Shown in pieces: positions 1-64,000 of a stretch of DNA of 64,000 bases. Source of the DNA: Schmidtea polychroa. Lineage: Eukaryota. The translations under genes were made by a program, and so were the position numbers. The stretch spans positions 34,536,001 through 34,600,000 of the forward strand of contig CM097885.1 in assembly GCA_044892525.1 (NCBI GenBank), given 5' to 3'. Under the pieces are notes generated by a model. The model was not told where the DNA came from. It was given only the letters and a program-made list of their open reading frames with translations, and did not search any database. The first letter of the stretch is position 1, and every line of letters begins with the position of its first letter.

Positions 1-966
1 CCACTCGAACGTTTGTGAATTTCAGATTAATTTGTACTTATTGACAAATTCCTACAAATTTTATTATTTTATAATGACAATTAAATCTTCAAATCTAAAT
101 TCCTATCAGTCATTTTTTCGAGGAACTTATATTTTTGAAGGTTGGGAGTGTTCTTACTGCTGAAACAATAGTCACATCAAAGTTTTTGAAATCAAAAAGT
201 AACAATTGATCCATAATTTTAAAAACTTTTAAACCTATGATTAAAATTAGTCGGTTAGAATGAACAATTTTTAGTCTTCATCAGTATTGTGTATAAATAA
301 ACAAAATATGTATTTTATAACAACTATTGTTCCTGGATTCTTTCAGCACACCCAAAGATTTGAATAAATCGAAGAATTGAAAATAATTTCCAGATACGTA
401 TTTTGATTAGTTTAAGTTTAGGTCATAAAAACGCTCTCTATAATTTTTTATTTGTGGAAATTTTAGCTCTTTAAATAAAATATGAGAGCGAGAATCATTT
501 TTCTAGTAACTAGTTAAAATACTTAGCAGCTGATAGTTAGTAATTGGTATTTGATTGTAAATAGTACCTAGTTGTTACTGTTTGTTAGAAGTATATAGGT
601 TTTAGTATTTGGTTGGGTTTTTAGATTTTGACAAAATATAAGAAATATTCCACTTGCTGAATTAAGAAGAGCTTATTATAAGCAAATACTTGATGAATAA
701 ATTTTATTAAGTCTTTAATTGTTATTATTTTATGTGTAGGTATGTGGTTGTTAGTACTTGATTGTTTGTACTTGATTGTTGTTAGTAAATGGTACTTGGT
801 ATCTAATTGTGAATAGTTTGTAGTTGGTTGTAAGTAATTGATTTTAAGTACCTGGTTGTTGTCGGTATCTGATTGTTGAATTATTAATAATATTATTATT
901 AAATAAATAGTTAAACATACATGGCAATGATTTAATTATAAGATAACGCCAATCAAACATTCTTTT

Positions 967-1005
967 CACCATTAATTTTGGCAGTTTTCCTGTCATCATC
1001 AGGTG
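967..1005 (-). ncRNA. Degenerate hammerhead ribozyme copy in the other pLTR arm
   Basis: Minus strand reads cacCTGATGAtgacaggaaaactgccAAAAttaatGgtg: GAAA changed to AAAA and the cleavage-site C changed to G. Confidence 0.65.
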
Positions 1006-1197
1006 GGATATAATAACTCATTAAATTAAGGATTTTAAACAAATTTAATTATGTATAAAAAAATTGTTTTCATTTTATAAAAAAATATATTATTTTTTTT
1101 TTAAATTTTAACATTTAAAATTTAATTTAATAATTTAAAAAATATTTATTAATTATTTAATTTAACACAACAATCAATACATACAATACACAAAAGC

Positions 1198-2150
1198 TTA
1201 TTTAAAAACACTCAACACACAAGTATTTACTGCATTCTGCACATTAATTTTCGGATTCAATGATTTTATCAAAAACGCCTCACAAATCACACGTTCCCAA
1301 TAATTATCGAAATTTTTTAATAAAATTTTAAAATCAGACATACCTATTTTAATCTTACAGCCCTTATTGTGCTCACCAATATGGGTCAAAGCCTTCGGTC
1401 TACAATGTTCTCGAGCTCGAATACAGAGATGACGGGAAGTCTCTCCAATGTATGTGGCATTACACCCATTACATGTAAACTGATAAACCGGAGTTTTGGA
1501 CTTATTAATAAACATATTGCGTACTTTCCATGAAGTTGACACTATCCTATAGTTTAAATTCCCTAACTGCAATACTAACACAAATTTAGGCTCATCATCC
1601 TTGCTCACACTATTTAATTTATTTAACTCATCAGACTCACACACCTCAACAAAATCAAACCCAGATTTTAACTCATCAGACTCATACATCTCAACAAGAT
1701 CACACCCAGATTTTCTCAAACATGGATCCTTAGGATTTTTAATAAATTTGTCAACAGTCTCTTTCACCATAATTACTAAAAAGGATTTTGAATAACCGTT
1801 CTTCATTAACAATTCAACCAATTCAACACTTTTTACTGAATTTTTAAAAGTAGATGACAAAGACCATGCACGATAAATCAACCCCTTCACCATATTTCTT
1901 TTATACTTGAATTCACAAAAACTTTCGGAAGAAGTATAGAGACCAGTATCAGTTGGTTTTCTATAAATCTCTGTCTCATAGTGTTTCTCTTTGCGTTGTA
2001 TTAACAGATCCAATAAAGCAAGCGATGATTTTTTCTCCGTTTCACATGTGAATACAATGTTTTTATGTAGACTATTCATATAATGCAAAAACGGGTCAAC
2101 ATGCCTCTGATTTTCAAAAATAAAAAATATCATCCACATACCGTTTATAA
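1198..2150 (-). pseudogene. PLE reverse transcriptase C-terminus (YVDD to thumb) and GIY-YIG endonuclease
   Basis: YKRYVDD at about 2148, then a frameshift into FTCETE..LALLDLLI..YRKPTDTG, then VYQFTCNGCNATYIGETSRHL..RAREH..CEAFLIK..NPKINVQ. The first ~55 aa of the listed 1198-2313 ORF are antisense read-through of the inverted arm. Confidence 0.88.
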
Positions 2151-2178
2151 ACGGTATGTGGATGATATTTTTCTTATA

Positions 2179-2484
2179 TTGTGTTCCGATCTCGTTTATC
2201 AGTTTACATGTAATGGGTGTAATGCCACATACATTGGAGAGACTTCCCGTCATCTCTGTATTCGAGCTCGAGAACATTGTAGACCGAAGGCTTTGACCCA
2301 TATTGGTGAGCACAATAAGGGCTGTAAGATTAAAATAGGTATGTCTGATTTTAAAATTTTATTAAAAAATTTCGATAATTATTGGGAACGTGTGATTTGT
2401 GAGGCGTTTTTGATAAAATCATTGAATCCGAAAATTAATGTGCAGAATGCAGTAAATACTTGTGTGTTGAGTGTTTTTAAATAA
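2179..2484 (+). pseudogene. Inverted duplicate of the PLE GIY-YIG domain
   Basis: LCSDLVYQFTCNGCNATYIGETSRHL...VFK* is identical to the C-terminus of the minus-strand copy from VYQFTC onward. Confidence 0.88.
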
Positions 2485-2675
2485 GCTTTTGTGTATTGTA
2501 TGTATTGATTGTTGTGTTAAATTAAATAATTAATAAATATTTTTTAAATTATTAAATTAAATTTTAAATGTTAAAATTTAAAAAAAAATAATATATTTTT
2601 TTATAAAATGAAAACAATTTTTTTATATATAATTAAATTTGTTTAAAATCCTTAATTTAATGAGTTATTATATCC

Positions 2676-2714
2676 CACCTGATGATAACAGTAAAACTGT
2701 CGAAATTAATCGTG
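2676..2714 (+). ncRNA. Minimal type I hammerhead ribozyme in PLE pLTR
   Basis: cac-CTGATGA-ta-acagt(aaa)actgt-c-GAAA-ttaa-TC-gtg: both core boxes, stem II, palindromic stem III (ATTAAT), AUC cleavage triplet and a 3-bp stem I. Confidence 0.75.
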
Positions 2715-2742
2715 AAAAGAATGTTTGATTAGCGTTATCTTA

Positions 2743-2744
<2 letters not shown>

Positions 2745-2798
<54 letters not shown>
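2745..2798. repeat. (TTA)n microsatellite
   Basis: Direct reading. Confidence 0.97.
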
Positions 2799-4753
2799 GC
2801 AAAATTTGTATTTAAATTTGTTTTTGAAAATTATTTCATAAAAACTTTCATTTAAAATTTCCATTTCTCAAAAGCCAACTATTATTCACACTATTTGTTA
2901 ATAAATTTAAAATTCTTACTTTAATTTACTTATTACATTTATTACTTTAATTTAAAAATATTATTTATTTAAAATCTTGTACTTAAATTTAAAATTTAGC
3001 CCTTAATTTACTTTTTTATCCTTAATTAACTTAATTTAACTATTAATTTACTTAATTTTAAAATTTAAAAATTAATTTAACTATTTAACTTAGCCCTTAA
3101 TTTACTTAATTATCCTTAATTTTCTGTTTTATCCATGTATTACTTAATTTAACATTTTACACCATAATTTACTTAACAACCTAATATAACCATTATTTAC
3201 ATATTTAACTTACTTAATTTAAATATTTAGACCCTAGATTCCTAAATATAGCCATTGATTTACTTTAATTTTTAAATTTAGCTTACTTTAATTTAAAATC
3301 TTATACCATAATTTACTTTAATTTACTTATTTTAGACCATAATTTGCTTTAATTTACTTATTTAGGCTCATTGATCACTTTAATTTAAATATTTAGTCCA
3401 TAATTTACTTTAATTCAATTTTTAGACCCTAAATTTAATTTAATTTAAAATTTTAGATCATAATTTACTTATTAGAGTCCTTAATTTAAAATTTAGACCC
3501 TAATTTACCTATTTATCTTTAAATTACTATGCATTTTTAGCATTGAAAATCCCAGGACCAAGGAGACCCACCTTAATTATCATTAATTTACCATGCTTTT
3601 TTTATTGATAGTTGAATTTTGTATTGAAAATCCCACGATCAAGGAGCCCCTCACTATAGTCAAAAAAAAATTGCATTTTTTAGTGATAGTCGGATTTTGT
3701 ATTGAAAATCCCAGGACCAAGGAGACTCACCTTAATTATCATTAATTTACCATGCTTTTTTTATTGATAGTTGAATTTTGTATTGAAAATCCCAGGACCA
3801 AGGAGACTCACCTTAATTATCATTAATTTACCATGCTTTTTTATTGATAGTTGAATTTTGTATTGAAAATCCCAGGACCAAGGAGACCCACCTTAATTAT
3901 CATTAATTTACCATGCTTTTTTTATTGATAGTTGAATTTTGTATTGAAAATCCCAGGACCAAGGAGACCCACCTTAATTATCATTAATTTACCATGCTTT
4001 TTTTATTGATAGTTGAATTTTGTATTGAAAATCCCACGATCAAGGAGCCCCTCACTATAGTCAAAAAAACATTGCATTTTTTAATGATAGTCGGATTTTG
4101 TATTGAAAATCCCAGGACCAAGGAGACTCACCTTAATTATCATTAATTTACCATGCTTTTTTTATTGATAGTTGAATTTTGTATTGAAAATCCCAGGACC
4201 AAGGAGACTCACCTTAATTATCATTAATTTACCATGCTTTTTTATTGATAGTTGAATTTTGTATTGAAAATCCCAGGACCAAGGAGACCCACCTTAATTA
4301 TCATTAATTTACCATGCTTTTTTTATTGATAGTTGAATTTTGTATTGAAAATCCCAGGACCAAGGAGACCCACCTTAATTATCATTAATTTACCATGCTT
4401 TTTTTATTGATAGTTGAATTTTGTATTGAAAATCCCACGATCAAGGAGCCCCTCACTATAGTCAAAAAAAAATTGCATTTTTTAGTGATAGTCGGATTTT
4501 GTATTGAAAATCCCAGGACCAAGGAGACTCACCTTAATTATATGTAGACCCTTTTTTGTATTGAAAATTCCAGGTTCAATGAGACACCCTCACTTTAGTC
4601 AGAAAATCCATGCTTTCTATCGATAATTGAATTTTGTAAAATAAGAGTGGCCACTGCAGCAATTAAGTACCGTTGAGAAAAACAATTACTGGAGCAACCC
4701 CCTGGAGGGGTACACCGGATGGTCTTGCTCCAGTGTGCTACTAACTACCTACT
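2799..4753. mobile_element. Probable Polinton/Maverick terminal (TIR) region with internal tandem repeats
   Basis: Degenerate ~28-30 bp AT-rich repeats, then an 80-bp array and a GC-rich hairpin. The end reads AGTAGGTAGTTAGTAGC on the minus strand. It is colinear with 31640-32452 and abuts a pPolB relic. Confidence 0.55.
3541..4540. repeat. ~80-bp tandem minisatellite (~12.5 units) with ~400-bp higher-order period
   Basis: Unit tattgaaaatcccaggaccaaggagac(c/t)caccttaattatc...; a variant unit (cccacgatcaaggagcccctcactatagtc) recurs at about 3622, 4023 and 4424. Confidence 0.95.
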
Positions 4754-4789
4754 AATGATTAAAATAAATTAAATAAAATTTCTGATGAT

Positions 4790-5890
4790 TGTTTGAATGT
4801 TGACTTCGAATTACTCACATTCGGTTACACAGTTAAAGTAGATTCGGAAATTCTAGAATCTATTCATTATAAGCCTGACGATTTCCCTGTTGCTGCTGAA
4901 TAGATGCGTGCACCAGGATCCAAAGTGTAGATGTTGATGCTTACGCATTATTCCAAAAAGAATTATGTTGTTCATTGAAGACTTCTCCAGCTTTATTTAA
5001 ATATTGGGGTAAAAGTCACTAAAATTCATCGTGCTATACAATTTGAACAATTATCAACATTTAAAAATTATATAGAAATTAATACACAGCTTAGAGTTTT
5101 ATCAACAAACACACTTGATAAAAATTATTTCAAATTATGAAACAACAATCTGTACGACTGTTGAAAATTCAAAAAAGCGTATAAATTTAAGACTTTGCAT
5201 CTCTGTTCAAAAGTATTAACTTGTTGCTAAAAACCAAATTTTACAATGAAAACTAAAATTGACGACGATTTAATATTAGTTTTGTTAAGGAAAGACTTAA
5301 TATGTCTAAATAGACTTAGTTTTATTGGTCAAAGCGCTCTTGATATTTCTAAATTGAGTATGTACCAACTTCAGTATATTGATTTGGAAAATATCGAAGT
5401 GAATTTAATTGTCAAATAAATATCATTGCTCGGAACACAGATTCCTTTTACCTAGAAATAAACAAATTAGAAGCTTGATTCTCTTTTACCAGCACTGATA
5501 AGGGATAATTTATTAGACATGTCTAATTATGATATAACACATTCTTTATATTCAAGCAACCTTGATTCTGTAATAGGAAAATTTAAAGATGAGAGCAAGG
5601 GATTTGGATATGACGAATGGATATTTTTAAGACCTAAATGTTATAGCATGGAGGGTGATAAGGGTGTATGAAAGCGAAGGGGTTCACAATGAAAGAAACT
5701 GGTATAAATTATCAGTCATATCTGAATTGTTATAACAATAATGAAATCTATACGGTGCCCCAATTTAGAATAACGAAAAAGAATTAGTATTAAAATTTAT
5801 TAGTATTAAAAATAATAAGATGGCTCTAACTAATGCTGATGATAAGCGCAATCGGATACTTAAAAATAAAGGTTATGCGATGGGCATTAT
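4790..5890 (+). pseudogene. Degenerate protein-primed family B DNA polymerase (Polinton pPolB), C-terminal half
   Basis: Manual translation across stops and frameshifts gives, in the expected order: GYTVKVD..IH..DDFPVAAE; KNYVVH*RLLQLYL..G.KVTKIHRAIQF; YFKL*NNNLY; FIGQSALDISKLSMY; NTDSFYL; VIGKFKDE; LRPKCYS; KAKG; DDKR. Confidence 0.85.
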
Positions 5891-6920
5891 AGAGAGGGTG
5901 GTATGGTTATGGCTATTATTCTGGTAATGATTCTGGTGAAGAAATATTGCCGACAATTAGTAGATATGAGAACGAAATGTTGCTGCCCATAATCGATCCA
6001 GAAGAAGATTTGTTATATGATCCACATTTTCCGGGTGATGTTGATGACGGATATAATTTAATAAAGTTTATGATATAAAACATTTTTTTCTCTATTTTTA
6101 TGTGTTAAAAATATTATTTTACTAGTATTACTTGTGATAGTACACTATTTTTATTTGGTAATTTTACTTGTGATAGTACACTATTTGTGATATTACACTG
6201 GTTAATTTAGTACACTTTTTAATTATATAATTAACTAATTTGAAATACATCGGCAGTCCGATTTTTTAGGCTCGAGTAAGTTGAGCAGTGTGATTTATTG
6301 GTTTCACCTTTACTTATTTACGCCGCCACTGTAAACAGTGCTAGCATGGCCTATTTCCAAAGGTATACAAGGAGTTGGTTTTCAATAGTCATGTGGCCAT
6401 CTGTCAATGGATCACCTTGCTTTTTCCACGAGACATATCTGTAATCTGCTTCTCAGTACGACCCAACAGTCCATTTGGAATATAAAACGGAATTTGTATG
6501 TGTACTTTTACAGGATTAAGTAATAATTGTTTGGGAATAAGTTTCTTTACATCGGATGAAATTAAAGTGGCTTTCATTTGATATCTTATCTTTTTCCTTA
6601 GAAATTAAAACTGGTCTTGGGTTACTGTTTATTTTCGCGTAAGATAGTTAGTGTATTGTTATCTTTGAACTAAATCCTCTATAAAATCTTATTTTTAAAA
6701 CCGCTATGATAAAAATATGAAATTTTTTATTTTGCTTAAAACACTTCTGCAATTTACGCAATGAGTTTAGCGTTAGATTTTACATTTTTATTATTTTATA
6801 CATTTTCTTAACTTACAAATTATATGAATTAAATAAAAATATGTTTTAGTTCAATATATCCGTGTTACTTATTTATAATTAAAAAAATGATTTTGGAATA
6901 TTATTTTACTCTCATTAGAG

Positions 6921-7169
6921 CAGTGGTTCTTAACCTGGGGTCCATGGACCCCCAGGGGGTCCACGAACGGGTTCTAAGTGGTCCGCGGAACTATTTACAA
7001 AAATATTTTATTATTTTTGTTTGAAGCTGAATAAACAGATTTATAAATAATTATTAAAAAATGTATGTGTTTTACTATCAATTTATTAATTTTTTAACAT
7101 TTCAGGGGTCCGTCGGTACCAATTATATATTTATGGGGTCCATAAGTTTGAAAAGGTTAAGAACCCCTG
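6921..7169. mobile_element. hAT (Charlie/Buster-type) MITE
   Basis: TIRs CAGTGGTTCTTAACCT / AGGTTAAGAACCCCTG and an 8-bp TSD cattagag/cattaaag (1 mismatch). Confidence 0.9.
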
Positions 7170-7724
7170 CATTAAAGTTTGACATAATTAGATTTTTAAA
7201 GAACCTAACATCCATGTTTTACGCGTTATACATGTAATAATAATTTCAATGGTATAAATGTTTGCTCTTATAAAAACTTTAGTATAATAATTATAATTTA
7301 TAAATTTTAATGACAAAAGTATATCATGTTATTTTGTTTCAATTAACACATGTTAATTATCAATTTTTCTCTCAACTTCTATTGAATTAAATGAAATTAA
7401 TTGAAATTACACACATCTATTGTTAGTAAAAAATAAATGTTTTTTTTTAAATTAATAAATTTAATTTTAATAAATTAACAGGATTTAAATCTAAATAGCT
7501 TTTGTTTGAATTTTAGTTTGAAAAAATATTTCTAATCAATAATTCAATATCGATCTGATCAGAAAGTCTGATACACATTAAACACCATAGAATATGTTGA
7601 TATCTTGAATTTTATTTCACAATAGATCAGTAAACCAAAACAGTCAGCATTGACAGCAAATAATTCTAATAAAAAGACGTATTTTTTTAAAAATAAAAAA
7701 TCGGATTAAAAGAAGATATTAATA

Positions 7725-7727
<3 letters not shown>

Positions 7728-7787
<60 letters not shown>
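7728..7787. repeat. (TA)n microsatellite
   Basis: Direct reading. Confidence 0.97.
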
Positions 7788-7791
<4 letters not shown>

Positions 7792-7887
7792 GATATATTT
7801 ATCTACAAACTAAATAAATAGCATCTTCATAAATAAAATTATTTTTCTCATCGTTTATGCAAATAATGAAACGAGATATTTGAATGA

Positions 7888-8988
7888 TTAAACCTTGTGT
7901 CGCCTAGAATTTGGAATATAACTTACGATTCTCGACATACCAAAACTTTCTTCTTGTTCGGTGACAAATATTTTATGCCACCTAAATATCCTTTGAAACA
8001 AATACCAAAGATCTCGACGATAATGTTCACTAGTAGATACATAAATCAAAAAATTACAACAAGAATCCACAACAACGAGGGCTCGAGTTATTTGATAAAG
8101 AACCATGAGATTGCTCAACCCATTGGGATATGTGAACTTTAACAAAGTGATAATAAAAATCGGGATTTCTGTGACAGTGAAAACACCGGCTAAAACTGTA
8201 ATTGTCAAAGTGGCTTTCTGTTGAGATGTCATACATTGCGTTTCATTCTCTCGGAAATACTGTTTGAGTAAATGCGTCGATTTGAATGTTTGTTTAAATA
8301 GGAAATAAATCATAGTTAAAGTAGAAATCGTCACAATAACGACTGGAAAAACTGACTGATAAATAAAATACCCAATTTCAAAACACTGATAGAGAGAACT
8401 GTTTTTCCAATGGGAATCGAAAATTATTTTGTTTTCATTCTCGCAAACTATGGCTTTCTTGTAGAATACTCGTATTACGGAGAGCGAGAATGATAACAAC
8501 AGCACGATAATTGTGTACAATCTCGATTTACAAGAGGAAAATATTGAGTACGATCTGATTTTTAATGGTCTGAAAATCGCCTCTAATCTCGCCAATGCTA
8601 CGAGCATTACCATCCAGTTTCTTGAACACAATAAAGCATTAATTGACCAAAAGGTCAAAGTACTGAATATCATTGCTGATACATATTTATCATCTGGTAA
8701 ATGAGCGAACATTGAGATTTTGTCGGTAAAAATCCACAAATCCAACACCAATTCAATAATTGCATGATATAAAGAAGTGTACCTCATGTTGTGAGACCGA
8801 CCTTTGAATCGAGGCTGGGACAAAGTAAAAACTGTCAAAGTATTCGTGACGAATCCGATAATTGCAACAACCGCGATAAAAATATTCGTCGAATAATCGA
8901 ATAGTTCATTTTCGTATGAGCTTAAATTGAGATTTTTATGAAAGTAATAAACATTTGAACAGTTTCTAACATAATGTATTAGAAACAT
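7888..8988 (-). CDS. Intronless rhodopsin-like (class A) GPCR, probably of the flatworm-expanded orphan PROF1-like group
   Basis: 366-aa ORF with 7 hydrophobic segments: TM1 IIGFVTN, TM3 RNWMVMLVALARLEAIFRP (DRY changed to ARL), TM5 FP, TM6 FTVTEIP, TM7 DSCCNFLIY, helix 8 YRR. Subfamily assignment is from memory of the motif. Confidence 0.9.
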   Translation of the reverse strand: MFLIHYVRNCSNVYYFHKNLNLSSYENELFDYSTNIFIAVVAIIGFVTNTLTVFTLSQPRFKGRSHNMRYTSLYHAIIELVLDLWIFTDKISMFAHLPDDKYVSAMIFSTLTFWSINALLCSRNWMVMLVALARLEAIFRPLKIRSYSIFSSCKSRLYTIIVLLLSFSLSVIRVFYKKAIVCENENKIIFDSHWKNSSLYQCFEIGYFIYQSVFPVVIVTISTLTMIYFLFKQTFKSTHLLKQYFRENETQCMTSQQKATLTITVLAGVFTVTEIPIFIITLLKFTYPNGLSNLMVLYQITRALVVVDSCCNFLIYVSTSEHYRRDLWYLFQRIFRWHKIFVTEQEESFGMSRIVSYIPNSRRHKV

Positions 8989-9989
8989 TATTCAAAAGGT
9001 CTATTTAAAATAAGATTTAATAATAAATGATTTGAATTTCGTTTTCATTGGATGAAATTAAAATCAATCTCATTGGTTAATTTCTAATTCGCAGAAATAT
9101 TAAGACAACCTATTTCGTTTAATAATAGAACAGAAACAAATTAATTAATTTTTATTTTTAAATAATCAATTATTGTTAATGAGTGATGCCAATAATAACT
9201 TTTTCAGAATAACATTTTCTATGATTTATTTGATCTATAATATTACAAAATTTCAAATTTTTTAATTTAATAAAATTGTTTAATAATTAATAGAAAGTTT
9301 ATTATTTAAGTCCTAAACAATAACATACTTTTGTAAAAATTACATTAATAGTAAACAATAGAAAGTAGTTATGATTAAGGTAAAGATAAAATGTAAATTG
9401 ATTGACACATGATGAATTATGCCAAAAGTTATAGAAAATGGCTAAAAAATTTACATACGCGAAAATTTAATTGCCTAATTTATTTATTTAAATATATTGA
9501 TTGAATCATATTTTAACACTTGTTCAGTATTTAACTTTCTTCATATTTGGTAAGCATTCTTTTCATTTTTCATTATTTTTCTTCTATTGAACTGATCAAT
9601 GAATGCTAAGTAACATTTCGTTGATGTTGACTCCATAAAATTAATAATTAAATTCATTAGCTGAATCAAAGTAATCAATATTGTACAAGTCGAAAGGTGT
9701 CACTAGAGAGGTATTTGAGGTGTAGATTTCGCTGGTTGACAACAAAATGTCAAATTTGAAAAAGCAGGTAGAACTCTATCTAGTCGGGTTCCATAAGAGT
9801 TTGTAGTTAAATACATGACTAAGCAAAGAGTGTCATCATGCTTATGTGAATACAAGATTCAGAGATGCTTGGAGCAAAATTTGGGGCTATTTTCAATCTC
9901 GCCAAGTCCTGTGGTTTCCGGAAATTGAAAACGTTCTTTACTTACTCGTTTTTATAAAAATAATTATTCTTATGGACTTTTATACTTTT

Positions 9990-10200
9990 ATTTTTCACTA
10001 TGTGTGTATGTGGCTTAATGTGAGAAAAGCATTTCAAAACTGAATTTTTTAAAGAACTATTTGCGATCCACCATGGGTCAGTCAAGGCTTTCTGATTGGG
10101 TTTTATTATCAATTGAAAGTGATATAGTTAAATATATTGATTTTGATGGAGTGATTGAAAGTTTTGCAGCTTTGAAGACCAAAAAAAGAATATTTTAAAT
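9990..10200 (+). pseudogene. hAT transposase C-terminal dimerization-domain relic (ZMYM1-like)
   Basis: FSKLNFLKNYLRSTMGQSRLSDWVLLSIESDIVKYIDFDGVIESFAALK matches the typical YLRSTM.QERL..L.LLSIE motif. Confidence 0.75.
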
Positions 10201-11042
10201 AAAGCTTAATGTTAAAATAACAATAACTTTACTTTGTTGCAGATTTTGGATGCTTAAAGCACCATTTTTCTTATGTTCTTATTAACCTTTTGATTTATTT
10301 TACAAACAATACTATCGGCGATTATATATCGTCTAGTACAGACGGATTCGAAAAAGGCCCATAACTTCATGATGTAACTCTGTATTTTGGAGGTGTAAGT
10401 AGGTGACACCACGAGTTTACTGCATTGGGTGACATCAAACCAAATGATGCTTTTACTCAGGTCTCTAAATTCATCTATAATTTCAATTTCAAAATCTTCA
10501 CAACTTTGATAATGAATCAACTTTTAACGATAAAACGTTATTGTCTGAGGTTTGAAATGCCATTGAATTAGAATAAAAAAGTATAAAGTGTGATACTATT
10601 TTATTAATTCCAAAATTCAAATATGCATTAAACAAGGTTGCTTTAACTTCACTGCTATCAATGAATAAATACTTTTGATAAAAAAATTTATATCATTTTA
10701 ATTTAAATAATTTTGAAATAGTATAAAAAAAGGTCATAAAAGGTCATAAAAGGTCATAAAAGGGCTTTTGAAAATATCAATTTAGTGTAAGTACCCGTAT
10801 TACAATTATAAAATAAAAGTTATAGTAACAGGGGGTCAAAAATTTATTAATGAAAATAACTACAGCATAATAAATATGCAGGCCAAATACAGTAGGCAAG
10901 CTACTGTATGGGGTGTTTAATCGACTTGTGTGCTATTTTAGGGCACAATCATCCATTTCATTATTCTTGTGTCGTTGATAGAAGCCCCGATGATTTTTAT
11001 ATGTCTTTCTGGAACCTATAATAACTCTTTCTATCATTTTGA

Positions 11043-11315
11043 GTAGTGTGTTAATATCCCTAACCAAAACAGCCCTCCCAACAAAACATACCTCCATTAC
11101 GCCTAAACCATTAGAAAAACAACCTAAAACTTATACTTTTATAGTATTTTAACCCTATATTTTTGAAAACAACCACCCTTAATACCCCTAACTGTTTTAA
11201 TCTTTAAAGCCTCAAACTCAAAAGCTTCAAACTAAAAACATAAAGAGAATAGAAAAGAAAATGGTATTATGAAAAAGTTAGAGGGCTTTTTTGGTTAGGG
11301 ATATAAACACACTAC
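11043..11315. mobile_element. MITE-like element with ~35-bp TIRs
   Basis: GTAGTGTGTTAATATCCCTAACCAAAACAGCCCTC versus the reverse complement of the right end GTAGTGTGTTTATATCCCTAACCAAAAAAGCCCTC; TTGA flanks both sides. Confidence 0.85.
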
Positions 11316-11831
11316 TTGAGGCATTGTTTTGATCGTAATCAAACTCCGGAGTTGATCTTTATCAGATTATTGATTTTAAATTATATAAATTAAAAAAATA
11401 AATGAAAAAGAATAAAACTGCTCTGAGAGGACAGTGGTATTTTTTTTTCACTGTCCTCTCAACAGTTTTTTGATCCGGATCATTTTTTTATTTATCAACC
11501 TCTTTCGTTTATCAAATCTCTTCCAATATACAAGCTGGCCAGACTCATACATCAGAATCAATTCGATCTCGAAAGTACAAATGAATTCGAAAGCGAATCC
11601 GAAAGAGGTCCGAAAACAACTGAGAAAGGGATCGATCCGGGGTGTGTTCGAAAGACTGGTGGCGATAATTACCGGTTCACCATCACACCCGTTTCAATAT
11701 TTTTTTTTTCATATTTATGTTTAAAAATTAATTAATTAATAGAAAAATAAAATAAAATATACAACTACTTTATAAATCTAAGATACCCACACTATTTATT
11801 ATTTTCAAATTTTTAATATTATTTTATGTTG

Positions 11832-11911
11832 AAAAAAAACTAACCACAGTTAGGATTTGAACCACTATCCATTTGAACCACTGTGTCAGTCTAGCCCACT
11901 GCGCTATCGGG
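11832..11911 (-). ncRNA. tRNA-like / Pol III type-2 promoter unit (not a canonical tRNA)
   Basis: Minus strand has A box TAGCGCAGTGG, B box GGTTCAAATCC (AGTGGTTCAAAT occurs twice) and an oligo-T run just downstream. I could not fold a clean cloverleaf. Confidence 0.5.
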
Positions 11912-11950
11912 CTTTGGATTTTTGTCATTTTTTAAATTTTTATTATAAAA

Positions 11951-13242
11951 ATGAATAATATAAATCTTAAAATTCAAGAAAAAAATTAATTAAATCTTGA
12001 TTATAATAAAGAATTTACTCAGGAAATCAAGAAAAATGATATTTTAAAAATCTCCCCAACTTCAGGATCTATTGCAAACTTAAATCGTAGGGGTGATATA
12101 GTTTTTCAATCTCTTCAAACATCAAACCCAATAGATATTTGTAATGCCAAATTATATTACAAAGTAGAATTAGAAATTGAAGCAAACAAAGATATAACCC
12201 TAGAAAATAATTTCTTTCCAAATTTATTCTCCAATATGAGATTAAAACTAGGATCATCAGAAATTGAAACTGTTTTACATCCGGGAGTATATTCTACAAT
12301 GTTAAATTTTATTTTGACTGGTTGTGATTATAAAAATGAATATGGTGAATTAATGGGTTGGATTCCTGATACTAATAAAGGAGATTTAGATAAAGATGGT
12401 TTAGATATAAATTATGGTTATTATAAAAGAGCTGAACTTTATAAATCTAAAAAATTTGAAGGTTATTTTGAATTAAAACACTTGTTTGGATTCCTTCAAA
12501 ACTATAATCGTATACTTCATAATGTTTTTATAGAATTCATCTGTAATAGACTAGTAGGTGATAAAAGATTGTTCTATGGAGACAAGGATACAACAGCTAA
12601 ATTAAAATTATCAACACTTGAATTGCATATACCTGAATGGACATTAAATCCACATCTGAGATTAAACTCCTTGAAAGATTAAATTCCAACAAATCTATAA
12701 ATGTAAATTATTTAAATACAATCTGTAGTGAATTTAGTATGACAGAGGGTTCAACATATTCTATAAAGGTAGCAAATTTAGCATACCGACCAAGATATAT
12801 CTTGATTGGATTCAAAGAAGTAGATTCATCTTTCCAAAAAAATAACAATCTATTTATTCAAAAGATTGGAGATGATAATTTAAAAACAATCCAAATTCAA
12901 TTAAATAGTTCTTATTATCCAATAAATAGAATGGAATTTAATATTGAAAATAATGAAAACATATTCCCATATCTAAATTATATTGAAACATGTTATGATT
13001 TCAAAGTTGAACCACAATTAATTTTAGAAGATTTCAAAAATTTATATTCTATATTTTGTATACATGTATCAGATCAAGATGATAGATTAGCCATAAATAA
13101 TGTTGATGTTACACTTCATGTAACAAAGGATTCTAATTTCAAAGCTAAAGTATATACATTAATATTAGAAGAAAAGAAAATAGAAATGAAATTATATGGT
13201 GGAAAGATTTCAATTATTGAAAATGTTAGGGGAGATTCTTAA
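11951..13242 (+). pseudogene. Polinton/adintovirus-like double-jelly-roll major capsid protein, ~430 codons, disrupted
   Basis: The frame of ORF 12236 extends upstream to ATG 11951 with one TAA at 11987. A 1-nt frameshift near 12652 joins ORF 12637. Motifs: LENNFFPNLFSNMRLKLG..IE...PG..STM; GW; LKHLFGF..NY; RPRYILIGF; IQLNSSYYP. Confidence 0.85.
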
Positions 13243-13259
13243 TATTTTAACATTTTAAA

Positions 13260-14711
13260 ATGTCTCTAAATAAACCGTATTGGAGATGTGAAACTTGTAA
13301 TTGTCAAGTTACAAAACATCACAAGGCAAATCATTTAAAAACTAAAAAACACATACTTGGATCAAATACTAATTCTTGGTTAGAACCCAATCCTTCAAGT
13401 AGATTTGCTTTTGAGAATCAACTCTTTGAAGGAGGTGATCTACAATCTTCAAAAACAACATCTTCAATATTAAAACCTTTTACTACAGAAAAATATCCAG
13501 GTGAAAGACATTTATTTAAACACAACTATACTGGACCAGGAACAAGGTTAGATATTAGATTAGATGAAAATAATAATCCTAAACAAGGAGAAGAACCAAT
13601 AAATAGAATTGATCAAGCAGCTTTAAAACATGATATTGCTTACAATTCAACAAATCTTAGAGATAGACATGTTGCAGATGTGAATTTAATACATGATTTA
13701 AATAATATACAAAATCCATCAACTCAAGAAAAGATTCAAAGAGCTCTAGTTAAATTAGCAATGAAAGGTAAGATTTTCATAGGCTTAGGACTTCCCCCTA
13801 GGAAAGCAAAAGATGTTGCTAATAAAAAGATTATTGAACAAGCAGACGCTGAAAGATCCCTCGAGAATATATCCAAGACTAATTCTATAAATTTACAAAC
13901 CCCAACAGAATCACAAATAAAATATGCTAATGAATTACACTATGAATTTAGAAAAAATAAAAAATATTTAAAAGTTCAAGTACATGAAAAAGATCAAACA
14001 TGGTCTGCAGATTTAGTCTTTATGCCAACCAAATCATCAGACCCCGAAAAATATAAAATAATTTTAACTGTAATGGATTTATATACAAGATTTGCCTTTG
14101 CAAGGTGTTTAGAAAATAAAACAGGATATTCTGTTACAGAAGCATTTGAAAATATATTTGAACAACATCAAAGAATTCCAAAATATTTATGGTGTGACAA
14201 AGGAACAGAATTTTATAACAAAGTTTTTACAAAGTTTTTAAATGAAAATGATATTAAATTATATTCAACAGAAAACGAAGGAGAAGCAGTCGTAGTTGAA
14301 AGATTAAATAGAACATTAAAAAATAAAATGTGGAAATATTTTACTGCTATTGGAAAACAAAAATGGAACAATGAATTGTTACAAAAGATTGTAAATGAAT
14401 ATAATAATGATGTACATAGTTCTATAAAATCAACACCTTTAAATGCTTCCTTGAATCCTTTGGAACTCATGAATCTTGAAACCATTAAAGTGGTAAATGA
14501 AAAACCAAAGTTTAAAATTGGTGATCGAGTAAGAATATTTAAATATAAAAATAAATTTGAAAAAGGATTCACAGCAAAATGGACAAATGAAATTTTTATT
14601 ATAAATAAAATACATTATACAACTCCAATAACATATAGCATCATTGATTTAAATAATGAAAAAATATTAGGTAGATTTTATAATAATGAACTACAGAAAA
14701 CAAGTTTTTAA
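13260..14711 (+). CDS. Fusion ORF: C2H2 zinc finger + VP1u-like phospholipase A2 + Polinton-type DDE integrase
   Basis: CETC..H.....H finger; HNYTGPGT..NRIDQAALKHDIAY..RHVAD (PLA2); WSADL, LTVMDLYTRFAFA, LWCDKGTEF, VVERLNRTLK, YNN..HSSIK.TP, KFKIGDRVRI..KG...KW..EIF (integrase core and SH3-like tail). Confidence 0.9.
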   Translation: MSLNKPYWRCETCNCQVTKHHKANHLKTKKHILGSNTNSWLEPNPSSRFAFENQLFEGGDLQSSKTTSSILKPFTTEKYPGERHLFKHNYTGPGTRLDIRLDENNNPKQGEEPINRIDQAALKHDIAYNSTNLRDRHVADVNLIHDLNNIQNPSTQEKIQRALVKLAMKGKIFIGLGLPPRKAKDVANKKIIEQADAERSLENISKTNSINLQTPTESQIKYANELHYEFRKNKKYLKVQVHEKDQTWSADLVFMPTKSSDPEKYKIILTVMDLYTRFAFARCLENKTGYSVTEAFENIFEQHQRIPKYLWCDKGTEFYNKVFTKFLNENDIKLYSTENEGEAVVVERLNRTLKNKMWKYFTAIGKQKWNNELLQKIVNEYNNDVHSSIKSTPLNASLNPLELMNLETIKVVNEKPKFKIGDRVRIFKYKNKFEKGFTAKWTNEIFIINKIHYTTPITYSIIDLNNEKILGRFYNNELQKTSF

Positions 14712-15031
14712 GTCGACAAGCCCTAAAACAAACTTTTCCATATTTCAGCTTCTTCTCTATCCAAATAAATATAATTATATTTTTCTTTCCAATGATTATC
14801 AACAAACATATATATCTTATCAGGTTCAACATTTGAAAATAAATCATTATATCTTTCAAACGAGTCAACATAGTCATAAGGATATATTCCTTTTGCTAAG
14901 CATGTAGAATATTCTTCTAGAGGAATATTATTTTTTTCCAAGAATTCTCGAGTGATTTTAAAATCTTCTGGTTTCATTGTTTTAGCTATTCCATCTAGAG
15001 ACATTTGAAGAAAGTTTAACGAGTCTATAAA
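14712..15031 (-). pseudogene. Polinton pPolB internal fragment (exonuclease region)
   Basis: FIDSLNFLQMSLDGIAKTM...LAKGIYPYDYVDSFERY matches the pPolB FIDS..F...SL and KG.YPY.Y.DS motifs. Confidence 0.8.
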
Positions 15032-15034
15032 TTG

Positions 15035-15290
15035 CCTGGCTTCAACATTTTTTTGCCTCTTTGGGTTTTTTCTGTTTCGAAATTCATTCCTTTAATTCTT
15101 AGTATTTCTTCGAGTGCTTTCTGGACTTCATTATGCTTGTTAGTCCTCATCTTCGTTCCTGTTACACACATGTTCAGCACGTGTATAGATGATTCGTGAG
15201 GGTTTTCGCAGTTTCTGCATTTTGTGCTTCCTAGTCTTCCTTCTTGGTTGGACTGCTTCATATTAAGGTCTAGCATGTTAGCTCTAGTAC
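15035..15290 (-). pseudogene. Fragment of an RLE-type non-LTR retrotransposon (R2/R4/NeSL-like): CCHC knuckle and start of endonuclease
   Basis: CRNCENPHESSIHVLNMC...KHNEV...E....LKP follows the CR.C...E+..H+L..C / RHN / KPD layout. Confidence 0.75.
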
Positions 15291-18200
15291 GTTGATATTA
15301 GACATCAATATTAATTATTTTTCTCATTTTAACTATATATCAACTTTGTTGAGCGCAGACAAGAAGTCATTTAGCATTGATTTAGAGTGGTTATTTTATA
15401 ATTCCAAAATCGACCGCAACTTAAAACAAGTTGGCCACCCTTGATTTAGAACATTATCAATTGGTATAGAAATTGTTATTCAGCAAAATTAGATTTAGTA
15501 AATGTGATGTTCCTTCACGTTACACGATATGGTGCTCAACTAATATTATTTGCTAGTACGAATATGTAACGCTCTAACATGGACTAATATATTAACCTTT
15601 CTGTAATTTTAGCCACCTTTGTTTTAAGAATGTCACATATGTAATGCCATTTCTTTCGATTAAAACAAGAACATGAAACAACTTTTAGATGTAAAGAAAA
15701 TTAAAATCAAGAAATAAATTTCAAAATGAGAAACATTTAGAGAGATCTAATTAAATTTTCCATATCTCGTTTATAATTTAAATGAAATCCAAATAATATT
15801 TTTTGTAAGTTGAACATCAATTAATTATGAAAGATTTGTAGTAAAACAAAATAATGTAATGTTTCCATTATTGCAGGATTATCTGGGAGATTATTTTATA
15901 TTTTGTACTTTATTTTTGTAAATAATTAATTATAATTGAAAGCTTTCTGTAGACGAAATTCAAAGCACATTACGAACAGTTTTATGCAGTTAACCCAGTA
16001 TAAATATAAATAGTTTACTATTTTTCAAATTGAAAATTGTTAGTCATTTAGTTACTGTTTTAATTTGTATTGCAACTCAAATAGAGCACATTTTTAATTA
16101 AATTTAAAAACAAAAAAAATTAATTTGAAATTATATCATTTAAAACAAAACAAAATAATTAAAATAAATATTTTTTCTCATACCAATTATTTTAATTTTT
16201 GTTTTAAATATCGGAAACAAAGTTCTTCACCGATCTGTATATATCAAGGCCGACTTAATCGATCAGTGGTGAAGAGGATAAAATATTTGACTGATATTAT
16301 AAAGCAGGTTTGAAAAATGTTCATCGAAATTTTTTTCCCATGAGTCAACCATAAATTGTGTTTAAAATAAAAAAATTATTCAAAAAAACGGTTTCTGGGA
16401 AAGCTTGGTGCAAATGGTCAATAAACAAATGATTTTTAGAGATTTAGATTTAAAATGACAGAAGTATTATAATGTGCAAAGAAAATAGTATCTATTGGTA
16501 TATAAAAGCTTCATGACAAATATGTTTTCACAATCACGAAGTAAAAAAATTTCCGTTTCAGAATTCAGAAAAGTTCATTATTTTTATCTGTTACACTATT
16601 TACAATGAACGATCTCCAATTAGTTATTTGTTAACCTGCTAACTGATTATGTCGCATATATGCGTCATTTTTAATAGATAACTGTAATGTGGTGATGTAA
16701 ATGTATTTGGATATATGATTGTCCTGTTTCCTATATTGTCCTATGTTAACTCTTATAATCATTGTGTATCAATGCATGCGTATTTGATTGATTATCTTGA
16801 TTGCCTGGATTATGTCATTGTTTATTATTTAACCAAATGATCCATGTACTATAGACACATGTCTACTTTTCATGAATATAACTTTTAAGTATTGCTATTT
16901 AATCTTATTACAAAGCGACCACGCTATCAACCAAATTTTTACAATAATATTTTACTAATAAACATATTGAATGAGAATTCAAAAACTTTGATAAAATACT
17001 AGAGAAAGTCAAAACTTTTGATTTAGACTCATGACAAGTTGGATGGTTTTACAGTAGCAGTCGTAAACAAAATGTAACAAAAGTTTAGAAATTGCTGCTA
17101 AGCCATTATCTTCAAGTCAATTAAGTAATGAATTGGCATTACGCAAAATGTATAAATGGTTTGGAGTAAAAATTCCCAAGCTTCATAGTGAAATCTGGTT
17201 TAAGTAAGAACCCATTTTTAAGAAATATAAAGATACAAATACTTAATAAACTGATAATAATAATTTTATACCTGTTTTGATAATTGAACAATATACAAAA
17301 CATGTTAAATAAAAAGGGAAATAATAATAAATAATAACAGCCATATATAAATAATTATCAAGAAAATAAATAAATAAAATTAGAAAATTTAAATAAAAAT
17401 AAAATGAATATAAATAATAATAAAAAATAATAATCAGCATAATAATTAATGAAAAAACTGTATAACGTATATTGATAAAATTAAAATAAATTAGGTTATA
17501 TGAAAATGTAAAACGTTACAATAATTACTAGAAATAAATATAGTTCAGTGAAGAATTAGAAGTTTAATGCAATATTTTATGGTTCAATGACTTTACTATG
17601 AATTTACTAATGAAATATCTACAGATCAACGGCAAAACATTCATCTCAGTGTGACATTAAAAGAAATAGGAAACATTCCCTTAGAGGAAACTTTTGTTTT
17701 CTCAACAGTGAGAAAGATTTTGACTTAAGAAATGTCAAATGCTTTCATTAAATGCCATCGGTGTGAAATTTAAAAGTCAACAGAAAATTTTCGAATAAGG
17801 AAAGAACAACAAATGAAAAAAACAAGTTTTAATTAAATTTTTGCAAAATGTTAAAGTAAAATATACACAAACGTCAAAAACGTTTTGTAGTTGCAAAAAA
17901 AATTTCTTTAAAATATAAAATTTAAAAATCGATGTCATTTGTTTTGAATTACAAAGTCTAAAATGTATTCGAACCAATCTTTCTTTTTTAATCATTTTAG
18001 GTATAATTCTGCACGGTGATGAAGGTTACCCTTGGAAATCGAGAGTTTAGTGTATTTTTTTAATTTATAAAACTTTATAATTTATAAAACAGAAACGTGT
18101 AGATTGTGGGATAAGTATATTCCATTTAAAGACTTTAAACTTTTTTATATTTTTTTATTTTTTAGAAAATAACAAATAAAAGTATTAAATAAGGAATTGC

Positions 18201-21200
18201 ACATTTTTGTCCTATAAATTTAAATTCTTAATACTTAATCATTTATAACTAATATGATCCCTTCTAATTGTAAATTATGAACACTATTTGCCCAAAGCTT
18301 GGAGATTTCGTTAAAAATTATTTGGCCTACATCACTAAAGCTTTATGCTTGTCTCATTTAAAAATCAAGGTATAAAATATAGTTAGTCGCTTTATTTATT
18401 TTTGTCCCGAAAATATATGGTGTGTATATACAAAAAATACATGTTTTCTCTGGAAATGAGCTCCAAAGTCTCTAAATTAATGTGTAGATCATGCCATAAT
18501 GTAACAACTTTTATATATTATTATGAAAGTCAGACCACTCTTATATTATAGAATTATAATCATATTGTTTAACACTTGGCAAGACTCAATGACATCATTA
18601 TCAAATGACATATTATAACAACTTTCATATATTATCAAACATAGATAAGCTTATATTATAAAATTAAAGTCCTATTCTTTAACACATGAAAGACAGTGAA
18701 CAACAGCATAAAAAATAAATATGTAGGTAAACTTAAAATACTTAGAAAATCTTTGAACTATTGATATTTTATGTAGTCAAAAATACTTGGAAAATCTTTT
18801 ATTTTATTACAGAAAAATTTTTTATAACAAGAAATCAACTATATAGCAAATTTACAAGGATATTTACAAATAAAATCTTCCCAACTCAAAAAATCTCCAA
18901 AAGTAATTTCCCAAATCTTAAAAAGTCTCCAAATTAAATTTCACAAATGTTTATGACAAATTTTTATATCAATATTTCACCACAAAATATGTTGATATAC
19001 ATCTATTAAAAAATACAAAAATTAAAATCATCAACCGCCAGCCAGCCAGCCAATCCTTCCGCCGCCGGTGCGGTAGTTTGTGAATTACCAACCCCATCTA
19101 GACTTGAGTGATAGTTTGAATATATAAAATTATTAAATCATTAGTTAAGATAAATAATTTGTTTAATAAATCATATTCTTTCATTAATAATACATCTCAA
19201 CAGCAATAATATAAAAAGACTCACATTTTATCAATTATTTATAAATGACGCAAACAACATATATGATTAACTTGTTAAATTGTCTTGTCTCGAATAAAGA
19301 AACTGATGAGGTGATTAATAATCTGCAATTCCTTATTAATCGCACAGAAAACATAGTTGAAGATAATCCTATCGAATATAACGTCATTCTCAAATTAAAG
19401 ACAATCGAACAAAAGAAAAAATTATTCAAGGGAGTATTTTATGCATTATTTTTTGACGATGAAAGTATATGGTTTCTTGTGTATGAAACATATTTTAGAG
19501 AAATCAGGCTTAGACTTTGAAAATTATTTTCAATGGTCTGTAGAAATATATTATTTTTATTAATAAATTATTGTTATCATTATTATTTGGATTAGTGAAT
19601 AAAAAATAGTGCTATTGGTTGATGTACACGGTGGATGGCCAAATATTAAAAACTAAAGAATTTATTAAAACTGATGACTGGGTTAGGAGCTGTATATACA
19701 TGTATAAGGGTGTTTTAATATTTTTCAAAAATCTTTGTTGATCCTTGTTGTTATTGTTGTATTATTACTATTATTATTATTAATGAAAACATTAACGACA
19801 ATTTTTGAGACACTTTTTCACTTGAATAAAGACATGTAAAACTTGAAAACAATCTACCATATATTCAATAACACATATTAAAATTAACACTTTAAAAGAC
19901 AGTATTGTTTTTGTACAAGATATATTAAATAAAAATCTGATTTTTAATGGTATTTATTAGAACTTTTTATGTATAATTAATGACGGGTTTAAATGTTAAG
20001 AGTTCATTAATTATGGTTTTGAATAATAACGAGTAAACCTGCACAGTGCCAGGTCCACATTGTATGCAAACGATGCGTCTCATCAGAGCACCATACGGGA
20101 AGGACGCCGAAATTATGTTGTGCAACACTATAATTTAAAAATTTAAGGACAAATGTAGTAGGCAACAGAATTTTAGAAAAACTGCTTCTTCTAAAAAAAG
20201 AAAAATTTATTTATAATAATTAGCTTTTATTATTTAATTTTTCACGATAATGAGTTATAAATAAAGCTATTTATAATGAATGTGTATTATTTATACTGAA
20301 AACTAAAATATGACATTTAATGTAATTATAATTCTAAGAACTCAAGTATTTTCTAATTACCTGTTTAGTTATTGTAATGAAAATATATTATGTCAATAAA
20401 TTCAATAATGGCGCAGAAATAATTTTTATCAGTACGTTATTAAATCTAGTGTTAGCAATTGCTTAAAAAATTATATTAAAAAAATTATAATTGAATAAAA
20501 TTTATTAAAATTTGATATTAAAATATAATTTAATGTGTTTCCATGGAAAGCCTAAAGTTTTTGTATGTACACGCCATATATATATCTTTATGACCTACGT
20601 AAATTTTTCAGTTGACCTAGATATTTTCAAGGTTGACACTTTCTCCTACTAATGTTATACATTTTTAGATACAAAGTTCAAATATTTATTTGAGAAAATT
20701 GTTTTACAGTATTTATCTTAATTGTTATAATAGTTTCATCTTGTTTTCTACAAACAATTTCAATTTTCGATATCCACCTCAAATACTCTGCTTATAGGGC
20801 CAGTAATAAAGAGTAATAATTATTGAAACCGAGTGGTAACAGAAAAATAAACGTATAAAGATTTTATATATTTATAAACTTTACTCTTAAATCTAATGTG
20901 ACATTCGTCTTCTATATCCCATCTTGATTGTTATTATAAATACTTATTAAATTTTGCTTTTTCACATAAAAAGTATGTACTACCCCAATAAAAGCACAGA
21001 TAAAAAAGGATATATTTCCAGCTACCCCATATATTTTTTACTACCTTTATTAGAATCTAGTTATAGATATTTAATTCACTATTCGATATAGATTTATCTG
21101 CGCATTTACTTTTTGTATGTGCTGTTTTTGGTGCGCCTTTATTGGTACCAACATGTATTATAAAATAAGTTTGCAACAATTTTCTTTTAAAAAAAGAATT

Positions 21201-23376
21201 ATTATTTTATTTCAACCGTATAATAAACTAATTATTCGACTTGGGGAAATTAAAATAGACCTAAACGAAGATTAGACTGTTATCTGTAAAACTCTATCGT
21301 TCAAAATGTCAGTGATATAGACACACGGTCCTCTCTTTTATATGAAATGAATAATTATTTTCAATAAATTATTCATCAGAACCTTTCACGGTTTCACCGT
21401 TCATCCAAGTAATCTAGTCTGTCAATTCAATTCCACATAGAGGCAAACACTTTCAGGATACAGGAGGAAACTGTCTTTACTTAAAAGCTTAACAAATTCT
21501 GATGTCCATTTCCTCAAATGCAAAACGAAGCACTATCTCAAAGATGTTGATGCATTTTCCAAATTTATTATACGATAAAAAGGTTGAATTCAAACCATAT
21601 TTACTTTATGACTTATGAACTTTATGACTACGAAATAATAACAATCAAATTTATCGGTTCACATGTTTTATATGCATGAAGGAGAAAATAAATTTATTCT
21701 TTCGCTAGTCTGTTAGAAATAATTAAATTTCATCTTTCTAGTACTAAAAAATATCATAAATTCTTGAAAACAATAAAAGATTTTAATGATAATTTTTATG
21801 ATCCCTTAAATATCCTTCGGTCAAAAATGGAAAATGAGAAGTCAGCCGACTGTGAAATTGATGGGAAACGAAAAACATAAATCAGAATAGAAGTTGGAGA
21901 TAATTATTAACCGAAACTCTGATTAATTATTAAGGAAAGTTCATTTTCAACCGGATTGCCTTATCTTAATTGTCACATTTGGGAAAATATCGGCATGGAA
22001 GATTGTCAACAATATATATTGAATGTCATAAACATCCCAAATATATGAGATTGTATTATCAATTAAATGGAACCAAGTTGTGGTTCATCCTAGATTGTTG
22101 GTGAAATCACATTTTCAGCATTCCTGGGTTACAATGAATATGAATCTCCATTTTAATAAAGTAATGCGAATACGAAATCTTTCCCGGTAACTCGTACAGG
22201 GTAATAAATTTAAATACGAGACAAATAATGAGTTTAGTTTAATATCAATTATTCGAATAAAAATATTTATACTGGTTATATATATTCATGTGTCCAAGTC
22301 CTTGACGTCCTTTTCTATAAATTTAAAAATATTCAAAAAAAAGTTATTTCACATACCAATTTGATCATTCTATATAAATTTTAAATATATTTTGAAAATA
22401 TGCTTTATTTCAAAAAATAAATAATTTTATAAATTTAAATTAAATTAAAATAATTAAAATAATAATTTTATAACTCGTTTAATAAATCTATTATATATAA
22501 TATTTTCTATCCTAATGATGATGACAATGGAAATTTCGAAATATATCATAAAACATATGTTTGAGAGTCGCTTTATAATAATTTATTTTATTAATACGCA
22601 CTTTCCCTGTATTGTGTACATGCAATCAGGAAGTGATTTTTTGTGTATGTCCGTTAAAAACGGTAGAAAAGGGTTTTTACCTAGATTTAGAAAAATTATT
22701 TTCAGTTTAGAGAAAATAACAAAAGAAATTCGTAAGTTTTATTCATAAAATTATTATAAATTTAATATTTTCATATATTTCAAATTAAATGCTGCCTCTA
22801 TACGAAGGTGAAGAGATGACAGCGTAAAATTTATTCATGAAATTACGAATTTTGTTTATCCAGTATTTCAGATATTACTCTTCAATGACAAACATTTTAA
22901 ATATTCTACGGTAGGAAGAAGGAATAAATTTGGGCCTCATTTACCTCTTTCGATTTCGGGGGAAATAGAAAATTGTAAGTTTTAATAATTTTAAAAAATA
23001 ATAGTTTGATAGAATTTTAGAACAAAATCCGAATAATTATAGCCATGGAAAATAGCGAAGATTACTATGAGCTTGAATCTCATATTGATATAAAATCAAA
23101 ATTCAAATCTTATAATATAAAATTTAAAATCTTAGTTGAAAGCCATTTTTTGAAATGGTTTATATATAAATAAATTAACTTAAAAACGTCATTTCCTCAT
23201 AAATGATGATTCATCTTTAATTGGTGTACACATCAACCTGTATTGTAGATATTTTTTTCGTTTCAAAACGGTGTATATTGTAGGGTCTTATTTAATGTCA
23301 AATTTGGCAATGATACACACACTTTTATTATAGGTTAGTTTTTTGATTTATTATTAAAGATGCTTGCTATTTAATG

Positions 23377-23757
23377 TCAATATTTAATGCTATCAATTGG
23401 TTTTAGTATATAATACAAGTTGGAACTTAAATCAACTTTATAAAAAGCATTATAATCTCTATCAATTGTTTCAATACCAACCATGGAATTAACAATAGTC
23501 TGATGAGAAATTCGACGTGCAGCAATTGTCTTTTGACTTTCAGCATATTGCCTGATGACTTGAGTTGATTTTAAGAAATACATATAATCTGACTAAATAG
23601 AAGAGCACTTTAAATCCAAACCCAGTTTATCTACTTCGTAATCATAAGCTGGAGCTATTCTTTCTTTGAATCTAGGAGTTTTGTTATCTTGATCTCTCAC
23701 ATGAAACCAATAAAATTTCCATAATTCGATGTGATAAGTTCGCAATGCATATTCCTT
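23377..23757 (-). pseudogene. Possible decayed cadherin-repeat exon
   Basis: A single frame with one stop contains VRDQDNKTPRF (DxxDNxPxF-like) and later TIDRD (DxD-like); weak elsewhere. Confidence 0.25.
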
Positions 23758-26696
23758 TCAACAAAGGTGCCGAAGAAAACCCTTTTAAAACAAACAACAT
23801 TAAAAAACAATTTCTGAAAAGTTCCAACCCACAATTCCAGATAATCCTTTAAAAAAAGAACATATTCCGCGTCTGTATGCGCACACTAACACGAAAAACA
23901 ATTTAACAACACCGCGCATACAGACGCGAGGCCGAAATCGGCTGAAACAATGAGTGTGTTTCATAAATGCATTTTTAGTATTTGCATGTAGTATTTAATT
24001 TTTCTATCACCTGTTCAATTTCTAGTGTATAATAAAATTTTATGTATTATTTATGTTTTTATATTATTGATATTATTAAGTTATTGATTTTTTCTCTTTT
24101 ATTATGGTACGTGTATCTCAGTGAAGTTTTGTATATATGCGATGATCTAATTTTAATGGTGCATGTGATCGAAATTATTCGATTTTTTAGATTTATTAAG
24201 AATTTCGTATTGAATTATAATTGTTTTTCCCAAGTTTGAATAAATATATTGGAATCGGTTTTATTTGAAATTAATTTATTAAAATGGAGTTTAATGGGTT
24301 GAATTATTTTGAGTCATCAAATAAAGTTATAAGAAATCAACAAATTATAAGTAATGATTATTAATCTAATTTAGACTATATGTCGAAGTTGAATTTCAAC
24401 GATGAACCAGGTGTTATAAAATATTCTGTAATTGTATTAATGAACCCCCACGTAAATTTGTTACAGTTCTCAACAAAACGATTTCTACTGGAATGAACGC
24501 AGCTTATTTCAATTTAAGTCTTGGAACCTATGAATATCGTGAAAAAACAATTAACTCAAAGAGAAAAACAGTTGATTTAGTTGAATCGTATTTCAGCCAT
24601 TGTTATAGTCCTTGACACAAAAAGACCAACAGATCGTATCTGGTTTTTTAAATTGTAATAAATATTCTGAAATGATGCAATAGTGCTTAATTGTACCTAG
24701 ATTGTAATAATGAAATTAACAATTAATTTAAACCTAATCTTCAAATTGATTTCAAATTATGTAAACTTTTCTAGAATAAGTACACTTTCAACTACGCTAC
24801 CCTTCGCGATGATTGAGGTACAAATAATTTTGACTTGTAATGTGATATATATAATTTATAGTTTCTAGACGATAAGTTACCAAAATGATTTTAGTAAAGT
24901 AATCTATCTTTTTGTAAACCTTTTTGGAGGTCAAAATATTTCAATTAATCTTGGTTTGCTCTTGCTTTTCACAGCGCTGCATACATCTAGTATTTGATTG
25001 CATTTTTTAACTAGCGCAATTTATTTGTCATATAATTACCATAAAATTTCGAATATAATGTACAGACGTATATAATATCCCTGATAGAGTATCACAAAAT
25101 TTTCTGATAAAATAAAATTCCGTTTATAATTCACATATATTCACATGTAACATTAGTCAACGTAACAACCTTTTAATAAATAATGTTTTACTTGGTAAGA
25201 TGTACAAATTGTGAGTGTTATTTTTTTTCAAAATGAAAAGTTTACAGATTATCTTTAATCTAATGTGAGAAAAAAATAATGATAAAACCAATATTATCAA
25301 ATATTTAGAATAATGTTGAAGACAGCGAAAAAGAGAGAAATTTATTTTAACATTTTACTTATAATTTGTCAGTAAAATAAACATCTTAATAAATAAATCA
25401 AAATATTACTTTGATAACGAAACTTATACAAGAAAGAAATAAGTAAATTATTTATTTAGTAATTAAAGAATTCGTTAATGACAATTAACAATTTCAATAT
25501 TCCAATAATTAATTTTGCTCGTCTTATGTCCTTAGGAACTCACATTAAATAATTACTCGAAATAAATGTTTGCTTGAATATTTCCGGAATGTGTAGCTGA
25601 AAGTTATTTAAATGTTATTTATCAAAAATTAATTTATTTATAAAGAATTTTATTAATTAAAAATAATAATTTTGAAAATTATACGCAAGTATGTGTATAA
25701 ATAAATTTATTTTATTTTATTCAATAAATTCAAAGTTAACAAAAAGTGAAACAAGTAGATATCTTGATTTGATTATCTTAATTTTTCAACAAAAACGAAA
25801 AATATATATTTCAATTTATTTAACTTTGTCTATCTTAAACCGACAAAAAATATTTCTGGAGAATGTCAACAAGAACTAATTAGTTATTTTTAAATAATTT
25901 TGAAACAAACATTTAAGAAATTAGTACAAAGTTTCTAAAATTTATAGTTTTAATAAAAATTATTCATAACTTTTTATTTTATTTTTAATTTAATTTAATT
26001 CAATTTAATTTGACTCGAATTAATTATAATTATCAGCTAGTGCTGTAGGAACAGTTTTTAACTTTAAGGGCCGTAATTCCCAGAAGTAAAATTATAAAAT
26101 TATTACAACTTTCTTTTATCTATGAATATTTTCATTGTCCATCTTATGATGACATGAAATCTGTTATTATAAATATTATCTTTATTTGATTCATTTCTTA
26201 TTTGAGTCATTTTTTGGAACCTTTCATTTCTCACGAATTATTCAAGGAACCAAGAAAATTCAGTAGACATAACAGTTGCTTCTAAGATTTGCAATACTCT
26301 CAATATTCGGGGTTGAAAATTTAAATTCCGTGATCAAAATCAACCATATAATAAAAAATTCCTCATTATTCCTAATTATTACATTGGGCTCAAAACCTAT
26401 ATTAAAATTATTAATTATTTTAAAATGATAAAACATTTTATAGCCTAAGGCATACTCGCAATATTGGATAAATTGTTTAATTTTTTTAAATAATATCTCA
26501 TAAAGTATAATATATAAATCGTTTCATCTTGAAGTCGACTCTAAATTTTCAAACATTTCGCACCGGAAACTCAAAACTCCTGTTCAGACTATCGTATACT
26601 TAATTGTCATTAAAAATGCATAAACTCTTTGAAATTTTGTTTTTTCTACTTGATTTAAAACCTTTTCCCTGACTTAGTTTGATTGGTTACTCATAG

Positions 26697-26875
<179 letters not shown>

Positions 26876-29800
26876 GAGGGACATCAGCAACCCCAGTAAC
26901 TCCACCTTTTAAATCAGTCGCATACAATTGCTGAAGAAGATCCAACATAATTATTTTGTTTTTAGTATTTGAGGATGGTTCAAAACTTCAGTCATTTTCA
27001 TTGACACATTGTGACCACTGTGAAGATAGTTTGCTAAGCTGCTTAATTGCGTTATCTTCTTTTTAATTCGACGGACTGAAGGTGAAAAAATTGTGACCAC
27101 TAAATTCATAATTTTGTTTTTCGTACTTTTTTCAATCCAATATCAACATTTATTAAATTTGCACATCATCGACAAATTGCTTCAAAAGTTGTTTTAATGT
27201 GACTTAAAAATAATTTTATATTCATAATCGTCCATTTTTAACAAATCTTTAATATTGAAATCAACAAGTTTATTTTTATACAATATTTTAACATACTAAA
27301 TCTTTCCATCATTTGCAGTAAGGTGCTCGATGTTGTTTTACAAATTGTTCGAATGGCCTGTCTAAAATCAATTTTTACTTATTTTTGTAAATATTTGTCG
27401 TTTTATGTTGGTGATATAGATGATTTTGTTAACCTCTTCATACATAACAAGTATGGACTACGAATATTTCATATGAAAAGACTTTACTCAATTTCATAGA
27501 CATGTCAGTTATCATGCACCCAAAATGTCTTTTCGAGCAAATATCAAATTTAGGAAACTCAGAAACTAGATTTTATAATTTATTAATTTATCAGTAAAAC
27601 TGCCTTTCATTTTCGATTCCAAATTGAAATCAGCCGGATTTATTGAATTGTTCACAAAAAATAAAGTTATTTTCAACAGAGAAAAATACTGAATAAAATA
27701 TGCGTGACTTCACCGAAATCAAAACAATATAAAACTTATAAACTTCGAAAATTTTTATGTTTTCCAGAAAAAATAATTTGTAATTTGCTTGGATTTAATA
27801 AATATAATTAAAATATCAGTGAAATCATTTACCCTTTTCACCGCTAAACCATTAATATCATTATTAATTTCATTTATCCTCATTTCAAACAATAAATCAA
27901 TATTTATATTTATTTAACATGAATTTTCGCCATAATCTTTTTCAGTTGTTTAATGACCAGTTTTAATATGTTAATTCAAATAGTTATGTCATTTACATTC
28001 CGTAATTCTTACTCATGGAAAGGTTTACTAAAATTTCAATTGTAGCACTGTCTTAGAGCGGTCATTTTTACTGAATTATATTATATTAAACATACACTTG
28101 TTTTAAACTATTAATTTTTTCTAGTCATTCTTATGGGTAGTACTTTATACTAACCATAATATAATCTCCATTACATATAAATTGCATATAATATTAAATA
28201 TTAAAAAAAAAGATCACATTTAAAAAATTAAAAATTAGCGTTATTTATTTTCTTATTTCATATCTCTATTAAAAATTAGAAAAGATCATAAATTTAATTA
28301 TTTATCACATTTTAGATAGCTGCTATAACTTGTTTTTATTTCTAGAAATGATTAAGTAATTATAAATATAAATAAAAAAGATCGAATGTTCAATTTAATT
28401 TAATTTAAGTTGAAATTTATTCTTCAGAAAATTCACATTAAACAAAAACACAGAAAAATAATATAAAATTTTCATTTGAAAGTGTAAATTTGTCTTTTGA
28501 TTTTCTACATAATCACTTATTCATGATATAAATCAACAAAATTATTCTCTCAAAAATCAATAAAATAACAAATCAGTAATTAATTTTTAATTAATGATTA
28601 AAATTATAAAGAAATTATTCATAAAAATGTGATTTTTTATTTTATTTTTTTTGTTTTCAAATTTAAACAATTAATTATTATATAATTTAAATTTTTAGAG
28701 TTTATTATTTTTTGTGTTGAAATTTTTAATACATTTTCAAAATAGTCGAATATTGAATATGGACCGATTAAATAGTAAGAATTTTTTATCAGGAATATTT
28801 TATATATTTTTTCAATTATCTTTATATTAAGTTCAAAAATTGTTTTATTCAAACATTGTTATGATAAAAGTGATTTTGGTCATTAAAATAGATTTTAAAA
28901 ATTTTTAAAAGTTTTTTCACCATTGATTTTATTTTTATTGGATAAAAATTTGTATTTTTATATATACAGTCGATCAATATTTTGTTTTAGTTAACATGAA
29001 ATTATGGCAGTCACTTTATAATCTAAAATGAATGGAAGCTTATTGATATATAATAATACTACTTATAAGTGTTTCAACTTGCAAACGTATACGAACTTTC
29101 AAAGGGAAAAAACAATTTCCACAGTTGTGTTGAAATCATTGTTAATGTTGTGCAAGGCAATGTTGACAATAGTAAAACAAAGTTGCATTGTGAAACCACA
29201 ATAAGTGATTTTTATCGTTATTGAATACAAAAAACAAACGATTAATGCGGAAAACTATATATAAACAACGAAGTGGTTTTATAGCAGCAAATTGTTACCA
29301 ATCATATCATCTTTATTAGGTGGAGCTGATTTATTAAGTAAACCGTCATAAATGTTGAATTGTTTTATTATCATTATGAACAATTAAACAATTAGCTATC
29401 AGTCGTTTAACTAACCTTATTCTAAATTTAAGTCATCAAGTTTTAATGGAGAAAATCCAATTCAAGTAAGCTTTGAGAAATGAGTATAGACAAGCGTCGT
29501 AAAAAGTATCGAATTCATCTATAACATATATAATATTCATAACTCATTCCTGTATATTTTGCCTGTTGCTAACGTGCAGCGAGCTCAAGTTTAGACAGTA
29601 AGTAAATGTATGTTTCACATTTGTTAGGTAAAACAATAATCTGCATAGCATTCACCTGTAAGAAATATTTGATAAATTCTTAAACCCATTGATTAAGAAT
29701 ATTTTCAAATCATGAATATCTCAATAAAACTTTCGAACTGTAATTGAAATTAAATAAAGATGTTTTTGATAAATTACGTTTTCGGCTTTATTCGCGTAAA

Positions 29801-31639
29801 ATGAAAATGCAAACTGTGAATACGAGATTATTTAATTAATTCACTAAATCAGTCCTATCAGAAAAATAATAATTTCTGTAAATTTTATTATGATAAATTG
29901 ATAATGAAAGTCCTTTACTCGAAATATTTTTGAATTATTTAGTGGTTTTGTTTATCTACTTGGAAAATTTTAAATGAATTGTTTTATTGTAGAGGAAAAT
30001 TCTTTGAAAAAATTGCAAATTGAAACATTAATTTGTATTATTTTATATTGTAATACAAATACTAAACTTACTTGATATATTTTAATTATTAATTTTATTT
30101 GTTTTATTCCCATAATATATAATAAAGTAAGATTAAAAGGATAAAACAATACATTTTTTCAAACAATAAATATTTGGCGACAATTTATAAGTTTAATAAA
30201 CACTCTTGTGTTTAGGTGAAAGATTCGCGTCAATTAATAAATAAATAAAAGAAAATACAAAAGGAAAAAATAGATACTTTATTGTGGGAAAATATTGGCA
30301 GGCGGAAACTAAAAAGAAATATTAAATGATGATAATTAATGAATTTATGAAATAATTATCCAAAACCTACAAATGAAATAAGAACAATATAACATTGCTA
30401 AAAATGGGAAGTAATTCTTTTTTTAAATGCAGAGAAATTTCAAAAATTTTCTAAAGCAACGCACGAATTTTGCATGAAAAGGAAGACGAAAAAAATACAG
30501 GGAACCCTTGAACCAATATCTTTTTTATAACCATACATTGTGATAAAACAACGAATTTGAACAAGAGAAATGATCAACTATTTTTTGGAGCCCAATATTA
30601 GATTTAATTATTCTAGCAATTTTCAAGAGAGTCGAAGATGAATTAACAGAAAAAGATTATAAAAGATTATTCCAATGATTGATATGAAAGCCCAAAATAT
30701 CCTCCACTACAAAATTGTTTTTGAATTTAAAAAAAATTTTAGTATCAATAAATTTTAATATGCTTTTGGGAGATTATTTAATAATTATTTAAATTTGTTT
30801 TTAAAATAAAATATTCATTGAATTATTGACAATACAATCAATCTCATTTGTTTTAGATTTTCATCATTTTTTATCTTTTCATAAGTTCTACAAATATCTT
30901 TTTGTCAGACCATTAACGGGTAAATCATTTGGTAAGTCTTGCATTCAATATTTATTATAATCTGTAAGATTCTTCTAATGCTTTATGTACTTCCTCACAA
31001 AATCACAAACTGACTGAGAGAAGATAACTTATATTACTGTGGAGTGTCAAATTCATTACTTGTATATAATTTCTAGGCTTCTCCAACTTTATTCCGACAT
31101 TTTTCAAATATTTTCTACATTTTATTTCTCTTTCCAGAAGTTTAGTATTTTATATTTCTAGATAATACTTAATGTTTAGTTTGTTTGCAAGAATTATGGA
31201 TATGGACGCACGGGAGCAATTTGGTACCCCCTACTACTCTATAATTAATCAGAAGTTAACAAATATTTTCATTAATTATTTCCTTTTACTTTATTATTCT
31301 TATTTAATTAATTAATTATTATAATTGTATTTCTTTATATTTGAATATTTAACTTATTTTGAATGAAAAGGGTAATATATCTATGATAATTGTTTTTGAT
31401 AATTGTTTTTATGATAATTGTTTTTGAAATACATAATTTAAATTAAAACATTTTAATAATTATTATTTTAGAATTGATTTTAGTCAAAAATTAAAAAAAG
31501 GACCTATTCCATATTTCTTAATCAAATACCATTTTATATGTTAAAGTCTAGTTAATTTTTATTTGTTGTTTAATATTTGATCTCTATATATGTTGTCAAG
31601 TATTTGTTCTTTTTATGTGTTGTCTAGTTTTTGGTTGAA

Positions 31640-32452
31640 ATAATAATATTATTATTATCATTGAAATTTCTATTAAAAATTGACTTAAAAAATTATTTCA
31701 TAAACTTTTCCATTAAAAAGTTTTATTTCTCAAAATGTTTGTGGTTATTCAATCTTTTGATAATAAATTTAAAAATATAAATTTAAAAAATTTACTTATT
31801 TAACTTTAATTTAAAATTATAGACCATTGATTACTTAATTAAAAAATCTGCACTTTAATTTACTTAAATTTAAAAATTTGAACCTTAATTTACTTTAATT
31901 CAAAATTCTGAGCCTTAATTTACTTTAATTCAAAAATTTAAACCTTAATTTACTTTAATTTAAAATTTGAACCTTAATTTACTTAAATTCAAAAATTTGA
32001 GCCTTAATTTACTTTAATTCAAAATTCTAAGCCTTAATTTACTTATTTAATTTTAATTTACTTTAATTTAAAAATTTAGACCATAATTTACTTTACTTTA
32101 CAAATTTGGACATTAATTTACTTATTTACCAAGCTTTTTTTATTGAAGACCGCCTTTTTGTATTGAAATTCTCAGGACCCACCTTAATTTACTTGGAAAA
32201 TTTCATGCTTTTTTGGTGATAGTCGAATTTTGTATTGAAATTCTCAGGTTCAAGGAGAGCCCCTCACTATAGTCAGAGAAATGCTTGGCTTTTTTGGTGA
32301 AGACCCCTTTTTGTATTGAATTTTTTTGTATTGAAAATCCCAGAAAAAAAAGTGTAGCTCACTGCAGCAGTTACGTAACCAAAAAGCAAAAAACAATTCG
32401 AGCAGCAACCCCCCCTTGGGGGCTTGCTGCAGTGAGCTACTAACAACATACT
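31640..32452. mobile_element. Second, diverged Polinton-like terminal region
   Basis: Colinear with 2799-4753: ~30-bp repeats (ccttaatttactttaattcaaaatt), a few 80-bp-type units, and a 16-bp inverted repeat 32354-32369/32425-32440. The end reads AGTATGTTGTTAGTAGC on the minus strand. Confidence 0.55.
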
Positions 32453-33019
32453 TTTTTTAACTTTCAAAAACTATTTAAACATAGTTCATGAAATATTGTT
32501 CTTCAAAACACCTTCTTTCATGTGCCTGCATCGTTAAAATGGTACATTGGTTTTACCTCTCCCAAACAGTATGTTTTCTACTGTAAATTGCCTTGCATAT
32601 TTATTATGCATTTATTAATTGGTCATTAATAATTTTGACCCCCCTATACAGTGTATGATAGGATATAATATCGTAATATATTATCGTAATATAATACCGT
32701 AATATTTCATCGTAAATTTTGCGATAGATACGGCTTATAGAGATGCTTTAAAAAGAAAATTTCACATTTCTTAAAAATTGGGTAAATTGTGACACAGAGA
32801 ATTAGAAAATCAAGTGCAAAATTCATTAGTTTTAGCAAACCTAGCATTTTTAACTGACACTACCCAAGCATTTGAACGAACTGAATTTAAATATTAGGCA
32901 AAGAAACAAAATATTGTGCAATTATTTGGACATTTCTCTGAATTTATTACTAAATTAAAACTGTTTTAATTTACTTTCACTTATAGTAATTTTTTATTTT
33001 TTCATTCTTTCCCATACAC

Positions 33020-33021
<2 letters not shown>

Positions 33022-33103
<82 letters not shown>
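33022..33103. repeat. (TTA)n microsatellite at the PLE 3' end
   Basis: Direct reading. Confidence 0.97.
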
Positions 33104-33104
<1 letters not shown>

Positions 33105-34818
33105 TAAAACAATAAAGTGATAATTTAAGCCTTTTGCTGCGAATAATGTATTTAATGAAAAAAATTCTCCTGGAATTTAGCAATCTTCTTCCCGAACATA
33201 CATCTTTATCTTTCTCTTATTTCCTTTTTCTAAATTCTCATTGGTTATAAATATCATATAATGATATACTTCAAAATTAAAAATGACAACTAAAATTTTT
33301 TAATTTTTAAAGCTTTTATAATTAGCCCCTAGAAACCTACCTTAATAAAATATTTTAAAATAAAGGCTTCCAATAACTATTTATATACGCGGTTAAAATA
33401 TTTTAATAAATGTGTTAATTTTGATTTTTAATTCCTTTCTTTTGAAAGTATATTTCCTAAAATTTCTATATTATTCTAATTATTACTTATTTTAATTTTT
33501 TTTATATTTTTTATATATTATCAGTAATTCTCAAGGTCATTGACACCAAATCAAATTTATGATTTCATTGATTTCTTCTTTAGTGTTGATTTTTGGCCGT
33601 CTGTTTATAATGAGAATTGCTTCTTTGAATCTGACATTTTTTTGGATCTTTCCATTAGCTATGATTTCGATTGAAATATTTTTTCTATCCTTTGTTGATT
33701 GATATTGTTGGAGATATCTGTTCATCGAGGATTTTCCACAAGGATCTAGATGTTCTTTAACTCTTTGGTGCAAGGTCCTGAGTGTACTTCTAATGTATAT
33801 TTCCTTGCATATATTGCACGTGATGCAATAGACGATGTTTTTTCTAAAGCACTTATCTTTCGGTGTCTGGCAGTTTTCCATTGTGCAATTGTTTTCTTTA
33901 TTTGTGTTGTATGCCAGAGCTTTTCTCAATGTCCAAGATTTATGAGCTATCCGAATCGGAAGACCGGTGTGTTTAAATTCTTTCAGGATCTTGAAGTCGA
34001 GTATGTCACTGATGAATGGGATATTCAGATAGAAATATTTCTTCTTTTTTGTGTTATTTCCATAGATCCTTTTGGGGTAGAATTCATTCTTTCATGTCCT
34101 CAACTTGATATCCATTTTTGTGTAGGATTTTTATTGAAATTTGATTGCTGTTTAAAGTTCTCGTTTTCTTCAGTGCATCGATTGGCTATCCTTTGTTTCT
34201 CGTTTTTAATGACATGTAATTTCTGTAAGTATGGAAGCGCTGATCTTTGGTGCATAAATATTTCTTTGTGAGCTGGTTTTCTGTAGAACCCGTATGTTGG
34301 AGTATTTGTTTCTATTTTAATTCTTAAATCCAATAAATTGAGGGATCCATCTTCTTCCGGATATTCAATTTCAAACTTAATATGTCAGTGAGCCGTTTTG
34401 AATGTATGAAATATTTCCTCCGCTTCTTTTCTGCTTTTGGTCGTGATAAAGATATCATCTACATATCTTGCATAAAACCGATGAGTTGTATGATCCTCAG
34501 TATCTGTCGTTCGAGATTATCCATAAAGATGATTGCTAGCAATCCTGATATGCTAGAACCCATAGGCAGACCTTTAACTTGTTTATAGATATTTTGCTCA
34601 AAGGTAAAATAGGTGTTCTCGAGGATAACAGTAAGTAGTTTATTGATATTCTCGATATTCATTTCCTTTATTAACAAGTTGGTTTCTCTTAATTTCTTTT
34701 CTAAACATTGAATAGCCTCTTTTGGTTCGATAGATGTGTATAGTGATGCGACATCAAGACTGAATGAGTATTTGAATTCTCTATGAGAAGTTATGTTATT
34801 ATTTAATCTTGTCATGGA
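33104..34818 (-). mobile_element. 5'-truncated, frameshifted Penelope-like element (second family)
   Basis: RT motifs FSLDVASLYTSI, YKQVKGLPMGSSIS, RYVDD and FYRKP, and GIY-YIG NIVYCITCNICKEIYI..T.R.L..R.KEH..KEAILI...PKIN, spread over ORFs 34459-34869, 34100-34333 and 33537-33929. Confidence 0.9.
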
Positions 34819-35860
34819 ACATTTCTCTGAATTTATTCCAAAATTAAAACTGTTTAAATTTACTTTCACTAATAGTAATTTTATATTTTTTCATTTTTTC
34901 CATACATATTTAATGCAACCAATATTAGAAGATACGGAGGACCAATTTGCAAATTTAAGGAAATTAAAAAAACATAGCAATTTTATTCGGTCTCTTATTA
35001 TTGATATTGAAACTGCCGCAAATTTTGAAATTCAGTTGGTGCTAAATGATTTACAATCGGACCCTTTTTATTGGAACAATAACGTTCAGTTTTTAAATTA
35101 CTATTAAAAGAGAAATACCAAATATTAAGGAATATTTTAACTCAGAATATGTTGCATTTCTTTGTGAAATCTCCTCATCAAATACGAAATTTATTAAATT
35201 TAATTATAGGAATTCTTTGACTGATATCTTTCTATCAAATTTACCGAGACTTCCAAGAACAAATATTAATATTGAAATAACAACTTTGGTTAAAGAAGCA
35301 GATCTACCAAAAGGGTAGTCATTAAAACGAAATTTATTTGTTTTATCTTTTATTCAATTTTTCTGATTTTGTTTTGTTTTTATTATAAGTATTATATAAT
35401 TATATTTTGTTGCAGTAACGAAATCGGTCAATAAATCGAACAATAATCTAAAAAGTGATTTGGGTTTTATTTTTTATTTTTTGACATATTTAGATATATT
35501 CAAGTGGTACAAGAGATATAATACATACATTTACATTCAATTTATTAGTTTTTAGATGAAGAAATAATTCTTTAAATTTTATTTGAGCTGGATCATTTGA
35601 CTAAACCTATTTACTAATTATTTTCAAAATTTAAGATGACAATTTGTTGAAACTCGATATCTTAAATTTATTAATTCCATAAAAATGAAAATTTTAATTA
35701 AATTTGATTTTCAATGAATTCAACAACTAGAAAAAGAAAATCGCGGCAATTTTCATTGTTGAATTGTTACGATTAAATTCCGGAAAATGACAAGATATTT
35801 CCCAACAAAATCTAAATTTAAATACTAAACAATTATCTATCATTATTAAATTCCTATTTA

Positions 35861-35966
<106 letters not shown>

Positions 35967-36283
35967 AATAAAAAGAGAGCTTGAAGACTATAAATCAGTA
36001 ATATATCGATGTTTTTTGATACTCACGAATTCTTGGCACTGCTTTTTCAAGTGAATTTGATCATTATTGCATTATTGCATTATTGCAATTATTGTTGGGG
36101 AAAAATAAATTTATTTCGTATTTTATAATATATTTATTGGTATAATTATATTTTAATTACCCAAATAATATTTCCTATTTTCTATATTTTATTTTATAAA
36201 AAGACGTTTTTTAATTTTTATATATTTTAAATTTAAAAGTATAAAATGATGATTTCTTGGTAGCAGCATTTATTATTTAAAAC

Positions 36284-36574
<291 letters not shown>

Positions 36575-38053
36575 TTCTTTATCATCGGAAATAATGAATT
36601 ATTAATAATTAATTGAAGCAAAGTAAACATTCAATCATGTTTTGAATATTAAATTTCTACTTAAAATATATTAAACAATGTCTTGAGAGTTTGTTTAACT
36701 GAGATTCATCAAAGGAAATTCATTTTTACTTAGACAAATTTAAAATTTTTCTCTATTTCTAGTAACAAATATTTAATTTTAAGAGTTAATGTAAATTTTA
36801 TTATATAATTTTTTGGTCTAAAAATTTCTAATGACTTTTTTCTCAACATTATTTTATGTATTATTTTGGAAATAAATTTGATGATTATACATATTTATTA
36901 TAGGTATATAGTAATGATTGAAGCACTAATAATTATAAATATAAAAGCATAAAAATATGTTTGAAGCAGAATTAAATTTTACATTCAGGAATCACGAAAC
37001 ATTTGAATGCTAGAGAAACATCTTCTATCAGCAGAAACCTCAAATAATGTCAATCAAAGAGTAAAATTAAAGAGATAATAATTATTCTTATTACTAGAAG
37101 TGACGATCTTAAAGACCTCGAGCATGAAAAGAGACGACCTTGATTTGATATCGTAGTTTAATAGTAAACTTTAAGTAAGAAACAAATGAAATATTTAGCG
37201 TTATTATTTGTAAGAAATTTACTTTTGAGGAAAGGTTTTAGTTATCTCGTATTTTCTCTTTTTTCCTATTGTAAAATATTACTAAATTTTAATTCTTACT
37301 TTCAAAACTCAATTATTCACTTCTAAATTATTTTTAGATCTTAAAAGACGTTATTGAAGTCGGATTTTCATCATATTAAGTTGGAGGTAATATTTTAAAA
37401 GGAACTAAAGCACCCATTGAATATTCCATCTATTTTCTAAAATATATCCAAAAGGTTTATTTCTTAATCTAAATTTTCACCTAATAAAACAAAGAATTTG
37501 CCACGGAGTCTCTTCTCAATAATTAGTTAACATTTGATTTATATTGCTACCGAGTTTAGTGATGCGTTAAACGGTCTTATCGACATCTATATAAATCCTA
37601 AATGGCATAATTAAATAAACAATATTTGGAACTTCTCAATAACTGAACTTTTGTTAATAAATGTTCCAGCTTTCCAATCACATTAAAAATACAATTTTTA
37701 GTATTTATATTATTTTGTAATATATCTAATGTAAAGATTTTATTGAATTATTCTGTTTAAAAAAGATTTTTGTACTTTTTTATTGGGCTTTTTGTATAAT
37801 ATATATTCAATTCAAAGTCAATAAAAACTTCCTTTGTTTTAATATCTCAGTGATTAGTTAATTTAGTTGATCTTTTTATACTATTTCTATGAAATACGAT
37901 AAATCTGAAATTAAACCCAGGATATTTGGAGAAGTTATTGCCTGAGTCAAATAACTGGATGCCAAAGGAATTGCATAAACCATATTTTGTTGGTATATAT
38001 ATTTATATATATTTATATTTATTTATATATATATATTGTTGGTATATATATTT

Positions 38054-38257
38054 ATACCTTAGCCCGGATTTTGTAATAAATTATATGATGGTTATGGCAA
38101 AAAGGTTTTTGTGAATGTATGTACCAATGATAAGGTGTCTCAAGGGAAAGATATAAGTGATGAAAAATTAGCTTAATTACTAAAACTTAGGAATGATTTT
38201 CCAAAGTTCAGAATTTCCATGAGTTTAGGAGTCACGCATATGGAAAAAGATCACAAT
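38054..38257 (+). pseudogene. PIH1D1: PIH1D1 (R2TP subunit) N-terminal PIH domain fragment
   Basis: IP*PGFCNKLYDGYGKKVFVNVC..KV....DISDEKLA*LL....PKFRISMSLGVTHMEKD resembles PIH1D1 PQPGFCIKT..GKVFINIC..FRIPMSLGEPHAELD; two in-frame stops. Confidence 0.75.
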
Positions 38258-38299
38258 TTATTAGCCAAACCCGCCTTCACACCAAGAAATCATCGTTTT

Positions 38300-38754
<455 letters not shown>

Positions 38755-40351
38755 TATAATAATATAATAATTTTCATTTTTAATGTCCAAATGTTTTTTT
38801 TTCAGCATATTTCTTCAAAAGTTTCAAATCAACCTGTTGAAGCAGATCCTAAGGACTCTGGTGAAAATAACAAATTTCGGATTGTCAGAAAGCGAAAATA
38901 AAATTATTTATATATAAACTGAAAGTTTACAAAATTCGCAAATCAATATTTTCAAGGTAAAAGCGAAAACTGAAAGTAAAATGAAAAAAATGAAATAGAA
39001 TTTAATAATTTCAAATCAATTGGGGTCTCAAGGGATCACAAATTCAAAATACAAATTAATTAATAAAAGAATTGCTTACCTCATTAATTATAGGAAGCGT
39101 GTAAAAAGATTTGTTGGATTGAAAGAAGTAAAATTAATTTGATTAACCGTATAAATAAAAATGAAATCAAAGATTAATCAAAGTTTTTCTCTGTGGACAA
39201 AGAATCAAATTTGTCATTTACTGATCATATTCAACGAAGGATAGTCATCCTTGTTATTTGAAAATTGGAAAATGTGTAATTGTGATCTGTGACTAGAATC
39301 AGAGGTCTATAGTTATATTATTCAATTAAATTTCGATACTTTTGGGTTTCATTATTTAATATAAAAACATGGGGAGTCTGGGTGAATGTTTAATCCTGCC
39401 AAAAAATATTCTAAACTTAACTGTATTTTGTTGTTTAAAGTTTTAGGGTTAGATTTATATCCGTTGGAAATACCACTAGACTCATTTTTTATTTATTATT
39501 TATTTATTATTTTATTATTTTATTATTTTAAGAATACATATGTTGGTTTTTATATACGTCGTTAGATACGTTTTTATACACCGACTCCCTCATTTCGCAA
39601 AGAATTACGTATACCTATTTTTATGGCTAACTTCCCCGTTAATCTAGCGTTAATTGAAATAATACTAACGTTGTAAATGTTCAATTTCTGTTCTGATTTT
39701 AAATAAAATATTTTTTGGATTTTTTCCCTCAAAAAAACATCTTTTCAAATCGGTTTTGAGAATTCAAAATTTCGATTAGTGATTTTTGATTGGGAAAACT
39801 GGCCAAAATTGGGCTTCATTAGAGAAAGATTTTTAGATCCCAAGAGAATGGTAATTTCCTTTCTAGATTGGGAGCTAAATCTTATATCTCATTCTTAAGC
39901 ATTTATCAGATTGATAAAAAATGAGTGCTATATTAATTATATGATCAGTAAATTGTTTTCATTTAAATTATTATTAATTTTAATAATTGATTAAATTAAT
40001 TTGTGATTAACGTTCAAGTTTCAAAATGTCAAAATTTATTAATGAAATAAATTTATTATCATAAATTTAAGTTTATTTACATTTTTATATAAATATTTAT
40101 TTTACAATATTATCAAAATCAGGGACGATTTAAAAATAAAGTTGTTTGTTTGTTCGGTTAAACCAGTTAATACTAAATTTGAATCTAACAATTCGTAATA
40201 TAATTACGAGGTGCTCATAAAAACAAAATAAATGATGCTAATTTATAATAATCAAATTTGGTAAATCTAATAATGAAAAGAAATTCAAATAATAATAACA
40301 AATTTAAAATGTTTTTTATTATTATTGTTAATGAAATATTACACATAAAAG

Positions 40352-40353
<2 letters not shown>

Positions 40354-40438
<85 letters not shown>
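40354..40438. repeat. (TAA)n microsatellite
   Basis: Direct reading. Confidence 0.97.
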
Positions 40439-40574
40439 TTTAGTTGTAAATTGTATGAATGCGGATAGTTGTTATATACAAATGTATTAAATTTTTAAGT
40501 TAAATAATTTAAATTTAAATTTTTTAGAAAGTTTATTGACTGTTAAAATTAAAAATTATAATTATATATTTTAA

Positions 40575-41715
40575 AATAAATACTTAAATAAACATGGTAA
40601 AGACTTTATTAATAAAAATCGCCATTCGTACATCTTTTTACTATATATTTCGATAGCATCACTATCATTATCATGTTACCTACATTCACTAGGGATGAAT
40701 AAATATACAATATTGATAATTTATAAACAATTTATTAAATCTTTAAATTTTTAAATTATAAATAGCAATTTTAAATAATTATTTTCAAAAATATTTTTCA
40801 AAAAACAATTATTTTTCACTTTTAAAAATCTTTAAAAAATATTATTTTAATTATTTTTTTAATTATTTAACATAACTATTATTCAATATGTATCAACATA
40901 CAAATACTTAATTAAAAACATTCAACACACACGTATTTACTGCATTCTGCACATTGATTTTAGGATTAAAAGTTCTTATCAATAATGCTTCACATATCAC
41001 ACACTCAAAACAATTATCAAAATTTTTTGATAAGATTTTAAAATCCGACATTTCTAATTCTCTCATACAGACTCTATTATGATCCTTAATACTGGACACT
41101 CGCTTCAGTCGACAGTGTTCTTGAACTCGAGTATGGAGATGACGGGATGTCTCTCCAATGTATGTAGCATTACGCCCATTACATGTGAATTGATAAACGA
41201 AATCCGAACACAAATCAACCGGCGTTTGAGATTTACTAACAAACATACTACGTACTTCGCACGATTTCGAAACAATTTTATAATTCAATTTATCCAGCTG
41301 TTAACCTATCTTTCTTTTGAAATCTTTATATCCTTCAGAATACGGCAATACCATCGTATATTTTGGTTCATCTTGTTTGTTAGTATCAATACTCATATTC
41401 GCTACATCATTCGACATATCAGTCAATTTACATTCATTCATACTACAACCCTTAGCATTATTCATACAGTCTCTTTCAGCATTAACAATAAAAACTGTTT
41501 CGAGTAGCCATTCTTCACCAGTAATTCAACTAATTTATCTAAACCTTTTACTGAGTTTTTAAAAGTGGAAGATAAGCACCATGATCGATAAACCAATCCT
41601 TTCACCATATTTATCTTATATTTAAATTCACAAAAACTCTCTGGAGTAGTATAGAGGCCAGTATCTGTTGGTTTTCTATAAATTTCTCTCTCATATTGTT
41701 CATCTTTACGTATAA
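40575..41715 (-). mobile_element. Truncated PLE related to 901-2744, with a degenerate hammerhead at about 40640-40678
   Basis: YRKPTDTG..FCEFKYK and a GIY-YIG ORF (40908-41288) very similar to the 1198 ORF. The 3' UTR reads aTGATaA-t-gatagt(gat)gctatc-GAAA-tata-TA on the minus strand. Confidence 0.88.
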
Positions 41716-42599
41716 ATATAGTGAAAAAGATGTATGAATGATAATTTATATTTTAAAATATTTAGTAAATATTGGAAAATAATGTTATTTAAATTAAAAT
41801 TTTATAAATATTTGTTAAAGGAAATTTAATAAATGTTTTTTATAAAATCAATAATATATATATATATAGTAACTACTCTCTTTATTAATATTAAAATAAT
41901 AACATGTGGAGAAGGGTAAGCAGGAAAATAATTGAAGGATAACAAAAAAGAAATTAATTAATTAAATCAAATTCAAAGAAAAAGTGATAATAAGGAATAA
42001 CAGACAAAAATAAAATTTATAAAAAAGAATTAAAAATTGGAATAAGAAATTGAAAAAAATATATTTGTAATTAGTAAAATTATCAAAACAAAGATAAAAA
42101 ATAAATGAAAAGTCGCAAAATCTAATATAGAGTCGAGAAAAAGGTAAATTAATTAAAATATAAATTTTAAGAAGTAGATTAATAAAAATAGATTAGAAAA
42201 GATATAAAAATATAATGCGAAAGAATTATAAAGGAAAAAAGCGAATAGAAACTGCGAAATCCAACATGAAATCGCAAATAACAAAAATTAATAGAATAAA
42301 AATTAATAAAAAATTTCCTTTAAAAATGATTAAAATTACTGCAAAAAGTAAATTCATTTAAAATATTCGAATTTGTTTAAATGCACTAAAGCACGAACAT
42401 TAATACGCACAAAATTTCGACAATTTTACTTATGATCAAGAATTATCGGTGAGTAATTCTTATATTTTCCTGTGGTAATTTTAATTTTAATTTTTATTTA
42501 ATTTTTATTTTCTAGCTAATTTCTATGTCAATTCATTAATAATTGAGGATTAGTGTTATTTTCATTATGTTAAATTTTGTATACTTCAGTGACTTCGTG

Positions 42600-42910
42600 C
42601 ATCGAATTAATTCGGGCCCACAGCCCAATACGCATTAAAAGTAAGATAATAAAATCAATCAACATTTTGAACCATCGGGATATTGTGGCAGTTTACCTGT
42701 CGTATGCATTTAATCATGTAGATCCTGTGCCGCTGTGGAATAAGGCTTTGTGGAGAACGAAACTCTCTAACGCGCCGAATGAGTATACTATTGATGTGCT
42801 TTCGTTACGCTATCACACTCGCAATAAATAAGTCGGGCAACTACGGAACACATCAGACTGGATAAAATTCAAATAGCAAGATCCAAATATTGCACCTAGT
42901 CTTTTAGCGA
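42600..42910 (+). pseudogene. Possible decayed non-LTR RT fragment
   Basis: VAVYLSYAFNHVD..L..K resembles the D+.KAFD.V.H motif; otherwise weak. Confidence 0.3.
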
Positions 42911-43939
42911 GGTCATGACATCTCCAATCTTGTATATATAAAACTACTTGTTTTCCTAGCAGATGTCCAGTGAGTAAATCAATGTGAAGAAATTAAAATC
43001 TTACGAACGTAATATACTTTCAGCAATTGTACAATACTGTAATAGTAATTAAGAAACAGTTTTAACAACTAAATCGAATAATGGATGAATAAATAATTTC
43101 AATAATATATACCTGACAGATAGCAATTATAGAACCAATAGACAACCCAGTATCAAATTTGACACAAGTAGATGATTCGCTTCGAGCAGTACTAGTCGCT
43201 AGTTGTGAGCCCGATCTAGGTGTGCAGCGGTAAAATTCAAAATAAAGGCATTTTAAAATTTAAAAATGTTGAAATTTTTTAATTTATAAATAAATCTAAA
43301 TTATAATTAATTTTTTATTTTTAGTCTATTTATATAATTAATTAATTATGGGTTTTTTATTTAACTATCATTTTTCGTTAAATTTTCATCTAAATTAAAA
43401 ATGTATTTAAATTTGTTTTAATTTTTATATTTCTTAAATTTTCTAAATTTATATTTATTTTTGAGGCGGTTTATACCTTGACATTCTTAGTTTAATTTTT
43501 TCACAAATTTTAAGCCACTAAGAACTCATTAATAAATATTAATATTTTAATAATAATAATAATATCTTATTTTTTTAACCAATCAAAATTTTAAAATTTA
43601 AATCAATACTTAATCGTTTTTTAATGATTCTTCAATGATTATTTTATGGATTCGTCTTAATGTAAAAAATGTGAGTGTGAAAATTCGAATTTTGTAGACA
43701 TTTCTAACTATGCAGTATGTATTTAGCTCTGATTGTATTGTTCTTTTTAACTTAAAGTAATCTTAATTATTAATTAATTTTTCTATTTTAGATCAGTTTC
43801 AAGTAGTGAGTGCTTAATAATAATCTAATTAATTTGGTAGCAGTGTATTTTTTTAAAGATCGAGAAATTTTTACATGGGAAAGACGAATCTTCAAGTACG
43901 AATATAGAATAACCCATTCCAATTGTTACAAAAAAACCA

Positions 43940-44575
43940 AAAAGGTAGTGAAAAGGAGATACGATGAAGACTATCAAATACGGATTTTCAGAATGTGGTG
44001 ATGAAAAGTGCATTATTTACGGCGAACAGCTATCAAACGAATCAATGGTACCCAGTAAATAAAATCACCATCTAAATACAAACCACCCCGGCTGCGCCGA
44101 GGAAGACAGACAATATTTTAAGAGGTGATTAGAACAAATTAAAAAACCGAAGATATTTATGAAATCAACCGTTATAGTTTCTGAAAAGGCCTTAGAAGCT
44201 AGTTACCATATTGCAAAATTAATAGCACGCCAAAACAAACCACATACTATCGGCGAAACACTTATTAAACCAGCATGCATGCATATTCCACTTATTCTTG
44301 GGCCAAGTAAAGTTAAGGAAGTGAATAAAATTTCGTTGTCTTCCGATACTTTTAAAAGAAGTCAAGATATGTCAAGTGATATTTTAGAAACAATGATTAG
44401 AAAACTTTTATTGTCTGAAAAGTTTGCGCTTCAAATTGACGAAACGACTGATATTAAAATTAAAGCACTGCTGTTAGCTATTATACGTTTTCTTGATGAG
44501 GACTCTATTAAAGAACATTATTTATTTGTTGAGAGATTCCAGAGCGAACAACTGGTGAAGAAGGTTTTAAAGTAA
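43940..44575 (+). pseudogene. hAT Buster/Charlie (ZBED5/ZBED8-like) transposase N-terminal relic
   Basis: KRRYDEDY; LSNESMVPSK*.HHL.T.HP; ALEASYHIAKLIARQNKPHTIGETLIKPAC; FALQIDETTDI. Confidence 0.88.
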
Positions 44576-45137
44576 CCGTGAGCTCAATTTTTACTAACAT
44601 TCACCCATTCGACACATTACCAATGTTGACCATTCAATGGTTATCGCGTGGTAGTTAAACGTTGTATTCTGGGTTAGGCTGGAAATAGCACGAAAAGGTT
44701 TAATTTTGGTTAACTGTAACCCACCAAAAATATAATTATATTTAAATATTAACACAATAAATATTAGGTTAATTTATATAATTTAATATTTCTATATTAA
44801 AATAAATGACAACAATTAAAATTCCTCAATTCATAATTTTGATTTTTAGTGAGATTTTTGAACATGATAAAACCCTTTTATTTCTGATTATATAAAATAT
44901 TATTTATATTTTCCAGCGAAAATTCCTAATCTCTCAAACTGACACTGAAGTCTTCCTTAATTGGTATTTGAGTGGATTAAAAATATTTATTATAAATAAA
45001 AGTAGACTTAATCTGTTCTTTTGAAACAATGATACCAATTTTACTGTATTAACTATATTTGTTAATTTTACAATATTTATTATTTAAATTTATTAGTCCA
45101 GCGGAGTTGTAAAAATACATAAAAATAGTTTCATATA

Positions 45138-45819
45138 CACCTAATTCTGTTTTTACGCGAACTTTTTTTACGCGAATTTGATTTAACGCGATTCAAAAAA
45201 ATTATTTCGTTCTGTTTTTACGCGATTTGATTTGATTTAACGCGATTAAAAAAAACTTCATTTCAACGTGACGTGAAATTATTAATGGGAAATTATCGCG
45301 AATTACATAACAGCATTATCAAACCCAGACCACAACAATTGATTACTGAATTTTTGACTAGAACCGCTAAAACATCAACACCACTTCAACATGAAAATGA
45401 AGTGGAAAATATTTCTAGTGATGACAGTGATTGTGGCGTTCAAGTCTCACGTAAACGAATACGTATATCATCAGGAAGTGACAGCAATTAAAAAATATGT
45501 TTAATGATATATTTTGCCACTTTTTGTTTTACTAAAATGAATTTTTTGTGATTTTTTTGTTAAATAATGAATGTTTTTTGTTAAATTAGTATTTTTTTTC
45601 GTTTGTCGTTATTTTATTCATAAATATATATTTAAATAAATAGTGTATAAAACACTTAAAAACCATGAATTTGTATACTTTAATCACATTATTTTAGTTG
45701 ATTTTGGAAATGAAGAACCAATCCTCTACTTTTATATGGACACCATATCTTTTTTTACGCGATTTCTTTTACGCGTATTTTCGGGGAACGTATCTATCGC
45801 GTAAAAACAGAATTAGGTG
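45138..45819 (+). mobile_element. Internally deleted Tc1/mariner-superfamily (pogo/Tigger-like) element
   Basis: TIR CACCTAATTCTGTTTTTACGCGA at both ends, TA TSD, subterminal TTTACGCG repeats, and a residual transposase-tail-like ORF 45273-45491. Confidence 0.88.
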
Positions 45820-46836
45820 TACATTGAATTGTACACCACAGATCCATACCATTAGTCAATAAAGTTATTATAATAAAACCTGAAATGAATTTGACGGTGA
45901 CTTATACATTATTGCAGAGTTAATTGTTGAAATAATCACTTCATGAATAAATAATTTCTAATGATTTGATTTGTTCTATTTTGGCTACTTCTTTATGCCA
46001 ACTTCTATTTTTCAGTGAAATATAAAATTAATGAATACAATAAACTAAATTTTAAAAGAAGCCTGGACTAAATTATATAAAGAAAGTGGTACTCGCTGAT
46101 TTTCAATATTTTTCTATTAAAATCTACATTAGCAATAAAATAATCACTGAGTCAATCATCAATTTACTGCCCTCAATTCTTAAGAAAATGACTTTCTCTT
46201 TTTCTTGAAATATCTTCATTGAATTTTAAATCATATAAATTATTCAAATTAGAAAATTGTTTATTCCACTTTTATATTGTCTAGACATTATAAAGTTGTG
46301 CAAATGATAATATGACGTAAAAATGTCAAGACATAGTGAATATGGTAATACTTTCCCCGTTTCTTTCCGCTCTTCTACTTCTGCTCTCTAACCTTGAGAA
46401 CGTGATTTAACATTAATGATAATTTTGAAAAATATTAGGTGACAAAAATGTATATTTTAATAAAACCAAAACTAAATATTTAATTCAAGAACATTGCACA
46501 AAAAGAACAAAATAAAATTTTATTAAATTAATTAAATTAAACAGCCTTATAAAAATCATAAATAAAATAATTAAATAAAGAAGTAATGAAAAGATATGCG
46601 TAGTTCATTCAATAATGCCTGGGGCTGAGTAAGAAAGAAACATGATAAAACAAACAAATCAATTGGTTTTAAAACCTAGACGTATGTTTGTTTATATGCT
46701 TAAATTAAATAATCTAATTGGCTGACGTACGAACTTATAATTCCATTATCGTTGTATGTATTAGGTGAAATACAGAAGTGTGATAAAATTCTATGTGCTT
46801 TTAAAGAAGTCATCTGATGAAATATTTGGTGGTATG

Positions 46837-47840
46837 TAGTGTTTTTCAAAACTGTTTAACAGCTGTTTTTTAGACAAATTCAAAGAACTGTAAACAGCTG
46901 TTTTTTCCTAGACTGTTTTTACTATTTTTTTTGAAATTCTTTGTAAAGAAATTTCTGCAACTAAAATGCCAAAAAACGCAATGAAATATTTAACAGAAAA
47001 CAGATTTTTAAAACTGTCGATATTTATGATTTATACATGTTTTCATTTTTAGTATATTTAGCGACGCTACTTAATTATTCAAGCAAAATTTTAAATTAAA
47101 ATACAGCTCCATTAATTGCAAAAGTAAATAAAATATTATATTAATATTTAATCATTAAATAGATCTTTTGCTATTACAGGGTTTTAATAAACTCTGAATA
47201 ATTGTTGTTATTCTTAGCCCTGTCAAATGTTTGGGAATACGCGACAAAGCGCAAAAATGCATGTACTACAGAATTAGAGATACAATGTGGACGATGTAAT
47301 AAAATTATCAAGTGTTCAACATTAAAGAAGCATCTTATAACTTATGGCATCAATGTCGATAAAAACTACTCAAAATTCAGTTTCAGAAAAGCCAGCGAAC
47401 TTCCAGGAACAGAACGTGATGTCATGAAATTAGTTCACGAGTATTACGATGAATGAAGAAACTCAATGATTGCCAGCATCCAGGAAAAACTCGAAAATAG
47501 AGAAAAATACAGTATGACAGTTGACAAATATACCACCGTGAGACGAAGACGATTTTTTGGTGTAAATCTTCATAGAAGTGTTGACAAAACAACATTGAAA
47601 ACTGGTCTTGTGTGTATTCTTAGTTCATGTTCTGCTCTTGATATGGTTGTGGGTTCTATGCAAGATGGACCTGCTGTAAACAAAAAATGCATTTGTCACG
47701 TCGATGTCATCGGACAATTTTGTATTAATCATGGCATCCACTTGGGTGAATGTAAGAAAAGAGTTGAAGATTTCGATGAGCATTACTTAGATAGCTGTGA
47801 GATCTCAGAAATCGGAAATTTCGATGATGGCGTGGAGTTT
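46837..47840 (+). pseudogene. hAT (Ac/hobo-type) transposon 5' end and transposase relic
   Basis: TAGTGTT terminus; BED finger VWEY..C..C..LKKHL; YSMTVDKYT..RRFFGVNLH; DG.AVNKK; C.NHGIHL. Confidence 0.75.
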
Positions 47841-47844
47841 TAGA

Positions 47845-48183
47845 CTTTTCCAATACCTACCTTACAGTCCGGACCTTGCTCTGAGCAACTTTTCTTTGTT
47901 CAAACACCTGAAGAAAGTATTACGTGGCCATCATTTTAAGACATCGGATACACTCCAGCAATTTGTTGAACAGTGGTTTGCACAGCTTCCTGGACATTTT
48001 TTTGCTGTTGCATTTCAAGATTTGGTTATTCGATGGTATAACCTGGTTGCTGCCAATGGTAGTTATATAAAAATAATTAAATGTGTTTTTTGAATTAGTA
48101 TTTGATGTAGTTCAATAAAAGTTGTTTCAGTTTTTTGTGTTTTGTTTCTTTCTTAGTCCGATGCATTATTGAACGAAATACGT
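47845..48183 (+). pseudogene. mariner transposase C-terminal fragment with 3' end
   Basis: PYSPDLALSNFSLFKHLK..LRG..F..W...V..NG.Y, the YSPDLAPSD motif degenerated. Confidence 0.85.
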
Positions 48184-48494
48184 ATAATATTGTTGAGCCC
48201 GTGCTGCACATACCAACACAAGTTTCCGACATTTATTAAAATATAAAGTTATTTAAGTTTGCAGCGGAATTTTGTGTACTTAATATTTATGCAACAGTGA
48301 CAGTTTTATATTCCTCATTCTTTTTCAATGCAACCACTTAGAAAGATTCATTCTGTTAATTTGTTTTTATGAAGATTATGTCAATTGTATTTCAATTTTG
48401 TTCATTTTTTGTGTATATAAAGTGTATCGCAGTGTGAGATATGTGATGTGCCTTGATATGTGTTTTGTTGGTTTATTATTGTTTGTTAACCCAG

Positions 48495-48690
48495 ATTGCA
48501 AATTTAACGAATATTCGTGCAAGTCTATCTTATGAAACAGCAGATTATTTAATGAATTCAGAATTTGTTAAATGAAATTTCGATAATATCAATTCGGAAG
48601 ATAATGGCATCAGGAAATCAAATGTAGCTGGATTAAAAAATTACGGAAATACCTACTACTTTAATTCATTGCCACAAGTTTACTTAAATC
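48495..48690 (+). pseudogene. Ubiquitin-specific protease (USP) Cys-box exon remnant
   Basis: After a cag acceptor, one frame reads ...K*...VAGLKNYGNTYYFNSLPQV, matching GLxNxGNTCYxNS.LQ with the catalytic Cys read as Tyr. Confidence 0.6.
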
Positions 48691-49401
48691 CCGTTGAACT
48701 GAAAGAAATTCCTGTTGAGACAGTCATTATCAGCAGAATTACTAATTATTATTTTTATTTTTATTATTATTATTATATTATGATAGAATATTTTAAGAAT
48801 TGGAGGATGAACATTCGTATTTCGGTTATATTGCCAAAATAAATAGTTTCTCTATTGTAGAGGAATGTACTTCAACCGTTAAAAACAGTCATTCATGGCG
48901 GTTGGGAGATATATTTGTAATCTTTTTTTATGATCAACTTTCTACTGAATATCAAATTTTCTATTTTTCTTTCATTTTTTTCTTTTTATTCTGATTTCAA
49001 TAAATTTAGACTAGATACAAATGTGTATGTTTGGAAGTTTGCCACCTTTAAATTTAACATTTTAATTATATTCATACTTTCATTATTTCAACTTTAACAT
49101 TCTTACCTATATATTTCTATTACCCAAAATTCCAACTTCAATATTTAGAAATCTCCCATATTAGAAAAAATTAATATTGAATTAATAAAAATAGGTACAT
49201 TGCAAAATTCCACAGACTAATTATGAATTTAGTAAATGATAAAAAAATTTGGATTTTTTTTAGAAAGATTTGTCTGTAAGATCTTATTTGAACTGAATTA
49301 GACTAATATTTTGGGCCCTTGATTACAAAAGAACAATTTTTATATAGAAAATAATTAATTTCATTATTATATGAATGTGAGATTTAATAATAACAGTCGA
49401 A

Positions 49402-49402
<1 letters not shown>

Positions 49403-49441
<39 letters not shown>

Positions 49442-49508
49442 GTCGAAAATTTTTTCATTAAATACATTATTTGAGGCAAAAGGCTTAAATTATCATTTTA
49501 TTGTTTTA

Positions 49509-49604
<96 letters not shown>
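49403..49604 (+). repeat. PLE-tail fragment (49441-49510) embedded between (TAA)n tracts
   Basis: agtcgaaaattttttcattaaatacattatttgaggcaaaaggcttaaattatcattttattgttttaaa matches the arms at 36.3 and 55.9 kb. Confidence 0.8.
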
Positions 49605-49984
49605 TTATTGTTTTAATAATGCTCGATGTGACATATTCAACTTTTAAAATATATTTAATCTATAACTGTTGATGTATAATACAATTAACTATAATTAAAT
49701 TTTAATCAGGACAACTTTCGCAAATTTTAACCTAAATATTCTTTATTGCATTCCTCTGAACCACTCTCACAATTGTTCGGTTCAGTTAGCGCGCAATTTC
49801 AAATTCAATTTCAGTTTGAACTACAGATATAAAATTTAACAAGTTGAAAATTTCTCCAATGCATTACATGCATATTTTAATTTCATTTTTTTCAGAAATA
49901 CTATTAAATCTTGAGGGCCGCAAAGAAATCTTTGGTGGACTGCAGTTTGCCTAAGCCTGTTCTAAAAGATTTTTTATCAATTTC

Positions 49985-50108
<124 letters not shown>

Positions 50109-50559
50109 ACTGAACCGAAGAATGGTGAGAGTGAGAGTGGTGCAGAGGAATACAATAAACAGAGCCGTAACAAGGCATTATTGCGCCCTGTGCGGTTCAT
50201 ATATCTGGTGCATCTAAAACTCGAATTCAAATCAGCGTACTATAATAATTATAATATTCATGTTGACATTGTTAACTATGTATTCATCTCCAATTATTAT
50301 AATAGGTAGTAATGCTCTTAAAATTCTGTTGCTAATTGAAAGAATGACAGGAGCCCATTTTGTGGACTAACATTTTTCAAAATATTCACCTACGAAGACA
50401 CGCTAATGGACCAGTCCAATCAGCAATGTTAAAGATAGGCTAGTTAGTGTGTCGTTTTTTTCGTGCAGGCCATTTGATAATTTCTTTTATTTATATTTTG
50501 TTATTTTTTGGTAACATAAAAAAAAATGTTACATTCCAATTTTGCGCCCCTTTCAGATA

Positions 50560-50863
50560 TTATGTCATCGGATGAGTTATTGGCTTTGTTCCAAAAATAT
50601 GATGAGTCATCGGATGATAGGAATCTATAGCTCATCTTAAAGTTTTTACACTGGGCTTTAATATGAGCTATCGTTCAATAAAATCTGTTGGCGGAAACAT
50701 TAAATTTTGGGATGAAAAAAAGTATGAGCTCTCTGGATCAATTAATAAAAAAAAATGACCTTGACCTTTTATTTAAAAAAATTTTCCCTGGGAGAGGGGG
50801 GTGGGTGAGGGGGTATATGTGGTCCAGAGGGCTCGTGGTTTAGATGGCTCACTACCACCTACT
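50560..50863. mobile_element. Possible third Polinton-like terminus
   Basis: G-rich block, then an end reading AGTAGGTGGTAGTGAGC on the minus strand, similar to the ends at 4753 and 32452. Confidence 0.4.
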
Positions 50864-50879
50864 GAGTAAATATATTTTA

Positions 50880-52883
50880 AAAGTTGAATATGCCACATCG
50901 TGTATTATTAAAACAATAAATTTAATGCAATCATAATGCCTGAAACATAGATAATTCACTAGTCATTCACAAGATATTGAATCTGAATATTCAAATATTC
51001 CTTATCACAATCAAATTCAATGGCGTAACTTGGGCAAAGTACTTCGGCTAGTATCTAGAAGAAAATATTTCCCGAATCAACTGATAATAACAGGCTTTGT
51101 GATTTTGCATTTACTTTGGACATCGTGACAGACTTAAATACTTTCAACGTCGTGTTACAAGGATAAAAATAATATACCCATGATATGGTGAAAATTTTAA
51201 ATGGATTTCGAATGAAAAATAAATTTTCTTTAACATTTATTGATTAAAAAGGTAGACCATTTGAGAATTATGTAGTTGATGAAGATACCAGGAAAGGCAG
51301 TTGATTTTTCATATTTTTCAATAGCAATTGAGGAGAGTGAAAATGTAGGTCATACCGCTCAGTTGCTTATTTTTATTCGAAGCATTAATAAGAATTTTGA
51401 GGTAACTGAAGAGCTTGCTTCACTAAAAAGTTTGAAAGACACAACTGATACAACTGGTGAAAACATATTTTTAAAAGCATCGGAAATGATGGAAGAACTC
51501 AAATTAAAATTGGAATCAATTTCATGTATTACTACAGATGGGGCAAAAAATATGGTCGGTAAAAATACTGGATTTATGGGTCATATTAATACTGTGTTTG
51601 AAAGTAATAACAACATGAAGCCAATGCAATTACACTGCATAATTCATCAGCAATCACTCTGTGGAAAAGTTTTTGAGTTTAAGTTTCGTCATGTCAGTTG
51701 TCATTTCCACAATAAACTTTATACGTAAAAAAGGATTGTATCACCGCCAGTTTAAAACTTTCCTGGAAACTGTTGAAGCTGAATATGGTGATTTGTTATA
51801 TCACAGTGAAGTAAGGTGGTTAAGTGGCGGCAAGGTCCTGAAACGGTTTTTGAACTTCAAGCTGAAATTGACATTTTTATGAACTATTTATCGATGTTAA
51901 ATCTTTCAGATCAAGATTGGAATTTTTTAAAAGACAATTTCAACAAAATAATTTCATAAATTTTCAATTTTGTGAATATTTATGGAAAATGGATCAAAAG
52001 ATAAGAATAGTTTTTCTATTAATTGAAGTATCGACAATATTGCATTGCTTCAAAATGAATTTAACAAAAGATTTTCTGATTTCTTTCGTAATGAAAAAAT
52101 ATTTACTTTGTTCCAAATTCCTTTTGAAGTAAACATGGATAACATGGATCCCAATTTACAATTAGAATTAATTGATTCGCAATCAAACGATACAATGAAT
52201 TCACTCTTTAAAAATGAAAACATAAGCACATTTTATTCACTTTTGCCGGAAAATACTTTCAGCAATATTAAAACTTTTGCCAGGAAAATAATTTCAATGT
52301 TTGGAAGCACCTATATCTGCGAGCAAGCCTTTTCACGAATGAAATATATAAAATCAAAATTACGATCAAAACTGACGGATCACCATTTGAAGGATTTTTT
52401 TAAAAAAAGCGTATCTAATTTCAAAGCAAATATAAACAATGCCATTGAAAGATCAAACAATAATATGTCTAAACTTTTTTTGTAGTTTTTTTTGTGCGAA
52501 TATTTTAAATAAGACATAAATTTTCTTAAATTGATTTATATTTCTTTATAATATAATATTATAGTAGTAATTGTTGGGAATCATTCCATGGTTTCCCGAT
52601 GGAGGTGAAGATGAAGGAGAGTCGTGAATCATAATGTTTATTTAAATTCGTCGTCTATTTATAGATGTGATTATCCAATCACATTTGACTTCTGATGGAA
52701 CGATAACCAATAATCTTAAAGGGGTAATAATGATGGGACCGATTTGGAAACTAACTTTAAGTTAATGATTAGTTATGCTAAACCTCTAATTGGTTCCAAC
52801 AGTAATATATAAAATATTGAAAACTTTGATACTCATGAAAGATTTTTATGTGGCCCTCTTCTTAAAAATATTGGGGACCTCTG
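50880..52883 (+). pseudogene. hAT Buster/SPIN (GTF2IRD2-like) transposase relics with 3' TIR
   Basis: FSIAIEES..TAQLLIFIR; TTDGAKNMVG; HCIIHQQSLC; YHSEVRWLS.GKVL; MFGSTYICEQAFSRMK; end ..TTGGGGACCTCTG. A second, more decayed PYH..IQW..GKVL piece lies at about 51000. Confidence 0.88.
52572..52801 (-). mobile_element. Solo LTR (230 bp) nested in the hAT 3' region
   Basis: TGTTGG...CCAACA termini, 5-bp TSD GTAAT, and TATAAATA plus AATAAA on the minus strand. Confidence 0.85.
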
Positions 52884-54805
52884 CTTTAGCTAATTTATCA
52901 AAATATTAGAGTACAATAAATATTAGTATTAGTATTATTACATTCACAGATAAATGTTTTCCAAAATGTTTTTAAAAAATATTTAAAAATTGATTCACAT
53001 TTGTATTGATATCGAATTTATTTCAATTTTTATCCAATTAAAATGTAAAAATAAAGTTATTTTTGATTATTGATAATGTTATTTAATGTTAATGTTGCCA
53101 GATTTCAAATTAAAACAAATGTTTTGTGCTATTCAATTCTACCAATCAAAAATTCTGTTTTTAATTACGATTTATGTTTTAATTAAAAGTTTAAATTAAA
53201 ATTTTGTTGGAACTCTTAGCATTTAGAAATTGATACCTTTGTAATTTGACATATAGCTACTTTTCATTTTTATTTTGTTTTAAATGACAATATTTATTAT
53301 CACAGATATTTTGCGCCTTAAAAATTTTTAAATTAATTATCTTTTTTTATTAAATATCAATATTTTGATAAATTAAAGTTTTATTTTACGTAAGAATTTT
53401 AACAAATATATAAATTTTTTTATTTTTTACATTTCATTTATTTTTATTACTAATGATCAAAAGCTTTTTATTATGTCACTCAAATATTTGGCATTAAATT
53501 TTTAAAGTATTAAATGTTTTTTAATAATTTTTTATCAATTAAAATTTAGAAAATAAATTTAAAAAATAGTTTGACATATGCAATTATTTAAATTTCATTA
53601 TTTAAAATTATTTAAAATTTAGATTTTTTCAAATTCATTAATTTCAATAGGAGCCAATTATGAAATATTATCAAGAATTTTATTTAAAAATGAAGTTATT
53701 ATTTTGAATTAATTTAATTGAATCTGTTAATTTTGAACTTCTAGATGAAATATTTGGTTGATAATTAGTTTTAACACTATTTGATGTTTTAAAAATTTTA
53801 AATGAAATTTAATTATTTATTTATATTTTTTGTTTATATTATCATTTTGATTTATAAATAAAAGATTCTTGGACATGTGGCTCAGAACAAATGATAGCAA
53901 ATACAAGATGGAAGCTGAAAATGGATACAGGCTTTTGATCATTTGACTGCTTGAAATGATTTTCGGAGGGAACATTATTACACTTGAAAATGTATTGTAC
54001 TTTTGGTCTTCGACTTTTGATTCAATATAATAACTCTCCCTTTATTATGATATGACCATAATTTTTATGATGGATTTAGACGTACAAACTATTAGCATTT
54101 ATTAGCACGAAAAATCTTTAAATGAAATGAAAATATTAACACAATTAGGAATAAACTTTCCGATTAGTATATTTATCTTATTATTATTATCTTATATGAA
54201 ATTTCAGCTAGACATATAAATGATTTCTTTATTTACCCCTTCACAAATGCAATTTACTCAGTAAATATACCTGATTCCTTTAATTCTATTTTACCATTTA
54301 TATTCCATGTGTTGAGGAAAGGAAGGGGAACATCCAAGTTTTGGCCAATTTTCAAAAATAATAAAAAATAAATTTAAAATTTTTTAAATTCTACTTAATC
54401 ATCAAAATAGTTAACTTCCAAAAATCTTGAAGTATAAACTATTTATCTTTTAATTTATGAGTCTAAGTCGGTGAAAAATCCACCAGAACCTTATCAAATT
54501 CGCAGCTCTTTGGTTTTTTTACATATTATAATAATATTTTACTTTCAAATGCATTTTTGCAAATATAAATAAGACTGTATCAAATACAAAAACTATATTC
54601 TTTATGAAATGAGTTGATAAGAACAAATATAAATTTATTTATTAAAACAAACTAAAAACACTGATAAATATATTAATGAAATTAGAAACATATACAATTC
54701 AAAAATCAAACTTTGTAAACAAATATTAAAGTAGAATTATTGTCTATCATTTGCTTCGAATATAGTGTTTCTTCGAGTCGTTTCGGTGGCTAATGGGAAT
54801 TAGAA

Positions 54806-54806
<1 letters not shown>

Positions 54807-54840
<34 letters not shown>

Positions 54841-54853
54841 TAATAATAATAAC

Positions 54854-54933
<80 letters not shown>
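54807..54933. repeat. (TAA)n microsatellite
   Basis: Direct reading. Confidence 0.97.
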
Positions 54934-54935
<2 letters not shown>

Positions 54936-55376
54936 TATTGAAATAGTTGAAAATTAGATGAAGATAAAACAAATTGTGAATTAAATTAAAAAATAGATCA
55001 AATAATAAAATTTTTAATCTACATTAAATTAAATTAATTTTATTCTATATATGATAACAACCATTTTTTCTATATAAAAACATTCAAGGATCGATGATTA
55101 TATTAAAAATGAAAAATGTATTTGATTACAAATAATTTTATTTAAATTCAATCGAAACAATTTATTTTGAGAGTTCTCAATTTATTAATGGATCATCCTG
55201 CAATGACTGTCACCTTTTTAACAGTGCACTTGTATCTTAAGACTTTTATTAAACAAAAAAGTGTAATTATTTGCATGAATGAGTTTTCTCTCAAAAATGG
55301 TAATACTCCAAAATGCTCGACTTAAAACCGGATACGTATTTTTTATTTTTCCTTACATTGCAATTAGTTATTGTAA

Positions 55377-55385
55377 TTATTATTA

Positions 55386-55467
<82 letters not shown>

Positions 55468-55573
55468 AAAACGATGATTTCTTGGTGTAATGGTGGGTTT
55501 GGTTAATAAATTGTGATCTTTTCCCATATGCGTGACTCATAAACTCATGGAAATTCTGAACTTTGAAAAATCA
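55377..55573 (-). pseudogene. PIH1D1: Second, shorter PIH1D1 fragment with the same tail and (TAA)n
   Basis: 55467-55573 is a diverged reverse-complement copy of about 38192-38300 (KFRISMSL*VTHMGKDH), followed on the minus strand by (TAA)n. Confidence 0.7.
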
Positions 55574-55874
55574 TAATAGAAAGACTTAATTTATAATTGA
55601 AATCTTAATTTTAAAGTTAATTATTTTAAAATAGTCAGAAATTGATATAAAAAAAATGATCGAATTCATGGAACAAGGAAAGATTTACTGCAATCACATA
55701 AAACAAAATACCCGAAAGTCTTTCTAATTGAAAAAATGTTATAATTGCTTAAAAAATTAATTTAAATAACAATTTAATAAATTTTACCGTTTTCAAAAAT
55801 ATATCATAAATGACATGAATATCATAATAAATGCGAATTAATTAAAATTAATTTTTTGACATAAAAGATTTATT

Positions 55875-56053
55875 GGTAGCAGCATTTATTATTTTAAACA
55901 ATATAGTGATAATTTAGGCCTTTTGCTGCGAATAATGTATTTAAGGAAAATGTTTTCAACTATAAGATAGTCCTTGTCAATCTCTATCTTATAGTCGAAA
56001 ATCTTTTCATTAAATACATTATTCGCAGCAAAAGGCATAAATTATCACTTTAT
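55875..56053. mobile_element. Second palindromic PLE-tail remnant with hammerhead-like core
   Basis: Arms at about 55901-55970 and 55984-56053; same sequence family as 36284-36451. Confidence 0.8.
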
Positions 56054-56227
56054 CATTTTGAAAAACATTAGAAAAATGTAAATTTAATAAAAAATATAAT
56101 TATTAATTTATTATAATATTTGTTTTAACTCAACATAATTTATGCGCATTAGTATACCGTGCTCGATGCATGCACATATATTTATTATTGACATATAGTC
56201 AGATTCTCGAGATTAATACATCTAGAT

Positions 56228-57650
56228 CAGAGGTTCCAACACTTTTTACACCGAGGGCCAAATCTAATTTTTCAAGTATCGTAGCGCGCCACACATACTT
56301 TTAAAAGTGGAAACGCTTTTTGTGTTCTTCAATTTTCAAACTACGAGAAAGACCTACTAGAATTAAATAAACTAGGCCATTATAATGCAAGAAGAAAATT
56401 TAGAGTTTATAGAAATTAGTTCGTAAATTTTTAAAATGCAACATTATAATTGTAAATGTAAAATCAAATCTAAAACGATTAAATTTGAAGAGTATAATTT
56501 TAAATTTTAAATGCAAGAATTCTAGCTATGCATTACAAATTATTATCTGAATTAGTTTTATTATTTTAATCAATTTAATGTTTGAAAACTGTTTATTAAA
56601 GTTTTATCGGCTGTCATTATGTAACTGCAGATTGTAAGCCAGTTTATCAATGTCTGGATTCAGGTTTGTTGTGGCAAGTATCATTAACCCATTTAAACTT
56701 GAATCAATGAGGCAAGCTCGATTTTCGTTCTTTATCAGTTTTATAGCTGAAAATGATTTTTCACATTTTGTTCTCTGATTGTCTCTCTTTCAAATTCTGG
56801 AAATTGTCAAACTTTTTTTAGCCAATTGGGTAACAAACAATGCAAGTTTTATTTTAAAAGAAACAACGTCATTACATTCCCTGTAGTTTTAAATTTAAAT
56901 TATTGAGATGATCAGTCATATCAAGCAGGAATGCTGGATCGTTCATCCAATTTTTGATAGCAAGATATTCACGTTCTGCAGGTAATTCATTGATTTCTGC
57001 CAAAAATTCTATGATATGATTTTTTGAAGCCCAGAAGCGTGAAAGAATTTTTCCTCATGATAGCCATTTGACCTCGCAATGCAACAACAGTTCACAATAT
57101 TCTTTTTCTGAGTCTGCAAGGAATTGTCTGAATACCCGCATGTTCAAAGATCGTGCTCTTATTTTGTTGACGCATTTGAGCACTACATCCATCACATGAT
57201 TCATATTCAACGTTTTCCCACACATTGCTTCCTGAATCAGGAGTCCTGATGAATGATGTAAAAATATGTTAATATAGAACGTTCAAGAAATTTGGTGAAA
57301 AGTGGTAGGCAACCAAGATGTTTGCCCGTTAGTGTTGGTGCACCGTTCGTATAGATGTTATCCAATTTGTCCAGTCCAAATCACGTTTTCAACACAAGTT
57401 TTCAGAGTTTGAAATATATCTGTTCCATTAGTAGTGCCTTTGATTGTCTCAAAACTAAGCAATTCTTTGATTACTAACAGATGGAATGAAAACAGTTACT
57501 TGTGCAGAATCATAAATATCAGTGGACTCATCCATTGCCAAAGAGAAAAATTTACAAAAAATTCCCACAGCTCGGGAATCTCTGCTCTAAACTGTCTTCT
57601 CTGTGTGACAACTATGTCCACAAAGGTCAGCATAAAAGTTTTTACTTAAA
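56228..57650 (-). pseudogene. hAT Buster/SPIN-type relic with TIR
   Basis: CAGAGGTTCC terminus; minus-strand motifs T.GAPTLTGKHLG, VLKCVNKIRARSLN, LLLHCEVKWLS*GKILSRFW. Confidence 0.8.
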
Positions 57651-58254
57651 CCAAACTTTTGATAAGTGACTATTTATTGCTACAACTTTTAGTGATATAC
57701 AAAATGTCAAAATATAATTATTGTTTTTTAAATAAGTGTGATTTTTTTGAATTTAATTAAATTTGTAAAATTGGCAAAATGAACTGAAAAAGAAAAATCA
57801 TATGTTGAAGCTTTAAAAACAAACATACTGAAACTAGCAGAGGAAATTTGAAATGAGACTCAATTCTCTTTTTATAATGTTTTTATGCGATTTTGAAATA
57901 ATGCGGTGCAACAAAAATATTGTTTTGTCTAATAAATGCAAATAAATTTGCAATGAACAAATACATGTATAATGTTAAAAATATTAATAAGTTTATATTA
58001 TATAAACACACAAACTTACATGTATGCTGATTTTGAGCGTTGCAATGAATAAACTCATTTAACATATAAAGGGAGAAAGTGGTAGAAAAAAGCCAGTGAC
58101 GAAAATTCGTGAATATCCAAAAAACATCGATATATTTACTGATTCTTAGTCAATCTTTTTAATAAATATAATTCAAAAAATATTTTTATAAATATGAATA
58201 ATAGAATAAAACTATATATATTAATAAAAAAGTATTTTGAATTGTCCTTTATTT

Positions 58255-59267
58255 TGTTGAGGTTTTAAAAGTAAATTATTAAATTATGTTAAATTGAATA
58301 ATTTCAAGTAAAAAGAAAACCAAAATTGAACGAAAAAGAATGGTGGTCAAGCAAAGAAGTAATGGCAAAGAAAGATATGACAAAAACAGAACTATAAAAG
58401 TATACAATTAGACACGAAATGTAAAAAATGCGCAAATTTGAGGAAGTGGGATAAAATGAGATGTTATCGAAATTGAAGCTGAAAAACGGGAGATGTGTAG
58501 ATTAGAGAATGGTGAAGAAGACAGTGAGCAATAATTTGCTAGAAAATGTTTAGGAAGAGTCGAAAAACAGGTAAATATGGAAAAACACAAACTATTAATT
58601 AATTAATTTGCTAATGGAAAACCCGAGCTAATTGGAAGTCCGAGCCTATGGAGAACCCGAGCTATGAAGAAAACCCGAACGCGGCAATTAGGGAGAATAA
58701 ACAAACTGGAAATTTAGAGGGAAATTAGTTAAAGATTCTGGTAAATGAGGGTAAACACAAGAAGGGGAATTACTAAAAGGGTCAACAGAAATAACTTATT
58801 AGAGAACGATAACTAAGGAAGTCAAAACCAATTAGTTCAAAACGGAGCAATTACAACGATTGAGAATTTATAAGGAAACTCTAAATTCAGATAATCGGCA
58901 GTAGCCTCAGGTAGGGAAGAAGAAACCGACAATAGGAATTTGAGGAAAAAAGTTAAGAACTGAAAAGGGAATTATAAGAGGAGCTAAAGAGTTAGAAAAA
59001 GGAGTATTAAAGGAGTTCGGATCAAAGAGTGGAATATTAAATAAAAAGGTGAAACATTTTAAAATCGCACAAGGTCGAGACTTTCCAGAGTGAAGTTAGA
59101 TCAGGAATTGTGAATAAAATTGTGGTTAACTAAAAGTTGTTATTATTTATTGAAAATTGTAAATTTGCTATAAACAAATATACGTTCGGAGTTTGTATTT
59201 ATCAATTTTGAGACACATGGAGTCAGAGTAACCAACGGTCGTCTTTTTAATATTATAAAACCCAACA
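58255..59267 (+). mobile_element. Probable ~1-kb solo LTR
   Basis: TGTTGAGGTTTT...AAAACCCAACA termini, 4-bp TSD ATTT, purine-rich body, internal ccgagcta repeats and AATAAA near the 3' end. Confidence 0.62.
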
Positions 59268-59523
59268 ATTTTATTTTTTTAATATTATGAGGAAGTTTTA
59301 TGATGAAGAAATTTTTAAATTGAAAATTTTAAAAATTAAATTTTAGATTAATTTTTAAAAAAAATAATAAGAAGATATTTTAATTAAAAATATCTTCGTA
59401 GAAAATTTGTTTAAATAAGAAAGTTTAAAGAAGATATAATTTGGTTTGATACTGATATTTACTGAAATAAAATTTATGGAAACAAAAACTGATTTTAATG
59501 TTTTACAGGATGAACCTCCTAAT

Positions 59524-60570
59524 ATGGTGGCAACGGTAAACACTGACGCAATCACCGAAAGATTGCTACCAAAGGTATTCTGCCAAGGTGACGACTTGGA
59601 AAAGTTCATTAAAAGATGCGAAATTTATTTCGACGCCAAGGGAATCACGCAGAAGAAAGATCAGGAAAGATTAACATCTTGCATGATTGATGAGGACCTC
59701 CTGGAAGTGTATGCCAAAACACTGAAAAAAGCCGAAGGATTCCAGGCTAGGTTGCGACTAGCATTCGATGGCGAAAGAGATGTTTTAAAGGATCTACAAA
59801 ACTTGTTGAATTACAAGCGGGAGGGTGAAGAAATAGAAACGTATTTTAAAAAGGTGGAGGACCTTGTTGATAGGTTGTTTGAAAATAAAGAATTTACCAA
59901 AGAGAAATTAACAGCAAGGATGTTAATAGTATGTGCGGAGAATAAAGAAGTTGAGAAAGAAGTGATACTACGGAAGATAAAAAGCACAGAAGAAATAAAG
60001 GAAACACTAATTCTGATGGACAAAGTAGACAAGCAAAGAGATCAGATAAACAGTATGAAAAGTTACGCCATAGTGGTCTATCAGGAACCACAGAGAAGAG
60101 TACAATACAAGAAGAAAGAACAGAGAGAAGAAAGTATCCGAAGAGAAATTCCAGAATGCTGGTTATGCCACAAAATAGGACACACGAAAATTGATTGTCC
60201 AATAAAAGGTGAAATAGAATGCTGGACATGTCATAAAAGCGGACATATAAGTAGAAACTGTCCAGATAAAAAAGCTCCAAGATGTTTTGGGTGTGGGAAA
60301 GAAGGTCATATAAGAAGATTGTGTCAGGAAATACGTTGTGAAAGATGTAGCAGAAATGGTCATAGATCCGAGGAGTGTTATACAAAGATGTGGTACGGGA
60401 GAGCGACGGAGAGACAAAGATTCACGGGAAACAGATACAGTCGGATAAATGGTATCGAGGAAGAAGAAGAAAGGGAACCGTGTGTAGAGACAAATGAAGA
60501 TAATTTTAGGAAGACGTACCCAAATTACAGGGCTCCACCAGTAGAGGAGTTGGTTGGAGCCATATTCTAA
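59524..60570 (+). CDS. gag: Gag with four CCHC zinc knuckles
   Basis: CWLC..GH....C, CWTC..GH....C, CFGC..GH....C, CERC..GH....C. The likely ATG is at the LTR/PBS junction; an in-frame upstream ATG also lies inside the LTR. Confidence 0.88.
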   Translation: MVATVNTDAITERLLPKVFCQGDDLEKFIKRCEIYFDAKGITQKKDQERLTSCMIDEDLLEVYAKTLKKAEGFQARLRLAFDGERDVLKDLQNLLNYKREGEEIETYFKKVEDLVDRLFENKEFTKEKLTARMLIVCAENKEVEKEVILRKIKSTEEIKETLILMDKVDKQRDQINSMKSYAIVVYQEPQRRVQYKKKEQREESIRREIPECWLCHKIGHTKIDCPIKGEIECWTCHKSGHISRNCPDKKAPRCFGCGKEGHIRRLCQEIRCERCSRNGHRSEECYTKMWYGRATERQRFTGNRYSRINGIEEEEEREPCVETNEDNFRKTYPNYRAPPVEELVGAIF

Positions 60571-63500
60571 CAGAAAATTTGATGGGATATCCTCAAGGGG
60601 CAGAAAAGTGGGAGAATGTTGGAAGGGTAAGCGAGAAAGTATACAGGTTCCTAAAGAGAGAAATGTTTGAAGAGGAAGTGGAAAGAATTGGAACCATTGA
60701 AACGGAGCAGGTTGTTGAAATTTTGTATAACAAAATGCAAGGAAGGCCTAGTATAACAGTAAGGATGAATGGGGAAAATTTCGACTGTTTATTAGACACT
60801 GGTGCAAGAATCAATGTAATGAGTGTGAACTGTTTTAATAAGCTACGAGGACAACAATTGACGAAAAGTGACGATAAGTTACGATGCGCAAACGAGAGTA
60901 CGATCGAGACAATAGGAAAAACGAAGGTGCAAGTAACCATTGGAAATGTTTCGAAGGAAGTTATATTCATTGTGGCGGAGAAAGTGACACCAGATGTGAT
61001 TGGAGGAATCGAATTACAAGAAACATTTGGATTTAGACTGTTAGAAATTAAGGATATCGAGGCTAGTGAAAAAGACAAGAACTATATTTGTAACATTGAA
61101 GCAAAATTTGGCAGAAAAATAAAGGATGAAGAACGATTGATACGAGCGTTGGAACAGTTAAAGATCAATGAAGATCGCAAATTAAAGGAAATTATAACAA
61201 ACAGTGGAAACGTGTTTATGGCAGATAAATGGGATGTGGGTCGCACACATTTGGTAAAACACAAGATAGTTACAAGAGGTGAGCCGATAAACATAAAACC
61301 ATATCGCCAACCACTAAATTTGGAATCAAAGATTTAAGAAGCAATACAAAATTTGTACGAAAATGGAATTATACGGAAATGTAATTCTCCATGGAATACA
61401 CCGCTAATATGTGTATGGAAAAAAGAGAAAAAGGATATTAGACTATGCTTGGACTTTAGACAGCTGAACGCGGTAACAGAGAGGCAGGCATTTCCAATGC
61501 CAAACATAGACGAGATGTTGGATTTGTTAGGAGGATCCGTCTTTTTCAGCTCAATCGATCTAGGTAATGCATATTACCAAGTGGAACTAGAAGAAGAATC
61601 ACAGGAGAAAACCGCTTTCTCAACAAAGAACGGACAATATTGTTTCAACAGAATGCCGTTTGGAATTGCAGCAGCACCAGGTACGTTCCAAGAAATGATG
61701 ACAAAAGTATTAGGCAAAATAAAGGGAGCAATGGTGTATTTGGACGACATCTTGATTTATTCAAGCAGTAAAGAGAAACACTATACAATACTCGGAGAAG
61801 TGTTAAAGGCGATTGAGCAAGCAGGCCTAAGGATTAATCCAGAAAAATGCCAAATAATAAAGGAAGAAATCAGATTCTTAGGACACATAATCAGCAAGGA
61901 AGGAGTACAGACAGATTCATCTAAAATTCAGGCCATACAGAACTTTGGGAAGCCTAATTGCGTAAAGAAACTCCGAAGCTTTTTAGGTATTTGCAATTAT
62001 TATAGAAGATTCATCAGTGATTATGCAAAGAAGGTAAAGATGTTAGAACAATTATGTAGCGGACCAAGTAACAAAAAATTAGAATTGAGTGAAGGAACGA
62101 ATAGCGTGTTTGAGGGATTGAAATTAGCACTCACGACGGCGCCAATCTTATGTTTTCCGGATCTGAAAAAGGAGTTCATTTTAGATACCGACGCTAGTTT
62201 CGATACCATTGGAGCAGTACTTTCACAAAGAGATAAAGATGGAATGGAAAGAGTAATTTCGTATGGATCACACTCGATGACGAGCCACGAGAAAGGATAT
62301 TGTATTACAAGAAAGGAACTATTGACGGTATATTATTTTTGCATTCATTTTAAGCACTATCTCTACGGAAGAAGATTCACGCTCAGGACAGACCACAAGG
62401 CAATCACGTTTATGATGACAACCAAGAAGCCGATTACTTCACAATTCCAAACATGGATCAATTATTTGAGCAGTTTAGATATAAGAGTAGAATACAGAAA
62501 GGGTATTAATCACCAAAATGCAGACATGGTGTCGAGAACTAAATGTGACACGTGTGTTCACTGTCAAATGGCCCACGAAGAAGCTAAGAAAGGAAAGATA
62601 AAAACCAGATTACTAGACTCGATCAGAGAAGAAGGAAGAAGCAACATCCAACATGAAATTGTAGAAGAAGTACGAAAGAAAACGATGATACCTGAAAATG
62701 AGTTACAAGAAACAATAAAGGAAATACATAGACTATTGTGTCATGCTGGAGTCGAGAAGATAGCCGATTATATGAAAGATAGATATGTTGGAAAACACCT
62801 GTGGAGTCAGATTCAGGAAATTGTTCGAAGTTGTGAGATTTGTCAAAAAACCAAGGCTTTAACAATAACAACGAAAGAACCAGTAAAAAAACAAGATTCG
62901 AAGGAAATGTTCGAAATTATAATCGTGGATATATGTGGACCGTTGACAGAAACAAAAGGACGTAAGAAGTATATATTGAGCATAATAGATCAGTATAGTA
63001 AGTATCAAGTCTTGACAGCGATAACAAAACAAGACGAAGAAACGATAAAGAAAACGATTTTAGAAAAGTGGATTTTAAGATTTGGATGCCCAAAGGAGAT
63101 AAGAGTTGATTGCGGAAAGTCGTTTGAATCAGGAATGATGAGAGAATTCACAAAGATGCTAGATATTAAATTATGTTTTTCGAGTCCATACCATCACCAA
63201 ACAAACGGTCAAATAGATAGACAATTCAGGACAATACGGGATTTGATAAATGCTACTTTACAGGATAGAAAGAAGACGGATTGGGCAGAGATATTACCAG
63301 AAGTTGAATTCACTTTAAATGCAACCAAACAAAAAACGACAGGGAAAAGCCCGGCAGAGATAGTTTTTGGAAAAAAGATTAGCAGGGAAAAATGGTACGG
63401 GTCCAAAGAAATACCGATAAAGGAAGAACTAGAAGAACAAACAAGGAGAAAATTCAATGTAGAAGAAGAAGTATTAGTAAAAGTAGAAACACGCCACAAA

Positions 63501-63638
63501 GGCCAGGACAGGTATGAAGGTCCGTACAAAGTGATAGAGAAAGTGCATGACAGACGATACATCTTAAGAAATGAAGATGGAAAAAGGATCGAAAGAAATG
63601 TGGAAAAACTTAAAAATTTCTTAAGAAGGGGGATATGA
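60525..63638 (+). pseudogene. pol: Pol (protease-RT-RNaseH-integrase) with one in-frame stop at 61335-61337
   Basis: LLDTGA; RLCLDFRQLN; YLDD; DTDAS; H..LCH..C..C; D..D..(IDRQ). ORFs 60579 and 61353 share one frame, which is open back to 60525. Confidence 0.92.
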
Positions 63639-64000
63639 GGAAGTTTTATGATGAAGAAATTTTTAAATTGAAAATTTTAAAAATTAAATTTTAGATTAAT
63701 TTTTAAAAAAAATAATAAGAAGATATTTTAATTAAAAATATCTTCGTAGAAAATTTGTTTAAATAAGAAAGTTTAAAGAAGATATAATTTGGTTTGATAC
63801 TGATATTTACTGAAATAAAATTTATGGAAACAAAAACTGATTTTAATGTTTTACAGGACGAACCTCCTAATAAATATGATGTATATTCACAATTAAAAAT
63901 TATTTAATACACCAGAAACTACCAGACATGGAAAATTTCAGATATCAAACAAGGAATACTAGTTTACTTTCTTTCGATTAAAAAAATGAACTAACTGAAA

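Follow-up and report, generated by a model that had tools for sequence, protein, structure and literature searches.

The window, the whole 64,000-nucleotide stretch of Schmidtea polychroa DNA analysed here, carries a 483-amino acid open reading frame on the plus strand (13260..14711) in which a zinc finger, a parvovirus-type phospholipase A2 (PLA2) and an integrase are fused, as indicated by its stop-free frame, Pfam matches and an AlphaFold model. A preliminary description of this DNA had correctly reported that the frame is uninterrupted and that it starts 17 bp 3' of a capsid gene, the stop of which lies at 13242. The motifs listed in that description are likewise all present: the PLA2 calcium loop (Y90-T-G92-P-G94), the catalytic motif H124-D125-x-x-Y128 followed by A139-D140, and the integrase DDE triad (D251, D313, E347). 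Two Pfam families match above their cut-offs, PF08398 at residues 84-165 (38.6 bits against 23.9) and PF00665 (rve) at residues 242-335 (46.3 bits against 32.6). The PLA2 domain comprises residues 76-177 or thereabouts (13485..13790, plus strand), as judged from PF08398, fold matches and conservation, and ends in K171..G175-x-G177, G175 being invariant in the alignment of homologues. Its motif residues are kept in 56-58 of 58 family copies, and H124, D125, Y128 and D140 in 116-119 of 118-119 aligned homologues; D251, D313 and E347 are kept in 58, 57 and 58 of the 58 copies, respectively. The integrase region (13920..14708, plus strand) consists of the RVE core bearing this triad and a beta-rich C-terminal domain, assigned from Pfam, the AlphaFold model and fold matches; Pfam gave no chromodomain match on it. 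Between the two enzymes is an in-frame linker of variable length (13791..13919, plus strand). The -1 slippery junction of relatives, described below, falls within this linker, and an in-phase slippery site is absent from the PLA2-integrase junction of the window.

The N-terminal finger (13287..13352, plus strand) has the C2H2-type pattern C10, C13, H25, H31, as the preliminary description had proposed. Because no Pfam family matches it above cut-off, its identity rests on this pattern and on conservation, C10 and C13 being kept in 58 of 58 family copies. A C2H2 leader occurs in 12 of 120 homologues and a CxxC-CxxC ribbon takes its place in 22 of 120; the N-terminal finger is a swappable, variable leader. 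A Gly-Gly motif 5' of the PLA2 domain (13431..13436, plus strand) is a candidate site for a maturation protease, and a GG motif is found at this location in 72 of the 78 homologues long enough to score. These glycine motifs were compared with the adenovirus-protease consensus. The same motifs also flank a standalone PLA2X gene (locus L061), and their presence around PLA2 is therefore no proof that PLA2 is cut away from the integrase.

The AlphaFold model of the window protein (pLDDT 81.6, pTM 0.55) contains three modules, with low-confidence joints at residues 36-65 and 201-209, and the fold matches to the model as a whole are retroviral (foamy-virus), mavirus and MELD-virus integrases. When the PLA2 part was folded alone, its top match among solved structures was the plant PLA2 2wg7 (Z 6.9, rmsd 4.0, 91 aligned residues), bee PLA2 scored Z 5.3, and its matches among viral models were mainly parvovirus VP1 regions. 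These middling Z values support a PLA2 fold for the predicted structure without proving it.

The fusion frame resides in a deleted member of a Maverick family. Upstream of it lie the left terminal inverted repeat (11042..11970, inner end approximate), which starts with AGTAGT and matches both ends of full copies, and the double jelly-roll major capsid gene (11951..13242, plus strand), recognized by PF21738 on both of its pieces and by tblastn with a sister copy, and frameshifted near 12655. Directly 3' of the frame is the 3' tail of an A32-like packaging ATPase gene (14723..14851, minus strand), which was identified by sister-copy comparison and had been missed in the preliminary description. 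A 7.2-kb internal deletion joins this tail, with an 8-bp overlap, to a 190-bp piece of a protein-primed PolB gene (14844..15033, minus strand; comparison with full copies). The copy ends at 15033 and retains the left terminal repeat only.

Several other features were observed in and around this copy. The terminal repeat's first 36 bp are found again, inverted, some 240-275 bp inward, both in the window (11042-11316) and in most sister copies, so that each Maverick end resembles a small separate element. Just 5' of the capsid gene is a tRNA-like stretch (11846-11911) that is found in one subfamily and in which ARAGORN detected no tRNA; other subfamilies have a different sequence or a small 89-amino acid open reading frame at this position. 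Adjoining the truncated Maverick end is a 90-amino acid frame (15025-15297, minus strand) that has no Pfam match and whose CCHC and endonuclease-like pattern we take to be that of RLE-type non-LTR retrotransposons. A second, distant PolB-like fragment at 4964-5653 (29% identity) probably belongs to another Maverick family. Elsewhere in the window, Pfam matches mark a GIY-YIG-like open reading frame (1198-2301, minus strand), an intronless Srw-type seven-transmembrane receptor gene (7888-8988, minus strand), and a gag-protease-pol set of Ty3/gypsy type (59476-63638, plus strand).

Searching the host genome (781 Mb) for the fusion gave 9,554 candidates, the best-ranked 88 of which were scored, a choice biased toward intact copies; full-length matches to the fusion were found at 89-97% identity. 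Ten copies were fetched with wide flanks and share a single arrangement of genes, namely capsid, PLA2-integrase, an ATPase in opposite orientation, a pX-like gene, a putative protease and penton, two more open reading frames, and PolB, the whole enclosed by terminal repeats that start with AGTAGT. Four of the ten have both ends and a 6-bp target duplication and measure 14.6-15.6 kb. Each element has a single PLA2, and the pX-like frame, which has weak PF05829 matches, is a separate gene. In a sister copy, PolB was recognized by PF03175 (a partial PolB was scanned), the capsid by PF21738 (89 bits) and the ATPase by PF04665 (31 bits). The frames that we presume to encode protease (141-154 amino acids) and penton (about 254 amino acids), on the basis of their motifs, have relatives in other elements and no Pfam match above cut-off. 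Its PolB, integrase, capsid and ATPase genes, together with the repeats and duplications, place the element among the Maverick/Polintons, and the family is young, high in copy number and roughly 15 kb in length. A search of the host genome with the capsid C-terminus gave 2,406 first-look candidates, and most of the 150 that were scored have a capsid frame of at least 430 amino acids, indicative of a large burst that was very recent. One copy and a partial copy in inverted orientation are arranged head to head (L035-L036), and another arrangement (L037-L038/L054) has mirror-image flanks instead of a target duplication.

The frequency of the fusion was determined in 69 loci for which the capsid C-terminus served as anchor, a sample that avoids selecting on the fusion frame and still favours young copies. 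These loci comprise the 29 other loci of the capsid search and 40 picked from the rows that follow, 7 apparent duplicates or already-listed rows having been skipped. Both domains are present in 68 of the 69, and H124 and D251 are in the same frame in 66. No stop codon separates these two residues in 63 copies, and the whole frame is open in 43, which makes an open frame the default in this young family. Selection was assessed in 58 non-redundant copies by comparing variants common to at least three copies with singletons, a crude column count that ignores recombination. Shared variants in PLA2 comprise 2 nonsynonymous and 15 synonymous changes (dN/dS 0.05, against 0.77 for singletons; Fisher p 1.3e-4), and those in the integrase core 4 and 9 (0.16 against 0.89; p 0.010). 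The linker shows no such difference (0.85 against 0.91; p 1.0), the capsid gave 0.15 against 0.70 (p 1e-7, 52 copies), and the estimate for the C-terminal domain of the integrase is noisy because of truncated loci. These results, which include the dN/dS check proposed in the preliminary description, show that PLA2, the integrase core and the capsid are under purifying selection, and therefore that selection took place while the element was being copied, not after insertion.

The preliminary description had also raised the possibility that the host has co-opted the open frame as a cellular gene, and had named a copy-specific deletion or lost stop as the finding that would undo its own reading of the fusion. 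Both ideas draw on the state of the window copy, where, as was noted then, the adjoining capsid and PolB genes are broken. Yet the family is very numerous, capsid and polymerase frames are open in sister copies, the identical fusion is in frame in 66 of the 68 copies with both domains, and singleton variants are near neutral. Since selection acted during copying, we reject a lost stop peculiar to this copy as well as co-option by the host, both of which we judge extremely improbable. Thus, the fusion frame is a normal gene of this Maverick family and not an accident of one copy. None of the sequencing runs listed as containing the stretch is recorded as RNA; contigs from four runs presumed to be RNA cover it in fragments, which gives no indication of expression or splicing.

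The pairing of the two domains extends well beyond this family. PF08398 and PF00665 are both found in 110 of the best 120 of 940 homologues, among them two named GenBank proteins, from a coral and a sea spider, that bear generic product names; the architecture is thus not unique. In contig collections the PLA2-integrase pair is surrounded by genes for capsid, ATPase, a protease-like protein and PolB, arranged in a number of different orders. Among viral contigs a single-protein scan gave no match, and an alignment scan gave six loci, one of them fused. PLA2-integrase pairing is therefore widespread. Long PLA2-first frames lacking an integrase were also observed: a 1,130-amino acid open frame at L151:4612-8001 (G000:C1 near 52.6 Mb), and similar ones at L146, L147 and L152-L154, in which PF08398 is the sole Pfam match and which we take to resemble densovirus VP1 genes.

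Many relatives differ from the window family at the junction between the two domains, where they have a -1 slippery site, also missed in the preliminary description. Among 86 related loci, 59 contain both the end of PLA2 and the start of the integrase, and in these the integrase is in frame with PLA2 in 34, at -1 in 19 and at +1 in 6; where both domains are unbroken, the counts are 14, 10 and 2. Grouping into lineages at 85% identity, with a decayed 13-copy family (4, 5 and 4 among the three frames) left out, gave 24 lineages in frame, 12 at -1 and 2 at +1 (binomial p 0.013 for -1 versus +1), and with two further loci added (L167 at -1, L166 at +1) 13 lineages are at -1 and 3 at +1. An in-phase A-AAA-AAN heptamer lies directly 3' of the PLA2 GxG in 8 of the 10 unbroken -1 loci. 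Runs of six A followed by C in -1 loci (L075, L101, L104, L106, L145) are all in the X-XXY-YYZ phase. Furthermore, 8 of the 10 have no methionine before the first catalytic aspartate of the integrase, and the only such methionine in the other two is 5' of the junction. Apart from the junction itself, all ten are intact across about 1,050 coding bases.

Protein collections contain the corresponding PLA2-only products. A search with one of them found 1,080 relatives, and most of the 120 listed end no more than about 15 residues past GxG, after a lysine pair. The frames of these tails were read by hand, the references being loci of known DNA sequence (L094, L112) and naturally in-frame proteins from within the clusters concerned. 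A tail of the -1 type was seen in 15 of 15 sampled members of cluster P0143, in 14 of 15 of P0202 (2,359 members), in 13 of 15 of P0159, in 11 of 15 of P0207, and in 10 of 15 of P0141, where 3 were in frame; P0137 gave 8 at -1 and 2 at +1. Clusters P0360 (14 of 15) and P0090 (11 of 15) are in frame despite lysine runs. Ratios between clusters are approximate, since cluster size does not equal copy number and fragments are drawn into clusters whose lead protein is in frame (in-frame junctions in 4 of 15 for P0331 and 7 of 15 for P0332). A classifier that assigned frames to protein tails by likelihood was rejected as biased toward -1 (14 of 20 cases of known DNA right, 1 of 4 at +1), and a count of A-runs inside unbroken domains, tried as a control, was dropped as circular.

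These junctions might alternatively be defects, the fusion being the sole functional form throughout, with -1 loci having arisen by mutation of A-run length in dead copies or by homopolymer errors in assembly. A-runs do mutate, as the three +1 lineages and the 4/5/4 distribution of the decayed family demonstrate, and the clusters dominated by -1 tails contain natural in-frame variants. The largest -1 cluster, moreover, derives from megabase contigs for which the sequencing method is unknown, and slippery sites share no stimulatory RNA structure 3' of them (mean z -0.19, against -0.14 in control windows): a hairpin follows the slippery site only in L145 (z -3.0) and, weakly, in L075 (-1.75), and the in-frame locus L089 also scores low (-3.3). 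Against this explanation stand the excess of -1 over +1 among lineages, the slippery phase of every A-run as short as six, the stop position kept by all 15 members sampled from one family and by 13 of 15 from another, both seen on many contigs, and the ten loci unbroken everywhere but at the junction. We consider this explanation fairly unlikely. It is instead likely, to judge from the pattern of the sequences, that a programmed -1 frameshift, or some other slippage on the A-run, yields much PLA2 and little PLA2-integrase in these relatives. In a quick tree the window protein falls in a 22-row group that is entirely in frame (SH-aLRT 90) and the -1 rows are scattered; six rows were less than half filled and the protein rows had been picked for being in frame, so the tree gives no ancestral state. 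The clade of the window appears to have hard-wired the junction in frame. The in-frame form as a cause of high copy number was considered and found unsupported, a -1 cluster likewise having thousands of members.

The phospholipase of parvovirus VP1u acts in endosomal escape. We lean toward the view that the PLA2-integrase is a virion-packaged polyprotein, in which the predicted PLA2, as a virion protein, would serve to cross the endosomal membrane as in parvoviruses, and the integrase, riding into the particle joined to PLA2, would be delivered for insertion. In the -1 lineages frameshifting would make PLA2 molecules plentiful and PLA2-integrase molecules scarce, and in the window family every PLA2 would carry an integrase; the element's protease may then release the domains. 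Purifying selection on both PLA2 and capsid during multiplication of the element makes a virion role plausible; packaging of the product is on balance probable. Its trimming by the protease at the glycine motifs to either side of PLA2 is suggested more tentatively.

The link between the enzymes could instead be regulatory only, the junction setting the timing and amount of integrase, with no packaging and with PLA2 acting inside the cell or being released early. An element with a double-stranded DNA genome can make its integrase once inside the cell and does not need to package it, and the IS1 and IS3 transposases, which use -1 shifts as a throttle, offer a precedent. A purely regulatory link nevertheless fits poorly with the joint selection on capsid and PLA2 during amplification, with an adjacency that dozens of lineages keep whatever the neighbouring genes, and with an in-frame clade that has no throttle and still retains the link; we regard it as quite unlikely. 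A large branch of animal Mavericks might operate in a manner reminiscent of Gag-Pol, a programmed -1 frameshift carrying translation of a virion phospholipase on into the integrase, with particles that hold many entry enzymes and few integrases and the clade of the window being fixed in frame; on this view selection on capsid and PLA2 during amplification would mean that these elements multiply in the host genome through particles that re-enter cells, a broader proposal that we advance with reserve.

A conserved physical link between an entry enzyme and an integrase suggests an answer to two open questions, namely whether animal Mavericks spread as particles and by what route their integrase gets to incoming DNA. 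Selection within a genome on PLA2 and capsid is indirect evidence of a particle stage. Both the short frameshift signal and the 120-residue PLA2 domain can be tested without the whole element. Additionally, many Maverick integrase genes labelled as split or dead may be recoded, which calls for caution in annotation.

In retroviruses, Gag is a structural protein that is read by a -1 shift into Gag-Pol, a minor product that carries the integrase, and the read-through proposed for the -1 relatives would resemble this arrangement. Unlike retroviruses, these are double-stranded DNA elements with neither reverse transcriptase nor Gag, the upstream partner is a phospholipase, and the stimulatory structure is mostly missing. 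Recoding in the same group of elements has been suggested before, in PMC11071296, for the Penton and Hexon-Adenain genes of adintoviruses; these are other genes, and the parts of that article drawn on here do not mention the PLA2-integrase junction. Term searches of the accessible portions of PMC8502044, PMC3671162, PMC5803895, PMC4061559, PMC4642659, PMC11071296, PMC11131425, PMC10748475, PMC8097293 and PMC4028283 found neither a PLA2-integrase fusion nor a frameshift between the two; an earlier mention, for example in Repbase, is possible. In one further known system a PLA2 with kept catalytic residues and an integrase occur in one element, but as separate open reading frames.

Among the closest counterparts are the alpha adintoviruses, or Maverick-Polintons with PLA2X, which, in the portions of the literature considered, share with the window family capsid, ATPase, PolB, RVE integrase, terminal repeats and a parvovirus-like PLA2. 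Their PLA2X is a gene of its own with a C-terminal pX domain (Starrett et al. 2021, PMC8502044), and adintoviruses are defined, in the relevant part of PMC11071296, by an integrase with a C-terminal chromodomain and by an OTU-like domain at the N terminus of PolB. The window family, in contrast, joins PLA2 to the integrase, has its pX-like domain as a separate gene, and has an integrase without a chromodomain match, although one relative (L094) has a weak match in Pfam; because the pX-like part is separate, the gene of the window family is not PLA2X. Packaging of Polinton lipases for entry has been proposed in PMC4642659, as far as the part of it used here extends. Compared with the VP1u PLA2 of B19, for which the residues are given in the part of PMC3626588 used here, the window protein has the same YXGXG loop, HDXXY motif and downstream AD (Y90, G92, G94, H124, D125, Y128, A139, D140), a longer interval from loop to histidine, a shorter one from histidine to aspartate, and no clear counterpart of Y168; and where the B19 enzyme is tethered to a capsid protein, that of the window family is tethered to an integrase.
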